From IMG/VR virus record IMGVR_UViG_3300028549_001457, positions 64,001-128,000 of that record: a stretch of DNA of 64,000 nt, one strand, 5' to 3'. Every line of letters begins with the position of its first letter. Within the stretch, counting starts at the first letter, position 1. Shown here piece after piece: positions 1 through 64,000 of this stretch. The notes under the pieces were generated by a model. It was not told where the DNA came from, ran no database searches, and saw only the letters and a list, made by a program, of their open reading frames with translations. The position numbers were made by a program, and so were the translations under genes. Source of the stretch: a virus (Duplodnaviria; Caudoviricetes).

Positions 1-23
1 CTCTGTCATTTGGTGGGGTCGAG

Positions 24-2147
24 ATGTTCCTTATGAACATTACCAGATCGGCCACTCAAGCAGGGGTGTCTAACGAAAAATTCATGAAAATAACGCGCAG
101 TCTTGCGAATGAACAGACAAACTACGGAACCGAATTAAAAAACACTTCTAGGATTCTTTCTACATTAGGGGAGAGTGGGCGGTATACGTCCGAGACCCTG
201 AAAAAATCTTTCGAGACACTCATTCCCGATAAACAAAGTATTGAACAGAAGGTTGTCGCAAATTCTATGGCTATGCAAAACTCGGGAGTAAAGGCCAGTG
301 TTATTGGGTCCATTAAGTCTGCGATAACTGATCTCGATACACGTGAAGCTGAGTTGCAAGCAATTATAGATGCAAACCCAACATCCTCAGCGGCTCAAGA
401 TGCCAAAAAAGAACAACAATCCATGGTTGTGAAGCGGAGTGGCCTAAAAGAAAACCTATCCGCGTGGTCTTCTGGAAATGCGTATGCTGCTGCTGGGGCG
501 CAGGATTACCTCCCTACCACTGCTAAGCTAACCGCAGCCATTGGCGCTATGGGGGCACAGATGCCCATGCTTAGGGAGGGTATGAAGAGAGGTCTTGGGT
601 TAGACCAACTTCTTGAGGCGGCTAGGTCACTGGACCCCACTACACGTAATATGCTAGCCACTGTGTATGGCATTAAAGATCCTGTAGAGGCCCTCGCTCA
701 GTTGAAGCCTCTACTAGAGGGTGCTGCAGCAAAAATTAAGAACGCCTTTTTTGATGCCGATGGAAAAAAACGCAGCACCCTTGGGTCTGATGAGGAGAGT
801 ATCAACCGATTCACTGAAATACTTACTTCCGCTGGCATGTCTGAGAAAGAGGCTAGGGAGAAGGTTGCCTCATTAGCCAGTGGCAATGATGACGGAACAG
901 GAACCAGTGGTAATGCGGTTAGGAAGGCTATTGAAGGGCTCTTCAAAAACTCTCAAGGAGAGCTTGCTCTGTCCAATCGGAATATTGCGCTTGCAGAGAA
1001 GAGTGGTGCAAAAGCTGAAGAGGAGACCCGCGTTAGGCAGACGGAGGCCGAGAAGCTTAGAGCTACCTTGGCCCAATCTAACGTAGCATCTACGGACACC
1101 GCTGATAAGATTAAACAATGGATGGAGCCGTTGTTAGAAACTGGGAACGAGTGGTTAGCTACCATGACAGCGGGTTTCTCCGCAGCGTTTGATAAGTTTG
1201 GGAATGGGGTGCGTGATCGGGAAAAAGCCGCTGCAGCAAAGCGGCAAGATGCCATCATTTCAGGGGCAGAATCGTCTATTTCTGATGCTCAGGATGCCAT
1301 CAACAAAATTGATTTTGCCGCAAATGCTCGGGATGAGCAGGATCCAGCCAAGAAACAGTTAGCTTCTGAGTTAGGTGAGTCGAAAAAACAATCTGAAATA
1401 GAAGTTGAAAGGACCCGTAGGGTACATGGTCTCGGGTCTGATCAACATAGGGAGGCCGTAGCTAACCTAGAAAATGTGTCCAAAGCTAGTGCAGAAGCTA
1501 CCAAAGCATGGCGGGATTCTCGGTATACCTCAGAAGAAAAAGCTGAACTAGACAAGCTTAAGAAGACTATAGCCTCTAAAAAAGCGCTAATAGATCGCAC
1601 ACAGTCTGGTGAGGGTGCGGCAAAACAATACGGGGCTTTTGCAATAAGAGCAACGGATGATGAAGCTAAAGTTCTCACAAAAAACTTAGATAGCTCCCGT
1701 GCTATGAGCAAAGATTCGAAGTTATTCGAGTCGAAATTATTTACCAAAGATCTAGGGGCTGAAATGGAGCTAACCCCTGAAGAGTTGAAAGATGCTAGTG
1801 GTGAACGAAAAATTAAGAGTCTTAATTTTGAGGCACTCGGTAAACTAAAACCAGATCAACTTGCAGCAGCAATTGGTGTTGGCGATAAGGGTCTAGGAGA
1901 GTCTGGACGCAGCGCTCTGTTATCCGCAGCACAATCTGCAGAGGGTAAATTTAGCGGAAAAGAAATGGAAATGTGGCGTAATATTTTAAGCGTGTTAGAA
2001 TCTATGAATGGTAAGCCCACTGGAAACTCTAATGTTATAAATGTTGGGACTCCGGGGGTTGAAGCTTCTCGAAGTGGTGGTTCTAAAGCCTTTACTGTTC
2101 CATCCGGAACTCCCAGAGTGGATAACTCCGGCGACAACTATACCTAG
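24..2147 (+). CDS. Tape measure protein, C-terminal part (5'-truncated by window edge)
   Basis: Frame is open from base 3, with no stop before the ATG at 24. Ala/Lys/Glu-rich helical sequence immediately upstream of the baseplate genes. Confidence 0.7.
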   Translation: MFLMNITRSATQAGVSNEKFMKITRSLANEQTNYGTELKNTSRILSTLGESGRYTSETLKKSFETLIPDKQSIEQKVVANSMAMQNSGVKASVIGSIKSAITDLDTREAELQAIIDANPTSSAAQDAKKEQQSMVVKRSGLKENLSAWSSGNAYAAAGAQDYLPTTAKLTAAIGAMGAQMPMLREGMKRGLGLDQLLEAARSLDPTTRNMLATVYGIKDPVEALAQLKPLLEGAAAKIKNAFFDADGKKRSTLGSDEESINRFTEILTSAGMSEKEAREKVASLASGNDDGTGTSGNAVRKAIEGLFKNSQGELALSNRNIALAEKSGAKAEEETRVRQTEAEKLRATLAQSNVASTDTADKIKQWMEPLLETGNEWLATMTAGFSAAFDKFGNGVRDREKAAAAKRQDAIISGAESSISDAQDAINKIDFAANARDEQDPAKKQLASELGESKKQSEIEVERTRRVHGLGSDQHREAVANLENVSKASAEATKAWRDSRYTSEEKAELDKLKKTIASKKALIDRTQSGEGAAKQYGAFAIRATDDEAKVLTKNLDSSRAMSKDSKLFESKLFTKDLGAEMELTPEELKDASGERKIKSLNFEALGKLKPDQLAAAIGVGDKGLGESGRSALLSAAQSAEGKFSGKEMEMWRNILSVLESMNGKPTGNSNVINVGTPGVEASRSGGSKAFTVPSGTPRVDNSGDNYT

Positions 2148-2157
2148 GTGATTTGGT

Positions 2158-3324
2158 ATGTCTGATTTCCTATATAATCCAGGTGCCCCTGGCCCCATGA
2201 TGCTCAAAGGGGGTAGCTTTACAGGTTCTGATGCCCATGAACGTGCTCAGAACCCTGCTCTGCGTTTCGCTGACCACATTGTAAAATTTAAATTAACCCT
2301 ACCCACCCTCAGTAGTCATAAGCTAACCCCCCAATATCAAGCTCTCTATGAGGCGTATGAACAGCTTCAGGGGCAGGGTAGAGGTAATTCGTTTGTGTTA
2401 TATGCCCTCCTACAAGACTTTAATGAATCTGTTGAGCAAGCTATTACTAATAAACGATCCAAGGGTGGTTTTGTTGAAAATCACTGGGGGCCTCGCCCCT
2501 CGCTGGTCTCTGCGTCAGGGATCGTGGGGGTGCATCTTTCCGCTTTTGGGTTAACCCCTTTTCAAGTTGAGGACCCAGACGGTCAGTCCGAGACTGTCCT
2601 CTACTGGGACCCCACCACCAATATGACTCTTTCAGGGACTCCTTCAGCTTCAGCTCCAAGTGGGCAGAACTCTCAGTGGATGTCGAAACAGCTCCAAACT
2701 CTTGGAAATACGCTCATCAATCAGATAGGGGCTAATTCTTCTGGGGCTACCGGAGATCTCCTACAGTCTGTTAATTTTGGGGCCAGCACGGGATCTTCGG
2801 GATCCCCTAACTATCAGACCATTGATCAGAATCAGGCTGCTAGAACTGGCACTAATGCAGCCTTCAGAAAATTTAGAATGATTCTAGATCTTTTTAAGAT
2901 GAATGGTGTTATCTTCGATACGATTCCTAATCCGGACATATACCCATCTACTTTGGTTGCGTCAGATGTTTATTACGACACAAAGCTCAATAAATATGTT
3001 AAACCACCGTCTATTGTAGACCAGCAAAGGACGTTAGGTGACCTAAGTAATTTAGATGCTTTAAGACGAGACGAAAACCTAGCTCCGGGTAATGTTCGAG
3101 CTGTTCTCCCTATTGAAATGTATGTTAAAGACACCGTCTACACAGGGTTTTTTGAATCGTTTAATTATCAATTATCGGAGGAAGCTCCGTTTTCAGCGCA
3201 CTATGACTTTACCTTTAAAGCTAAGAACACTCAAAGAACTGCTGTATTCTACCCAGATGGGACTGCGGGTAAAAAGCCTTACTCACTTATCATAAATCAG
3301 AATATGACACCTGGGTCGAGGTAA
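2158..3324 (+). CDS. Tail tube initiator / baseplate hub-associated protein
   Basis: Follows tape measure. C-terminal VYTGFFESFNYQLSEEAPFSAHYDFTFKA is a tube-fold-like beta pattern seen in contractile-tail initiators. Confidence 0.55.
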   Translation: MSDFLYNPGAPGPMMLKGGSFTGSDAHERAQNPALRFADHIVKFKLTLPTLSSHKLTPQYQALYEAYEQLQGQGRGNSFVLYALLQDFNESVEQAITNKRSKGGFVENHWGPRPSLVSASGIVGVHLSAFGLTPFQVEDPDGQSETVLYWDPTTNMTLSGTPSASAPSGQNSQWMSKQLQTLGNTLINQIGANSSGATGDLLQSVNFGASTGSSGSPNYQTIDQNQAARTGTNAAFRKFRMILDLFKMNGVIFDTIPNPDIYPSTLVASDVYYDTKLNKYVKPPSIVDQQRTLGDLSNLDALRRDENLAPGNVRAVLPIEMYVKDTVYTGFFESFNYQLSEEAPFSAHYDFTFKAKNTQRTAVFYPDGTAGKKPYSLIINQNMTPGSR

Positions 3325-3325
3325 T

Positions 3326-5098
3326 ATGAGTCTTTTTTCGTTTCTTGGATTTGGGGGGGCTACCACAGAAAGCTCCCCTCCCCCTAGTCAGGGGATGACC
3401 ACGGCTCAGCTTCAACGTGCGGCTATCACAAAGCCTTCCAAAAGTATCGCGCTGGGAGGGGGGCTTCCAGCCTTAAATTGGGGGTCCATTCAGGGGGTTA
3501 TTGGGAGTGCTCAGAATTTAACAAATGGAGCCTCCCAGAACTCAGGCGGGTCTTTTGCCACATCCGCCTCTAACATTGCGTCCGAGTTCCTGGGGGGTAA
3601 TGCCGCGAAAGGTGCTGCCGGTCTTTTTACGGATGACAAGGGAAACCCCTCAAGCCCTATCATGGGGCTGGTTTCAGGGGGACTAGGGGCTCTCACATAC
3701 AGCCTAGTTAGCGGTGCTACTAGGGAGTCTGTTTTTGGAACCGCCATTTCTGCTGGAAGCAATCTAAACCTAAAATCTGTTCAGAATTTCCTAGGTCAAG
3801 CGCAGAGTGTTACCCATAAACTCACGGATACATTTGGATTCTTATTTCCATCTGCTTCGGATTATAACGAGGTTTCGCTTCTAGCTAGAGTTAAGCCCCT
3901 TGGGAGTGATAGCAACATAAAATATTCTGTAGCACCTTTTATCCCCACGCTTTCTGGGCATGAAGTTTCCTGGCAACGAAACGGGGAGGGAACAGATGCT
4001 ATTTCTCAGATTAAAAAATCTCATGCCGTTGCGTCTCGTATGAGTTTTAGGTTGGATGGTCGCAATACAGTTATGTCTTTGTTAGTTGGACCTAAGCAGG
4101 TTGGCATAGCCAGATCTCAAGTCATATCTAACTCTGTTTCTAGAACTGGCTTTATCGTCAATCCCACTGGACCTGGGGAGTTTGATGTCTCCGTATCGGG
4201 CACTACTGCTGGGTTTTATGAGCAAGGGGGTCTCACCACCCGAGAAACAAAGACTGTAGCATACTCAAATCTACTCCTACTGTATAACTTCTTCCTTAAC
4301 AATGGATATATTCTTGATGATGAGACTAGCGCTAAGCAATCTGATGATCCCAATATGCCCATTAAGTCTGTATATAGCCCTCCAGACTTTAGCGATGATA
4401 GCCCAGTTAGGCGTATTAATTCAATGAGTTATGTGGCAATTGAGTGGCAGAAGTGGGTTTGGTGGGGCTATTTTAAATCTTTTAAAATTAGCGATATTGC
4501 CGATGCCCCCTACACGCTCAATTATGATTTTACATTTAGGGTTTGTCATGAGACCGATTTGTTTAAAATAGATAATTTACGTGGGGACTCTAGGCAGACC
4601 CCAAAAGTAACTGGGCATGTTACGAAGGGCTACTCCCCAGAACGTGCGCTTGCGTCTAAAGTCTTAGGGGGTAAGCCACCCGCCAATCTAGAAGACCCAA
4701 ATCCCAAACATAAAAATGTCATGATGAGTAATTTTATGTTTGACGATGATACTAGCCCCCTGTCCGCTCTAGACCAACGGGTCTCCCTCGATCAGGCTGC
4801 TTATAGGTTATCTATTGCGGGTTACTCGCTAAATTTCCAATCTGGTCCGCAAGGTATGAGGTTTTTTGGACAGAATCCCGATGGGGTTGGGATTGACCTC
4901 TGCGGACGAGCTAACGAGCGTTCCCTTACGATAAATAATCCAGGGGCTTCCCCCGTCCGATACATCAATACTGCCACGCAATCTTCGGATGTATCTGGCA
5001 ATCCCGTCATATATGGGGTTGTTAAAGCTGGTCCCGATGGTATCTCCTCTTCGTATACTCAAGAAGGCACCTTAGCAGATCCCCCCAATAATATATAA
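3326..5098 (+). CDS. Second tube-initiator-like baseplate protein (paralog of 2158-3324)
   Basis: Shares the motif WWGYFKSFKISDIADAPYTLNYDFTFRV and an upstream F..F..NG.I.D segment with the previous ORF. Gly/Ser-rich N-terminus. Confidence 0.5.
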   Translation: MSLFSFLGFGGATTESSPPPSQGMTTAQLQRAAITKPSKSIALGGGLPALNWGSIQGVIGSAQNLTNGASQNSGGSFATSASNIASEFLGGNAAKGAAGLFTDDKGNPSSPIMGLVSGGLGALTYSLVSGATRESVFGTAISAGSNLNLKSVQNFLGQAQSVTHKLTDTFGFLFPSASDYNEVSLLARVKPLGSDSNIKYSVAPFIPTLSGHEVSWQRNGEGTDAISQIKKSHAVASRMSFRLDGRNTVMSLLVGPKQVGIARSQVISNSVSRTGFIVNPTGPGEFDVSVSGTTAGFYEQGGLTTRETKTVAYSNLLLLYNFFLNNGYILDDETSAKQSDDPNMPIKSVYSPPDFSDDSPVRRINSMSYVAIEWQKWVWWGYFKSFKISDIADAPYTLNYDFTFRVCHETDLFKIDNLRGDSRQTPKVTGHVTKGYSPERALASKVLGGKPPANLEDPNPKHKNVMMSNFMFDDDTSPLSALDQRVSLDQAAYRLSIAGYSLNFQSGPQGMRFFGQNPDGVGIDLCGRANERSLTINNPGASPVRYINTATQSSDVSGNPVIYGVVKAGPDGISSSYTQEGTLADPPNNI

Positions 5099-5132
5099 AA
5101 GTAAGTATCTTCTTAGTAGAGGGGTCTCGGAT

Positions 5133-8100
5133 ATGGATGGCAAGTCAAAAGATACGTATACAATCCCACGCTCATACCCAGGGACTCCTATACCGGATAC
5201 AGATGCAGGTGGCGCTCCTTCAGGTGTGCTTGCAGACCCTGTAACTAAAGATGCCCCTTCCACTAAAGAGTTTACGCCCACCGCTGCAAAGCCCATGTAT
5301 GACTTTTTCTTTTCCGAGGTGTTCCAGCAGCTACCAAAGCTACGATTAGCTCCTGATCTTTTAGTCTATGTTAATAGGGCTAGAACCATCACTACATGGA
5401 CGGGGATTTCTTTTGATATAAACGACTGGTTGGTTTCAGCAAATGGCGGGTCCGGTATGGATCGCCAGCACATGTGTACTCTATCATTTTATGTCCCACG
5501 ACACCTTGAGACCTTATTTATTGGGTTAGGGGGCCGCTTTGTTCTTCGCCCGTTTCATGAGATTGAGGTTTATGCTAAGGGACGGTTCCTTGTTGACGGT
5601 AAAACTTTGGCTACTTCGGATGCAGAGCTATACGGGGATTATTTAGACCCCTCTGATCCGGATATCCCCACGGCTAGGTATTACCGAATTTACTGGGGGT
5701 ATGTTGCCTCCATCACTTCTGAATGGCTTGAGGGAGATTACCAATATACCATTCAGTGTGCTCCAATTCTTCGACTGTTTGACCTAACGCACTTACGTCA
5801 GAGTAGCACCGCCATGTCTGCTGCAGGGACCCAGACGGGGATATCTGCCCATGGCAACCCTGGCATGGTAGGGAACCCGCTTCAGATTATTCTAGCCGTA
5901 TACAATAGAGAAGTGGGTGTTTTAGAGGAGTTGAATACTACCACTTTTACGGATGGCACAAATAACGTTGCCCCGTCTTTGAGGGATTCAAATAGCTACC
6001 GGAGGCTGGCTGGTAGAGCCTTTGCTACATGGCAGGCTAGGCTTGAGGAAGTGAAAAAACGGACTACATTCTACGGGCTAGCCTACCGAGACCCTGTTAC
6101 GTTAGAGCTAACCACGGATAAGTTGGATTTCTATAAACTCTTGAGTAAGGAGGCTGGCAGAGACCCCATGTCTACCATCCCCGTGAATGTGTCAAACGGA
6201 ACTCAAGTAGGGCCTTATGATGGGTCCTTTCAGGATAGGCATATGGGTTTTAGCTTTTGCCTCCAAGACTTTGCTATGGCTAATTTCTCACCCTTCTTTC
6301 CTATTAGTCAGTTTCAGCTATTTCACTTGAACGAGAACACCAAGCGTGGGGAAATTCTAGCGCAAATGGCTGATCTAATGGGTTATGAGTTCTATCAAGA
6401 TTTAAATGGTAATGTTATTTTTAAGCCGCCTTTCTATAATATGGACGTTCGTTCAGATGCTGTATTTAATATCAATGATATTGATATCCTTTCTGAACAA
6501 CTAATCGAAGATGAGTCCCAGATAACTACTACAAATGCTCTTGTAATGGGGAGTAAGCATGACATGATCCAGAATTCTATGTCGAAGGATGTTCGCCCCC
6601 AAGCTCAGGCAATAGACCTCCGACTTCTGGCTAAGTATGGTCAGCGTTTTAAACAAATTGAATTACCAATGCTGCGAAATCCTCAGGAATGCTATGCCTA
6701 CGCAGTTATATCAATGGCAAAAGAAAATCGACGATTCACTCAGATTAACATTCAAATACCCGCTAGACCTGAGTTAATGCTCGGGTTCCCTGTTTACCTC
6801 CAGGGTAGAGACTGTTTTGGGTATCTAGAACGCATTCAGTGGTCCTACTCAGCGGGGAACGACTTTACGTTTAGTCTGTCCCTTACTAGTGTGCGTAGGC
6901 GAATGTATATGGATAAATCTAGGTATAAGTGGATTATGGGTAGTCGTATGCGGGATGTACTCAAAGATCCCAGCTCTAACGAACCCACCCCCACCACCGA
7001 AGCTTCTAAAACTCCCGTTCAGAGTGCCGAAAAATCAAACGCGGAACCAGCAGATAAACCTAAAGCTAGTGATAAGGCTGTTGTTAAGACCCCTTCTAAT
7101 CCCCTAAACTTATACACAGAGTTAATTAGGGTTGCCTCCTCCAAGGTTGGAGTGGGAGGGGAGGATACTAGTCAGGACCCCGCTGTAAACGCCTTTAGAC
7201 ATGCTGTATGGGGGGATGCAACAAAGGGAACAGAGCAATGGTGTATGGCTTTTGCTCAGTATTGTGTTGCAGAGGTCGCCAACATTCATGATAAAGCCTC
7301 TACGTTGCCAGTGACAGGGGGGTCTCAAGATGCTTTTAATTTAGCAGTCCAGCGTTTTCCAAAATACGCGATTTCTGCATCTGAATTTATGCATAATTCT
7401 GATAAAGCCAGCCGGGTGGGGCCTGGGTGGATTATTATCTGGAGACACAATAAACCCCCCACTCCAGGGGCTGGTCATACCAGTATTGTTCAAACAATCC
7501 ATGATAACCGAAAAACCTGCACTTCTATAGATGGGAACGCTGCGGGGGGTAAAGTGGTGGTCAATAGGCCACGCACACTTCCTTTTCAGCCGAATCCCAA
7601 TAAGGAATACCCGTATGATCTTGAGTTAGTTGGGTTCATAGATCCCTGGGGCGTTGGTGGCGTAAAACCCGCAGCCCCTCATGCTCTCACAAGTGATTCT
7701 ACTAGTGGGGTTCCCTTTGATTCGGGAACATTATACTCCCGCAATGCAGCCTCATGGAGTTCTTCCGGTGCTCCTGGGCGAGACGCTTCCAAGAAAGATC
7801 TCCTAGATCTAGTCCCGTTAGCTAATGCAGTGCTACAAACGTTCCCTCCTTCCGTAAAGGCCGTTGAGGACGATACGTCAACTGAAAAAGAACGGGGTGA
7901 TGCCGAGAAGGTCGCTGTTTCAGAAGGTCGCGGGAAGGCTCTCGATAAAGCTGCTGCAACTATTCAAGCCAAGGAACAGGCTCTCCTAGAAGCTCAGGCG
8001 GCATTTAAGGTAGCGAAGGAGGCAGCGGATGCTAAAAAGCTGCAATTAGATACTGAATTAAGTGACGCGCTTCAGTATGAGGCAACCCTCATGACCGCTA

Positions 8101-9926
8101 CTGAGGAGCAGGACTGGGGGCTTGCACCATTCATAAATTTACCCGAGAATCAAGAAATTGGTGAAAAATATATAGAACTTAGAGACGCTGCCCAATCAGC
8201 TAAAATAGCATACTTAAATGCCGGTTTCTTTGACGGGAAAGCTTCTAAAAAATTAATGGCAGATACCCTTTACGCGGAATTCCTTAAGTATAAAGATTTG
8301 CAGGTTGAAACGTATAAAACATCTCTTTCTAATGATATAGCTTCTAAACGTAAACTCTGCGAGTTGTTTGACTCATCCCCAGAAGGTCTAGCGAAGAGGT
8401 CCTCCTTTGATACTCTTTCGAAGGCCACCTCAGAATTGGCCGCGAGTAGGCAGGCTTATGTAGACACTAACTCTATTATCCAGATGGAGTCTGCAGGCAT
8501 TTCAACCAACTTAAAAAATAGTATCCAAGGGGAGGGGTTGGATACGTCCGTGGATGATGTCCTAGATTGTGATCCCGACATGCAAATTTTTGCTTTTGGG
8601 CAGGATACCTTTAGAACCCCCGCCCTTAAAGGTGGTGTGGATGAAAAAGAATTTAAAAAAGAGACTGTTAGGCAAACCACACTAAATAAGGCAACGTTCT
8701 TTAGGCCAAATACGTTTAATCCATACAGGATTGTCATAGATGCCCGGATGATGGGCAGACTTGCCCCATATTCCAATAAAGATTCATCTATGTCTACAAA
8801 TTCGGGAAATTATGCTAAGGGGGACCTCAACAGTATTGGGAGTCAGGCTACCACAGGTAAGACTTCCCAGGATGCTGAGAATATTATAAAAGCTAGAGAG
8901 CAGGCTGTTGCCGCTGCAAAACTAGCCGAGGCTAAAAAGTTGGATATGGAAAAAGCTAGTAGAACCAATGTGGTTAAGTCCTCCGTTTTAGATTCTTGTC
9001 AGACCGCCTATGACGCCGCCCTAGCTAAGTATCCCGAAGAGATCCTTAAATTAATGACTTCAGCCTGGGCCTCCGAGCTAGAGGCTACTGCAACATGCTC
9101 TTTATTTTTGGGGCAAATCAGCTACCCTCCAGATGCATCTGCCTTTGCTAGTATTACTTCAGCTCAAGAAGCTCTATTGAACTATGTATGTCCGTCTAAG
9201 GTAGCAGCATTCAAGAAGGGGTGGGATACAACGGGGTCCTTTAAATCCCCTAAGGACCCTCTATATGACTCTGTTCTTGTTGATTATGCTGATGCCCTTC
9301 TTGAACAAGCCAATAATACTGTTAGTTTCTACCAAGAATTCGCTGTGGCAAAGGCTAATCTTGAGAGGGCTACAAAAGAGGCTCTGGAGGCTCAGCTTGA
9401 CGTAACTACTAACCAAGATGAGCGCTATCGAATAGATGCCGCAGCTTCTTCCGCATCACGGAAGGCTACTGCGTTGAGTAGGAATGTTACCGCAAATGCG
9501 GCTCCAATTAGTGCTACAGCTATGACCCCTGCAGAGTATATGGCAAGGCTGTGCTTCTCCCAGCCCTATACCGATGCTAATGGGTTTGAGCAAATCCCAG
9601 GGTTTCCTTGGGGGAGAACTGCGGATGTTTGTCAAACTGCGGCTTCGCTTAGGTTGGACTCGACTGCGTTGCAATTTACCCAAATGACGCCCCATCTTTC
9701 GTCTACGGATACTATCCCAAGTAGGGGGGGATTCTCACTCCCACCTCTTAAAACAGCACCACTTGATACGGCTACGTATGTTAATAGCAACCTAACTAAG
9801 TCTTCAGAAGTCCAACTCTCAGCCTCAAGAACCGACTTTGGGGGTTCATGGAGGGATTTCGCCCCGCCCCCTTCAGGGTCAGGAGAACGGGTGCCTATTG
9901 ATACGTCTACTGGGACTCGTTCATAG
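5133..9926 (+). CDS. Baseplate hub (gp27-like) with inserted CHAP peptidoglycan hydrolase and long helical insert
   Basis: Hub-like segments (GYEFYQDLNGNVIFKPPFYN; IPARPELMLGFPVY..RDCFGYLERIQWSY). CHAP motifs QWCMAF (Cys codon 7242), GHTSIV (His 7476), SIDGN (7530). Confidence 0.7.
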   Translation: MDGKSKDTYTIPRSYPGTPIPDTDAGGAPSGVLADPVTKDAPSTKEFTPTAAKPMYDFFFSEVFQQLPKLRLAPDLLVYVNRARTITTWTGISFDINDWLVSANGGSGMDRQHMCTLSFYVPRHLETLFIGLGGRFVLRPFHEIEVYAKGRFLVDGKTLATSDAELYGDYLDPSDPDIPTARYYRIYWGYVASITSEWLEGDYQYTIQCAPILRLFDLTHLRQSSTAMSAAGTQTGISAHGNPGMVGNPLQIILAVYNREVGVLEELNTTTFTDGTNNVAPSLRDSNSYRRLAGRAFATWQARLEEVKKRTTFYGLAYRDPVTLELTTDKLDFYKLLSKEAGRDPMSTIPVNVSNGTQVGPYDGSFQDRHMGFSFCLQDFAMANFSPFFPISQFQLFHLNENTKRGEILAQMADLMGYEFYQDLNGNVIFKPPFYNMDVRSDAVFNINDIDILSEQLIEDESQITTTNALVMGSKHDMIQNSMSKDVRPQAQAIDLRLLAKYGQRFKQIELPMLRNPQECYAYAVISMAKENRRFTQINIQIPARPELMLGFPVYLQGRDCFGYLERIQWSYSAGNDFTFSLSLTSVRRRMYMDKSRYKWIMGSRMRDVLKDPSSNEPTPTTEASKTPVQSAEKSNAEPADKPKASDKAVVKTPSNPLNLYTELIRVASSKVGVGGEDTSQDPAVNAFRHAVWGDATKGTEQWCMAFAQYCVAEVANIHDKASTLPVTGGSQDAFNLAVQRFPKYAISASEFMHNSDKASRVGPGWIIIWRHNKPPTPGAGHTSIVQTIHDNRKTCTSIDGNAAGGKVVVNRPRTLPFQPNPNKEYPYDLELVGFIDPWGVGGVKPAAPHALTSDSTSGVPFDSGTLYSRNAASWSSSGAPGRDASKKDLLDLVPLANAVLQTFPPSVKAVEDDTSTEKERGDAEKVAVSEGRGKALDKAAATIQAKEQALLEAQAAFKVAKEAADAKKLQLDTELSDALQYEATLMTATEEQDWGLAPFINLPENQEIGEKYIELRDAAQSAKIAYLNAGFFDGKASKKLMADTLYAEFLKYKDLQVETYKTSLSNDIASKRKLCELFDSSPEGLAKRSSFDTLSKATSELAASRQAYVDTNSIIQMESAGISTNLKNSIQGEGLDTSVDDVLDCDPDMQIFAFGQDTFRTPALKGGVDEKEFKKETVRQTTLNKATFFRPNTFNPYRIVIDARMMGRLAPYSNKDSSMSTNSGNYAKGDLNSIGSQATTGKTSQDAENIIKAREQAVAAAKLAEAKKLDMEKASRTNVVKSSVLDSCQTAYDAALAKYPEEILKLMTSAWASELEATATCSLFLGQISYPPDASAFASITSAQEALLNYVCPSKVAAFKKGWDTTGSFKSPKDPLYDSVLVDYADALLEQANNTVSFYQEFAVAKANLERATKEALEAQLDVTTNQDERYRIDAAASSASRKATALSRNVTANAAPISATAMTPAEYMARLCFSQPYTDANGFEQIPGFPWGRTADVCQTAASLRLDSTALQFTQMTPHLSSTDTIPSRGGFSLPPLKTAPLDTATYVNSNLTKSSEVQLSASRTDFGGSWRDFAPPPSGSGERVPIDTSTGTRS

Positions 9927-9994
9927 CGTTAAGCGGTTGTCTAGATTGGTGTTCGTTAAGTTAATCTGTATCTCATTTATACGAGTTGGCCCAC

Positions 9995-12589
9995 ATGAAT
10001 TTTACCACCATTTTCCCTAAGTTTTCTTCTCCGAGTGGCACTGCTTTTGAGAATCAAAGGTCAGTTGGGATTGAAGTAGCTAAAGTTATCTACGTGGATT
10101 ATGAGTTGGTTCTTGTGGATGTGTTAATTTTAAATCAGAACAGCACCATTAGAGGTATCTCAAATTTTTTAAGTAGTGACTCATCAGACTCTTCTGAAGC
10201 TGGGACGCTCCCCTCTCAAGGGAGCTTTGTGCTGGTTGGTTTAATCTCTAAAGCAGGATCTGCTCAAGAATGGGCCGTGCTGGGAACTCTGAAGTCGGGG
10301 TATAGATCTGGTCAGGCTCTTATAGCTACGAGAGACGCTCCAGAGGACCCACACGAGAATCTTCTGCATCGGCAAATCTCTCGTAAAATCACAGAGTCTG
10401 AATTTCAAATTTCTGCTGGGGCCGGTGGGGAGGCTCTGTTTGACGAAGGTTGGGGGTTTCTTTCCAAAGACATCTCTGAAGTTAAAACTGACTCCATTAC
10501 AGAGACTGTGGCGTCAAATCTCCATAATGTGTATACTCAGTCCTTTAACGGGAGAGTTCAGCAGGGTGCCGCTGTTCGGATGCTCCCTGATACATCAGGG
10601 TTATACGCACATCCTACTGGACTGTCGTTTCAGTATGTAACCCCAGATGGTGCCGACCCAGCTCTACGGTATAAATCTGCGGAAACTCCAGGTCTCATTG
10701 TAACGGAAGAAGTGCATGTTTTTCACGATACCACTGATTTGATTCCCGATTTAACCCCCCATCTACATGGGGTTATGCCCATACATACGGCTGATGTCAA
10801 TGCTATATCCTCCATCAGTAAGAAAAGCGCACCCTGGTCTCAGGTTAGTTCAGATAGGCCTCCAGATACACAAGAGATTACGCACCCTCTAGAGGATAAC
10901 CCGGACAGGGTTGATCCTAATCAGAAGCTCTATACGTCCGATTTGCTTTCGATCCAACATCGTAGAGACCTTAGATACACTCATGATTCCAATCTTGTGG
11001 GTGTTTTTGAATCAGATAAGTCTAGATACCTCTCAGTTCTGGTTCCCCATGTTGCTTCTAAATTTTCAACGGATTTTAATCATACTCAGATCCCGTTGTA
11101 TGACCCGCACCCGCACCCTGAGTTTAGGCTAAGAGTTCCTGTAAGAGCTGAGTATTCTCCTCTGCTTCATAACCAGACCGCCTATTATCAGACGAAAGAG
11201 GGGTACCAGATTTGGGTGATGGGGGCAACCCTTCAGCATGAAAGAAACCCCCTCACGGGTGCTACCACTTTTGATAAAGGTGCTGGTCGCTCGGCTGAGA
11301 TCTTTACTCTAGGAGGCATTGAAGCCACACTAGGTAAGACACGTGACGAAGGGGAGAGCCTGTCCCTCACAACAATAGGTCAAATTTTCGCGCATATTGG
11401 GGCTGATTCAGGGAAACGTCCACATGAGCGACGATCTCTAGAGGCTCTTGATAGGGTCACAGGGCAAAAAATAAGTCTGGACGCTTATAACTTTGATTCA
11501 ATCCCTGGCCCAGGTGACTCCAAGACCTATCAAACAAAAACAGCCTCTGAAAATCTATCTATGGTTTTAACTATGGATGGGGGGGTGTCTGCCCGGTTTG
11601 GGGCAAGAAATAAGGCTGTTCAACGTAAATTTGTGAGGAATGGGACTTCAGATGCTCCTGGTAGGACTATTGGAGGTAAGGACGTTCATGATGCTAAGCG
11701 TGAAGTCTATGGGGGAGTTAATGACCCATATCAATTTCACGATCTAACGCAAACAGCCGTAGAAAATTGTTCTGTTGACCCATGTGAACTGGGGGCCACT
11801 TCTTTGGAAGGGTTTGATGCGGATGTTCATGGCCGTTCATGGGATTTCCATCTGTGTAACGATTGGTTTATGCGTGTTGGTAAAAACAGTGACTCCGGAA
11901 CTTCCTGGACTATGGATACAGATGGAGGTTTGGTCTGGTGGTTAGGAAAAGATGACTCCGGGCGATCTCTCACAATTCAGACAGATGGCGGTGCTCAAAT
12001 TCGCCTCAAAGCTGATTCAGAATCAGGTGAAGCTCTCAATTTATATATTACAGGGAATGTTAACGAGTATATAGAAGGGAGTGTTACTAGGGTTATTGAG
12101 GGGGATCTGCATGAACATATCAAGGGAAGCCGAACTGTCGAAATTGACGTTAACGACACCCTGATGGTCGCAGGTAACTACACCCCCATATTCAAAGACT
12201 ACACCCTTCTGTGTAGTGGTTCTGGTGTCATGGGTTTTGGCCTGGGGCTAGATTTCACTGTGACAGGGGCTTCTAAATTTGATTATCAAGGGGCTCTAGT
12301 TACTAATGTTTTGGGGGCTTCTAAAACAACCGTGTCTGGGGCGGCTACAGAAACATATCTGGCTGCTAAGACAACCTCAATTAATGGCATTTCAACGACT
12401 TCAGTTAAGGGTCTAGCTACTGAAACCTACAAGGGCGGCTTAACTACCTCTATTACTGGGCCTTGGAATGTCTCTGCAACTTCCACAGGGACTCTTAAGA
12501 CTTCAGGCTTGTTTATTCTGCAGGGTTCTGCGATGACTATTGGTGGGGCTGGTCCTGTTACTATTAAGAGTCCGTTAAGTTTGGGGTAG
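9995..12589 (+). CDS. Central spike, VgrG/gp5-like
   Basis: N-terminal OB-fold-like segment (VAKVIYVDYELVLVDV...P.QGSFVLVG). C-terminal ~8-residue Thr/Gly/Ser beta-helix repeats. Directly upstream of PAAR. ATG 9995 preferred to TTG 9986. Confidence 0.7.
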   Translation: MNFTTIFPKFSSPSGTAFENQRSVGIEVAKVIYVDYELVLVDVLILNQNSTIRGISNFLSSDSSDSSEAGTLPSQGSFVLVGLISKAGSAQEWAVLGTLKSGYRSGQALIATRDAPEDPHENLLHRQISRKITESEFQISAGAGGEALFDEGWGFLSKDISEVKTDSITETVASNLHNVYTQSFNGRVQQGAAVRMLPDTSGLYAHPTGLSFQYVTPDGADPALRYKSAETPGLIVTEEVHVFHDTTDLIPDLTPHLHGVMPIHTADVNAISSISKKSAPWSQVSSDRPPDTQEITHPLEDNPDRVDPNQKLYTSDLLSIQHRRDLRYTHDSNLVGVFESDKSRYLSVLVPHVASKFSTDFNHTQIPLYDPHPHPEFRLRVPVRAEYSPLLHNQTAYYQTKEGYQIWVMGATLQHERNPLTGATTFDKGAGRSAEIFTLGGIEATLGKTRDEGESLSLTTIGQIFAHIGADSGKRPHERRSLEALDRVTGQKISLDAYNFDSIPGPGDSKTYQTKTASENLSMVLTMDGGVSARFGARNKAVQRKFVRNGTSDAPGRTIGGKDVHDAKREVYGGVNDPYQFHDLTQTAVENCSVDPCELGATSLEGFDADVHGRSWDFHLCNDWFMRVGKNSDSGTSWTMDTDGGLVWWLGKDDSGRSLTIQTDGGAQIRLKADSESGEALNLYITGNVNEYIEGSVTRVIEGDLHEHIKGSRTVEIDVNDTLMVAGNYTPIFKDYTLLCSGSGVMGFGLGLDFTVTGASKFDYQGALVTNVLGASKTTVSGAATETYLAAKTTSINGISTTSVKGLATETYKGGLTTSITGPWNVSATSTGTLKTSGLFILQGSAMTIGGAGPVTIKSPLSLG

Positions 12590-12593
12590 TATT

Positions 12594-12866
12594 ATGGCAG
12601 ATGTAGGGTTAGCTCAGTTGGGAAGCCTTTCCTCGCATGGGGGTGTGATTACTTCCGTATCCTCCACAATCTTGTGTGAGGGAAAGCTAGTGGCGTGTGT
12701 AGGGGATGTTCACACATGCCCGATAAAAGGTCATGGGTCCACCCCTATTGTAGATGGCAACCCAGGTGTTATTGTAAATGGAAAAATTCTAGCACGTATT
12801 GGTAGCACAACAGGCTGTGGTGCTACCATAACCACTGGCTCAGTTTCAGTCACCACAAATGGATAG
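12594..12866 (+). CDS. PAAR-family spike tip protein
   Basis: SSHGG...VACVGDVHTCPIKGHG...I.DG...V.VNGK.LARIG...GCGATITTGS matches the PAAR Zn-binding Cys/His layout. Confidence 0.85.
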   Translation: MADVGLAQLGSLSSHGGVITSVSSTILCEGKLVACVGDVHTCPIKGHGSTPIVDGNPGVIVNGKILARIGSTTGCGATITTGSVSVTTNG

Positions 12867-12876
12867 GGGGTCTAAC

Positions 12877-13146
12877 ATGTCTGAAGAAACCGAAGCAGCT
12901 TTGAAAGAAATCAACACGGGGTCCACTTTAGATGGCCTTTTTAGAATGGGATTCACCATTCTAGGGGACTCCCGTGACTTTACAAATGGATCTATTCAGG
13001 TGACGCTAGGAAGGGGTCAGGAGCGCCTTTCCTGGACCTTGCCCATGAAGGTCGCAAAGGTTGGTGTGGACACTCCTGAGGGCGCATCTTACCTCCAGAT
13101 CCCCATTGATCATATTTCTTTTGATGTGGTCTATCCGATCAAGTAA
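12877..13146 (+). CDS. Small hypothetical protein in baseplate operon
   Basis: In-operon ORF. ATG 12877 has a GGGGG RBS (track start 12859). Confidence 0.55.
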   Translation: MSEETEAALKEINTGSTLDGLFRMGFTILGDSRDFTNGSIQVTLGRGQERLSWTLPMKVAKVGVDTPEGASYLQIPIDHISFDVVYPIK

Positions 13147-13156
13147 GTGAGGGCAA

Positions 13157-13852
13157 GTGGCGTTTAACGGTCAGGGACAATGGCGGCAAAAGAGCTGGGA
13201 GGCCTTCCAGAAATGGGTGGAGGTCCAGCAGAAAGCTATTGACCAACGCCTGCACCTCCTGAGATTTAAATCTGCCGTATCCAGGCGGAGGTTATCGAGT
13301 CTCCTAGCACAAACTCCTCCCGTGTTTACCTCAGATGTTCAAGAAACTTCGTCATTTGCGGTTACGGGTGATGACAATCTGCCCCCTTTTAAGGGGGAAT
13401 GGAAGTTAAGGGACGTCTCTTTAGCTGGACCCACCATAATAGCCCCACACCAGAAACCTAAGGAATCTACTGGTAAAGAGGTAATTGGAATTAAAAGTCT
13501 CTTCTACCGGGAAATACGTGCGATTGAGTATGTGGAACATTTAATCCAAAAAACTAGGTATGAAATTGAACAAATTGAAAATGAGATTTATTGGTTGGAA
13601 TGCAGTGAAAAAAAGTTGGCTAGACATTTTGCAACTGTAAACACTCAATTCAATGATGTGGAGTTCTCAGACAGCCTCATTAAAGAGGGGTCCCTTATTC
13701 GTTTAAGTCTTTTGGAGGATGCTCCTGATGCACTCGTTCAAAAACATAAAGAGGGGCAGATTCTTTTGGAAGCCTACGAAAAAGACCAGAAGAATCCCCC
13801 ACTTCCACAAAACTTGCCCACATTATCCACTCAGGACGATTACAGGACCTAA
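13157..13852 (+). CDS. Coiled-coil hypothetical virion protein
   Basis: 231-aa ORF with heptad-like segment (IEYVEHLIQKTRYEIEQIENEIYWLE), within the structural operon. Confidence 0.55.
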   Translation: MAFNGQGQWRQKSWEAFQKWVEVQQKAIDQRLHLLRFKSAVSRRRLSSLLAQTPPVFTSDVQETSSFAVTGDDNLPPFKGEWKLRDVSLAGPTIIAPHQKPKESTGKEVIGIKSLFYREIRAIEYVEHLIQKTRYEIEQIENEIYWLECSEKKLARHFATVNTQFNDVEFSDSLIKEGSLIRLSLLEDAPDALVQKHKEGQILLEAYEKDQKNPPLPQNLPTLSTQDDYRT

Positions 13853-13883
13853 CTTCCCACTAACTTTTTAGAGTGTTCCCCCA

Positions 13884-14678
13884 ATGTCCTATGATTTTAA
13901 AATAACTAATAAAACTTGTGATCACATCCTTAGGGGTGTCCCTTGTTTTATCTCGGACATTGATGGGATGACACTGCTTCCACGAAACGATCCTTCCCAA
14001 TACGTTATCTCAGACCCTGTGCCTGCGGGGGTTTCTGAACTAAAGCTATATAACCAACTAACACATACTTGGACTACTATTCCTAAGGATCATCCTGATT
14101 TGGGGTGGAAGATCACGGTATATCCCCTAATTGAGGGCTACCCGGATATGGGGTCCGCAATGATGGTCCGTTTTAATAAGCGTCAACAGAGTACCCAAGG
14201 GATTTGGAGACTTTCCTATCAAGTTTCAGCCGCCTCGTGTTTTAAGTGTAAGGGAGCTGGGGTTCTTCCAGACATTGAGCTGATTGGTGATCCCGATAAA
14301 GCGTATTATGTGCAGCATGAAGCCAAATTAGCTCAGGATTTCCTTAAATTTTTATTAACCCCAAAAGGTTCTGACCCATACTATCCCTGGATAGGGACAG
14401 ATTTTGCGGATCTCCCAGGGTCTAAACTAGATCTCAGGGATTTTGAGGCTCAGATAATTAAACAAGTTCAAGCTACTGCAGATATTATTAAGAATCTTCA
14501 GGCTCAGCAAGCAAAGTTACCAGACCAGACTGTTTCGCAACGAGAACTCCTACACTCGGTAACCCTAGTCAAAGTTCAACAGTCCCCCGCAGATCCTCGA
14601 CAAATGCTTATTAAGATAGAACTAATGACCAATAGTCGAACTTCCACAAATATTCAATTTCCCCTAAGCCGTGGATAA
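13884..14678 (+). CDS. Baseplate wedge protein, gp25-like
   Basis: C-terminal KLAQDFLKFLLTPKGSDPYYPWIGT...ELLHSV..V.VQQSPADPRQMLIKIEL is a gp25-like pattern. CxxC motif (CFKC). Directly upstream of baseplate J. Confidence 0.75.
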   Translation: MSYDFKITNKTCDHILRGVPCFISDIDGMTLLPRNDPSQYVISDPVPAGVSELKLYNQLTHTWTTIPKDHPDLGWKITVYPLIEGYPDMGSAMMVRFNKRQQSTQGIWRLSYQVSAASCFKCKGAGVLPDIELIGDPDKAYYVQHEAKLAQDFLKFLLTPKGSDPYYPWIGTDFADLPGSKLDLRDFEAQIIKQVQATADIIKNLQAQQAKLPDQTVSQRELLHSVTLVKVQQSPADPRQMLIKIELMTNSRTSTNIQFPLSRG

Positions 14679-14681
14679 CCT

Positions 14682-17600
14682 ATGAATGCTCCCATTATTA
14701 AGTCTCCTGCGCTACTCCCAGGCTCCCTGGATTACACAGAGATTACAAGCCCAAATCTCAATCTGGTCATTCAAACACCGCCAACTGCCGTGTTTGTTCA
14801 AGCAGTTGTGCAGGGGGAGCAGGCCGCTACATTCCAGTCGAATCTTCTTCTTTTTACTCCGCCTTATATCTCAGGTGCTTCCGATCATTTCTTCTCCCTT
14901 GATATCGCGCTAGGGGCTAAGAATAACACTGTTATAATCAACTATTTTAATACCTACCCGAGTGACACTCCCGCAAATCTTGCCTCTGCCAAATCACCCG
15001 ATGCAGAAATCCGTCTTTTTCTAGATCAAACAAGTTCCCTCATAACCCCTCCAGCACCTCCATCGGGTTTTGATATTGCTCAAAGAGCTGTTGAAGTAAG
15101 GGTCACGTGGGACAAAACATTAGATGATGATTACATAGGGTCCAATTTCTATTTAGCTTCTTCCTCAGGTGGGCCTTATTATAAAGTTAATACCGCCCTC
15201 CTGACAGCGTTGGACCCCTCATCGACTACAAATCGTTTGTTGTTTAATATCCCTATTTCGGCACTTCCAGCAGAGTATGTTGGCACCGCAGATACTGCGG
15301 CTCAGCCATTTTATGCCGTAGCAACCAATGTTATTCAGGCTCAATCTGGGATTATCATGGAATCTCCATATTCCATGGAATTCGAGATCAAATTCTATAA
15401 TTTCCCTACCATTTATACGTCCCCTCTAAATAGGTCTCAACAAGAGGTGCAGGTTAGCCTGCTCAACTCAATACACAGCTACGACTTACAGCATGATTTA
15501 AAACCAGGATCAATCCTCCAAGATGTGTTTGTAAACCCTGTATCTACAGAGCTGGCTAGGGTTTACCAGAGAATGCACTTCTACCATTATGCTGGGTTTA
15601 TTTCGACCCTCCTTAAGTATGAGGATGAAAATGGAGATGGCTTCACTGACACCTTAGCTCAATCCCCTCTCCGCCAAACTCTTCAACAGGCTTTTAGCCT
15701 ATCCTCAGCAACTGAGGTTCAGAATTGGATTGACGATGCGTTTGACCGCTTGGCATCTAAATTCTATGCTCAGCGAGAAGGGTCTAAGTCAGCTAGTGGT
15801 AGGGTTACTTTTTATACTAAAGCTAAGCCAACTCAGACTATCGTAATACCCTTGGGTACAATCGTGTCCTCAGAAAGTTCCCTGCTCAGCGGAGCAACTC
15901 CAGTCTCTTATGTAACTACTGAAACTGGGAGCATCCCTTTGGATTCAATCGGGTCCTACTATAATGCTGATTTAGCTAGATGGGAACTTCAAGTCAGTGT
16001 CGTAGCACAGCAAGCAGGGTCTGCCGGGAATGCTTCTGCGGGGACCGTTAGCTCGGTATCCGGGCTTCCTGGGTCCTTTAAAGTTGTTAACGAATTAAAT
16101 CTCTTTGGTGGCGCTGATGCGGAGTCTAATCTTAATCTAGCCGCTAGATTAAGAAATACATATTTGTCTCGTGATCCTGGAAGACGGGTTGGTATTCAGG
16201 CTTGGATGTCTAAAGTTCCAGGCATCTATAGTTGTAAAGTAGTTGCAGCATCGGATAAATATATGATGCGTGACTATGATAGCGTTCGTAAATTGCATGT
16301 ATATGGTCGTGCGGATGCTTATGTAGATTCCAGGGCGTCTTCCGAAAAGACTCAAACTCTTGTTGTGGCACCCGTAGCCATTTCTAGCCTTGATGCGACA
16401 ACAACTGTAACTGCCTCCAACATTACTTCCTCAGACTGGGCGTTTACTATACAAGACTATCGACTCACCTCTGAAACCCCTGTATATCAAGTCTTACAGG
16501 TTAGAAATGTTAGTAAGAGTATCGATTATAACATCTCCACATGGAGTTCTAGCCTAGCTACAACAGGCTCCATTACAATTCATTTGGACCCCTCCCTTCA
16601 AACTGGGCTCTCTTCAGGTAGTGTTACACCTTCTGCAACGGATACCCTCCAGATTATCGTGAGGATTCTCTCAAACACGGGGTTTGAGTTTAACTACCAG
16701 CCCGTTCTATCTGTCAACTCTCTAGAAGGTGAGGATATTAGTCTTGGAGGGGCTGGGAGTATTGACGTTTCTTCTACTTTAATCGTAGAAACCCAGGACC
16801 CACTTGGGATCGGGGGGTCTGTTAGAGACGATAAACGTCTATACATTATCCCTAAAATTGAGTCTCATATAGAGCCTTTCACATTTCCTTCCGCAGATCC
16901 CCTAAACCCTTCTGCACCTATTATCTACACCGCGTCCACCCCAGGTGTTGTCCCCTTTTCTGTGGGGGTCCCTACATTAGTGGACACCCTAAACCCCAGC
17001 CTTATCTTGATTGAGGGAACCCATTATACCCTTCAAATGACTGATGACCAGAGGCTTAGGGTTATCAAAGCTCCAGCACTATCCTCTATCGGGGCGTATG
17101 AGCTGACCTATCAAGCCTATCAAGTTTTCCCCCGAAAATTTAAGGTTATAGCGGAACCCTTGGTTCTTTCAGGAACCACCCCAACATACCTCATGAACGT
17201 GGGTGTTAATCCAGACCCCTCCACTCTTGTGGTTCATACGGATATTCTCGGAACTAATACTCTGGTTCGTGGTGTTCATTATAGTGTGACGCCCTACGAT
17301 GATACGACTGTGGTTGCCGCAGCATCTACGAGTGGATCCAGTAGCCCATATGACTCTGACTATTGGGCGGCTAGTCCTTCTTTATTATCTAGTCTGTCCT
17401 CCTCGCAAGCTTCCGACCTAACAAGCGCAACGGGTATTATTAACTCTAATCTGGCCCTGCTTCCTGATGGGTCTACTGTGTATGTGGATTATGAATACTA
17501 CGAAAATATAACCTGCAAGTATTCTGTTGATCAGGGTGTCATTGACGCGCAGGCTTACGCGGATACACAAAAGAACTGCACGATGAACCTACTGGTAAAG

Positions 17601-18260
17601 CGGTGCAATTATGTTCCGGTTACTTTAGAGCTTACAGTGACTCTAGCGACTGGTGCAGATCAAGCAACTGTTGAAAATAGCATACGCACACAGATCTCCA
17701 ATTTATTTAATAATTTATCCGTTGGAGACGGTATTCATGAAGTAAATATTATCAGAGCGGCTACTTCAGTCAGCGGGGTTTCAAACTTACAGATCCCTCT
17801 TAATCGTATGTCTTTTGCTGACGGGGCGCACATTAACCAAGAGAATCTCCCCACCTGGGCACTGGCTACAGACCTTATTGGGGTCCCCTCTACATCGGCA
17901 CCAATTTATAAGTGTAATACTCAATCTTTGTATGCTAGCCTAGATGGGGGCGGAAATTGGTGGCAGTATGTCTCGGTATATGAAGATGGTATTGCATTGG
18001 ATAGGTCCTCCACACAAGCCGAGTTTATTTCTAACTCACCCGGATCAAATGGGACGTTCCTCCTTCTAAGGAACCCCGTAACGTATACTCTTGATGTTTA
18101 CATTAAGCCAAATCGAACCTCAGAGCAAAATAGTGACATTAATTCGCACGTTCACACCCTAACTTACTACGTATACGGGGATAGTTCCACGCATGATATT
18201 CCTGGTATGGATTTAAGCATACTGACCTTGGGGACCCTCAGCCTTAAGTTTGTGGAGTGA
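14682..18260 (+). CDS. Baseplate J-like wedge protein with FN3-like and other inserts
   Basis: KPGSILQDVFVNP, ASGRVTF, V.VVAQQAGSAGNASAG.V, GGADAESNLNLAARL are J-family motifs. N-terminal FN3-like PPAPP..F.I...V.V.W.. Confidence 0.8.
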   Translation: MNAPIIKSPALLPGSLDYTEITSPNLNLVIQTPPTAVFVQAVVQGEQAATFQSNLLLFTPPYISGASDHFFSLDIALGAKNNTVIINYFNTYPSDTPANLASAKSPDAEIRLFLDQTSSLITPPAPPSGFDIAQRAVEVRVTWDKTLDDDYIGSNFYLASSSGGPYYKVNTALLTALDPSSTTNRLLFNIPISALPAEYVGTADTAAQPFYAVATNVIQAQSGIIMESPYSMEFEIKFYNFPTIYTSPLNRSQQEVQVSLLNSIHSYDLQHDLKPGSILQDVFVNPVSTELARVYQRMHFYHYAGFISTLLKYEDENGDGFTDTLAQSPLRQTLQQAFSLSSATEVQNWIDDAFDRLASKFYAQREGSKSASGRVTFYTKAKPTQTIVIPLGTIVSSESSLLSGATPVSYVTTETGSIPLDSIGSYYNADLARWELQVSVVAQQAGSAGNASAGTVSSVSGLPGSFKVVNELNLFGGADAESNLNLAARLRNTYLSRDPGRRVGIQAWMSKVPGIYSCKVVAASDKYMMRDYDSVRKLHVYGRADAYVDSRASSEKTQTLVVAPVAISSLDATTTVTASNITSSDWAFTIQDYRLTSETPVYQVLQVRNVSKSIDYNISTWSSSLATTGSITIHLDPSLQTGLSSGSVTPSATDTLQIIVRILSNTGFEFNYQPVLSVNSLEGEDISLGGAGSIDVSSTLIVETQDPLGIGGSVRDDKRLYIIPKIESHIEPFTFPSADPLNPSAPIIYTASTPGVVPFSVGVPTLVDTLNPSLILIEGTHYTLQMTDDQRLRVIKAPALSSIGAYELTYQAYQVFPRKFKVIAEPLVLSGTTPTYLMNVGVNPDPSTLVVHTDILGTNTLVRGVHYSVTPYDDTTVVAAASTSGSSSPYDSDYWAASPSLLSSLSSSQASDLTSATGIINSNLALLPDGSTVYVDYEYYENITCKYSVDQGVIDAQAYADTQKNCTMNLLVKRCNYVPVTLELTVTLATGADQATVENSIRTQISNLFNNLSVGDGIHEVNIIRAATSVSGVSNLQIPLNRMSFADGAHINQENLPTWALATDLIGVPSTSAPIYKCNTQSLYASLDGGGNWWQYVSVYEDGIALDRSSTQAEFISNSPGSNGTFLLLRNPVTYTLDVYIKPNRTSEQNSDINSHVHTLTYYVYGDSSTHDIPGMDLSILTLGTLSLKFVE

Positions 18261-18263
18261 TTT

Positions 18264-19100
18264 GTGGCATCTTTTTGGTTATCTTCTAATCTCACAACTC
18301 AAAATTGGATGTCGGATAGGTCCGAGTTTATCTTTGCATGCATTACTGCACGGATCTCTGACTACTACCAAGGCCAGATGAGTGATCAATTAGAATACTC
18401 CCAAATTATACATGGTGTGGCTGAGGAGATAGCTAAGGCAGATGCCTTTAGTAATTTTTTGTATGAGCAAAATTCAGCGTCCTTACGAAGCCCTTTGTTA
18501 GCGCATACTACCGAGGCACCTCTTTTTAATCTCCCCGTGTCCTTCCCCAGGCCTCTTTGGTATGACTCATTCTACTTGGATTTTCTCACGAAATTAGCTA
18601 TGTTGTTCTCTCAGTCTAGCACTACCAAGACTATTGAGAGTCTTTTTAAAGCATACTTCCAAGAACCCTATAGTTTACTCTCCCCTAACGTGTCCGTCTC
18701 TGAACTATGGTCGATTCATGGGGCTGACACGGCTGACAATATTGTGGATCAACATATTGCCAATGTCAGGCTTCCCGACCTACATACAATGGATCAAACC
18801 ACGTTAGATATGTTCACGGTGTTTGATCAGGTTAGGCAAGCTCATACTGTTTTGAGAATTGTTGCCTCTCCCGTTCCAGCAGAATTTATTCATGGGGCAA
18901 CTATTCAAGATCCTTTTTATCTTAAGATGTATATACTAGAGGATCGAAATCCTGTAGTTACTCTTAAATGGTCCGATTATAGTAGTTGGTTTAAGGTTTT
19001 TACAGGGTCCTTTATTCAAAGATCACAGGCTCAGTCCGGTGTCTTTGCTCCAGGAATTCTTCCAGACGCACGATATCGAACAAGTTACACTTTTATTTAG
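18264..19100 (+). CDS. Baseplate I-like wedge protein
   Basis: Follows J. STTKTIESLF and DQVRQAHT resemble the I/gp7-type ...T...I..L / ..KPAHT motifs. Confidence 0.55.
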   Translation: MASFWLSSNLTTQNWMSDRSEFIFACITARISDYYQGQMSDQLEYSQIIHGVAEEIAKADAFSNFLYEQNSASLRSPLLAHTTEAPLFNLPVSFPRPLWYDSFYLDFLTKLAMLFSQSSTTKTIESLFKAYFQEPYSLLSPNVSVSELWSIHGADTADNIVDQHIANVRLPDLHTMDQTTLDMFTVFDQVRQAHTVLRIVASPVPAEFIHGATIQDPFYLKMYILEDRNPVVTLKWSDYSSWFKVFTGSFIQRSQAQSGVFAPGILPDARYRTSYTFI

Positions 19101-19109
19101 TGAGGGATC

Positions 19110-19727
19110 ATGTCCAAGTTTACGGGTCACTTTTCAGCCTTTCTAGCAGAATCTCCCTCAGAAATAGTCTGGGAGAAGAAAAATGTTGAAGTTATCGTAG
19201 GCGGGTGGCTACTCGCCTGGGCGATGGCTTCCCAGTCTATTAGTGTGAATGCAACTGGTGGTGGGAGTCCCATCCTAGTTCCTGATTACCCCATTTGGGG
19301 TCTGGCAGTTGGCAACGCTTCCCCTTCGTCTCTCCCAACCTCTGACGATGCTAGAAAGTTGATGTCGCGCTTGGTGCAGGAGGCTTTTAGGAAGGCATCA
19401 TCATATATTTACTTTTTAGATCCAACCGCTTACTCAGTTGGCCAAAAATTACCTGTTCCGAATATTACCCCATACCTTGAAATTCAAACTATATTTAATA
19501 GTAATACTGATGTTATTCTTCAGGCAACACCAACGATTACTGAAATGGGTCTCGTTGGGGGGACTACTCAGTCGTATGCAGATCCAACTACTGACTTAAA
19601 TCTTGGCGGTGGCCCCGTTAACCAGCCCGGTGGGGGTATTCTCCTTGATTATGTCAACCCAGAGCCCTTTCAAATTCCTTTGGGCCGTGACTTCGTGGTT
19701 GCGGTGGTTTTGGACTTCTCGCACTGA
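19110..19727 (+). CDS. Baseplate / fibre-attachment protein
   Basis: KKNVEVIVGG..LA, LAVGN, LVQEAFRK, ITEMGLVGG match the N-terminal fibre-anchor pattern (N.I...G..LLA; G.G; L..E..RK; I.E.GL.GG). Confidence 0.55.
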   Translation: MSKFTGHFSAFLAESPSEIVWEKKNVEVIVGGWLLAWAMASQSISVNATGGGSPILVPDYPIWGLAVGNASPSSLPTSDDARKLMSRLVQEAFRKASSYIYFLDPTAYSVGQKLPVPNITPYLEIQTIFNSNTDVILQATPTITEMGLVGGTTQSYADPTTDLNLGGGPVNQPGGGILLDYVNPEPFQIPLGRDFVVAVVLDFSH

Positions 19728-19831
19728 TCGCTTTAGGGGAACTTCTAGAAGTCTTGACCCCCTTTTGGTCGCATCCTAAGACTGCATCTGATTAGGTAAA
19801 GCTTTATCCTCTTTTGGAGAGGATGGGTTTC

Positions 19832-22800
19832 ATGGTTAGATCCTTTGGCTCCAAGACATCGCGTGTTTTTGATTTAGATGCTAAATCCCTTCAACTGTTA
19901 GTCGCCCGATCCGGGAAGGCTATTACAGATGCTGAGGGAATTCTAATTCAAGATTTACAAGCACTTAAACTGAGTCAGTTCACTAACACACTAACCTTTT
20001 CAGGGTGTGTGGACCTTCCTCCTTTTAGGCTCCCAGATCCTGATGTCGATACTAGCATCACTTCAAATTTCCTGATAATTCCCCCTTTCAGAGCCCTTGT
20101 TAATAACGATCTTATTTATGTCCAGGGTACTAAAAATCCTCTAGCCCCACTGAGCCTCGATAACTACGTAGAGCTTCCTCCAGCGCCCTCCGCCTCTTAT
20201 GGAATCGTGGTTATTTACCTAGAAGCTTGGTACCAGGTTCTGGAAGAGCAGGCTTCTAATCTAAACCAGGGTTTCTATCCTAACAATAGCCCCACGTTTA
20301 ACCCCTCAACGGACGCTAGATACTTCTTCCCCTATGGTAATACTCTAGCGCATGTTAACTGGATTACTCAACCTAAATTTGCCGATGACCTCGTGGACCC
20401 CCTGGCTGGGGTTACAAGTGGTCGCGTTCAGCTTCAATATGCGTTAAGAGCTACTCAGGTCATTCCTCAACAGGGGGTGACACCCGAGGAAACCCTAAGT
20501 CTATCATTCACCCCTCACCTTAAAAATTTTGGGCTAACCCATCCAGGGGTTTTAGGGTGGACGTTTGTATCTCCTGACCCCTCTAAAAATCCTGGGTTCG
20601 TGTTCGCGGGGGATAAAGATCCAGGGTTATATACGTGTTCAAGTAACCAGCTTTGCAATCTCAGAACTGTTGACGGTAATACATATGCGATACCTCTGGC
20701 AATCATGTATCAAAGAAATTCGGGTATTTGGTCCCCTGTTGGGAACCCCCACGGAACGGATATTATTGGTATAGACCATGCCGGTGCGGTAGCTTCAGGA
20801 AAGAGTGGGCGTCCTGATGGTTTATTCTATGATAAGCCATCCCCCGATGATTTTGTTGACACACGCTCTACCTTCCTGGGGGGCTCTCTAGAAGACTACG
20901 CTTCCGTTATTAAACAGGCTTCTTGTAGGCTTTGGGAAGGGTCCCTTCGATTAAAATTGGCTGAGCCTCCTGTATCAGATACAAATGCTCATCAGTTAGG
21001 TCAAACTCTTCTAAGTCAAGAGTTACTAGGAACTACTATAACTTCACCCCTGGTCTTATCAGACTCACTTGCTCGTATATCTGCCAATTCCGAGCCACAT
21101 ACCTCATGGACTTCAGATCGCTCCCCAGACACTATCACCTATATGGTGTCCCCGTCTATGAAAGATCTTCTAAGCTCGGGTGTCCCCTCTAGCAATCTCC
21201 TAACATGGGATTCTGGGGACCGAGTCACAATTACGTATCCCAATACTACTGCGGTTATTGAAACTGTAACAATATACACATTTAATCAACAGGCTCAGAT
21301 TTTAAGGGTTCCACCCTCGTATATATCCGTAGATGGGTTAGGGTCCAACCAACTTCAGCTCAACTTTTTAGACATAGGCGTTGATCTTAGATTTAACCTA
21401 AGCAAGCCTATCTGGGTTGTTGTAGCCGTTAGAAGTGCTAATTCTTTTGAGCATCTAAGATATGTCCCCCAGACTGTCCATACCCCGCTATATTCCCACG
21501 GAGGGTCGCTACTACCTTGTGGGGCTGTTTCAGACTATTCAATGGTTCCACACGATTCTGTAGTTCCTGGGACAACTCTTAAACTACGTTCGTATAAGCG
21601 CAATTATGATCCAAATGCTTTTGGGACAGTTAGACTAGTTAAAGTCCCCTTATCCACTCTACATATTCCAGCTAGCGGAATTGGCCCCGTAGCCGCAGGG
21701 GTTCACCCTGTCATTGGATTCTCTGCCAGCTCTCAGCCTGTCAGCACTCCTGCCATCACTCTTTCTTGGGGCATTGAGAACGCTACCCGTGCTACATTAA
21801 AGAATGTTACTACAGGATTACCCATTGGGGAGGTCCCCACAACAGGGTCTATCAACATCCAAATTCTCCAGACTACGGACTTTTTGTTAACCGCTTATAA
21901 TGGTGATCTGGAATCATCTACCACATTAACCGTTACCCCATCAAGCGAGACTTCTGGGGGGTCTAGTCTATCGGGTCAAACTGTTTATACTAGCTATGTA
22001 GCTCCTGGGGGTCCACTTAACCCTGAAAATATCCAGACCCCCTACTCCATCGCATACCTTAACTTAGCCCCAGGTTTTGGGGACCCTCTTAAGCATGTTA
22101 TGGTGGGGTGTTTAAAGGCAACCTTATTCCAGACTAACTCTTTGGGGGAGACGCTCACAACAGACTTGCAGATTAGACATCAATACTTTAATAATGAGAC
22201 TTCAAACACTAGCCTTACAAATGCTGAAATAGGTGTTTTTGGGCAATGGGGCTCTTTTGATCTAGGCTACATTGAGTTTGAAATTCTCGTAGTGGGTGAG
22301 AAGACTTTTCACTATAACCCTACCGTGCAGGGGATTACATCGGTTACTTCTATAGTAGCCCCTTCCCAGAATGGGTACCTATTCTTTAGTGACCCAGCTA
22401 GCAGCGACTCTCAGAATTATTCATTTCAGTCATATCCTGAGTATGCGTTATCAGCTCTGAATATTGTTGTATCAGCCCCTGCAAATGACTGGACGCACAC
22501 GCAAACCATCCTGAATGATGATGGGACCACATCCCAGACCACTGTTACTCAGAAATTAAGTGGGGTTTTTGAGGGTGTCTTTGGGTTTGGGGGTCAGTCT
22601 TTCGTATTTGTTAAACTAGTTGATAACCCATTCTATCGAACGGTTCCATGCAACGTTCAGGGGTTGGGTACCCCTCTTCTTCATATAAACATCCCACAAA
22701 TAACCCTTCTTCAAGTTGAGGATGTCCTAGTTCTAGCACAAACTACGTCTCTCTTAACTCCTGACTCGACCACTTTGCTTAGTTATACATATGTCCCCTA

Positions 22801-24202
22801 CCAAGGGGAGGGAGATGCTGAGGATACTTACACCCTTACATACCTTAATGATCAGGCTCAGGTAACTACGTTTGGCACGGGTACTCAGGTGATTCCCGGT
22901 TTATTGAGCACTTCTTCTGTCAATCCTATGTTCCCTATAGCAAGCTCCCTACCAGCAGTAACTGGTTGGAAAGACTCTGATTTAACCTCGTCTAAGTTTG
23001 AGGTTTCGGGGTCCTATAGTGGCCTCGGAAACCCAGTATATTCCACAACTGATTTTCTTCAAACCACACCTGTTGCATCCATGTCGGGTAACCTAAAACA
23101 CTTATTAAATATATCCTCAGATAACACCCCAGCGTTATCTCCTAGATCTGAGGGTCTCAGAGGATTCACCAAAAATATTGTGTCTTTTGCATATGTTATT
23201 GATGAACCACAGGTGGTCCCCTCATACCGACAGTTAGATCTGTCCACAAGTAAAGATCTGGTATACTGGGTTGACGTCTTAACTGGAGACGATTCTAATT
23301 CTGGGTTGACCCGAGAAGCCCCTCGAAAATCTATTCAGTCTTTGATTAACTCTCTTCCCGCTGTAATTCATAACGCTATAACTATTAACGTTAACGGACT
23401 GACTACCATCTCAACAGATGTAATCCCATCTATTAATTTATCCTCCGTTACACCCTACGGGTCCCCTCGGAGCGGTCACGTATACTCTCTTTTGCATACG
23501 TCTTTTAATACGCAAGGGGATGGGGTAGTTATTATTCAGAAGGACCCCACCACCAATACCAGCGCTTCTATTGTTATTCCAGAGGGTACTCCCTTTGTGG
23601 ATTACCCCATTTATGGTTGGCTACATACAAATGGGAATCTGGTTATTAAAGGTTTTTCTAATACCTCCGTGGATTCTATTATTCTAGCCGCTTACCCCGG
23701 AACAACCGTCTCTATAGAAGAGTGTGCATTTGATGGGGGTGAAATTCAGATCCTAAGTTATGGTGCTAATGTTTCAGTTGCCTCATCTAGCCTCAGTAAC
23801 CCTACTAAACATGCTATTCTAGCTACTTCAGGGGGTTCTGTAACGTTGGGTGAAAAAATGGTTGTTAATAAATCTTCTTCACTATGGGATGGGACTCATT
23901 ATGAGTTCTTCGTGGCTGAAAAAAATTCATCTATTATATTCACCCAGCAGTTCAGTGCTCAGAGTTTCCCCACTTATTCTTCGTCGGAACAACCGGGTAC
24001 TTTCCAAGAGTTTCTAGTTAAGCAATACTCAGTGTTAGACACCAGCGCCATTCCAGGGTTTTCTTTCTATTATAATAGAGAGACCGTTAAGCTTTTAAGT
24101 TTTTCAAATTTAATTTACAAAGGTCTACCCTGGTTTGCCCCTTCTGAGACTAGCGGTGTCCTTCCGAGTGATGGCACTACTCTTTACTCTCGTATAACCT
24201 GA
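19832..24202 (+). CDS. Large tail fibre/baseplate protein with C-terminal parallel beta-helix (pectin-lyase-like) domain
   Basis: ATG 19832 follows RBS GGAGAGG (track start 19814). Contains a GRPDGLFYD motif, then YWVDVLTGDDSNSG...P.KSIQ (from 23264) followed by beta-helix-like repeats. Confidence 0.6.
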   Translation: MVRSFGSKTSRVFDLDAKSLQLLVARSGKAITDAEGILIQDLQALKLSQFTNTLTFSGCVDLPPFRLPDPDVDTSITSNFLIIPPFRALVNNDLIYVQGTKNPLAPLSLDNYVELPPAPSASYGIVVIYLEAWYQVLEEQASNLNQGFYPNNSPTFNPSTDARYFFPYGNTLAHVNWITQPKFADDLVDPLAGVTSGRVQLQYALRATQVIPQQGVTPEETLSLSFTPHLKNFGLTHPGVLGWTFVSPDPSKNPGFVFAGDKDPGLYTCSSNQLCNLRTVDGNTYAIPLAIMYQRNSGIWSPVGNPHGTDIIGIDHAGAVASGKSGRPDGLFYDKPSPDDFVDTRSTFLGGSLEDYASVIKQASCRLWEGSLRLKLAEPPVSDTNAHQLGQTLLSQELLGTTITSPLVLSDSLARISANSEPHTSWTSDRSPDTITYMVSPSMKDLLSSGVPSSNLLTWDSGDRVTITYPNTTAVIETVTIYTFNQQAQILRVPPSYISVDGLGSNQLQLNFLDIGVDLRFNLSKPIWVVVAVRSANSFEHLRYVPQTVHTPLYSHGGSLLPCGAVSDYSMVPHDSVVPGTTLKLRSYKRNYDPNAFGTVRLVKVPLSTLHIPASGIGPVAAGVHPVIGFSASSQPVSTPAITLSWGIENATRATLKNVTTGLPIGEVPTTGSINIQILQTTDFLLTAYNGDLESSTTLTVTPSSETSGGSSLSGQTVYTSYVAPGGPLNPENIQTPYSIAYLNLAPGFGDPLKHVMVGCLKATLFQTNSLGETLTTDLQIRHQYFNNETSNTSLTNAEIGVFGQWGSFDLGYIEFEILVVGEKTFHYNPTVQGITSVTSIVAPSQNGYLFFSDPASSDSQNYSFQSYPEYALSALNIVVSAPANDWTHTQTILNDDGTTSQTTVTQKLSGVFEGVFGFGGQSFVFVKLVDNPFYRTVPCNVQGLGTPLLHINIPQITLLQVEDVLVLAQTTSLLTPDSTTLLSYTYVPYQGEGDAEDTYTLTYLNDQAQVTTFGTGTQVIPGLLSTSSVNPMFPIASSLPAVTGWKDSDLTSSKFEVSGSYSGLGNPVYSTTDFLQTTPVASMSGNLKHLLNISSDNTPALSPRSEGLRGFTKNIVSFAYVIDEPQVVPSYRQLDLSTSKDLVYWVDVLTGDDSNSGLTREAPRKSIQSLINSLPAVIHNAITINVNGLTTISTDVIPSINLSSVTPYGSPRSGHVYSLLHTSFNTQGDGVVIIQKDPTTNTSASIVIPEGTPFVDYPIYGWLHTNGNLVIKGFSNTSVDSIILAAYPGTTVSIEECAFDGGEIQILSYGANVSVASSSLSNPTKHAILATSGGSVTLGEKMVVNKSSSLWDGTHYEFFVAEKNSSIIFTQQFSAQSFPTYSSSEQPGTFQEFLVKQYSVLDTSAIPGFSFYYNRETVKLLSFSNLIYKGLPWFAPSETSGVLPSDGTTLYSRIT

Positions 24203-24209
24203 GGTCCCT

Positions 24210-27200
24210 GTGGCAACTAAATTACCGTCAGTATCCGCTCAGTTTGAGATTATGCCACAAGGCACCCTCAATATAACCTTGGTGCGCGTTGCCCCCTCGG
24301 GTGGGGTGTTAACCTCAATTTCTTCATATAGGATTAGACTTTCTAAACCCAAATCCACCGGAAGTGGCGTGGATACTCTTCAGTTCACGTTAACCCCCTC
24401 GTCTACCGTAGAAACGACAATCCAGCAACAAAAATCCTGGGAAAGTATTTTAACAGGGTCAACCATTCCAGCAGATAGTGTTGCAGGATGGGTTGCAGAT
24501 TCCTACCAAGCCACGGGCTTATCCGCTAATATCCAGGCCGTTTCCGGCGACCCCGCCAACTTTATTGACTCTGATTGGTGGGGGTCTGATCGTGTATTCC
24601 CCCCAGTCTTTAATATCATTTTGTCCAGGCCAACCCTTCAAGTAGGGGATACCGCTATTTTCAGTCTTCCAGTTGGGTATACTGGGGAACAGCTTAGTCG
24701 TGTTAGGTTCTTTCCAGATTTATCTGATATGTCTGCTGCAACTGAGTGGAAATCCTACATCCCTGAGATTGAGTTCGAGTATGTGTATAGATTCTCTGGG
24801 AGTGCTCAAGTATTACTCACTGTTGCTTCAGATAACCATTCTGCTAGTCAGGGGTCATCATTTCTCCTTAGAACGGCCTCATCAACCTTAACCATTAACT
24901 CGGCACCTATCTACTCTCAAACAGGTTTTAATTCCTGGTTAGGCGTGGGGGATTCCACTGGTTTTTCCTTTACAGATACGTCTACCAATTATACCCCTGG
25001 AAACTTTGCGGTAATACTCTCGGGGGCTGCTATTTCTACTAGAAATAGAGAACTCAAAATGTTCCTAGCAACGTCTAGAACAGCGGATGCTAATACCTAC
25101 TACCAGACGTTAGCTTGGGACCTTTACCCGGTCCCTGGCCGCTATAAAATACCCTCATTTAACCCCAATGTAAACTTAACTTTTGATGCTACTAGGGCAT
25201 ACACAGATGCTTCTCTATATGCCCCTCTCAAGTTAACCAGTATGTTGTTATCTAAACTTCAGGTTGGGTATCACTATGACATAGCATTAGACACAACTGG
25301 TGGTCTAAAACCCTACGCATATTATGCAGTTGACCTACCTCCAGGATTAGTCTGCACTGCACAGGGGAGGCTCGTAGGGTCCCCTCTTCGCAGTGGGTTG
25401 TATCAGTCTTCGGTTTCCGTTATGGATTCTGAGGTCCCGCCTCAAATTGATGTTAAGACTCTAAACTTATACGTAGAAACCGACCTCAGCATTAATGATG
25501 TTCCTTTTCAATACTACGCTATCGGGGATTCTATCTCTACGGTTATTACCGCTACGGGAGGGGTTCCACCCTATAAATGGCAGATTAACGAAGGGGGTCA
25601 GGACCTTGCTGACTTTGGGCTAACATTTACCCCTGATCTCACTCAGTCTCAGATTAGTGGTGAACCCTTTGATCACGGGACCCATCACATCCCCTACAAG
25701 TTTCCAGTAACTATTCAGGCTGAGGACGCCGTAGGTAGTCTAGCCACAGTTACTTTTCAGTGTGGGGTGTTCCCTCCAGCTCTTAAGTTGGCTAAGAAAC
25801 GTCTAGATGAATTCTTTGATGGTGAGTATTGCAATCAAAGGATCTATGCAACGGGTGGGGACACTATCCACTATAACTGGAGTCTGCAATACCTAGATGG
25901 GCCTAGGGACCCTTTGGATGCAACCCGCATCCTGACCCCGCCAACTGGCCTCATTACACTAACACCTACCGGGTCTATTGGTGCTCCGAATATTGCCATT
26001 CTAAGTTATGACCCATCTGCTGTTGTTCGAGGTTCTTCTGGTGATGGTCTACCTGAAGCCTTCTACAAAATTCGGATAACCGTTCAATCTGGGGAAGCAG
26101 GCTACATTGAGACTGATTACCAAGATTTAGATTTAATTATATCTCCTTCTTTATCTACTGTTGTTATCTCTAATGATGCCCAGCTCCCTATAGCGTATCC
26201 CGGCAGATCGTGGAGTCAGCAACTCAACACGTTTACCCCTGATTCGTCTGTTGCTGTTGGGCTCCGATCTCCTTTAAAGTTCTTTGCAATGTCTCCTACC
26301 TCTGATTTGGGGCTACCATCCTGCATTACGCTCTCTCCTGAGGGGCTCTTAATGGAGAACCCCTACGAGCCCATCACCCCCAATTTAAACCGTTGGTTTA
26401 GAATATTTTTACAGGCAGGAAGATCCCAATATTTTAAGGATTTCCACTTTCAGTCTGCGGATGTCTCCACGGGCTTTTCTATACATGTGGCAGAAGCATA
26501 CCCCTTCCAGGATTCTAATGTTGTTGCAATTGCTCAACAATACCAAACTCTATGTCTTCAAAACAATGATAAGTGTATAGCATTTCAACTTTTAAATGCT
26601 TCAACTGGCCGCGTGGTCAATGACGTCGCCACATTCTCACTTGAAGGGTCTCTCCCGGCAGGGCTCTCATTTTCTTCTCAAGGGTTTATTTACGGAATCC
26701 CCACTGAAAAGGGGTCTTTTACGTTTACGGTTTCTGGCAGTGCAGGGGCGGTAAGTGCTTCCTATGCAGCCAGTATTCTTGTTAACCCTGCGGCAGCCTA
26801 TGCTACGGATTTAACCCACGATTTACGATTTGCTTTGAATAGTCAGCCATCAACTAGTCTTACTAGAGTTCTTATTGAACACTGGGCTGCAAACACTCTC
26901 CCTGAGTATGATCCTAATACTTCTATTCTGGGTCCCTTTCCAACCAGTCCAGTTGATTCGTATGCCTATGGGGATACTGTTCAGGTTGAAGTCTTCGTAG
27001 ATGACCCAGATAGGCCTCTCGTTGATTTCCCTATAGATCCGCTACATTCGGATGCTGATTACGATTCCAATGCTGTTGAATCGTGGTCCTACCTATGGGA
27101 CTTTGGGGGGCTCCCCACCGAGTCTTTCCCAGATGCGTCTGGCGGTGTGACTCAGATAAACCAGGATTACACGAGTAAAACGCCTGTTCTAAACATGCTC

Positions 27201-27413
27201 AATAACTCTAGGGCGGGACAAACCTACACGGTATCTGTGGTAGCTACCGATCTTCTAGGTATGGCGTCTGATGCTTCTGTAGTTACTTTTAACGTAGACA
27301 CATCTTGGATGAAGACCTCTTCATACACATTTGATACGACAGGCGTTCACGCACCAGATGAATCCCTTACTGATGGCGATGGGTCAACACACATTGACTT
27401 GATAGGTAGCTAA
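24210..27413 (+). CDS. Virion protein with multiple putative Ig (He_PIG-like) repeats
   Basis: Repeats TTGGLKPYAY..DLPPGL...GRLVGSP, ATGGVPPYKW, GSLPAGLSFSSQGFIYGIPTEKGSFTFTV. Confidence 0.7.
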   Translation: MATKLPSVSAQFEIMPQGTLNITLVRVAPSGGVLTSISSYRIRLSKPKSTGSGVDTLQFTLTPSSTVETTIQQQKSWESILTGSTIPADSVAGWVADSYQATGLSANIQAVSGDPANFIDSDWWGSDRVFPPVFNIILSRPTLQVGDTAIFSLPVGYTGEQLSRVRFFPDLSDMSAATEWKSYIPEIEFEYVYRFSGSAQVLLTVASDNHSASQGSSFLLRTASSTLTINSAPIYSQTGFNSWLGVGDSTGFSFTDTSTNYTPGNFAVILSGAAISTRNRELKMFLATSRTADANTYYQTLAWDLYPVPGRYKIPSFNPNVNLTFDATRAYTDASLYAPLKLTSMLLSKLQVGYHYDIALDTTGGLKPYAYYAVDLPPGLVCTAQGRLVGSPLRSGLYQSSVSVMDSEVPPQIDVKTLNLYVETDLSINDVPFQYYAIGDSISTVITATGGVPPYKWQINEGGQDLADFGLTFTPDLTQSQISGEPFDHGTHHIPYKFPVTIQAEDAVGSLATVTFQCGVFPPALKLAKKRLDEFFDGEYCNQRIYATGGDTIHYNWSLQYLDGPRDPLDATRILTPPTGLITLTPTGSIGAPNIAILSYDPSAVVRGSSGDGLPEAFYKIRITVQSGEAGYIETDYQDLDLIISPSLSTVVISNDAQLPIAYPGRSWSQQLNTFTPDSSVAVGLRSPLKFFAMSPTSDLGLPSCITLSPEGLLMENPYEPITPNLNRWFRIFLQAGRSQYFKDFHFQSADVSTGFSIHVAEAYPFQDSNVVAIAQQYQTLCLQNNDKCIAFQLLNASTGRVVNDVATFSLEGSLPAGLSFSSQGFIYGIPTEKGSFTFTVSGSAGAVSASYAASILVNPAAAYATDLTHDLRFALNSQPSTSLTRVLIEHWAANTLPEYDPNTSILGPFPTSPVDSYAYGDTVQVEVFVDDPDRPLVDFPIDPLHSDADYDSNAVESWSYLWDFGGLPTESFPDASGGVTQINQDYTSKTPVLNMLNNSRAGQTYTVSVVATDLLGMASDASVVTFNVDTSWMKTSSYTFDTTGVHAPDESLTDGDGSTHIDLIGS

Positions 27414-27416
27414 CCA

Positions 27417-30400
27417 ATGGCAACTGTAGCGACTACTCCGGATGGGTCCAAATACATCATCATGGACCTTACAACAAAATCAAGAAGCTACCTATGGGTT
27501 AACTCAAGGCTAGCACTAGCCTCCGGGTTCTCATGGGGGTCTTCAAACCCCACATATACATTTAGCACCGCTCCCTTACCTCAAGTGCAGTTTGACTCGT
27601 ACCTTACCCCCATTTTTGCTAATTTGGACCTTACCACAGTCTCTGATGGCGGTTCCCAGGTAATCACAACGTCATTTGCATCTGAAACTGGGTTTGCTCC
27701 CGCAGGGGTCGCTAGGACAATTCTCTCAGTAGACACCTCTACAGGGACCCCTATATACATCCCCTACCATCAAGTATCTGTAAATGATTGGAATAAGGCT
27801 AGAACATTAAACCATAACTTTGAACCCCCTCCAACTTCCGTTCCTGAGGATGGCGAATTAGTGTATTCTGATGAGCTTGAGGGAGCTGGGCACCGAGGGG
27901 ATAAAAGTGGTGATGAAGTTTTTGAGATTCCAATTATTAGATATAATGAGGACTTGTCTGGTAATCTAAACCAGCTTCCGGTTGGTTTAGATGTTGTTAA
28001 ACACGCAGATGAGCGGTGGTTTGTTGAAGGGGACCCCTCCCATATTACTGCAACTTCGGTAGTCGTTAAACAAACGCAATCTAATCCTGTTTCTGGTCTC
28101 ACTAGAAGCCACTGGAGAAGACTCTCTTTTTCTGCGGTTGCTGAATTTGCGGTTGCCTCTGCTGTTGGAACATTGGAACTTCCCACAAAGTTGTTCTTCA
28201 ACGCTGATGCAAACCAGACGCTTCCAACGGAAAGCCTCCCGTCTGTTTACGGGATGGATCAAACTACCAACCCAAATGGGGCCTCTAACTATATTTCCAT
28301 ATTAGGCGGTACCGCTCCCTACACGTTTACCGTCAAGTCTATTACATGCTTTAACGCCCTAGGGGGTGCGGTCCCCATAGGAAGCAATCCACCTATAGTA
28401 TCCCCTGGTCTTTCCGGAGAGGGTTTACCTCAGTTTCATATCGGGTTTACGGATGATTACCTAGGAACTCCGGTACCTTTGTATCAGGGGCAGGTCCTGG
28501 GTGGGACGTATCCCGATATCAATTCAACTACGGGTAGTGGGTGGTCCTTTGTCATGCAAAGCAATCGCTGCTATGTTAAGAGCATACCCCAGATAACCCA
28601 GGGGTCGTTTAATGTAGGTTCTTTCTCCCTGCTCCCATTAACAATTAAACTGGGGGTATCCGTTGTAGACTCTAACGGACTTGCAGCTACAGGCCCCTCA
28701 GGTGAAGTGGGTGATCTTGAGTTCAGCATCCCTCTAAGGTTAGCCCCAGGAGTTCCTCAGATTGTAAATCCTCAAACGGTGCTCCCCACCGGGTCTATTT
28801 ATAATATGTCGATGGGCTACTCCTCTTCGTCCTCTACTCTTCATGGGTATCCCTTTGATCAAATAAATGCTGCAGGATTGTTTAAAACTGACGTTACGTG
28901 GTGGAGGCCTAGTATAACACCCATATGGAGAGGCGTCTGGGCCTCCTCCGCGCTATACCACCTAGGAGATGCGGTAACGTTTTCAGGAGGCTCCTACAAG
29001 GCTATTGCGGACTCTACGGGGGTTTCCCCGGATACCTCCGGGAATACTGTGTGGACCCCTCTAGGGTCAGATCCTCAGTATTCCTTTACACTAATGTGTA
29101 AAGAGGGTCTTCCTCAGGGTGGTCCGGTTGGCCCCATTCTGTTTGAAAGGTTCCCTACATACGTGGATCCATCTAACCCAAGTTACTACGATTATATACA
29201 AGTTTCCCGCAAGCTCAGTCAATTCCTGGTTGCGGGGTCCTTGGGGATAAGCGGACCCTCAGTTCATAGCCAAGTATTTGCGGTGGGGTCCCCCGTGAGC
29301 CTTTCCTTTCAGGTTTCTGGAGGAACCCCTCCATATACCTGGATCTCTGACATTAACTCATTGGGAATGACTGGTCTTCAAGGTGCTGCTTCAAGTTTAG
29401 GAAATGAGTTTTTAATTTATGGAAGTCGTGTTGCAGGTTCTCTAGAGGTCTTCCCCCAGACTAAGTCCGTAAGTATTACCGTGAAGGACTCCAGTACACC
29501 TTTCCAGCTTTCATCCTCGACGTCTATTCTCCTCACTTTTACGTCTCCTAGTAGCTTTTCTGTATTTACAGAGCCTTTTCTAGCTTCCGACTTTAAGTTT
29601 TACAGTTCTCATAACTCTTCTGTGGATCTACTTACTTCGAGAGCTTCATTTCCATGGACTAATTTTGCCGCAACGGGTTATGATTATGTAAATGATTTTT
29701 CAGATGGTCTTATCCCAGGTGGTGCCCAGATTGGGTATGTTTCTGGGGTTGACTCTGCATATACGGTAGAGTGTGTTAACCTCAACCCGAATTTATGGAG
29801 TAGTTTCAGGTATCAACTTCCCATGGGGTTATGCTTTGGAGTTAAAGCTAAATCTAATGGTGGATATAGCCCCTACCAATACTATCAGATTAAGGACATG
29901 CTGCCTGGGTCTGGGGAGAGCCTCGTTCAATATTCAGGGATTTCTGGTGAGCCCGTTCCAACTCAACAAGATAATAGTTTGTGTATCCTGGACTCTAACA
30001 ATAAGCCTAAGGGATTTCGTTTCAGCCTTCAAATAAAGGCTGGAGATATCCTCGTTGGAGCTATGAATAGACTAGGCTCCGCTACGGATCAGTTCTGGGA
30101 ACTGGGGTATATGGCCCCCCATTTTGAACTTCAGACTGGCCTAGCTACGAACCCGCCACTAGACGCTGATGCCGCTCTATCTATTGATGATGTATCTGGG
30201 AAGGGTTGTGATCTAACTAAATACTCAGCGTTTGTCTCTCGCTTAGACTCCGAGTATAACACAGGGGCGTTTGGAGTTTCAGAAGATCCTATTATTAGAT
30301 CTCATGCGTCTCCAGAAATTGGAGCATACTCTGACACGCTACAAATGACTATTAAGAAAGATGGGTATAACAGCGTAGTGGATGCTAAGCTACTGCCCAT

Positions 30401-31304
30401 CCATGAGGATTTCACCGCAAAGTTCTGGACAGCCGCTGCAGATATGTGGGGAAACCCAAGCTATTATTGGCTAGGGTCTACAAGTAAGTTTAAGACAAAC
30501 ATAGATCCATTTTCTAAGACTATGTTCTTTGGATTTACCGAGTGTGACCGTATCTTAAAGACGGGGGCATTCCCTTCTCGGACGTCCCCGCTTTTCCCCC
30601 TCATCCAAAGTTCGTTTGTTAATTTCCATCTAACAAACGCGGATGGGACTAGTCATTCTAGGAATCTAGAGCTACACCAGAACCCCCTGTTTATAACCTC
30701 TCTTGAAAGCTATTTTAAGCTTCTTACTGGAAATATGTCCGAGTTAGATGGTTGGCGAGGAGGCACACTAAATCTGTATATGGATTACGATACTACTACG
30801 GGTAAGCCTGGGCCACTTATGGACCCTGCTCCGTATAAGTATTTTAAGGGACCCTCCGTTTCTGGTAGTAAAACCCCTGGCTCGGGTTCAAGCATCTCAC
30901 ACCCAACCTTAACCGAAATAGATAGGGGGTATCGTGTAGTCATGTCCATGGATTCCCTTGGGTTGTGGACTTACCTGAACTCTAGTCAGGTTGGCGTTAT
31001 CTCGGGTCAGTCTACCTCTCAAGGGGCTCCCCTAGCTGCAGGGACTCGGCTCCATATTGTGTGGATGTTTCTACTCACTCGGCCAAATATCCTATTAGGT
31101 GACTCGGATGCTCAGACACATCTAGATCTTGATATGTTGTCAAAGGCTACTGGGTTAACCACTGCTGAACTTTCAGCCAAGTATCTAAGAGGTAAATCTT
31201 TTACAAGGGTTCCCTTGCATCTTGTAATTGAAAACGGAGTTTCCACGCTGCTGCAACCGCCGCTCATTCCTACAGGACCCTCTGTTCTTTTCTCCGCCCA
31301 ATAA
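27417..31304 (+). CDS. Virion protein with Ig-like repeats and a CBM5/12-like carbohydrate-binding module
   Basis: GGTAPYTF, SGGTPPYTW, and WRGVWASSALYHLGDAVTFSGGSYKA...P......W (from 28926). Confidence 0.65.
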   Translation: MATVATTPDGSKYIIMDLTTKSRSYLWVNSRLALASGFSWGSSNPTYTFSTAPLPQVQFDSYLTPIFANLDLTTVSDGGSQVITTSFASETGFAPAGVARTILSVDTSTGTPIYIPYHQVSVNDWNKARTLNHNFEPPPTSVPEDGELVYSDELEGAGHRGDKSGDEVFEIPIIRYNEDLSGNLNQLPVGLDVVKHADERWFVEGDPSHITATSVVVKQTQSNPVSGLTRSHWRRLSFSAVAEFAVASAVGTLELPTKLFFNADANQTLPTESLPSVYGMDQTTNPNGASNYISILGGTAPYTFTVKSITCFNALGGAVPIGSNPPIVSPGLSGEGLPQFHIGFTDDYLGTPVPLYQGQVLGGTYPDINSTTGSGWSFVMQSNRCYVKSIPQITQGSFNVGSFSLLPLTIKLGVSVVDSNGLAATGPSGEVGDLEFSIPLRLAPGVPQIVNPQTVLPTGSIYNMSMGYSSSSSTLHGYPFDQINAAGLFKTDVTWWRPSITPIWRGVWASSALYHLGDAVTFSGGSYKAIADSTGVSPDTSGNTVWTPLGSDPQYSFTLMCKEGLPQGGPVGPILFERFPTYVDPSNPSYYDYIQVSRKLSQFLVAGSLGISGPSVHSQVFAVGSPVSLSFQVSGGTPPYTWISDINSLGMTGLQGAASSLGNEFLIYGSRVAGSLEVFPQTKSVSITVKDSSTPFQLSSSTSILLTFTSPSSFSVFTEPFLASDFKFYSSHNSSVDLLTSRASFPWTNFAATGYDYVNDFSDGLIPGGAQIGYVSGVDSAYTVECVNLNPNLWSSFRYQLPMGLCFGVKAKSNGGYSPYQYYQIKDMLPGSGESLVQYSGISGEPVPTQQDNSLCILDSNNKPKGFRFSLQIKAGDILVGAMNRLGSATDQFWELGYMAPHFELQTGLATNPPLDADAALSIDDVSGKGCDLTKYSAFVSRLDSEYNTGAFGVSEDPIIRSHASPEIGAYSDTLQMTIKKDGYNSVVDAKLLPIHEDFTAKFWTAAADMWGNPSYYWLGSTSKFKTNIDPFSKTMFFGFTECDRILKTGAFPSRTSPLFPLIQSSFVNFHLTNADGTSHSRNLELHQNPLFITSLESYFKLLTGNMSELDGWRGGTLNLYMDYDTTTGKPGPLMDPAPYKYFKGPSVSGSKTPGSGSSISHPTLTEIDRGYRVVMSMDSLGLWTYLNSSQVGVISGQSTSQGAPLAAGTRLHIVWMFLLTRPNILLGDSDAQTHLDLDMLSKATGLTTAELSAKYLRGKSFTRVPLHLVIENGVSTLLQPPLIPTGPSVLFSAQ

Positions 31305-31317
31305 CTTCTTTTGTATT

Positions 31318-31356
31318 AACTTAACCAGGGTCCTAAAGGCTCTGGTTAAGTTTTCT
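31318..31356 (+). terminator. Putative rho-independent terminator ending the structural operon
   Basis: 11-bp perfect inverted repeat AACTTAACCAG (31318-31328) / CTGGTTAAGTT (31342-31352), followed by TTCT. Confidence 0.55.
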
Positions 31357-31357
31357 A

Positions 31358-33058
31358 ATGAGGGTTTCATTGAGTGATCTGGTTACTGCGTTAACCAAGA
31401 TTCGAGAGGCAAAAGATCCGCTTCCCCTGCCCCCCGGAATCGAGCAATTCTGGTCAAAGGATCCTGAGGTCCAATTACGACCCTACCAGATACAAATGGT
31501 TTGGAACCTTATCCTGTGCCCCTCTTTCCTAGTTGGGGATTCGTGCGGACTTGGCAAAACACCCACGGGGGCTGCAGCTATGGCTGCAATTAAGTCTGCC
31601 CAATCAGGGGTTCGTTTTATTGTCTACACGACATCTTCTGCACAACGTCAGTGGGTGGAAGAAATCCATAAGTTTACAACTATGAAAGCACGGGCCTTAA
31701 GGGAGACTGGGGGGAAGCCTAGAGACGTTAGAAGGGGAGACTTCTGGAACTTTGTTCAAGGGCTTGATGACACAGATATTCTTGTCATGCGCTATTCTTC
31801 TCTAGTGGCTGATGGTGAGTTCCAGTCTGCATGTATTGGTGCTGTGTCAACCCCTGTATGCGCTATCTATGATGAAGCTACTTCGTTTAAATCTGGCTCT
31901 ACAGTCACCAGTAATTTAGTGCGTGAGATATCCTCTAAATGTAAATGGAGGTATGGTCTTTCAGCAACTCCTATTGAAAATCACCTCACAGAGATTTTCA
32001 ATATCTTCCGGGGCCTCGGGCTAGATGTGCTTGGGGATGAACGTTGGTTTAAATATCAGTATTGTGTTGAAGAGATTAAGGGATACCGAACTCAATGGGC
32101 AGGTAAGCGGATGCGAAAGATCCCAATTACCGTGACCGTAGGATACAAAAATCTCAATGAATTAAACAATCTCCTAGTCCCCTATTTCTGGGCAAGATCT
32201 GTTGCGGATGTAGGGGAGCAGCTTCCGCAGTTAAATACCGATACGATCAATATTGATATGTCTGCCGAACAGCTCCAAAAAACAGAAGATATTTGGAATG
32301 GGCTTTACTCAATTGATCATCTAGATGCAGATGAGGAAGAAATTAAGACAGTTACCAGTAAGATGACCGTGCTTCTCTTGCATCAAATGGTCTCAATTAA
32401 TCCAGCTATTCTTTCCCAGAAACCTGAAGATTATTTACATGCTAAGACATCTCCCAAGGAAGACGCGCTTATTGAACTTTTAAATACCACCTTGGCTGGG
32501 AGTAAAACCATCGTCTACACGAGATTTAGACGAGAACTAGAACGTTTAAAGGTTTTGCTCCCCAAAGAGACTGGTAGAAACGTGCTATATGTGCATGGGG
32601 GTATGGATAAGGATCTACGTTATAACATGATGAAGAGGTTCCAGGAAGACCCCAACGAGAACCTTATCTGTATCAATGGAGCGGCCTTCCAAGCGGTTAA
32701 CCTTCAGCAAGCTGCCAATTTAATTTCTATGGATCTCCCCTGGTCCTGGGGTGGTGTGCTCCAGTTGGTGGGACGTATGGTTCGCCTCAGATCTCCCCAC
32801 GCTATCTGCAATCTGTTTATTTTAAGAACAGAGGGGTCTATTGATGATCATGTTATCGGCCTTTTGAAAAATAAAAAAGGTATCTTTGAGAGGATCCTTA
32901 GTAGGAGTGCCTCGCTAGGTGTTTTTGATGAGACCGACCACGAACCTATTCTAGAAGGGGACAAGGGATTTCTTTCCAAGCTGTATGATACCTTGACGCT
33001 GCAACGTAAGCAGTATAAACCAAAACTTTCAGGCAGTATTGCCTTTACCTTGGATTAA
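31358..33058 (+). CDS. SNF2-family (SF2) helicase/ATPase
   Basis: LRPYQ (Q motif), GDSCGLGKT (I), YDEATSFK (II), LSATPIEN (III), KTIVYTRF (IV), AVNLQQAANLISMDLPWS (V), QLVGRMVRL (VI). Confidence 0.9.
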   Translation: MRVSLSDLVTALTKIREAKDPLPLPPGIEQFWSKDPEVQLRPYQIQMVWNLILCPSFLVGDSCGLGKTPTGAAAMAAIKSAQSGVRFIVYTTSSAQRQWVEEIHKFTTMKARALRETGGKPRDVRRGDFWNFVQGLDDTDILVMRYSSLVADGEFQSACIGAVSTPVCAIYDEATSFKSGSTVTSNLVREISSKCKWRYGLSATPIENHLTEIFNIFRGLGLDVLGDERWFKYQYCVEEIKGYRTQWAGKRMRKIPITVTVGYKNLNELNNLLVPYFWARSVADVGEQLPQLNTDTINIDMSAEQLQKTEDIWNGLYSIDHLDADEEEIKTVTSKMTVLLLHQMVSINPAILSQKPEDYLHAKTSPKEDALIELLNTTLAGSKTIVYTRFRRELERLKVLLPKETGRNVLYVHGGMDKDLRYNMMKRFQEDPNENLICINGAAFQAVNLQQAANLISMDLPWSWGGVLQLVGRMVRLRSPHAICNLFILRTEGSIDDHVIGLLKNKKGIFERILSRSASLGVFDETDHEPILEGDKGFLSKLYDTLTLQRKQYKPKLSGSIAFTLD

Positions 33059-33064
33059 TTCTCA

Positions 33065-33949
33065 ATGGCCCTGCAATTACCATCAAGACTCCAGGAACAA
33101 CCGTATAAGTGCCCCAATCCCAACTGTAAGAATGGGCAGATCTTCGACTGGAACGTGGGACCCATTGATAAGGAGACTGGGCTCCACAGGGGTGGGATGG
33201 TGAGATGCGAGTGTCAGGAAATCATACGGCACCTTAATTTTCTTGACATTTTTCCAAAAACACCTCACGCACCCTATAGAAACGCCAGTTTTGAAAGCCT
33301 AAACCCTCTGGATCAGAACCTGATCATCCTCGGACCCATTGACAACACCTGGGCGTTAATTAGAGGGGAGTTGGGTCAGCATTATGAAAAACTAACTGTT
33401 AAAGTAATCACTTCCAAGGATGTTGCTGGCTTGCATGTCAATGAGCGTGGTGATTACCAGTGGGGCGCACTAGTGGACGTTGATCTGGTTATTGTTATGT
33501 TAACCCATAATCTAAACACCCCTAAGATTAACACTATGTATCTGGCTCTACTAGAAGCTAGACGTAATAACACTAAAGCCCTCTGGTTTGTTGCCCCTGC
33601 TATAACCTCCTCTATGAAACAGTGCTATGATCCCGCGTTCTGGAAAGTACTAGCCCAGTTTCACGAAATTAACTGTTTGCATTACCCCTCGTTATCTGCT
33701 GCAACCCCCTCCGTATCTCAGCCTAGACAGGAAGCACTCCCCGTAAAAGAGTCTCACGAGCAGATGCAATCCGAGTTATCCCCAGACACGCCTCAGCTTT
33801 CGCAGCCTCCTCGCCCCCGTCCTCCTGCGGCTCCCCCAGTGGTAAATGTTTTTATTCCTAAAACAAGTGTTGATCCCGTAGAGGAAAAGCCCCTTCAGGA
33901 CATGAAAAAATCTGGGGGATATAAGAAGACTAAAAAGGGTAGGGTTTAA
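33065..33949 (+). CDS. DnaC/IstB-like helicase loader homolog, degenerate ATPase, with N-terminal Zn finger
   Basis: CPNPNC...RCECQ followed by NASFESL, directly upstream of DnaB. No G-x4-GK[TS] motif. Pro-rich and basic C-terminal tail. Confidence 0.5.
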   Translation: MALQLPSRLQEQPYKCPNPNCKNGQIFDWNVGPIDKETGLHRGGMVRCECQEIIRHLNFLDIFPKTPHAPYRNASFESLNPLDQNLIILGPIDNTWALIRGELGQHYEKLTVKVITSKDVAGLHVNERGDYQWGALVDVDLVIVMLTHNLNTPKINTMYLALLEARRNNTKALWFVAPAITSSMKQCYDPAFWKVLAQFHEINCLHYPSLSAATPSVSQPRQEALPVKESHEQMQSELSPDTPQLSQPPRPRPPAAPPVVNVFIPKTSVDPVEEKPLQDMKKSGGYKKTKKGRV

Positions 33950-35484
33950 TGATTACCGCTAACTTTTGGCCCTTTTTCAATCATCTTTTAACGGATGACA
34001 TTGAAGGGTATGACGCTACGGCAGCGTTGAGTTTTATATCCCCACTTCTCCCGGCTCTCAGTAGGAAAACGCCTTCAAAGTTTGAGGAAAAACTTTTAAA
34101 TTACCTCTTTGACTATATTGAAGCACACCGAGTGGCTCCCTCTCGGATGATGTTTTTCAGCACCCTGACATCCACATCAGCAGCTCACCCCGCCGAAATC
34201 CAGGATCTACAGGAGTATTCAACCAAACTTCAGGCTGGCACTATCTTACGGTTTGGTCTGAATGATGTATCTAGTCTCCTTGATCAATATGAGACCGGGC
34301 GAGACTTCCATATTTTTGAAAATACTGTTCAGACTGCGTTTGAAATATATACCGCACCCACGAAAGTATCTGGTAAAGAGTTGCATGGCCTAACGGCAGC
34401 AATTGATTTCACCCAGCGCCAGATTGCTGGGCTTGGGTCTAGTGCCAATACCGTTGATAGGCATAACCTAGACGAGGACGGTGAAGGTCTATATGGTCAG
34501 TATCTAGCTGAGAAAGCTGATGACTTGATTGCTCAGCGTATTCTGACTGGGATGGATGAGGTTGACTCCGTTATTGGGGGGTTCCGACCAGGGGAGCTAA
34601 TCACGTTGCTGGGATATGTAGGTGACGGTAAAACTACATTGGCAATCAATTGGGCCTACCGAGCATTCCTAGCAGGACTACATGTTGTTTTCATCACACT
34701 TGAAATGCCTGCGGATACCATCAAGAAACTCTTTCATATTCGGCATTCCACACACCCTAAGTTTAAAAGGCACGAGCTTCTTTCAACCACTAAGTATACT
34801 GGTTATACCATGACTCCCGATGAAGAGGAGTTCATGTTTAGAACGGTCATCCCCGACTTTAATAGAGTCAACGAAGATTCCTCAAAGGGGTCCATTCGTA
34901 TTCTGGAGCCTATTGAGTCAGGTTTTACGTATGAGACTCTGAAAGCTGAATTGCTGCGGCTTAACGCCGAACAGCCCATTAACTCTTTTTACCTAGATTA
35001 CCCAAATCTCATGGAAGTTGCCCCAGAGCGTGGGATGGATTATGATAAAGCCATGTCCAGGCTCTATGTAAAACTTAAGACATTGTGCCGAACTTTTAAC
35101 GATGGCCAACGGCTTGTAGGGTTTATTCCTACCCAGGTTAATCGTGCTGGTAGAGAAGCCGCCGAGAAAAACAACGGCTTGTATACGCTACGTGCCATTT
35201 CTGAATACTCTGAAATTGAAAAATCATCTGACCACGTGTTCTTTATTTATCGTGATGACACACTTAATCAGGCTGGGGAGTGTCTAATTGGGCATCTTAA
35301 GTCTCGCCTTAGACGTAGAATTGACCCTTTTAGAGCGGCTTTTCAAGGTGATACTGGTCTGGTGGACTCCATCTTTAAACGTGTCAGTGAACCAAGTGCG
35401 GGGATGCTAACTTCCCTCCCAGGGGAGCCTGGGTCTCTAGCGGTGTTAAATAGTATCCCCATGACGGGAGTTCTCAATCTATGA
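33949..35484 (+). CDS. dnaB: Replicative DnaB-like helicase
   Basis: GFRPGELITLLGYVGDGKTT (Walker A), FITLEM, YLDYPNLM, PTQVNR, SEIEKSSDHVFF. Confidence 0.9.
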   Translation: MITANFWPFFNHLLTDDIEGYDATAALSFISPLLPALSRKTPSKFEEKLLNYLFDYIEAHRVAPSRMMFFSTLTSTSAAHPAEIQDLQEYSTKLQAGTILRFGLNDVSSLLDQYETGRDFHIFENTVQTAFEIYTAPTKVSGKELHGLTAAIDFTQRQIAGLGSSANTVDRHNLDEDGEGLYGQYLAEKADDLIAQRILTGMDEVDSVIGGFRPGELITLLGYVGDGKTTLAINWAYRAFLAGLHVVFITLEMPADTIKKLFHIRHSTHPKFKRHELLSTTKYTGYTMTPDEEEFMFRTVIPDFNRVNEDSSKGSIRILEPIESGFTYETLKAELLRLNAEQPINSFYLDYPNLMEVAPERGMDYDKAMSRLYVKLKTLCRTFNDGQRLVGFIPTQVNRAGREAAEKNNGLYTLRAISEYSEIEKSSDHVFFIYRDDTLNQAGECLIGHLKSRLRRRIDPFRAAFQGDTGLVDSIFKRVSEPSAGMLTSLPGEPGSLAVLNSIPMTGVLNL

Positions 35485-36161
35485 ATACCTCACCTACCCG
35501 CCTAAAGAAGGCCCCTCAACTTTTGCAAGAAACAGTTCCAGACGGGGACTCCATTGGCCTTGAGGATATTCTCCCTTACTTGGCAGAATCGGCAGATGGT
35601 CTCAAGGGGTCTGTGTCTCCTGGGGAGGCTGAGCGATTCTACAAGTATGAAAGAGAACCTGATGAATCTACGGAGGCGTTCAATCTTAGGGTCATACTAG
35701 ATTCTCTGTCAGAATTTTATGAAGTTCCTAGGGAACTGATAATGTCTCCTTTCACGCTAGGGTCTTCATCTGTTCAGGGGCTTCTATTGAGGCTTGAGTC
35801 CCAATCAGTTAACTATGCGCCTTGCTTGGTTACGCTTGATTTCCCCCCACAGCTACAATCTGTGTTATCAGAGGGGCCTTCTTCAGCGGGGTGTCGTTTT
35901 GCAGTTATAGGTCTGCCAGAGATTTCCGCTGGAAAAATTTTAGTGCCTGATCTGCCCAAGCACCTCGGGAAATTCTTCCACACACTTCCTAAAAGTTGTG
36001 AGTTTCAAGATTGGAATGCGTCCCCAGCTTCCTCAGACCTATGCCTTATCTTTGATAGCTACCTCGTGGCACCAGCAAGCCTTTTCCCCCATTTTGCCGT
36101 TGATTGTCTAGATAGGCTCCTGGGGTGGCTGCGAGAGCAACACGCTTACCAAGTGGTCTAG
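35481..36161 (+). CDS. Hypothetical protein, possibly degenerate uracil-DNA-glycosylase-like fold
   Basis: Overlaps the dnaB stop (ATGA). GPSSAGCRFAVIGLPE loosely resembles UDG family 4 motif A. Weak. Confidence 0.4.
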   Translation: MNTSPTRLKKAPQLLQETVPDGDSIGLEDILPYLAESADGLKGSVSPGEAERFYKYEREPDESTEAFNLRVILDSLSEFYEVPRELIMSPFTLGSSSVQGLLLRLESQSVNYAPCLVTLDFPPQLQSVLSEGPSSAGCRFAVIGLPEISAGKILVPDLPKHLGKFFHTLPKSCEFQDWNASPASSDLCLIFDSYLVAPASLFPHFAVDCLDRLLGWLREQHAYQVV

Positions 36162-36242
36162 ATGTATTTTTTTTCAAAATCTTCCGTATCTAGGGGGTCG
36201 CTATAATTCTTACTTGTATTAGTTCGTAACCTCGGAGGATAG

Positions 36243-36911
36243 GTGTCCCTAAGTTTCAGTGATTTCATTGAAATTGGCAATGAGGCGGTAGACTTCCGTA
36301 AGCTTTACGACCATTTTGGCTTCTCTTACACGCGAAGTGGTGGGTCCACTCAGTGTAAATGTCCCTTCCACGGAAGGGATCGCCACCCCTCCGCAAGAAT
36401 CTATGAGGACACTAACTCCTGGTTTTGCTTTACGTGTGGATTTTCTAGGACCCCCGTTTATTTTTTCAAGGACATTGTTGAAAAACCTCTAACTGATGCC
36501 GTTTTTGAGTTCTTTACCATATTTAGGTTGGATATTATTTGCCATCGTCCGGACCTACTCAATGAGGACTTCTCGCTAACTGCAATCAAAAAAGCACACT
36601 TTTCACACATTGTTGAGTCTGCCGAGTCGCCACTTGAGGTAACAAGCATAACACTCCCCAAACCCGGTAATACTAGGGTTGAGCATGTATTTTCAAAGGC
36701 AGTTCTAGGTAAGGTGGACACCTCAGTTTTTTATAAAGAAACCAAGGGCATCTGGGATTTGCATTATTCTGCTCCATCTTTCTATTCTATTTACATGGAA
36801 TTTACTAGTCACTTGAATCGTATTGTGTCACCTGCAGCGACTGAAACTGACTGTGTTAATTTCAATAATTTTCTGGCGACCTTAGATTCTCGCTTGAGAA
36901 ACTTCATTTAG
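36243..36911 (+). CDS. Stand-alone CHC2 zinc-finger (primase zinc-binding domain) protein
   Basis: CKCPFHGRDRHPSARIYEDTNSWFCFTCG. GGAGG RBS. No TOPRIM motifs in the remaining ~150 aa. Confidence 0.8.
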   Translation: MSLSFSDFIEIGNEAVDFRKLYDHFGFSYTRSGGSTQCKCPFHGRDRHPSARIYEDTNSWFCFTCGFSRTPVYFFKDIVEKPLTDAVFEFFTIFRLDIICHRPDLLNEDFSLTAIKKAHFSHIVESAESPLEVTSITLPKPGNTRVEHVFSKAVLGKVDTSVFYKETKGIWDLHYSAPSFYSIYMEFTSHLNRIVSPAATETDCVNFNNFLATLDSRLRNFI

Positions 36912-36932
36912 GTTGATACCCCATAGGTTGGG

Positions 36933-39900
36933 TTGGAACGTTTCCTTAGGGTCCTTATGCAAGATGATGGTCAGGATGTGGTTGGCGTTTCTATAACCTC
37001 GGAAGAGGCTGCGGAAGCTCTATTTGGGGAACTCCCAACGCAGCAGGGTGCTATTGAAGACGTTATTATGATGGATTGGGATGGGAGTCTCCCAGAACCC
37101 CCCATTGAGTGGATGCGGAACCATGCGTGGAGGCTGATTACCTCTATTGATGAACTCAAGGGGTGGTGGGAAGCCGTGAAAGCTGATACCGCCAATCATG
37201 TCCCTACCGTTGTTGATCTAATCAATAAAACTGGCAAAGTATACCCCAAGGTTGGATTCGATCTTGAGACAACAGGGTTGGATAACCGCGTAGTCTTAGG
37301 CCAGTGCAAAACACACATTGTGGGCGTCTGCCTAGCTTCATATGCTCCCAACAGTATGGCGTATGCCGTGGTGCAGACCCCCTGCATGTCTAACCCACAG
37401 CCTGTGGCCTTGAAGCAGTGCATGGGGATTTATATTCCAATTGCTCATAAAGGTTGGGCGTATAATCTAGATCTACTTGAAGTTGTAGCTATTCTAGATG
37501 ATATCTTTAAGAATGCTATTATTGCTGCTCAGAATGGTAAGTTCGATTTTCTTTCCTTGATTGCAAATGGGGATTTGGTTTCAAGGGATGTTCCTCATTT
37601 TAATTATGTTGAGAGGGTTTTTGAGAGAACTACTATTGACCTCCCCGTGTGGCCTCGCCTTGAAGATCCTCAGAGCCTCATTTATCTCATAGACTCAGAT
37701 CGTATGAAGAATGGTGGTGTGGGCCTTAAGGAGATGTCGAAGAGTATTCTTAAACAAGAGATGATTGAGTTTGAGGCTATTACGAGCACTGGTGTAAAAC
37801 AGAAGAAATCTAAAAAATTCATTCTGAACACCTTTGATGCCGTGGCACCGTTTTTGGCTGTCCATTATGCCGCAGCCGATGCCATTGAAACGCTGTTACT
37901 AACGGATGTGTTGGGGTATATCCGCACACAGGGGAACGGTCTCCCGTTTATCCACCAGTTGGATACCAACACTATTAACGTTCAAACGTGGATTGAGCAG
38001 CAGCGAGTGCTAGTAGATCGTGAATACCTTCTAAATGAAGAGCAGTTCCTGGGTCTAAAATGTCAACATACCCTGGGCCTCATTCATTCTATTCTTGGGG
38101 CTCCCGTAAATCCAGACTCCACAAAGATTCTTGGGGAGCTTCTATTTGAGAAAATGAAGTTGCCCAATAAGGGGAAGACCCCCCCTTCGAAAATGTTTAA
38201 ACAGGGTAACTGGAAGACGGATAAGGAATCTCTAGAGGAACTGGCAAAAGAGCACCCCGAACATGCTATTTTTGATCTAATTGTCAAGTATCGTGAGCTT
38301 AGGAACTCGTATCCTAGAAAACTTTTCAATGGAACCGATCCGCTTGACAGCTCTGCCAAATTTTCTTTTTCGGCTACCAGAACTCCCTCGGGTCGCTTTG
38401 CCTGTTCCGGGGGGGATTTTGAAAAAGATGGTGGGGCTGGGCTCAACGTGCAGGCTATTCAAGCTTTGTATGCCACTAGGTATATTTCGGTTAAGCGCCT
38501 TAACCTAGAGGCCCTACAAGGCGTTCTCGGCCTATCTACCAGCTATGCGTTTGACCCGATTGTGTTTGATTGGCTTAAGGCCAATACGTATCAATATAGT
38601 CCCGTTGCATACCCATCTGAGGATACCTTTTTAGAACAGCTTAAGGCTAGTGCCCCTGACACGGACCCTGCTTCTCTCAAAAGTGCTGCAAAACAGGCCG
38701 TCAAGGAAGAGCTTAAGGCTAATAAGGAACAGGGTCTTGCTACTCTAGTTGAGGGGATCTCCGAAAGTGTTCTTCTCAACAATCCCACTGTAATTAATGG
38801 GCACCTAAAGCTTACACCTGATGGTTGGGTATGTATGCTTGTGGATTGCCCACAGTGTCTTCACTTACCTGAGGGGTCCCCTGAATATTATTTTAGAGAA
38901 CGCTATGAGTATGATACTTCTGAGGTTATGAACCTTCGTCGTGCATTTAAGGCTGCACCGGGGTGGACATTCTTTTCTGTTGACTATTCTGCTATTGAGC
39001 TTAGGATGGTCGCAAATCTTGCTAACGAGACTCTTTGGGTGGACAGCTTTATTGGCGGAACGGATCTTCATGCGTCTATGGCTGAGGCTTGCTTTGGTGA
39101 TAAATTCAGAAATGGGGATAGTGCCACCAAATCTTACTTGCGTAGTATGGCTAAAACCATTACTTTTGGTAATTTATACGGTGGGACCTCTCGGACTATT
39201 CAGCAGAATCTCTCTGAGCCCATTGATATCCATGAAGCCAAACGCCTGTATGCGTCATGGATTGGGGCCATCCCTGGGTACCAGGCATGGGTATCCTATC
39301 AGCAAGCTTACGTGAATACTTATGGAGTTGTTTTTACGGCTTTAGGCAGACAACGGGTTATGTTAAGGGATCTCAGGTCTGGGGATAAGGGTAAAATCTC
39401 TTATGCCGAGAGGACCTCCCTAAATCACCCTGCACAGGGGACCTCTGCTGATATCCTGCGTCTATCCCTTCAAAGAATTATGCAATGGGTGCTTGACAAT
39501 GGGCTATCAGATTATGTTAAGCTACACTTCCACGTTCATGATGAGTTGGATTTTTCCGTAAAGGATGAGTGGGTCCCTTTTATTGTGCCTAACATCTTGC
39601 GTATTATGAAGTGTGATGATATGGTTCGGGGGTATCTTAAATGGCCTGTGGGGTTGGAGTGTGATGTTGAATATGGTCAATCCTGGGATGTTCGATATAA
39701 ATTTGATAAAAAAGCATGGGGGGGAATCTCTGCTCTCAAGGAGTTCAACCAAGACATCTTTAAAGCTCTTTTTAAACATATTTCCGAGGGGAATGACTAC
39801 TCGGTTGAAGATTACCGAAATGTTTACTTACCCGTAATCTACAAAACATGGGAAGCTGGTGGATACAAGGACCCCTACCAGGACTTCTCAAAGGCTACAC

Positions 39901-40004
39901 AACGTAAGGTAGAGGCTTTTGCTAAGTGGCGACTTGAGAACCCCACCGCATGGCCCACACCTGAGCATCTAGAACCCCTCTCTCACAGGACTGTTGATGC
40001 GTAG
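36933..40004 (+). CDS. polA: DNA polymerase family A with 3'-5' exonuclease
   Basis: ExoI GFDLETTG, ExoII QNGKFD, ExoIII YAAADA, TPSGRFACS, motif A VDYSAIELR, motif B RSMAKTITFGNLYG (Phe at the E. coli 762-equivalent), motif C HVHDELDF. Confidence 0.93.
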   Translation: MERFLRVLMQDDGQDVVGVSITSEEAAEALFGELPTQQGAIEDVIMMDWDGSLPEPPIEWMRNHAWRLITSIDELKGWWEAVKADTANHVPTVVDLINKTGKVYPKVGFDLETTGLDNRVVLGQCKTHIVGVCLASYAPNSMAYAVVQTPCMSNPQPVALKQCMGIYIPIAHKGWAYNLDLLEVVAILDDIFKNAIIAAQNGKFDFLSLIANGDLVSRDVPHFNYVERVFERTTIDLPVWPRLEDPQSLIYLIDSDRMKNGGVGLKEMSKSILKQEMIEFEAITSTGVKQKKSKKFILNTFDAVAPFLAVHYAAADAIETLLLTDVLGYIRTQGNGLPFIHQLDTNTINVQTWIEQQRVLVDREYLLNEEQFLGLKCQHTLGLIHSILGAPVNPDSTKILGELLFEKMKLPNKGKTPPSKMFKQGNWKTDKESLEELAKEHPEHAIFDLIVKYRELRNSYPRKLFNGTDPLDSSAKFSFSATRTPSGRFACSGGDFEKDGGAGLNVQAIQALYATRYISVKRLNLEALQGVLGLSTSYAFDPIVFDWLKANTYQYSPVAYPSEDTFLEQLKASAPDTDPASLKSAAKQAVKEELKANKEQGLATLVEGISESVLLNNPTVINGHLKLTPDGWVCMLVDCPQCLHLPEGSPEYYFRERYEYDTSEVMNLRRAFKAAPGWTFFSVDYSAIELRMVANLANETLWVDSFIGGTDLHASMAEACFGDKFRNGDSATKSYLRSMAKTITFGNLYGGTSRTIQQNLSEPIDIHEAKRLYASWIGAIPGYQAWVSYQQAYVNTYGVVFTALGRQRVMLRDLRSGDKGKISYAERTSLNHPAQGTSADILRLSLQRIMQWVLDNGLSDYVKLHFHVHDELDFSVKDEWVPFIVPNILRIMKCDDMVRGYLKWPVGLECDVEYGQSWDVRYKFDKKAWGGISALKEFNQDIFKALFKHISEGNDYSVEDYRNVYLPVIYKTWEAGGYKDPYQDFSKATQRKVEAFAKWRLENPTAWPTPEHLEPLSHRTVDA

Positions 40005-40677
40005 AACTCTAGTAAGTCGTAGATTCCTTTCTCAAGATAAGGCGTGGGTCCCCCCGCAGTCGCTCTCTGAGCTTCACGCCTACGCACCTAATCTGGTGTC
40101 TTCAATTGCGCGGAATGTGCTCCTGGAGCTTCAGCAGGGCAAGCTCCACTACAGTGGTCAGCTAGAAGAGCTTATCTCAGACCTATACCAGGATCTCCTT
40201 GATGGAGAGCGCCTTCGTGCTTTTGACGCCTCAAGATATCCCAAGACTCCAGAGAACGGGTGGAAGGCCTTCATGGTCACGGTTCTTGGGAATTTAACTA
40301 AAAATTGGGTTGCGGCTAAGCACCAAAAACTGCACTTTTGCCCTAGAATCTCTGAAGATCCGCTTCAGCCCAACACCGTTTCCGAGAGGGATCTTCCTCC
40401 TGATTTAGCCGAGAATCCCTATCATATTCTTGAGCGCAGAGAGATATCTCACCGTGCTGAGTCTAAAATGCAGCGGTTTATGGTCTTCATTGAAGACCGC
40501 TGTGGGTGCTCCATTACTTCGAAGGCCATTGAGTTGATGTCCTATGATGGGATGTCCCTTTCTGATGTTCAAAAAGCCTTGGGCCTCTCTGACCAGGAGC
40601 GAGGTATCCTTAAGACTAAAACCCAGGAGTTGTGGTATGTTTTCACTTCTGAAGAGCTAGTTTCCAATAGGGGGTAG
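39994..40677 (+). CDS. Sigma70/ECF-like RNA polymerase sigma factor
   Basis: Region-2-like LVSSIARNV...EELISDLYQDLL...FDASR...WKAFMVTVLGNLTKNW. Region-4 HTH AIELMSYDGMSLSDVQKALGLS. Confidence 0.65.
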   Translation: MMRRTLVSRRFLSQDKAWVPPQSLSELHAYAPNLVSSIARNVLLELQQGKLHYSGQLEELISDLYQDLLDGERLRAFDASRYPKTPENGWKAFMVTVLGNLTKNWVAAKHQKLHFCPRISEDPLQPNTVSERDLPPDLAENPYHILERREISHRAESKMQRFMVFIEDRCGCSITSKAIELMSYDGMSLSDVQKALGLSDQERGILKTKTQELWYVFTSEELVSNRG

Positions 40678-40703
40678 CTGGCTACTCCACAGGCATGATT
40701 TCC

Positions 40704-40732
40704 AAAAGGCACCTTTGGTGCCTTTTTCTTTT
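40704..40732 (+). terminator. Putative rho-independent terminator
   Basis: AAAAGGCACC-TTT-GGTGCCTTTT, then TCTTTT. Confidence 0.7.
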
Positions 40733-40747
40733 AGGAGAGGTTGATAC

Positions 40748-41857
40748 ATGCCAGATACCCCCTTTCTACCTAAATTGAGTCCTGCACCTGGGGATCTTAG
40801 TAGCATGCAAGTGCTAACAGAACTCCCTGAACACTATCTATCTAATGCCTCCGCATCAAATTATGTTGCGCTAGGTGTTATGTATACCCTAATGGGTATG
40901 GCTACTCCAGAGGAGCTTGCTTCTGAAGCGTATCTAGATAAAGTTCTAATGGGTGTCTTTACGGCGCTTAATAACAAGACTGCTGAGCTTCAGCTCCCAG
41001 CTTTTGAGCCACCAACTCCTCTAGGTCACCCCATATCTTCAAAACTAGCTTTCCTAGTTGACTCTCAGATATCTCGCAAGAGTGCCGCCTCCGTTTTGCA
41101 GGCAATCGATCTTAAGTTTATCGTTAACTATATATTTGGAAGACGCGCAATACTTTTAGACCATGTGGGCAGTATCAGAGTGGCGGGTATTGTTAATAAA
41201 TCCATTGATTATCTTCGATCTGAGACTGGGAAAGCCTTTCCAAGTTCAACCGAACAAGGTGGAACCTGGAATTATGATGCAATTACCCGTAAAGCTCTAA
41301 CAGATGCAGGAATCACCGATCATTTCTTTGTTGATGAGTTTGTTGGGTGGATGCTTTTAAATAAACTTCAACCAACATCAGCTTGGGTGCGTGGGTGTGA
41401 TGAAACTAAAGGCCATTTAGGGGATAACTTCAAACGGTTTTTACCCAGGTTCATTTCTGATTTTCGCTCCTATGAGCTGCAGAGGCGCGAAATAGGGTCC
41501 TCATCTACAGATGAATCTGGCAACACGGTTGATTTTTTCGACTCGTATTCGGGGTCTGCGTTCCCTGGGTCTGTAGAATCCATGGACGAAGACAAAATTT
41601 CAGATATTAGGACTATTCTATCTAAATTTAGGGAGTTCCTAGTTGCCAACGCCCATAAGTATCACTCTGACGAGAAGTCTCTCGTTAAGATTTTAGACCT
41701 TCTTCTACAGGGTGTTAGGCCTACAGATATTAAATCCCAGTTGGGCCTCAATCCGGGACCCTACAGTGTGCGACATTCCAAAATCTGCTCAGCGGGACAA
41801 GATTTCAAACAGCGTTTCCCGGAGTTTGCATCTGTTATAGAACCTCTATTGGATTAA
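40748..41857 (+). CDS. Second sigma-like / HTH transcription factor with extra N-terminal domain
   Basis: C-terminal half has an acidic spacer (SSTDESGNTVDFFD) and HTH VKILDLLLQGVRPTDIKSQLGL, similar to sigma region 4. AGGAGAGG RBS. Confidence 0.45.
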   Translation: MPDTPFLPKLSPAPGDLSSMQVLTELPEHYLSNASASNYVALGVMYTLMGMATPEELASEAYLDKVLMGVFTALNNKTAELQLPAFEPPTPLGHPISSKLAFLVDSQISRKSAASVLQAIDLKFIVNYIFGRRAILLDHVGSIRVAGIVNKSIDYLRSETGKAFPSSTEQGGTWNYDAITRKALTDAGITDHFFVDEFVGWMLLNKLQPTSAWVRGCDETKGHLGDNFKRFLPRFISDFRSYELQRREIGSSSTDESGNTVDFFDSYSGSAFPGSVESMDEDKISDIRTILSKFREFLVANAHKYHSDEKSLVKILDLLLQGVRPTDIKSQLGLNPGPYSVRHSKICSAGQDFKQRFPEFASVIEPLLD

Positions 41858-41908
41858 CTATACCGTATGGACTCTCTTGTGATCATCGTTTTGTAGGAGC
41901 CTTCGTTT

Positions 41909-42115
41909 ATGGCGTCTGGGAATTCTTCTGTTTTAGTAGCACCCAAGAAGTCTGTTAAAGTTGTTGAACCCATTGTTGAGGATCTCCGTAGGTGTTCGCA
42001 CCCTACCTGTAAGAAATGTAGAAAACACATGTCTTGTAGGCAGCAACCTCTAGCGGATGGTAGATGTGTGTCATTTGAGGAGGGATTAGCGTGGGATCAC
42101 ATTTGCAAGACCTAA
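41909..42115 (+). CDS. Small Cys-rich putative metal-binding protein
   Basis: TAGGAG RBS. CSHPTCKKCRKHMSC...C...C. Confidence 0.55.
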   Translation: MASGNSSVLVAPKKSVKVVEPIVEDLRRCSHPTCKKCRKHMSCRQQPLADGRCVSFEEGLAWDHICKT

Positions 42116-42399
42116 CCCAGGGGCAACAAGTAGCCCTTGCTTACATGTTGATGTTAAGGAACTGTGCTGATGTGTGCTTTTCAGAGGCAGCAAAGCAGGC
42201 TTCACTGAAGGACCCCGAGTTTAGGGCCACACTAGATAATTTAGAGCTTGCTCTTACATATGCCTCTAGTATTTTGACCTCGGAGATATCTTCCAATGAG
42301 TCTTGCAATTCTGCTGATGTATCTATAACTGTTAAGACAATCTCAAAAGCTTTTAATTTGTCTGAAGCTTGTTCGGAACGTATCTTCGAGTTTATTTAA
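42091..42399 (+). CDS. Hypothetical protein
   Basis: 102-aa helical ORF with a GAGGAGG RBS, overlapping the previous gene. Confidence 0.55.
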   Translation: MGSHLQDLTQGQQVALAYMLMLRNCADVCFSEAAKQASLKDPEFRATLDNLELALTYASSILTSEISSNESCNSADVSITVKTISKAFNLSEACSERIFEFI

Positions 42400-42628
42400 T
42401 GAAGGTGGGGGTCCCAGCAGTTAAATCTAATGAAGACTGCATTGTAGTCTACACTGTGGAGACTCTATCAACCTTCTGTCCCATGATTTATTTCCGAGTT
42501 GATGGACCCGAACACAGACTACGCAGATATTTGTAGTTTGCTCATGTGCTCTAGGCTATATTTTTTACGACACGGGTTGGGGTGGCCTAGAGACTCTGAC
42601 TGGGTCCCAAACAACACCATTATTAACC

Positions 42629-42892
42629 TTGAGGTCTAACATTATTTTTGATTCCCACTCCGCTAAATCCGTTCTGTGGTCCATGAAAGGGTTCACGGGG
42701 AAGGGCTCTATCATGAAGATTACTAATGCCGACAGGTCCTACTCACATTACTTTGTGGGCGGTATCCTTGAGGGTAAATTTGTATCTGGCGGTGAAGTAA
42801 CTCCAGAGGTTGCGGGGTGGTTGCTGGTGCATTATCCATTTAGTGAGTCCCCCGATCTCACTTCTAATTATTTGGTTACGTGGGTAATATAG
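42629..42892 (+). CDS. Hypothetical protein (start uncertain; may be the C-terminal part of a fragmented gene)
   Basis: Frame is open from 42503. TTG start without a clear RBS. Confidence 0.35.
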   Translation: MRSNIIFDSHSAKSVLWSMKGFTGKGSIMKITNADRSYSHYFVGGILEGKFVSGGEVTPEVAGWLLVHYPFSESPDLTSNYLVTWVI

Positions 42893-42951
42893 TTATGTGT
42901 TTGTTTTGGGTATTATTTACTTCAGGTATTGACCTTTAAGGGGGCTAAATT

Positions 42952-43341
42952 ATGTATAGCATGGATAAGACCCCCTACGGTTTTTCTATTGTTTTAGCAG
43001 GCAGTTTATCCAAGGAAGACCTTGATGCATGGCTGTCAGAGGTGCTTATGCTAATACCATCCTCCCCCATAGGTGTTAAACTCTTAATTGATGCTACTGA
43101 GTTGAAGCTCATACCTAGAGGGTCAAAACGTGGTTATGAAGAAATACTTCGCTATTTTATTGATAATGGCTTGCAAAGATCCTGTGTGCTTTACTCAACA
43201 GCATCTGTTAGGCTTCAACTGGCTAATATATCCTCCACTATTGGGTTCACGGGTGAGCGCTATCTAAATACCTCTAAGGTAGCCTCCTATAAGCGTTTGT
43301 CGCGTGAGTGGCTTGTTTTTGGCAAAGAACCAAACTTATAA
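42952..43341 (+). CDS. STAS/SpoIIAA-like (STAS-SEC14) small protein
   Basis: 129 aa with beta-alpha pattern FSIVLAG.L...D...W...V...KLLIDATEL...GLQRSCVL...ERYL, which I recognise from bacterial STAS/SEC14-like proteins. Confidence 0.55.
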   Translation: MYSMDKTPYGFSIVLAGSLSKEDLDAWLSEVLMLIPSSPIGVKLLIDATELKLIPRGSKRGYEEILRYFIDNGLQRSCVLYSTASVRLQLANISSTIGFTGERYLNTSKVASYKRLSREWLVFGKEPNL

Positions 43342-43349
43342 GGAGAAGT

Positions 43350-43676
43350 ATGCTACGCAGAATCGTATTTCCTGAGGCCCTCTCGATTTCTTCTAACGAA
43401 GTGTATCTAGACAATGAGGTGCTACCCTCCGATAAGAGACTCCATTTAATCACAAGTCACCAGATGGAAGACAAACTCTGTGCGTTTATGTCTGATGCTC
43501 TAGGTGCCTCAGTCGAATGGGATAGTGTTGAGATATCAACCAGCGCAGACCTCTTTAGGAGAGATCTCACTTCAGGGACTCTTACAGGTCGTATTACTGC
43601 ACAGGATGTCTTCGGAGAGCCCTTTTCGGCTCAATATGAGATACCCGTGCGCCAAATTGTTGCTATTGCAGTTTGA
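43350..43676 (+). CDS. Hypothetical protein
   Basis: ATG 43350 follows an AAGGAG RBS (track start 43308). Confidence 0.55.
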   Translation: MLRRIVFPEALSISSNEVYLDNEVLPSDKRLHLITSHQMEDKLCAFMSDALGASVEWDSVEISTSADLFRRDLTSGTLTGRITAQDVFGEPFSAQYEIPVRQIVAIAV

Positions 43677-43706
43677 TTACTTGTATCTAGGATTAGTGAG
43701 GTTCCC

Positions 43707-44567
43707 ATGAATGTTCTGCTAGATTTCTGGAATAAATTTAGAGTAAAGATAATTTTGATAGCCCTTGCTTCTATTGCTGTAATAGGGGTTTCATACTACA
43801 TCTATGACTTAAGGCATAGGAATACCGCCTTAGCTCAGCAGAACTCAACGCTACAGTCTGAATTTGGTAAGCTCGGTGTTAGCTATAGGGCTCAGGGGGC
43901 TGCATTTAAATCCGAAAAAGAGGCTGAGGCTCAGGCACGTAAACTTTTAGGAGATTCTTTTTCGGATGCCATGGCTAAGTCCAATGCTAATATCCGTGTT
44001 TTATACACTGCCGTGGCGGAAGTCAAGGATGAACTAAAAAAACTCCATGAAATTAGAATTGACCCTGATAGTAATGGGGGATTTGCTAACGCAACTTTAG
44101 AGCAACATCGAACGGGACCTAGTTTATCTAAAGTTTCCCTGACATATGATCCTCTAAATATAGACCCTTCTCTTCGTCTAACGGGTTTCTGGACCTCCTA
44201 CAATGAGGAGTTCACAACTACAGTGGGTGAGTGGGTTAAACAGGATAATGGCTACGTGGCTGGCATTAAGATGCGCCGAAAAGTTTCTAAGCCACTTGGT
44301 AATGGTGCATATACCCTTGTTGGTGAAGAAGATCTCCCCCTGGTTAATGGTGTTGCTAGATATAGCCCCATTGCATTTGGGGGGTCCCAGGCTCTTAGTC
44401 CTGTCCCTCGATTTTCTATTTATGGAGGCGGTGGGTGGGATACTGATAGAAAGAAGGCTGTCCCAGTCCTCGGCATGGATTTTAGGGTGACCACTACAAC
44501 CGGAATTGGAGCCGGGATTGCCGGGAATGTTGTTTTTGGCACTGTATCCTATAGATTTGGTAAATAA
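43707..44567 (+). CDS. Membrane-anchored coiled-coil protein with C-terminal amphipathic beta-strands (spanin-like candidate)
   Basis: N-terminal TM (KIILIALASIAVIGVSYYIY), then coiled coil, then RFSIYGGGGWD...VLGMDFRV...GIGAGIAG..VFGTVSYRF. Confidence 0.5.
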   Translation: MNVLLDFWNKFRVKIILIALASIAVIGVSYYIYDLRHRNTALAQQNSTLQSEFGKLGVSYRAQGAAFKSEKEAEAQARKLLGDSFSDAMAKSNANIRVLYTAVAEVKDELKKLHEIRIDPDSNGGFANATLEQHRTGPSLSKVSLTYDPLNIDPSLRLTGFWTSYNEEFTTTVGEWVKQDNGYVAGIKMRRKVSKPLGNGAYTLVGEEDLPLVNGVARYSPIAFGGSQALSPVPRFSIYGGGGWDTDRKKAVPVLGMDFRVTTTTGIGAGIAGNVVFGTVSYRFGK

Positions 44568-44577
44568 TGGAGGCTTC

Positions 44578-44835
44578 ATGGCTGACCTAACGATTAAGAT
44601 TTCAGATATCTCTTCTAAAAAACCCTGCATTAAACTTATTCATACTGATGACTCTGGTATGGATACCCTGGTGGGGGGGCTTTCTCATTTATGTCTTGAG
44701 GTCGATGCGGATACAAATCTTCTTCAAAACTGTCTTGTGCTTGAGTTTGACCCCCTCTTTTCTGATACGTCTAAACTTATTATTGAGGGTCTTTTGAAGG
44801 ACCTTCCTTTTATTCTAATTAAGAAGCCCGAATAG
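44578..44835 (+). CDS. Hypothetical protein
   Basis: ATG 44578 follows GGAGG (track start 44506 overlaps the previous gene). Confidence 0.55.
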   Translation: MADLTIKISDISSKKPCIKLIHTDDSGMDTLVGGLSHLCLEVDADTNLLQNCLVLEFDPLFSDTSKLIIEGLLKDLPFILIKKPE

Positions 44836-44860
44836 CTAGGCTGTATTATTACCTCTTTTA

Positions 44861-44892
44861 GAACAGGGGCAGAAGGCCCCTGTTCCCTTTTT
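44861..44892 (+). terminator. Putative rho-independent terminator
   Basis: GAACAGGGGC-AGAAG-GCCCCTGTTC, then CCTTTTT. Confidence 0.65.
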
Positions 44893-44906
44893 AAGGGGAG
44901 TTATAT

Positions 44907-45401
44907 ATGTGTAGCCTAGAAGAACATATCTACCAAGAACTTAGGGATTCTGTTAAAACAGGGGATCTTTTAGTTTGGGAGGGGACTTCCCTCTTTGCTA
45001 GATTGGTTAGTCTTTTTACTAAATCTAGTTACACCCACGTTGGTCTTGCCTGGGTAGTTGGGGGAAGGGTTCTTATCCTCCAGGCTAACCCTGGAGTCGG
45101 GGTTGAGGTTGCAACTCTTAGTGATAATCTGCCTGTTGTTATATTTAAGAGTCCAACTCCCCTATCTGCAAAAGCTTTAAAGGTAGCTTTAGATCAGCTC
45201 CAGGAGCCCTATTCGTTTATGAACGCCATTCGAGCTGGCTTTGGTCTACGAGTTTCTAATAGAGGCTTCCAGTGTGTCCAGTATGTCCTGAGAGTTTTCA
45301 AAGCTAATAAGCTTAAAATTGATTTGTCCTCCCACACTCCCAAGCAGCTCGTTGAGTTCTTCGAGACCACTCTGCACGTTCAAGGTTTAAAAGTATCTTA
45401 G
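44907..45401 (+). CDS. Permuted papain-like amidase (NlpC/P60, YiiX/YebB-like)
   Basis: KTGDLLVW...SSYTHVGLA (His first) ... FQCVQYV (Cys last), the circularly permuted order. Confidence 0.8.
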   Translation: MCSLEEHIYQELRDSVKTGDLLVWEGTSLFARLVSLFTKSSYTHVGLAWVVGGRVLILQANPGVGVEVATLSDNLPVVIFKSPTPLSAKALKVALDQLQEPYSFMNAIRAGFGLRVSNRGFQCVQYVLRVFKANKLKIDLSSHTPKQLVEFFETTLHVQGLKVS

Positions 45402-45452
45402 ATATTGAATAACATTCAAGCGTATCTTAGGAGGTAGCTCTTTAGAGGTAGC

Positions 45453-46004
45453 TTGATGCTCAGCCCTTCACGAAAAAACCCCCCTGCCCTGGATAAATCC
45501 CCACGGCTTAGGTTTACTTCTAGGTATCCCTTTACCACTTCCTCAGACTTACTGGGAGAGGTTAAGCACCTGGAGAATGAGTTTTTTACACAACCCTGGA
45601 TGGGCGCTAAATTCATTTTAGTGGAAAGCTCTAGGTCCTTTATGTATGTCTTTGAGACTCAGCAAACTCGAGTTTCCGGGCCTGAGGATCTTCAAAGTAT
45701 CGCAGCTATGTACCGAGAGCTTGAAAACAAGTTTAATACAACTATTGCATCTTGCATTATTAATGTGAACGCCATTCCAAAAATGCCCGGTAATGTCGGG
45801 TATATTTTTGGCTATCAAGCTTTATACACCCTAACTCGGCAGGGGAGTTTGTGTGATATTTCTAAGGTATCCTATGATGACTCAAATGGAGCGCCTGAAA
45901 TTATTGAGAGCGAGAGTTCTGCTATGAAAACGGCATGGGAAGAGCGTATAGGTGAGCCTCTTGAGCATTTTATAAAGAGGCTTTTTGTGCCTATTGTAGT
46001 GTGA
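45453..46004 (+). CDS. Hypothetical protein
   Basis: 183-aa ORF with GAGG RBS. No recognised motif. Confidence 0.55.
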   Translation: MMLSPSRKNPPALDKSPRLRFTSRYPFTTSSDLLGEVKHLENEFFTQPWMGAKFILVESSRSFMYVFETQQTRVSGPEDLQSIAAMYRELENKFNTTIASCIINVNAIPKMPGNVGYIFGYQALYTLTRQGSLCDISKVSYDDSNGAPEIIESESSAMKTAWEERIGEPLEHFIKRLFVPIVV

Positions 46005-46041
46005 AGGTGCCTTTCTCTTTTAAAGAGAGGTCAATCAACGA

Positions 46042-46413
46042 ATGAAGAAAATCCTATTGGTAGAAGACAACGTAATGAATCAGGAAGGATTCTTCAGGCT
46101 TTTATCTAAGCGTGGGTATACAGTTGTTGTAGCTACTAGTGGGGAATCTGCAATAACTAAATACAATGAGGATATGCCAGATCTCATTCTCATGGATGTG
46201 AGTCTCCCTGATATGTCCGGTTTTGATGTTACTAGGGTCATACGTTCTCTAGAAGCTAGCGCTTCTAGACCAGCTACCCCTATTATTGCAATTACTGCTC
46301 ATGCAATGGTGCAAGACCGTGTGCATGCAATCGAGGCTGGGTGTACTGACTTTGAGCCAAAACCCATGGAGTTCAAAAGATTATTCCAAAAAATAGCAAA
46401 ATATACCTCCTAA
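46042..46413 (+). CDS. Single-domain response regulator (CheY/DivK-like receiver)
   Basis: LLVEDN, DLILMD52VSLPDMSG, IAITAHA, KP. The acidic pocket, phospho-Asp (codon 46195), Thr and Lys are all present. Confidence 0.92.
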   Translation: MKKILLVEDNVMNQEGFFRLLSKRGYTVVVATSGESAITKYNEDMPDLILMDVSLPDMSGFDVTRVIRSLEASASRPATPIIAITAHAMVQDRVHAIEAGCTDFEPKPMEFKRLFQKIAKYTS

Positions 46414-46458
46414 GTGTATTTCAGATATCGGGGCATCGTATCTTGTTAGGAGGTTTTT

Positions 46459-46914
46459 ATGCTTGAGCGTATCCTGGCGAGGTTGATTAAACCTGGGCAC
46501 CCCAGAGACCTACTTTCGATGATGAAGGTGTGTTCTTCTTTGATGGGTCCCGTGATTGGTTTTTGTATGTGTGTGGCTTATGTAGCTTTGACACGAAATC
46601 TATGGGCATACGTTCCAATGGTGCTTCTAGGTGGTCTGGTTTTAGGTGGGTCACTTGCCCTGAAGCATGAAATTAGGCTACGAAAATCCTACCGATCTGG
46701 CAGAGTAGCACTTCCTCCGCTTCTTGCTGAAGGCGTTGACGCCGCAGAACGTGGTGATGCTGAAAGACTCTATGCTTGTATCCAGGCTAGGGTGGACATT
46801 GTGGCTCTGGATGCACACAGTTTGGCGATATTTGACTGCCTTTTACGTGATACCCTTCATGTGTCCCCTGAACTTAAGGCTGATCTCCTAGCCATTCAGC
46901 AGCGCTCAACCTAG
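46459..46914 (+). CDS. Membrane protein with two predicted TM helices
   Basis: Hydrophobic segments LMGPVIGFCMCVAYVAL and LWAYVPMVLLGGLVLGGSLAL. AGGAGG RBS. Confidence 0.65.
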   Translation: MLERILARLIKPGHPRDLLSMMKVCSSLMGPVIGFCMCVAYVALTRNLWAYVPMVLLGGLVLGGSLALKHEIRLRKSYRSGRVALPPLLAEGVDAAERGDAERLYACIQARVDIVALDAHSLAIFDCLLRDTLHVSPELKADLLAIQQRST

Positions 46915-46941
46915 AACTTCTCTTGAATAGAGGAGGGTTCT

Positions 46942-47625
46942 GTGGCAGATGTCCTAAGTTTAGTTACAAAGTACTGCCCTAATGCTATGACCTTAATAAA
47001 GGACCCGTCTAAAGTTGTCTCAACTTTGACTAAGATAGGTCCCTCTATTCAAACAGCTTTGAGATTAGATCCAAAGTCTGTTCAGGGAACCTCCAATACG
47101 ATTATCACTAAGGCGGCTGCTGTTGCAGCCAGATCTCAGGATACGGCTGCAAAGGCCATTAAGACTGCCACGCAGGATGTTCAAGAGAGGGCCTTGAAAG
47201 TAGCTAAAGATAAAGCTGATGCTATTAAAAAACAAGCTTTAAACGCAGCATCTACCTCCCTAGCTAAAAATGCAGCACCCCTAATGCAGCAGTATTCTGT
47301 TGCAATGGGGTCTGTAAACTCGCTTAAACAATCAGCTTCCGCTATTGTGGAAGCTACAAGTAGCGTGTTTACAGCTCAGAAACTACTTAAACAGATTAAT
47401 TTTAAACAAGCTAACGCATCCCGAGTTAAGGTCCCATCTGGGGAGACTACTTCTATCCAGGGTAAAATTACTGCGATAAAAGATTTAGCGGAATCACAGA
47501 AGGCTACTTTAGACAAGCTTAAACTTCTAAAAAAAGATGCGGATGTAGCGTCTGAAGCCCTTAAGTCTGCTAAGGAAGCTCTAGAAAAAGCCCAAAAATC
47601 CTCAGCATTAATAAACAAGCAATAA
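46942..47625 (+). CDS. Lys/Ala-rich coiled-coil protein
   Basis: GAGGAGG RBS. Long helical K/A/Q-rich stretches. Confidence 0.6.
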   Translation: MADVLSLVTKYCPNAMTLIKDPSKVVSTLTKIGPSIQTALRLDPKSVQGTSNTIITKAAAVAARSQDTAAKAIKTATQDVQERALKVAKDKADAIKKQALNAASTSLAKNAAPLMQQYSVAMGSVNSLKQSASAIVEATSSVFTAQKLLKQINFKQANASRVKVPSGETTSIQGKITAIKDLAESQKATLDKLKLLKKDADVASEALKSAKEALEKAQKSSALINKQ

Positions 47626-47652
47626 ATTTGTGGGACTTGAAATCGTCTTTTT

Positions 47653-49566
47653 GTGAAGAACTTTCAAAGGGGTTCTGTTTTTACGATGGATTCCACATTT
47701 AAAAAATACATGCATATAGACGGGGGCACTCTTAGGATGTCTCTGACAAGCCTTTCTTTGGTGTTGTCTACCCCTCTTGGCGTGGTGGTTATTATTCTTA
47801 GTTATCTCGTTTTTGGGTTAACTCATTGGTTTGTTGGTGTCCTATTAGCTCTGGCCCTTTTTACGCTATTCATGCTAAGAGTTGTGCATGTCCATTTCAG
47901 CAACCCCCTTCTGCGATTTTCTCAAGGTATCCGTGAGTTGGATTCTCAAACCCCTCTAGAGGGGACTTCCTGCCTGGAGTTATCCAAGGTTAATGATTCT
48001 TTCTCTGCCCTAACAACCTCTCTCTATGATAAAGATATACGGGTTTCTAGGACTTTGAATACCCTCGAAGATTTAGTAGCAGAGAGAACGCTTGAGTTGT
48101 TAAAAACAAATACTGAATTGCTACTTGCTAATGAGTTAGCAGAATCCGCTGCACATGCTAAATCGGTTTTTCTCACTCATATGAGTACCTCCCTACGAAC
48201 TCCTCTTAATGGTATCCAAATTTATGCTGAGTTGCTAACAGACGCTCTTCAGGAGCTTCCAGTCTCATCTGATGCCCTTGATGATGTAAAACGAATTCAA
48301 AAATCTGCCGATCAGCTTTTGGAGACTATTGATCGAATACTAGACTATGCTCAAGTTGAAATTGGGCATATTAACATTGAGTCAGATACTATCCTTTTGA
48401 TAGACTTTATTAAAGAATGCGAATCTTTAAGTAGGTCTATGGCTAAAAAAGGTAATAACTGGTTCGACTTAATGTTGTCTCCAAACCTTCCAACATATAT
48501 CTCCACGGACCATAAGAAGCTTAAGCATGTCTTAATATCCTTATTAGATAATGCTAATAAATTTACTCACAAGGGGCATGTCAGACTTCATATAGATGAT
48601 GATGGGGATTTTTTAGTATTTACCATCTCAGATACTGGTGTTGGAATACCCCCAGAAGATCTTAAGAGTATGTTTGTTGAGTTTATTTCCAGCAACAAAA
48701 AGGGTGTGACCTCCCTGGGACTTGGATTAACGCTTACAAAAAAATACTTGGATTTGCTGGGAGGAACCATCTCAGTTAGATCTACCCTAAAACATGGAAC
48801 TGTTTTTACGGTAAAGATACCCAAGCTAGCTAAATATTTGGTTAGAAAGAATTCCTCCACGGTTCTAATTATGCTCCCAGACACCCCTGTGCGTAATGAG
48901 TTGATATCTAAGTTAACTCAGCTAGGGTTATGGACCACTGTAGTGGAGACCTTAGATGAATGTATTAAAATATCAACCTCCTTAGGGCCTCAGACCATTA
49001 TATTGGGTATTACCCGCCCTGAAGATTGGGATACGCTACTGCAACTAGGGAATTCTCTTCCTCAGCGGTGTAGGGTTCTCTGCATACAGTTTGCTGAGGA
49101 TTCAATGGAGGGGTCCATTGTAGAGGTGCGTGAGATTGTTAAAAAGCCCATTAAAAGGGATCATTTAGCGTATGTTCTTAATAGCTACGCGGCTCCCAGA
49201 AAGTCCCCCAGGGTCCTAATAATTGAAGATGATAGAGTTACTGCGTTAGCCCTATCTAGGCAAGTTGAATCGCTTGGTTGGAAAACAACTGTTGTTTTTT
49301 CAGCAGAGGCTGCGCTTCCTCACTTAGAAGTCCCCACCATAGATTTGCTTCCCTCTTTGGTGCTCCTTGATTTAGGGCTACCTGGGATGGGTGGGGCGGA
49401 ATTACTTGAGACACACTCACATATTTTTAGGGACCTACCTGTCGTGGTGGTTACTGGATCTTCCGTGTCAGGGGGTGATTTAGCTAGGATAAATATGTTC
49501 GATACTAAGGTTCCCATATCGGAAATAGCTGTGGGTGTTGCTGCTAAAGTTAGTAGATGGTCCTAG
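47653..49566 (+). CDS. Hybrid sensor histidine kinase homolog lacking the phospho-His (TM-TM-HAMP-HisKA*-HATPase-REC*-REC)
   Basis: H-box AKSVFLTHMSTSLRTPLNG, N-box LLDNANKFT, G1 DTGVGI, G2 LGLGL, GTVF. REC1 has Gly at the Asp site. REC2 has EDD...LLD..LPG...VVT..K. Confidence 0.85.
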   Translation: MKNFQRGSVFTMDSTFKKYMHIDGGTLRMSLTSLSLVLSTPLGVVVIILSYLVFGLTHWFVGVLLALALFTLFMLRVVHVHFSNPLLRFSQGIRELDSQTPLEGTSCLELSKVNDSFSALTTSLYDKDIRVSRTLNTLEDLVAERTLELLKTNTELLLANELAESAAHAKSVFLTHMSTSLRTPLNGIQIYAELLTDALQELPVSSDALDDVKRIQKSADQLLETIDRILDYAQVEIGHINIESDTILLIDFIKECESLSRSMAKKGNNWFDLMLSPNLPTYISTDHKKLKHVLISLLDNANKFTHKGHVRLHIDDDGDFLVFTISDTGVGIPPEDLKSMFVEFISSNKKGVTSLGLGLTLTKKYLDLLGGTISVRSTLKHGTVFTVKIPKLAKYLVRKNSSTVLIMLPDTPVRNELISKLTQLGLWTTVVETLDECIKISTSLGPQTIILGITRPEDWDTLLQLGNSLPQRCRVLCIQFAEDSMEGSIVEVREIVKKPIKRDHLAYVLNSYAAPRKSPRVLIIEDDRVTALALSRQVESLGWKTTVVFSAEAALPHLEVPTIDLLPSLVLLDLGLPGMGGAELLETHSHIFRDLPVVVVTGSSVSGGDLARINMFDTKVPISEIAVGVAAKVSRWS

Positions 49567-49628
49567 CCCATCATTTCCCCCTGTATTACTACTGGGTGGG
49601 CTAGCTCAAGTTCAGTCCGCTGGCATGG

Positions 49629-50189
49629 GTGCATATGAGTCTACCTTTAGAGATCCTTCTCGGGCATGTGCCCGTCTTCACGTTTGAAGATCAGACTTGT
49701 GGGCTCTGCCTCTTAGCCTCTCAGCTACGGGACTCCTTTTTTGAGCTACAACGCGAAGAGGCTGGCCCTAGCCTAGCTATTGTGACAAAAAATTGCTCTC
49801 CCGCACGTATTATATCTGAGTGTATCCCTGAGTTGCCAGTTGAAGGTCTTGGGGATTCAGAGAATTATGTGGTCACTATTTTGGCGAGTGCTGCTTTTAC
49901 TGGGTATGTTCAGAGAACCCTCTTTGAAATCTGGGCTCGGATAGAGGTAGGGAAAGAAGTTCCAGATCTCATTGGAGGAATCCTGACGATAGAGGGGGTT
50001 TATAAAGGATCTAAAAAGGCACTCTACCAAGTGATTAAGCTGGAAAATGGGTGGGCTCAATATCGTGTGCATCCATTTTCAAGGGATGATTCTGGGGTGG
50101 CGTCTTTGGTTGGGACCCCAATTGTTGAGGGGACTGAAGATGGTCCCCTTGACTTTACAGCATTTCTTGAAAATAATATAAATGGCTGA
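49629..50189 (+). CDS. Hypothetical protein
   Basis: 186-aa ORF, no recognised motif. Confidence 0.55.
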   Translation: MHMSLPLEILLGHVPVFTFEDQTCGLCLLASQLRDSFFELQREEAGPSLAIVTKNCSPARIISECIPELPVEGLGDSENYVVTILASAAFTGYVQRTLFEIWARIEVGKEVPDLIGGILTIEGVYKGSKKALYQVIKLENGWAQYRVHPFSRDDSGVASLVGTPIVEGTEDGPLDFTAFLENNING

Positions 50190-50358
50190 CACCATTGTAG
50201 TTACTCTAAATATTCGTGCTCACCAAACTTCATGTTTCTCCTTTGGTAGGCTCGGTTTTTCCGACATCATTGCAGGTAGTTTTTTGTGTCTCTCAGTCTC
50301 ACGAATCTTCTTACAAGTTTGTTACCATGGCGCGGCCATGTCTGAGGTTCTACCCTAA
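50182..50358 (+). CDS. Possible 58-aa ORF (MADTIVVTLNIRAHQ...) not in the track
   Basis: ATG overlaps the stop of the previous gene, as other coupled genes here do. It competes with track ORF 50216-50419. Confidence 0.3.
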   Translation: MADTIVVTLNIRAHQTSCFSFGRLGFSDIIAGSFLCLSVSRIFLQVCYHGAAMSEVLP

Positions 50359-50402
50359 CTTAAATTTAACATTAATAAAACTTCTATTTATAGGAGCTAT
50401 CC

Positions 50403-51002
50403 GTGCTATCTGTCCTTGAATCTACTGGTGTGAATACTTCCACGGCAACTTTATCCGTAGATATTCAAGAATTAACCGGAACTAAAAATGGGCACTCCGT
50501 TTCGTTTCTCCCCAGATCCTCTTTCCAAACTCAGGGACTTGGGGTCCCCGTTGCAACTGTTGAGCCCGTTGCAACTGCTAACCCAGTAGCCCCTGAGCCA
50601 ACTCCCCTGAAGAAGCTCCCTAATAGGCGAGGTGGGTTCAACCAAGTTTTAAAGATGTCCGATGGGATGAAACTCTATCTTAGAACCGGGGAATTCGCAG
50701 ATGGCTCCCTTGGTGAAATCTTCGTAGATACCCAAAAAGAGGGAACCTTTGCTAGGTCAATGTTAAACTGTTTTGCCGTTGCGATTTCTACGGGACTCCA
50801 GCATGGTGTTCCTCTGAGTGTTTTTGTGGACCAGTTTAAGACTGTTATGTTTGAGCCGAAAGGCCCCGTTAGCGGTTCAGATGTTGTTTTTGAGGCTACG
50901 TCCATTATTGATGCCCTTTTTAAGGAATTAGATGCCGCCTACCCTGACGGGGTGGCCCCCATTCCGGCTCCCGTTCGGTCCCCAGTCAAGCAGAATATGT
51001 GA
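50403..51002 (+). CDS. Stand-alone TSCPD-domain protein (class II ribonucleotide reductase C-terminal domain homolog)
   Basis: KLPNRRGG...KLYLRTGEF.DG.LGEIFVD..KEG...AVAIS.GLQHGVPL..FVDQF....FEP.G.V...ATSIIDALFKEL. TAGGAG RBS. Confidence 0.8.
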   Translation: MLSVLESTGVNTSTATLSVDIQELTGTKNGHSVSFLPRSSFQTQGLGVPVATVEPVATANPVAPEPTPLKKLPNRRGGFNQVLKMSDGMKLYLRTGEFADGSLGEIFVDTQKEGTFARSMLNCFAVAISTGLQHGVPLSVFVDQFKTVMFEPKGPVSGSDVVFEATSIIDALFKELDAAYPDGVAPIPAPVRSPVKQNM

Positions 51003-51095
51003 ATTTAGTTCTTTCCTTTATATAGGATTGTCTTAATACGGTCCTTTTAACAAGTCCAACGGTGCAACGCACCCACAATTTAGGAGTTCTTTTCC

Positions 51096-51818
51096 ATGAG
51101 TGAACTAAATCGTCTTCTTCGTCAAGCTGCGCGTATTACGGCTGGGGTCTCCCCCAACACTGATAGATCCGTTGAGGATCACAAGGATGATGCGTCTTAT
51201 GTAACGGCTTTGGCTACTGAAAAAAAAGCTTCTCTAAAGAAGGCCGATGCTGACCCCAACACGGATCAGGCTGAGGAAGATCACAAGGGTGACGCCGCAT
51301 ACGAGACAGCTCTTAACCCAAAGGTTGGCTCTAAGCGTAAGTTAGCTGAATTTTCTGCCCCAGAGCCTGAAGAAGAGGTGTCTGAGGCTCTTGACGCTGA
51401 AACTTCTGAGGAGGACACCCCCCAGGAAGATGTCATCGAATCCGTTACCAATGCCGACCTAGTGGAAGCTCTTGAGGATGTCAAGCAGGGTGTTATGGAT
51501 GCTCAGGAAGAAGCTGGGGAAGGCCCCGCCGCAGACCTCCTAGCGGCAATCCATGAAATTATTGAGGCCGTTGATGCCATTCAGGATGCTGTTTCTGTTG
51601 ATGCAATGAACGACCCCGCCGCTGAAGAGGCTTTTAAAACCGCCTCAAATTTCAAGAAATTCTTCATTAATGAGAGGAACATTAAGGCTGCTAAGGTTAT
51701 CCGCCAGAAGTTAGCCGCTCATCAGGCCGCTACCGCTAAGGCACCCGCTCCCAAAAAGGCTTCTGTTAAGAAGGCATTTGACCCGGCTGTCCTCGCACGA
51801 GCTACCAAAAAGAACTAA
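51096..51818 (+). CDS. Acidic protein with internal duplication and basic tail, probable head-internal/scaffold-like protein
   Basis: TAGGAG RBS. Two PNTD..EDHK.DA.Y.TAL repeats 102 nt apart, Glu/Asp-rich centre, K/A-rich C-terminus. Confidence 0.55.
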   Translation: MSELNRLLRQAARITAGVSPNTDRSVEDHKDDASYVTALATEKKASLKKADADPNTDQAEEDHKGDAAYETALNPKVGSKRKLAEFSAPEPEEEVSEALDAETSEEDTPQEDVIESVTNADLVEALEDVKQGVMDAQEEAGEGPAADLLAAIHEIIEAVDAIQDAVSVDAMNDPAAEEAFKTASNFKKFFINERNIKAAKVIRQKLAAHQAATAKAPAPKKASVKKAFDPAVLARATKKN

Positions 51819-51837
51819 CTAACTAACCTTATTTGAG

Positions 51838-51870
51838 AAGACCTGGGTCTACGGATTCAGGTCTTTTTCT
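51838..51870 (+). terminator. Rho-independent terminator with C(UACG)G tetraloop
   Basis: AAGACCTGGGTC-TACG-GATTCAGGTCTT (12 bp, two G:U), then TTTCT. Preceded by TAACTAACTAAC, which has stops in all three frames. Confidence 0.8.
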
Positions 51871-51884
51871 TGTATAGAGTATGT

Positions 51885-52367
51885 ATGCCTAAACTAATCT
51901 TACCTCCAAGCAACTCGTTTGACCCAACTCCTGAGGAGTTGCCCGAGGAGTCTCCTCAGGATGCCATCGGTGTAAGCGTCAGCCAGACTAAACTGCAAAA
52001 AAAGCCTCAGACTCAGATACATCCTGAAGCTATGCATAAATGCCTTCATGACATTAGGGAATACCGGGCCATGCTGGATGTTTCTAAGGGAAATCTCCAG
52101 CAAGTCCTATCTCTGGTATCTCGGGCCTTATCTTTAACAGAGGAAATTGAGGCTAGGCTTCGTACCACTAGGGCTATTAAGACTTCCGACCACTTTGAGG
52201 CTCTAGAACTTGCTAACCAGGAGTTGACTCGAATAGTTTGCACCACAATCCCCCGTAGCTTTTTAAATGTTTCTGCTTTTGTTGTGGGTAAAGCCCCTAC
52301 AATGCGGGACTCCCTTACGGATAGCCTAGTAGCCCTTACACATCCTCCTGAGACGAAACCGAAATGA
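51885..52367 (+). CDS. Hypothetical coiled-coil protein
   Basis: ATG 51885 preferred to TTG 51870, which lies in the terminator tail. Confidence 0.55.
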   Translation: MPKLILPPSNSFDPTPEELPEESPQDAIGVSVSQTKLQKKPQTQIHPEAMHKCLHDIREYRAMLDVSKGNLQQVLSLVSRALSLTEEIEARLRTTRAIKTSDHFEALELANQELTRIVCTTIPRSFLNVSAFVVGKAPTMRDSLTDSLVALTHPPETKPK

Positions 52368-52726
52368 CATTTATATTCAATGCAGATTCAGATGTGCATA
52401 TTGAAATTGCGGAGGATATTCTTGAATGTCTTCATGCTAAGTCTAAGTGGGCAATGGGGGCCTGGACCTGGGTGAGCTTAAGTAATCTTCAAGTTTACTA
52501 TGATACTAAGCTAGTTCATACTTTTACCGGACAAAGCTACCCCGAAAAATATTCGCTAGCCTCTTTCTTAAAACATCTAGTTTACGTAGGGATTGTTGAA
52601 CAGAATCAAGAACTCTTCTTAAGGGATTTGTTTTTTAGGTTAACTAAAGAAGGCCGTGCAATACTTGAGCAAAAGGGTGACGCTCTGTATCTATTTCTGT
52701 TAACTCAGAAACATCTATCTAAATAG
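52364..52726 (+). CDS. Putative winged-helix DNA-binding protein
   Basis: ATGA coupling. FLKHLVYVGIVEQ...FRLTKEGRAIL resembles the wHTH wing (L...G.VE...Y.LT..G). Confidence 0.45.
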   Translation: MTFIFNADSDVHIEIAEDILECLHAKSKWAMGAWTWVSLSNLQVYYDTKLVHTFTGQSYPEKYSLASFLKHLVYVGIVEQNQELFLRDLFFRLTKEGRAILEQKGDALYLFLLTQKHLSK

Positions 52727-52736
52727 ATCACTCGTT

Positions 52737-53522
52737 TTGCCTTCTGATGAAGGCTATATCATGAGTGCCCATATGAACATAGATAACCAAATCCTCCAAA
52801 TTCAACGCGAGGTTGCTAGATCTATATCCCTAGGAGTTCTGTGTGGCCTACAGCCTGGGGGAGTCCCCTATGCTACGTATACTCAAGGGGAGGGGGATGT
52901 TAGGTATTCCTCCGACACATACGAAATCCCCGCCAGTAGTTTTTTTCAAGAATCTTTTCACTTGGCATCTAATTTAGCACTACCTCTTTCCAAGTTGGTT
53001 GCCCATGAGATGGGCCTCCCCAAACCACCTGAAGATAGTTTATTGAGCCTTCTAGCTGGGTATCCGTTTATATTCGCTACCTATGGGCTCTCTACTGTCG
53101 GTGATGACATCCCAATAAATATTGAGTTGTTAGAAGACATTACGTTTACGCATTTCATGCTTGTCGGGGGGGAGGCTAGGATTGGCAACGATGCGGTAGG
53201 GTTTGTTGTATCTCAAGAGTCTCAGCCTGGGGACCTTATAGAAGCTATAGGTTTTGTATCTCCGAGTAGTGTTATAGCTCCGGGCTACTCGGAAGTCCAT
53301 CTAAAAAATCTCGTGCAGCAAGAAAATCTATCCATGAAGACTATTTTAAATGCTCAAGAATCCTTTACATCTTCTTTTATAGAAGAGGTGGCCGCTTTGG
53401 GTGATGTTAACCTTCGTGCAAAAATTGTGTATGGAGTTGCTAGCTCACCATTTAACAATATTGACCAAGTTATTTCAAAGATTAGCCTCAAACGTAATAA
53501 GAAAAGAAAGGTCTCAAACTAG
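52737..53522 (+). CDS. Hypothetical protein
   Basis: 261-aa ORF. The start could be ATG 52761. Confidence 0.55.
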   Translation: MPSDEGYIMSAHMNIDNQILQIQREVARSISLGVLCGLQPGGVPYATYTQGEGDVRYSSDTYEIPASSFFQESFHLASNLALPLSKLVAHEMGLPKPPEDSLLSLLAGYPFIFATYGLSTVGDDIPINIELLEDITFTHFMLVGGEARIGNDAVGFVVSQESQPGDLIEAIGFVSPSSVIAPGYSEVHLKNLVQQENLSMKTILNAQESFTSSFIEEVAALGDVNLRAKIVYGVASSPFNNIDQVISKISLKRNKKRKVSN

Positions 53523-53551
53523 CTCTCCTTTATGATTGGACTAAATACTTT

Positions 53552-53935
53552 ATGGCGACTCAAAAAACTGCTCTGAAAATTTACGTAACATGCCCTAGAT
53601 CTCTTGTTTCCTCTGCGTGGTCTAAATTGTCAGAGTCAACTGGGTGGGCTCCTGAAAAATCCTCCGAATTGCGGGATGAGTTCTTTAGGCTAACTGCAGA
53701 ACGGGCGGGTAAAAAACAACCCGGAGCTAAATTCCCTGATAATTTTGTTTTTACTAGATCCTATAAGACACATATTGGTAGGTTTATGGTGGTTGCTCAC
53801 TTCGCCCCCATTTATAATGAGGACGCAAGTGTTACGCTGCACCTCATTCAATTTGGTGCCTACTTTAAAATATGGGAGTCTGAGAAGGTTACCCAAGTCA
53901 ATTCAGGGGACGTAGATACCTACACGCAAGCTTAA
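53552..53935 (+). CDS. Hypothetical protein
   Basis: 127-aa ORF, no recognised motif. Confidence 0.55.
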   Translation: MATQKTALKIYVTCPRSLVSSAWSKLSESTGWAPEKSSELRDEFFRLTAERAGKKQPGAKFPDNFVFTRSYKTHIGRFMVVAHFAPIYNEDASVTLHLIQFGAYFKIWESEKVTQVNSGDVDTYTQA

Positions 53936-53980
53936 TCTCTGCAGGGGCCTTAAATTTAACCATTCCAGGAGGCCTCGGCC

Positions 53981-56251
53981 ATGCGCTACTTTAATAGTAT
54001 AAATCTTCAAGATGCCCCCATAAAGAACCTTGTTCTTGAGCAACTAGCTACTGATCCTAGTAGCCCATCCCAGGGTGAACTCTGGTATAATACAACTGGC
54101 AACCTACCCAAGATTATGCTAAATGATCGGGTTATGACTTTTACCGATCAATACATTTCATCCGTTTCTGGGTCGGGGGTTGTCGCGGTTTCTGGTGGTC
54201 TGAATCCCACGATATCCCTAACATCTTCTGCAGTTTCTGGACAGGCTCTGCTTTCAAGGGGTTCCGGGGTAGCTCCTTCTTTTGGAGCCCTTAACTTAGC
54301 TGGAGGGGTCTCTTTTGTCTCGGGGGTTCTCCCTGTAGCCAATGGTGGGACTGGCGTATCCACCGGGGCTGCTAATTTATTTTTTGGGACCCCCACTGGT
54401 GCCGCTGGTGCCCCCGGTCTCCGCGCAATTGTGGTAGCAGACCTTCCCACGATCCCCTGGTCAAAAATAGACGGAGCAACTACTCCTATAACGCTTAGTG
54501 GCTATGGGATTTCTGATGCTATTAACGTTAGCCAGAAGGGTGCTGCAAGTGGGGTAGCCACTTTAGACTCTGGGGGAAAGATCCTCGTCTCCCAGCTTCC
54601 CTCTGCCATAGTTGGGGGGATGGTTTATCAAGGGGTTTGGGATGCCTCCGCTAACACTCCTAGCATCACTTCAGGGTCTTCCTCTGAGGTTAATAAAGGC
54701 TACTTCTATAAAGTTAGTTCCGCTGGGTCCACTACTGTAGACGGGAATTCTTCCTGGCAGATCGGTGACTGGATTGTTTCAAATGGAACTGCGTGGGACA
54801 AGATTGATAATACGGACTCCGTTTCATCTGTAGCAGGTAGAACAGGGGCTATTACCTTAGCTGTATCGGATATATCTGGAGCGGCTCCCTTACTAAATCC
54901 CACATTCTCAGGCACAGTTACCGCTACAACTTTTTCAGGGTCTGGTGCTTCTCTAACAGATATTCCTAACTCTGCATTTATCAATAGTTCTATTACGGTG
55001 GGCTCTACACAAATTTCTTTGGGAGCCTCCACCACAACATTAGCCGGGTTAACCTCTGTGACTGCCACCACTTTTGTGGGTGCTCTTACCGGGACTGCCA
55101 CTAATTCTACAAATGCAGGGATTACTAACGATGTAGCTACTTCCACGGCAGTTTACCCAACTTGGGTATCTGCCAACACTGGCAATCTCCCCGTTAAGAC
55201 TTCTAGCACAAAGCTGTCATTTATCCCTACTACAGGTATTCTCACGGCTTCTGGATTTGTTGGATCTGGAGCAGGGTTAACCGCAATTCCCAATTCTGCT
55301 TTAACCAATAATACAATAACAGTGGGAACCACTGCCATCTCTCTCGGTGCGTCCGCTACCATTCTGGCTGGCTTGTCTTCCGTAACCGCCACTACCTTTG
55401 TTGGGTCTCTAACCGGGACAGCTTCCTCTGCCACTAATACTGCTATTATAAATGATGTTGCCACTGCAACTGCGGTTTATCCAACTTGGGTTTCTGCAAA
55501 CACGGGGAATCTACCTCAAAAAACGTCCAGTACAAAGCTGTCTTTTGTTCCTTCTACGGGGACCCTCAGTGCTACTTCGTTCTCTGGGGCACATTCGGGC
55601 TCTGGTGCTGGTCTAACAGCCATTCCGAACTCCGCTCTAACAAATAGTTCTATTACCATTGGTTCCACGGCTATTACGCTTGGAGCTTCCTCAACAACCT
55701 TAGCTGGGCTCTCGTCTGTAGCCTCCACTTCATTCATAGGGTCCCTAACAGGTAATGCTTCTACGGTAACAACCAATGCTAATTTATCGGGGGATGTTTC
55801 CTCTGTTGGCAACGTTACTACGTTAGCTACCGTGGCAACTGCAGGTACGTATGCTAAGGTTACTGTCAATGTCAAAGGTTTAGTAACATCTGGGGGAAGT
55901 CTCGCGGCCTCAGACATCCCATCCCTAGACTTCTCTAAGATAGTTACCGGAACAGTTCCTGTAAACCAGGGTGGGACGGGGGCTACAACGGCTGCGGCTG
56001 CGAGGGCCAATCTGGGTGCCGTAGGTAAGTCTTCTGATTTAATTGGTGATGGTTCCACAACCTCTATTACTTACACACATGGGCTTGGGCTAGCGTCCAA
56101 GAATGCTTGTACAATTACCGTATGTATTGAAGCTACAGGTGAGGTTATCATGCCAGATATCTTCATTATTGACGCTAACTCCATCCTACTTGTGTATGGT
56201 CCTGGGCTACAGCCAGCCTTGGACGCACATCGAGTCACTGTCATAGGTTGA
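53981..56251 (+). CDS. Fibre protein with internal ~108-aa repeats
   Basis: GGAGG RBS. GELWYNTT, LPVANGGTG, YQGVWDASANTP...GDWIVSNGTAWDKIDN, TVNVKGLVT, GTVPVNQGGTGAT are fibre motifs. Confidence 0.75.
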   Translation: MRYFNSINLQDAPIKNLVLEQLATDPSSPSQGELWYNTTGNLPKIMLNDRVMTFTDQYISSVSGSGVVAVSGGLNPTISLTSSAVSGQALLSRGSGVAPSFGALNLAGGVSFVSGVLPVANGGTGVSTGAANLFFGTPTGAAGAPGLRAIVVADLPTIPWSKIDGATTPITLSGYGISDAINVSQKGAASGVATLDSGGKILVSQLPSAIVGGMVYQGVWDASANTPSITSGSSSEVNKGYFYKVSSAGSTTVDGNSSWQIGDWIVSNGTAWDKIDNTDSVSSVAGRTGAITLAVSDISGAAPLLNPTFSGTVTATTFSGSGASLTDIPNSAFINSSITVGSTQISLGASTTTLAGLTSVTATTFVGALTGTATNSTNAGITNDVATSTAVYPTWVSANTGNLPVKTSSTKLSFIPTTGILTASGFVGSGAGLTAIPNSALTNNTITVGTTAISLGASATILAGLSSVTATTFVGSLTGTASSATNTAIINDVATATAVYPTWVSANTGNLPQKTSSTKLSFVPSTGTLSATSFSGAHSGSGAGLTAIPNSALTNSSITIGSTAITLGASSTTLAGLSSVASTSFIGSLTGNASTVTTNANLSGDVSSVGNVTTLATVATAGTYAKVTVNVKGLVTSGGSLAASDIPSLDFSKIVTGTVPVNQGGTGATTAAAARANLGAVGKSSDLIGDGSTTSITYTHGLGLASKNACTITVCIEATGEVIMPDIFIIDANSILLVYGPGLQPALDAHRVTVIG
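54938..55760 (+). repeat. Degenerate tandem coding repeat, about 2.5 copies of 324-336 nt
   Basis: Units begin GSGA.LT.IPNSA at 54938, 55262 and 55598. High protein identity with divergent synonymous positions. Confidence 0.9.
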
Positions 56252-56261
56252 TTTTTATATA

Positions 56262-56291
56262 GGTGTCCCCTTTTAATAGGGACACCACTTT
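56262..56291 (+). terminator. Putative terminator/hairpin between fibre genes
   Basis: GGTGTCCC-CTTTTAATA-GGGACACC, then ACTTT (weak U tract). Confidence 0.45.
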
Positions 56292-56305
56292 GATCAGGAC
56301 CCCTC

Positions 56306-58132
56306 GTGCCTAAACTTTTAGGATCTCTTACAACAAATGATAACAGTCAGAAAGGTGTGACCTCCTCATGGGTAACCACCTTTCTGACTGGGTATGCTCC
56401 TTTAGCGTCTCCTGCACTCTCAGGGGTTCCCACGGCCCCCACCGCATCAGTAGGGACTAACACATCACAACTTGCTACTACAGCTTTTGTGCTGGCTAAT
56501 GCTGGGACCGCCAATGCATGGAAATTTACAGGGAACGCCGGAACTGATCCAGCAACACACTTCCTTGGAACTACTGATAATCAACCCTTAATGTTTAGAA
56601 TTAACAATTCTATTCAAATGCAACTCACAGCCCTAGGGCAACTTAAATTAGCTTACCCAACTGCTTCTGGAATTACAGGGACGGAACGTCTCATTATTAA
56701 TGATGCTACTGGGAGTCTCTCGGACTTTTCTTTTGTGGCTGCTGGTGGGGGCTACCCAGCCTTGAACTTAGGGTCTTCTCGCGGGACTCCGGTAGTCCGT
56801 GCCACCTTAACTTCAGGGGATTCTCTTGGAAGTTATCTTTGGTGGGGTTTCGACGGGTCCTCATTTATTAAAGCCGCTGAAATTGTGGCAAGAGCCTCTA
56901 CAGTTGCGTCTGGGGTTATGACCGCTAGAGTTGACTATATAGTAAATGGAACTACTGTGGCAGCGATGACTTCTAGCGGGGTTGCCTTAAGTGGTCTCCC
57001 CACCGCCCCCACAGCTTCTGTAGGAACTTCCACTACACAGCTTGCAACTACTGAATTTGTTTCTGCAGCTTTAACTGCGTCTGGCGTTGCCATTCCAGCG
57101 GGAGAAATCCCTTATGGAAATGCTTCGGGGACGGGGCTCACCAGTTCCAGTATGGTCTGGGATAGCATATCTGGGCTCAGTGTGGGTGGGAGTGCTAGTT
57201 TTGCTGGAAATGGAGTCTTTGGTGCAAATCTATCCGCCTTAAATGCAAATCTTTCTGGAAGTCTCCTATTAACCTCGATCCCGGATCCAGCGATACCTTC
57301 TGGGGTGATTGGGAAACTTTATTCAAAAGTAATTGCCGGTAGGGTCCTTCCTAAATGGGTCGGCCCTTCTGGTATTGACTTTACTTTCCAGCCTCTGTTA
57401 GGCCAAGATAAAGTGAGTCAATGGAGCCCTCCTGGGAATGCAACTACGGCTCCAACCCTATTTGGGGGTGCGTCTGTATTTACTGTGGTGGGTACCGCGA
57501 CTAAACGAGACGTTACTACTACGAATAAAGCTACTCGAACTAAACGGTTGGGGTATGTTTCTAACACATCATCTGGCTCGTTAACCTCCATCCGCACTTC
57601 TAGGGCGCAGCATACTCTCGGGGTTCCTGGGAACCCTAATATGGGTGGGTTCTTCCTGGTTTTGAGGTTCGTTCCCTCCAATGCGGCCTATATCTCAAAT
57701 GAGCGATTCTTTGCAGGTTTATGGGCTACAACCGGAGCGCCTACAAATGTCGAGCCGAGCACTCTCACTAACTGTATTGGCCTAGCAAAGCTATCCGGAT
57801 CATCTAACCTACACATTGTTTATGGCGGTTCTGTTGCCCAACCTGCCATTGACCTTGGGGCCACATTTCCTGCTACAGGGCTATCTACCGATTTGTATGA
57901 GCTTATTATATTTGCTCCCCCCAATCTGGATAACACTGTTTATTATAAGGTTGCGCGTTTAAACGTTTCGCAAGCTCATGCGGAGGGGACCCTTGTTGCT
58001 GCAACTCCTGGGAACCAGCTTCCCCTCAATACAACTCGTTTGGCGGCACCTGTGATCTGGAAATGTAATCATACTAGTAATGGCGCTGTAGCCTTTGATT
58101 TAGTTAGTGCTTACCTTGCTACGGATGAGTAA
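56306..58132 (+). CDS. Tail fibre protein
   Basis: Two copies of the fibre motif A.SG.PTAPTASVGT.T.QLATT.FV, plus NAGTDPATHFLGTTDNQPL.FR.N. Confidence 0.75.
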   Translation: MPKLLGSLTTNDNSQKGVTSSWVTTFLTGYAPLASPALSGVPTAPTASVGTNTSQLATTAFVLANAGTANAWKFTGNAGTDPATHFLGTTDNQPLMFRINNSIQMQLTALGQLKLAYPTASGITGTERLIINDATGSLSDFSFVAAGGGYPALNLGSSRGTPVVRATLTSGDSLGSYLWWGFDGSSFIKAAEIVARASTVASGVMTARVDYIVNGTTVAAMTSSGVALSGLPTAPTASVGTSTTQLATTEFVSAALTASGVAIPAGEIPYGNASGTGLTSSSMVWDSISGLSVGGSASFAGNGVFGANLSALNANLSGSLLLTSIPDPAIPSGVIGKLYSKVIAGRVLPKWVGPSGIDFTFQPLLGQDKVSQWSPPGNATTAPTLFGGASVFTVVGTATKRDVTTTNKATRTKRLGYVSNTSSGSLTSIRTSRAQHTLGVPGNPNMGGFFLVLRFVPSNAAYISNERFFAGLWATTGAPTNVEPSTLTNCIGLAKLSGSSNLHIVYGGSVAQPAIDLGATFPATGLSTDLYELIIFAPPNLDNTVYYKVARLNVSQAHAEGTLVAATPGNQLPLNTTRLAAPVIWKCNHTSNGAVAFDLVSAYLATDE

Positions 58133-58135
58133 ATA

Positions 58136-58570
58136 ATGTCATACACATACTTCCCCGATTATGGCTCTGTTATTCGAGATTCGGATCAGAAGTTAATTGC
58201 CCCCTGTCAGAGTGTTGATGATTCGGACTACCTAGATTATATCGCCTGGGTACGTGAGGGAAACACCCCCGCACCACCGCCTGAAAACTCTGATATATCC
58301 CTCCTAAAGGAGGAGTTGGTTAACATCATTCAATTAAAAATGGACACTATAGCTGCTTCTAGGGGGTATGACTCCATCCTGTCTCTATGCAGCTACGCAA
58401 CTTCTACTATCCCTCAATTTAACCGTGAAGCAGCGGCGGGAGTTGTTTGGAGAGATCAGTGCTGGTCTCTAGGGTATGGCATTTTAGCCGAAGTTCTCCA
58501 GGGCATTCGTCCAATTCCTACGGTAGAGGAAGTTGTTGCCATGATGCCTGAAATTGATTGGGGTGACTAA
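58136..58570 (+). CDS. Tail fibre assembly/chaperone protein
   Basis: RGYDSILSLCSYATS..PQF..EA.A.V.WRDQCW...Y.IL..V..G.R.IPT.EE....MP.I.W, directly after the fibre gene. Confidence 0.75.
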   Translation: MSYTYFPDYGSVIRDSDQKLIAPCQSVDDSDYLDYIAWVREGNTPAPPPENSDISLLKEELVNIIQLKMDTIAASRGYDSILSLCSYATSTIPQFNREAAAGVVWRDQCWSLGYGILAEVLQGIRPIPTVEEVVAMMPEIDWGD

Positions 58571-58587
58571 GTTGCGCTTTGTTTTCT

Positions 58588-58622
58588 AAATGGCCGGAAT
58601 AAGTTCCGGCCATTTCTCTTTT
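58588..58622 (+). terminator. Rho-independent terminator
   Basis: AAATGGCCGGAA-TAAG-TTCCGGCCATTT (12 bp perfect), then CTCTTTT. Confidence 0.75.
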
Positions 58623-58639
58623 AAGGAGTAAGGTGCATT

Positions 58640-59422
58640 ATGCCAGATGTCTTCCAGCAATTAAAACAAAAATCAGGGTGGGGTGACCTGATTGATACTG
58701 TTAAACATGCAATCCAAGATGCATTTAGAAAACCTTCTAGATATATGTCTAGTATGCGTAATTATAGAGATGATGGTGAAATAGAAGAAGATTTATCATA
58801 CTTGAGTAAAAATAAGGGGAAGAAAATCTCCTGGGATCAATTTAAACGAGAACGCTATTCTACAGCGACTCCTGAGGAGTTTGAGGCCATTAAGAAGATT
58901 TTTATTGAAGGGGGTGCTGGTGATCGCTCAGGGGTCTATGCAGATAAAGCTTTAGCCCTCTTTGTGCCCCCAACTCCAGCAGAGACTACAGCACCCCCAG
59001 CAGCACCTTCTGCTACGGGTGCTCCATCAGCCCCAGGCGCTCCATCAGCCACACCTGAGCCAACACCCGCAGCGGCTGGCACCCCAGCTTCGTTGGCCAA
59101 CCAAGTCCTAGCTAAAATTAATGAGCAATATCAGGCTTCAGGAAAATCTTGGATATCCTACGCGGACGCTCTTGCTATTAGCCCTACAGTGGTTAAAAAT
59201 GTGCTGCCTAAAGTAAGGAGGCAGCTTCAGGCTAGGGGTAAGGATTTATTTAATAATAAGAAACAAAAACGTTATTATATAATTAAAAAGCCTAGAACGA
59301 GTGCCGTTAGTGATCCATGGATGTCCTCTTTAATAGAGGGCGAAACGGCTAGGCTTTTTTTCATGCACCGAGCCTCTCTTATTGCCCCTAAGTCTGTTAC
59401 GTCCCCCTTAAATGAGGTCTAA
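58640..59422 (+). CDS. Hypothetical protein with Pro/Ala linker and possible C-terminal winged HTH
   Basis: TAAGGAG RBS. APSA repeats. ISYADALAISPTVVKNVLPKVRRQL...KRYYI. Confidence 0.55.
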   Translation: MPDVFQQLKQKSGWGDLIDTVKHAIQDAFRKPSRYMSSMRNYRDDGEIEEDLSYLSKNKGKKISWDQFKRERYSTATPEEFEAIKKIFIEGGAGDRSGVYADKALALFVPPTPAETTAPPAAPSATGAPSAPGAPSATPEPTPAAAGTPASLANQVLAKINEQYQASGKSWISYADALAISPTVVKNVLPKVRRQLQARGKDLFNNKKQKRYYIIKKPRTSAVSDPWMSSLIEGETARLFFMHRASLIAPKSVTSPLNEV

Positions 59423-59425
59423 TTT

Positions 59426-60400
59426 ATGGCAATGTATGGCTGGATAGCCTCCACTCCAGGGTTTAACGATAAGATTAAAAATCCACAGACTTTGGGTCTC
59501 CTTCAGAAGTTTAGTTACTCTGAGGATACTGAGGCCTTTAAGTTTGAGTTGGGTGATGTAGTCGATTCCCATAATTCGGAGGGGTCCTATGATCACACTG
59601 TATGGATAGAAATTTATGAGAAAGCTGGCTCAAAGTTGGGGGAGATCTCTACTGAGATTTCAGATAACTCCGTGGGAAACCTAGGTTCAAAGTATATTCT
59701 TTTAGCAGCCTGCTTAGAGAAACTTGGTTTTGTTGATGAAGACTCTATGACAACGCCCGAGGATGCTTTCGAAGATACAGCACAGGAGCCTCCCTTGGAA
59801 GCCTTGCCGGATGATGATATGCAGCACTCTGCTAGGATGAAAGCGGCTGTTCGTATTCTTAAGGCTATTGCAAGCACTGGTATTGAGCTAGCCGACCCTA
59901 ACTTTAGAAAGCAGGACTCGGAGGGGTGGGGTGCGGATGACACAAAGGCGCATCAGAGGGAGTCTCAGCAACAACAACAATCTCAGTCTCGTCAGCAGCA
60001 GTTTTATTTATCCAGTGCTAAAAGTAAGCTTAAGCGTTTCTATTCCAGTCTTCTGAATACTCCCGCCGAAGGGACCTCGATCCCCATTGCAGAGTATCTT
60101 CGCCAGACTGATGGTAATTGGGGAGCCCTGTTTAATAAACCTGAGTTTAGGCGTGTGGCTATTCAAGCTAAAAATAAGCTCCAAGAATTCTTCACGCATT
60201 CTAATTTGACACAGGAAGAGGCTGAGGCTTTCAAAAATCAGACCGACACCAGTCTTGATACTAAAGCAAATATTGTTAGATTGTTAGAGGAACTTCCGGG
60301 GGCGTCCCATCAGAGCAAGGTTGCCAGTTGTATTTCTGCTCTAGATGCTTTTATTAAGCGTGGGAATACCCTAAATGAAGACTTTGAGGACAAGGATTAA
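59426..60400 (+). CDS. Hypothetical acidic protein with poly-Gln tract
   Basis: 324-aa ORF containing QRESQQQQQSQSRQQQ. Confidence 0.6.
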   Translation: MAMYGWIASTPGFNDKIKNPQTLGLLQKFSYSEDTEAFKFELGDVVDSHNSEGSYDHTVWIEIYEKAGSKLGEISTEISDNSVGNLGSKYILLAACLEKLGFVDEDSMTTPEDAFEDTAQEPPLEALPDDDMQHSARMKAAVRILKAIASTGIELADPNFRKQDSEGWGADDTKAHQRESQQQQQSQSRQQQFYLSSAKSKLKRFYSSLLNTPAEGTSIPIAEYLRQTDGNWGALFNKPEFRRVAIQAKNKLQEFFTHSNLTQEEAEAFKNQTDTSLDTKANIVRLLEELPGASHQSKVASCISALDAFIKRGNTLNEDFEDKD

Positions 60401-60403
60401 ATC

Positions 60404-61621
60404 ATGGATAATGCTCAGCCTTTAATTACGTCACGGGCACTGGATAGTTTGGCCGTGTCCTCCGAAGTATTTGTTAAGACTGCTCAAGATATCCTTAAGT
60501 ATGCTAAAGATGGGGAGCTAAACGAGGTCCCCTTTATGTTTGGGCATACCACGGAGACTATGCGTCCAGCGGGAACCATTTATATTATCCCACAGGCCAA
60601 ACGCCGTGCAGCATTTCCTCTTTTTTGGGATACGGAACGTTTTAAATACCAATTTCCTAAACTATTCCAAGCACTCAAGGGGCCTCAGTGGAACTCCTCA
60701 TTTAGTCTGGATGAGGATCCTAATGGGACTCTACATTTACAGGATGGCCTGTTATCACCTATTGGTGAGGACATTACTGACCTACCAGATCAGATTGATA
60801 CCTACCTAGATGAGAAGTTCCCTGAGAAAGGTCTAATTCTGCTTTACCGGCCCCTGTTCTCATCCGTTGATCGTATTCGATGCCTTTTAATCCCAGAAAA
60901 AACTGAATTTGACGAAGCTATTACGCTTTTCTTACGTGAGATGTATGGTTTCTACCCCAGTACTAGTGTTGATCCCCTGGCAGCGGTTCGTGGTGCTACG
61001 AATGGCGTTCCTGAAGGTTATGGGGTCCCCGTGGTTAAAACTGCAGCAAGTTCAGGCTGGCGGTATGTTTCGGCTCTCTCGGCCAAGGACGCTAAAAAGA
61101 AAACTAAGTTTTATACCTCATATGCTATTGCTTTAAGCCATGGGGATGAGGGGTGCTCTGTATTTAGGTTTAAGTTGGTGGACTCGACCCCCGATTGGAA
61201 ATCCTTGAAGGAAATGCATTCTGAAGCAGAGGACACAATTACCTCTAAATCAGCCTCTATAGACGCTCCGTGGTTGGCTAAGCTTGAAAACTTCGAGTCT
61301 AGGAAAATGGCATCACGTTTAAAATCAGCTTTTATGGTTGCCAAGAAAGTTGGGGAAGACTTCGTGCCGGGTGCCCACGAAGAGGGGTCTCTCTGCGCTT
61401 ATTGTGGGGACCCCGCTGAGGGTGTTATCACTACCACATATGATGACCCTGAAGACCCCACCTCTAAAGACGCTGCTTGTGCTTCCTGCTGGAAAGCTCT
61501 CACAAGCCCCGTCCCAGAACATGAGTGGGATTCCTGGATGCAGGGTTCTCTAGGTAATTCAATGGATACTGATTTTGATGCTGGTATATCTGCGGACCCA
61601 ACGGAACATGACTATGCCTAA
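60404..61621 (+). CDS. Hypothetical protein with C-terminal CxxC...CxxC zinc ribbon
   Basis: CAYC...CASC. Confidence 0.6.
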   Translation: MDNAQPLITSRALDSLAVSSEVFVKTAQDILKYAKDGELNEVPFMFGHTTETMRPAGTIYIIPQAKRRAAFPLFWDTERFKYQFPKLFQALKGPQWNSSFSLDEDPNGTLHLQDGLLSPIGEDITDLPDQIDTYLDEKFPEKGLILLYRPLFSSVDRIRCLLIPEKTEFDEAITLFLREMYGFYPSTSVDPLAAVRGATNGVPEGYGVPVVKTAASSGWRYVSALSAKDAKKKTKFYTSYAIALSHGDEGCSVFRFKLVDSTPDWKSLKEMHSEAEDTITSKSASIDAPWLAKLENFESRKMASRLKSAFMVAKKVGEDFVPGAHEEGSLCAYCGDPAEGVITTTYDDPEDPTSKDAACASCWKALTSPVPEHEWDSWMQGSLGNSMDTDFDAGISADPTEHDYA

Positions 61622-63056
61622 GTCCCCTCTAAGGGCCACCCCAGATTACCTAGAAAATCCGCGAGATGGTTCCACTTTGGAATCGTGGTTAAAAATTTCT
61701 GCTGCAACTATCGTGGATACCTCTATTCAGCCGGATGAGGATCAATTCTTTGCAGATTTAGCCACTAGTCTAGGGCATACTGCTTTTTCGTCATCCTACC
61801 TATTTACTCCTGAGCTAGAGGCCACTCCTGACATAATGGCCCATGATGTTCATGTAGATCCGCTTCAGGACTCTCAGTTTCAGAGGCTCGATCAAGATAC
61901 GCATGGTCCAACTCAAGGTCTGGCCGCATTGGGCATCCATTCCAGTGCCAGTATCAACGAGATCTCTTCTGGTTTGAAAGACGTTCAAAAGAATGCTCAG
62001 GAAGCTACTAAAGCGCTCCAGAGTGTCCCTAAGCAGGCTCCCGCTGTTTCTACACCTACCCCAGCGCCTGCCCCAAAGACCCCTTCTACGCCAACGCCAG
62101 CAGCCCCCTCAACACCAACTCAGTCTTCTACCCCAAAACCGCAGGCTCCTCCCATAGCGCCCCCTGGCCCCAAGCCCACTGGAGTTAAGTATGACTCCCG
62201 TACGGCAGCTTTGGTGAATGATGGTTGCCCCAATTGTGGCCTTGATACCGTGTCCGATGGTGTTTTGTCCTGTCCCTCCTGTGGCTGGGAAGAGGGTGCG
62301 GATATTGAATTTGATATAGATACTGCATTTCACCCTATTATATCTGAGAATGCCCATATAGCGTGGTTCCAATCTAACCCATTTATGCAGTTTAACAACC
62401 CCAGCCCTATGAATCCCGCTGGGCAATACAATGACATGAACTACAATCCTCGCCCTACTTACTTTGAGCAGGGATCTGGGGACTCTAGTTTCGCCAACTT
62501 GCACTCATCTCCTAATGGAAACTACACTCGTGATTCCCTAAATTATGGTGGTGTTACAGATATGTTGGTGGTTCCTCCCGCTGATCCTCGATGGGGCAAT
62601 CAACCCCCTAAAATGCGTGAGACGATGCCAGTTACTCCGGGTGGGATGAAAGACCCCAGGACAGCTTCCCTCGCAAGACGCTTGGATAGATGCATTTTAG
62701 CCAAACGCTTAAGTGACGAAGATAACCCCTACATTCGAGATTATAGTGAGGTTAGACCTCTTAATAATTCCATGGATGCTAGCGTAAACAAACCTGAGTT
62801 AGATCCCAACGATCCTCAAAATCCTGAGGATTCTGCAGCTACCCTTCATCAACAGCCTTCCCCTCGATCCAGAGCTATGGGTCCGCAGAGTCTCATGGGA
62901 CAGTTTGACCCCAATAATAAGGGGGATGGGCCGGGAGCTTTTATTGAAACAGTGAGCCCAGGATCTGCAGATGGGACACGTTTCTCAATTCCTTCGTATA
63001 AAACACAGAGGCCCTCCCCAGGTCTCCCAAGCTTAGATTTTATTAAAGATCACTAA
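61608..63056 (+). CDS. Pro-rich hypothetical protein with internal zinc ribbon
   Basis: ATG 61608 or 61614 overlaps the previous stop (track start 61575). PTP/PAP linker. CPNCG...CPSCGW. Confidence 0.6.
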   Translation: MTMPKSPLRATPDYLENPRDGSTLESWLKISAATIVDTSIQPDEDQFFADLATSLGHTAFSSSYLFTPELEATPDIMAHDVHVDPLQDSQFQRLDQDTHGPTQGLAALGIHSSASINEISSGLKDVQKNAQEATKALQSVPKQAPAVSTPTPAPAPKTPSTPTPAAPSTPTQSSTPKPQAPPIAPPGPKPTGVKYDSRTAALVNDGCPNCGLDTVSDGVLSCPSCGWEEGADIEFDIDTAFHPIISENAHIAWFQSNPFMQFNNPSPMNPAGQYNDMNYNPRPTYFEQGSGDSSFANLHSSPNGNYTRDSLNYGGVTDMLVVPPADPRWGNQPPKMRETMPVTPGGMKDPRTASLARRLDRCILAKRLSDEDNPYIRDYSEVRPLNNSMDASVNKPELDPNDPQNPEDSAATLHQQPSPRSRAMGPQSLMGQFDPNNKGDGPGAFIETVSPGSADGTRFSIPSYKTQRPSPGLPSLDFIKDH

Positions 63057-63193
63057 TGGCCCCTGAGAAACCCCCTGATCCTCCTAAGGTAGCTCCGTGG
63101 GAGCCTCCACACCACTGGAAACCCCTGGAGGATCCGCCCTGGGCAGGGGATCCATACAATCCAGATCCGTATTATCCTAATCCCTACCTATAA
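63056..63193 (+). CDS. 45-aa proline-rich peptide (not in track)
   Basis: MAPEKPPDPPKVAPWEPPHHWKPLEDPPWAGDPYNPDPYYPNPYL. TAATG coupling to the upstream gene, and it fills the gap before uvrD. Confidence 0.55.
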   Translation: MAPEKPPDPPKVAPWEPPHHWKPLEDPPWAGDPYNPDPYYPNPYL

Positions 63194-63213
63194 AATCCTC
63201 TGTATCTATAGGT

Positions 63214-63999
63214 ATGACGATTTCAACTGTTGACCCAATTATTCAATTTCTGCGGGACGAGTATGGCTTGGATGAATTACAAGCCCCTGCTGCAAACCAT
63301 CTAAATGGGCCAGCCCTGGTATTGGCCAGTGCGGGTAGCGGCAAAACAACCACGTTAACTGCACGAGTTACACATCTTATTAAGCACCACAAAGTGCCAG
63401 CCGATCAAATTCTCTGCATTACGTTTACCAATAAAGCTACCGAGAATATGGTCTCGAAGATCACGGCTAAGATTGGTGAGGGTCAGCCCCTTCCCACAAT
63501 CTCCACAATCCACTCCCTTGGTCTAAGTATTATTAGAAAGTATCCACAGTTAGCAATTGAAGCTATCGCTGATCTTGCTCAAACCGTGCATACGAAAGAA
63601 GCTGGGCATGCCCATTTATCAGTGTGGTCCGAACGGAATTGCAGCACCATATTTAGAAAAATTTGTGAGCAACACGAGCATACGTGTAACTATTCCGAGA
63701 CTCTTTCGCAGATTATGTATCTGTGTAATAGGGGTTTTACTCCCGCCTCCTATGAGGCTATCCGTAAAACGGATCCAAAGAGATTAAAACAAGAACGGGT
63801 TTTCCTGACTGAGACAGAGACCCTTCTTTGGCGGGATTATATTCTCGCCAAGTATACGAGTAGAGCCCTCGATTTTACGGATATGTTGTTAGTAGCCAAT
63901 AGAATCCTGGAAAGAAACCCCAAAGTTTTACAGAAGTATCATGATCGCTGGAATTATATTCTACAGGATGAAGCTCAGGATGCGAGTCCTCTTCAGTGG
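63214..63999 (+). CDS. uvrD: UvrD/PcrA-like SF1 helicase, 3'-truncated by window edge (not in track)
   Basis: Translated by hand: GPALVLASAGSGKTTTLTARV, ILCITFTNKA, ISTIHSLG, LDFTDML, YILQDEAQD. Confidence 0.92.
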   Translation, partial: MTISTVDPIIQFLRDEYGLDELQAPAANHLNGPALVLASAGSGKTTTLTARVTHLIKHHKVPADQILCITFTNKATENMVSKITAKIGEGQPLPTISTIHSLGLSIIRKYPQLAIEAIADLAQTVHTKEAGHAHLSVWSERNCSTIFRKICEQHEHTCNYSETLSQIMYLCNRGFTPASYEAIRKTDPKRLKQERVFLTETETLLWRDYILAKYTSRALDFTDMLLVANRILERNPKVLQKYHDRWNYILQDEAQDASPLQW

Positions 64000-64000
64000 A

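What the first reader, a model, noticed from the sequence alone, without database searches (positions are those of the whole stretch)
47653..49566. Phage-encoded hybrid histidine pseudokinase: phospho-His lost, sensor deleted, ATP site and one receiver kept
Seen: the H-box reads FLTHMSTSLRTPLNG (codons ACC TCC at 48187-48192), against the canonical FLANMSHELRTPLN, so both the phosphoacceptor His and the adjacent acidic residue are replaced. A His sits 3 residues upstream (48178). N, G1 and G2 boxes remain, with a shortened ATP lid. The two TM helices have almost no loop, so there is no extracytoplasmic sensor. REC1 has Gly at the Asp position (49006), while REC2 keeps its Asp (49369), Thr and Lys. 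Known: His-less kinase homologs such as Caulobacter DivL act as allosteric partners of phosphorylated receivers. Inference: the phage kept an intact 637-aa ORF while removing autokinase chemistry. It may act as a decoy, phosphate sink, phosphatase or dominant-negative heterodimer partner that rewires host two-component signalling.
Basis: partly seen in the sequence, partly recalled or inferred. Interest (0 to 1): 0.85.

Follow-up and report, generated by a model that had tools for sequence, protein, structure and literature searches.

The report
Jumbo-phage histidine pseudokinase family
A 279-kb phage from microbial mats carries a membrane sensor-kinase look-alike that cannot phosphorylate its usual histidine. 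Related phages have kept the same disabled gene next to a small receiver protein, so it is a working signalling part and not a broken gene, probably a phosphatase or docking partner.

Summary
ORF 47653-49566 (637 aa) is TM hairpin-HAMP-DHp-CA-pseudoREC-REC. Its H-box has Thr-Ser where 305 of 307 homolog H-boxes have His.

It is not a sequencing error: six assemblies are nucleotide-identical. It is not decay either. Four orthologs (33-43% identity), three of them in contigs with the same neighbouring genes as here, all lack the His (T/S/S/A/S) and the adjacent Glu. They form one clade with 100% support, and the His-less DHp is their best-conserved domain.

- The His 3 residues upstream is not a shifted acceptor. 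It is N or Q in two orthologs, and "FLSHMSHE" is common in ordinary kinases.
- The ATP site is only partly kept. The first N-box Asn, the F-box Gln and the lid Arg/Gly-Gly are lost in the whole family.
- The REC2 Lys is not conserved.
- The missing sensor is a trait of the whole family; no deletion event is shown.

The kinase-only residues (His, Glu) are gone, while the phosphatase Thr (H+4) is invariant. A catalytically complete single-domain receiver is co-conserved three genes upstream. The same phage also encodes an intact YfiR-CHASE8 kinase with its own receiver.

Most likely the protein is a kinase-dead transmitter that docks or dephosphorylates receivers (PleC/DivL/RetS-like). This is a new, phage-borne variant of a known kind. 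This scan has already noted several bacterial histidine pseudokinases on other DNA.

The parts
47653..49566 (+). 637-aa hybrid histidine-kinase homolog (pseudokinase), whole ORF. The start could instead be ATG 47686.
   Evidence: same protein on six assemblies
47737..47901 (+). Two transmembrane helices (residues about 29-83) joined by a turn of about 3 residues; no periplasmic domain.
   Evidence: Hydropathy; orthologs also have two TM segments with 3-11 residue loops
47902..48132 (+). HAMP-like linker and signalling helix (residues 84-160).
   Evidence: AF2 helix-connector-helix at 84-97/98-107/108 onward; ortholog P0122 scores Pfam HAMP at 42 bits
48133..48372 (+). DHp (HisKA) domain without a phospho-acceptor. 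H-box at 48169-48216, with T179/S180 in place of His/Glu. R182-T183-P184 are kept.
   Evidence: best-conserved domain of the family, 46-64% identity
48373..48837 (+). CA (HATPase_c) domain. The Mg-binding N-box Asn (N300), K303 and the G1 box are intact. The first N-box Asn, the F-box, the ATP lid and the Gly-Gly before G2 are degenerate.
   Evidence: lid pLDDT 60-72
48850..49197 (+). REC1 pseudo-receiver (residues 400-515). The acidic pair, the phospho-Asp (G452) and the Thr are lost; the Lys-Pro is kept.
   Evidence: no Pfam hit; weak VpsR-type hit in P0122
49204..49563 (+). REC2 receiver (residues 518-637) with E525/D526, D573 and T601. The C-terminal alpha4-beta5-alpha5 region is divergent.
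46042..46413 (+). Single-domain receiver (123 aa) with all catalytic residues. It is co-conserved three genes upstream of the pseudokinase in related phages.
46459..46914 (+). 151-aa membrane protein of unknown function, part of the conserved gene block.
   Evidence: homolog in L015
46942..47625 (+). 227-aa helical Ala/Lys-rich protein of unknown function, part of the conserved block.
49629..50189 (+). 186-aa protein of unknown function, conserved directly downstream.
44861..44885 (+). Terminator-like hairpin that may mark the upstream edge of the 44907-50189 gene block.
   Evidence: consensus scan only

Best explanation
The gene encodes a histidine pseudokinase that selection has maintained in one lineage of jumbo phages.

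Shown:
- An ancestor of the HK-REC-REC type lost the phospho-acceptor His, the catalytic Glu next to it, parts of the ATP lid, and the active site of the first receiver. These losses happened once, at the base of the family.
- The membrane anchor, HAMP, DHp, the core of the CA fold and (in most lineages) the second receiver were kept.

Inferred:
- The protein no longer autophosphorylates. It works through its DHp surface as a kinase-off, phosphatase/docking transmitter.
- It binds receiver domains, first of all the co-conserved phage single-domain receiver at 46042. It either strips that receiver's phosphoryl group using the retained Thr183 (H+4), or reads its phosphorylation state as DivL does.
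- This activity is set by the TM-HAMP input.
- The phosphate would come from the phage's own intact YfiR/CHASE8 kinase or from host kinases.
- REC2 (D573) is an accessory acceptor or sink, as in RetS, and one lineage has dispensed with it.
For: - Not an error: there are 0 nucleotide differences over up to 21 kb in six assemblies.
- Family: P0122, P0123, P0124/P0290 and L015 have S/S/A/S at the His site and S/M/S/S at the Glu site.
- The five members form one clade (SH-aLRT 100) on a stem of 1.33 substitutions per site, with about 4.9 substitutions per site inside the clade and open frames in all four sequenced full-length; L015 is open to its contig end.
- Shared gene order: REC-x-x-pseudokinase-x-(x)-TSCPD occurs in three phage contigs, with homology confirmed for L027.
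- DHp is the most conserved domain, at 46-64% identity.
- R182-T183-P184 are invariant in all 59 aligned sequences.
- In HisKA kinases, Glu at H+1 is needed only for kinase activity and Thr/Asn at H+4 only for phosphatase activity. CrdS H371A keeps most of its phosphatase activity (PMC3510030).
- The upstream receiver ortholog is 52% identical, with E-D, D52, T85 and K-P all intact.
- The phage has a canonical second kinase (SHELRTPL, all boxes present) with YfiR, CHASE8 and its own receiver.
- The P0124/P0290 lineage has lost the REC2 Asp yet keeps the gene in the same neighbourhood, which places the core function in HAMP-DHp-CA.
- By fold, the model matches full-length ShkA, GacS, HK853, RetS and DivL.
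Against: - No biochemistry exists, and the host is unknown.
- Thr183 is invariant in active kinases too, so its retention does not single out phosphatase activity.
- In some kinases (PleC H610A) loss of the His abolishes phosphatase activity as well.
- Co-location with the receiver is shown in only three related genomes. It could reflect conserved phage gene order and not function.
- The family is small (five sequences). dN/dS could not be measured: dS is saturated between orthologs, and the one close pair differs at only 4 nucleotides.
- The strong conservation of REC2 in three members (56-59%) suggests REC2 phosphorylation matters more than this model assumes.
Confidence: 0.5

Rival explanations
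1. RetS-like antagonist of a real kinase. The pseudokinase sits in the membrane beside a host kinase of the GacS/BarA/HK-REC-REC type, or beside the phage's own CHASE8 kinase. It disrupts that kinase's DHp dimer and siphons phosphate from its His onto REC2 D573. This partly overlaps with the best explanation.
For: - The architecture matches RetS: DHp, degenerate CA, non-functional REC1 and functional REC2. RetS cannot bind ATP. It takes phosphate on its REC2 and also acts as a transmitter phosphatase (PMC5992135, PMC8498467).
- The best PDB sequence match is GacS at 3e-30, with RetS at 2e-20.
- The RetS kinase region matches the model at TM 0.80.
- REC2 is 56-59% conserved in three members.
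- Membrane anchoring is retained.
Against: - One lineage (P0124/P0290) has lost the REC2 Asp yet keeps the gene.
- RetS keeps its HExxT motif; this family does not.
- No partner kinase has been identified, and heteromer formation is untestable here.
- Sequence similarity to GacS is generic for this H-box subtype.
Confidence: 0.22
2. It is still a kinase with a different acceptor. One version has His176 (3 residues upstream) taking the phosphate. The other has the hydroxyl residue at the old His site (T179), or a separate protein such as the SpoIIAA-like ORF at 42952, phosphorylated as by GHKL-type Ser kinases.
For: - H176 is present in 3 of 5 members.
- The old His site carries T/S/S/S in 4 of 5 members.
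- The adenine-binding residues N300 and D327xGxG are invariant.
- ORF 42952-43341 has a SpoIIAA-like fold (Atlas TM 0.95).
Against: - The -3 position is N in L015 and Q in P0124.
- 'FLSHMSHE' or 'FLSQMSHE', meaning H or Q at -3 together with the normal His, occurs in all 46 bacterial loci in which an H-box was read, out of 49 retrieved. H176 is therefore inherited background.
- The catalytic Glu and much of the ATP lid are gone.
- P0124 has Ala at the old His site.
- The SpoIIAA-like gene is 4.3 kb away and is absent from the corresponding position in the P0123 contig.
- A phospho-Ser or phospho-Thr could not feed REC2.
Confidence: 0.08
3. Neutral decay or an assembly/sequencing artefact: a recently captured host kinase that is falling apart.
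For: - The gene's GC content is 41.6% against 45.5% for the genome.
- The family sits on long branches.
- REC1 and the lid are degenerate.
Against: - The sequence is identical in six assemblies from several studies.
- Frames of 569-641 codons stay open in four full-length lineages that have diverged to 33-43% identity, and the partial L015 frame is open to its contig end.
- The genes lie in the same neighbourhood.
- DHp is highly conserved.
- 94 columns are invariant across four members.
Confidence: 0.03

Closest known systems
RetS of Pseudomonas aeruginosa (hybrid sensor without autokinase activity)
   Same: The order DHp, degenerate CA, REC1 not used, REC2 with a working Asp. No autophosphorylation. 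RetS acts on another signalling protein by phosphatase activity, phosphate siphoning and DHp binding (PMC5992135, PMC8498467). The RetS kinase region matches the model at TM 0.80.
   Different: RetS keeps its His and the HExxT motif and has lost the G-boxes. Here the His and Glu are lost, G1 is intact and G2 is partly kept. RetS has a large periplasmic 7TMR-DISMED2 sensor; here there is only a TM hairpin plus HAMP. RetS is chromosomal; this gene is phage-borne. Whether this protein is an evolutionary relative of RetS specifically was not shown.
DivL of Caulobacter crescentus, with DivK
   Same: A HisKA/HATPase_c protein without the phospho-His (Tyr in DivL), maintained by selection, working with a single-domain receiver that it binds instead of phosphorylating (PMC4211667). 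A single-domain receiver is co-conserved here. PDB 4q20 matches at 2.6e-17.
   Different: DivL has PAS domains and no receiver domains. Here there are HAMP and two C-terminal receiver-type domains. Binding of the receiver is untested.
PleC-type or 'K- P+' HisKA phosphatases (CrdS and HK853 mutant analysis)
   Same: The residue pattern fits: the kinase-only Glu is lost, and the phosphatase-only Thr at H+4 and the flanking Pro are kept (PMC3510030).
   Different: Natural bifunctional kinases keep the His. PleC H610A loses phosphatase activity. No activity has been measured here.
ShkA of Caulobacter (DHp-CA-REC1 pseudo-receiver-REC2)
   Same: Same four-domain cytoplasmic architecture. It is the top Foldseek hit over 492 columns (6qrj).
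   Different: ShkA is a soluble, active kinase with a His, switched on by c-di-GMP binding to REC1. No c-di-GMP site was examined here.
Bacterial HK-REC-REC hybrid kinases (e.g. P0128 and 53 others in alignment A3)
   Same: They are the closest sequence relatives (26-32% identity) with the same domain order. They are the likely ancestral type.
   Different: All have His-Glu, full N/F/G2 boxes and a canonical first receiver.

Membership tests
Catalytically active HisKA-family histidine kinase | Phospho-acceptor His in the H-box of DHp helix 1 | tested here: not met
   T179 in this protein and S/S/A/S in the orthologs. His is present in 305 of 307 H-boxes of other homologs.
Catalytically active HisKA-family histidine kinase | Acidic residue at H+1 (needed for autophosphorylation) | tested here: not met
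   S180 here; S/M/S/S in the orthologs. The role of this residue is from PMC3510030.
Catalytically active HisKA-family histidine kinase | Complete N, G1, F and G2 boxes and an ATP lid in the CA domain | tested here: inconclusive
   N300, K303 and D327xGxG are invariant. The first N-box Asn, the F-box Gln, the lid Arg and the Gly-Gly are lost in the whole family. The third G2 Gly is kept only in this protein. Nucleotide binding itself cannot be tested here.
HisKA/HATPase_c fold (homology to histidine kinases) | Significant profile matches and a DHp hairpin plus alpha/beta sandwich fold | tested here: met
   Pfam 49 and 84 bits, above the cut-offs. AF2 pLDDT is 85. Foldseek matches GacS, HK853 and RetS.
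Histidine pseudokinase (DivL-like class, defined by function) | HK fold lacking the acceptor His, yet conserved under selection | tested here: met
   A monophyletic His-less family. Frames are intact at 33-43% identity, and DHp is the most conserved domain.
Histidine pseudokinase (DivL-like class, defined by function) | Binds a (phosphorylated) single-domain receiver and signals without phosphotransfer | not testable with these tools
   Only co-location is shown: a catalytically complete 122-126 aa receiver lies three genes upstream in three phage contigs.
RetS-type hybrid sensor | DHp, degenerate CA, REC1 and REC2, with only REC2 competent | tested here: met
RetS-type hybrid sensor | Retained HExxT motif and a 7TMR-DISMED2 periplasmic sensor | tested here: not met
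   H and E are absent and only the T is kept. The N-terminus is a TM hairpin with a turn of about 3 residues.
Receiver domain (REC2) | Acidic pair, phospho-Asp, Thr/Ser and Lys of the active site | tested here: inconclusive
   E525/D526, D573 and T601 are present in P0001, P0122 and P0123. The Lys is not conserved and the K-P motif is absent. The site is degenerate in P0124.
Receiver domain (REC1) | Phospho-Asp and acidic pocket | tested here: not met
   G452 sits at the Asp site and L/P at the acidic pair, with equivalent losses in all orthologs. The fold is retained. REC1 is therefore a pseudo-receiver.

The most novel reading that the evidence does not exclude
This phage lineage runs its own self-contained two-component decision circuit. 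An intact envelope-sensing kinase (YfiR/CHASE8) charges CheY-like phage receivers. The membrane pseudokinase acts as the opposing PleC/DivL-type arm. Together they gate a phage developmental choice, such as lysis timing, superinfection response or the GIY-YIG-REC nuclease, according to the state of the host envelope. That would be a virus-encoded kinase/pseudokinase pair, not a single hijacking factor.
Probability: 0.2. Interest if true: 0.85.

Novelty: new variant of a known kind. Interest (0 to 1): 0.58.

Why it matters
Histidine pseudokinases are known in bacteria (DivL, RetS and others), and this scan has noted several more. I found no report of a pseudokinase family that is maintained in phages and embedded in a phage-encoded two-component toolkit. 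That toolkit comprises an intact sensor kinase, two CheY-like receivers and a receiver-nuclease fusion.

If the inferred role holds, it shows that large phages do more than perturb host signalling. They carry both the 'on' and 'off' arms of a phosphorylation switch of their own.

The family is also a natural experiment for separating kinase from phosphatase/docking functions of the HisKA fold. The kinase-only residues are removed and the phosphatase residue is kept.

The limits are serious: the phage is uncultured, the host is unknown, there are only five sequences, and there is no biochemistry.

Tried and rejected
- tblastn against GenBank phages gave only generic kinase-core hits below 36% identity.
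- The word-index protein search with the single protein found nothing above 34% identity over most of the protein. Repeating it with the family alignment was swamped by generic kinases and did not even recover the family. Only the exhaustive HMMER search found the orthologs.
- IMG/VR scans with the protein, the family alignment, the TSCPD neighbour and the receiver found no family member. They returned one unrelated canonical phage hybrid kinase, L014.
- The scan of 185,579 species' genomes for the His-less H-box pattern returned only canonical SHE/SHD kinases. No cellular or prophage member was found, within the limits of the pattern.
- dN/dS between orthologs was not attempted because dS is saturated at 33-43% identity. 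The one close pair (L013 and L027) differs at 4 nucleotides (2 synonymous, 2 non-synonymous), which is uninformative.
- There was no variation among the six assemblies of this phage.
- Expression: no RNA holder was listed.
- The DNA of the P0122 and P0123 contigs was not available.
- Pfam gave nothing for the 151-aa, 227-aa and 186-aa neighbours, the proposed sigma-like ORFs, or the 42952 ORF. Atlas look-ups of the 151-aa and 227-aa proteins gave only weak leads.
- No Hpt domain was found in the phage.
- Model coordinates are not exposed, so the position of H176 relative to the ATP pocket could not be measured.
- Literature searches found no paper on phage-encoded histidine pseudokinases. That is an absence in this library only.
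Full report
**1. What is there**

The window is part of a 278,785-bp IMG/VR virus record that CheckV rates 95% complete. Nearly all long ORFs lie on the + strand. They include baseplate hub and wedge proteins, tail fibres, DnaB-like and other helicases and a family-A DNA polymerase. The context is therefore a jumbo tailed phage. The runs that hold it are microbial-mat metagenomes.

ORF 47653-49566 encodes 637 aa. Pfam finds HisKA at 170-236, HATPase_c at 286-391 and Response_reg at 521-604.

**2. Anatomy**

- Hydropathy shows one hydrophobic run at about residues 29-83. That is two TM helices with a turn of about 3 residues.
- An AF2 model built on a 59-sequence alignment has mean pLDDT 85. 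It shows, in order:
  - a HAMP-like helix-connector-helix;
  - a long signalling helix running into DHp helix 1, followed by DHp helix 2;
  - a CA alpha/beta domain whose lid (340-355) is poorly defined;
  - two consecutive (beta-alpha)5 domains at 403-511 and 520-636.
- Ortholog P0122 scores Pfam HAMP at 42 bits.
- Foldseek's best hit is full-length ShkA (DHp-CA-REC1-REC2) over 492 columns. GacS, HK853, RetS (TM 0.80 by target) and DivL follow.

**3. The H-box**

The H-box reads FLTHMSTSLRTPLNGI. Of 307 H-boxes in the other homologs fetched, 305 have His at the acceptor site, and none has Thr-Ser.

**4. Not an error**

The same protein is called on JGI, Logan and ENA contigs. Five fetched loci have 0 mismatches to the window over 3.5-21 kb.

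**5. A family**

The word-index search saw nothing closer than 34% identity over most of the protein. The exhaustive HMMER search of 1.84 billion representatives found more:
- P0122: 641 aa, 43% identity.
- P0123: 634 aa, 41% identity.
- P0124: 569 aa, 39% identity.
- A JGI contig adds a partial member, L015.
- P0124 has a near-identical copy, P0290, on a 22-kb contig, L027.

The H-boxes of the relatives are FLSHMSSSLRTP, FLSHMSSMLRTP, FLSQMSASFRTP and FLTNMSSSLRTP. The His and the Glu are absent in all of them.

On a DHp-CA tree with 54 bacterial relatives, the five form one clade with SH-aLRT 100. The stem is 1.33 substitutions per site, with about 4.9 more inside the clade. The simplest reading is one loss followed by long retention.

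The gene neighbourhood is shared. The P0123 contig and L027 both carry receiver(122-126 aa)-x-x-pseudokinase-x-(x)-TSCPD, as the window does. L013 and L015 share the immediate neighbours.

Frames of 569-641 codons that stay open at this divergence rule out neutral decay.

Within the family, identity by domain is as follows:

| Domain | Pairwise identity |
|---|---|
| DHp | 46-64% (highest) |
| REC2 | 56-59% in three members; 20-25% with P0124 |
| CA | about 40% |
| REC1 | about 30% |
| TM | about 20% |

**6. What was lost and what was kept**

This compares the family with 54 bacterial HK-REC-REC relatives.

Lost in the whole family:
- the His and the Glu;
- the first N-box Asn;
- the F-box Gln;
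- the lid Arg;
- the Gly-Gly before G2;
- the REC1 acidic pair, Asp and Thr.

The third G2 Gly is Ser in the four orthologs and is kept only in this protein.

Kept:
- N300, K303, D327xGxG and G356;
- R182-T183-P184, invariant in all 59 sequences;
- the REC2 residues E/D-D, D573 and T601 in three members.

The REC2 Lys is not conserved. P0124/P0290 has lost the REC2 Asp altogether.

So 'ATP site kept' is only partly right, and 'one receiver kept' holds for most lineages but not all.

**7. The upstream His**

H176 is H/H/H/Q/N across the family. The genome-wide pattern scan returned 49 bacterial kinase loci. An H-box could be read in 46 of them, and in all 46 FLSHMSHE or FLSQMSHE carries H or Q at -3 together with the normal His. 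H176 is therefore inherited background of an H-box subtype, not a relocated acceptor.

The same scan found no His-less member in 185,579 species' genomes, within the limits of the pattern.

**8. The rest of the phage's signalling kit**

- A canonical kinase of 493 aa with CHASE8, SHELRTPL and all boxes. It is preceded by a YfiR-like gene and followed by a 120-aa receiver.
  - It is 36% identical to the pseudokinase core.
  - Its position on the tree is unresolved.
  - Its receiver is 43% identical to the 46042 receiver.
- A GIY-YIG-receiver fusion.
- A 60-aa DHp-like peptide, below the Pfam cut-off.
- No Hpt domain.

The 46042 receiver has every catalytic residue, and its L027 ortholog is 52% identical. 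Genes 44907-50189 are tightly spaced. A terminator-like hairpin lies upstream and a promoter-like site near the end, from a consensus scan only.

**9. Mechanism**

Established knowledge:
- In HisKA kinases, Glu at H+1 is required only for kinase activity and Thr/Asn at H+4 only for phosphatase activity.
- CrdS H371A still shortens the CrdA~P half-life from 53.5 to 2.6 min, although PleC H610A loses both activities (PMC3510030).
- RetS has the same DHp-CA-REC-REC order and cannot bind ATP. It acts by phosphatase activity, by siphoning phosphate onto REC2, and by DHp binding (PMC5992135, PMC8498467).
- DivL binds DivK~P (PMC4211667).

The family's residue pattern has the kinase residues removed and the phosphatase residue kept. 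DHp is its most constrained domain. A complete receiver is co-conserved with it. One lineage lacks any phosphorylatable site.

Together these favour a kinase-dead transmitter that docks and probably dephosphorylates receivers under HAMP control, with REC2 as an accessory sink. This is inference; no step has been assayed. The RetS-like antagonist reading overlaps with it and cannot be separated here.

**10. Alternatives weighed**

Alternative-acceptor kinase models (H176, T179, or a STAS-type substrate) are weak.
- The 42952 ORF does have a SpoIIAA-like fold.
- It is not part of the conserved block, however.
- P0124 has Ala at the old His site.
- The lid is degenerate.

**11. Novelty**

Histidine pseudokinases are a known kind, and this scan has already noted several bacterial ones on other DNA. 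Phage kinase homologs also exist in PHROGs without an assigned function, and canonical ones occur in IMG/VR (L014).

I found no paper on a phage pseudokinase family in the library searched. This is therefore a new, phage-borne variant of a known kind. It is of moderate to good interest, limited by an uncultured phage, an unknown host and only five sequences.

Noticed in passing
L008:2-2194 (G000 about 205.9-208.1 kb, outside the window): A complete second signalling module in the same phage. It has a YfiR/DUF4154-like gene, a 493-aa CHASE8 histidine kinase with a canonical SHELRTPL H-box and full N/G1/F/G2 boxes, and an overlapping 120-aa single-domain receiver.
   Followed up: partly
L005:1249-1857 (G000 about 274.2-274.8 kb): A 202-aa protein that fuses a GIY-YIG nuclease domain (58 bits) to a receiver domain (61 bits). 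It is a possible phosphorylation-gated nuclease.
   Followed up: partly
L025:1486-1668 (G000 about 213.3 kb): A 60-aa ORF with an HDLRNALT motif that matches HisKA at 22 bits, below the cut-off. It may be a stand-alone DHp-like peptide, and it sits just before a 342-aa ORF.
   Followed up: partly
window 42952-43341 (+): A 129-aa ORF with no Pfam hit. The Atlas model matches SpoIIAA-like/STAS-fold clusters at TM 0.95 and feature score 0.94. It is not found at the equivalent place in the P0123 contig.
   Followed up: partly
window 44907-45401 (+): A 164-aa ORF with a sub-threshold match to the permuted papain-like amidase family C92 (E 1e-4). It is 60% identical to its L027 counterpart, making it one of the best-conserved genes of the block that holds the receiver and the pseudokinase.
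   Followed up: no
window 50403-51002 (+): A 199-aa protein with a TSCPD domain (the domain otherwise seen at the end of class II ribonucleotide reductases). It is conserved downstream of the pseudokinase in all three phage contigs that share this gene order (64% identity to L027).
   Followed up: no
L014:9782-11260 (IMGVR_UViG_3300012950_000003): An unrelated viral contig that encodes a 492-aa hybrid kinase with a canonical SHEIRTP H-box. A long Gln-Ala repeat links its CA domain to a canonical receiver.
   Followed up: no
P0123 contig (ENA ERZ1426824, no DNA available): Three radical-SAM genes lie a few kb upstream of the receiver-pseudokinase block in this related phage, where the window has other genes.
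   Followed up: no
window 37653-59024 and loci L001, L002, L010-L012: There are zero nucleotide differences over up to 21 kb between assemblies from several microbial-mat studies (2020-2023). The phage population appears clonal across those samples.
   Followed up: partly
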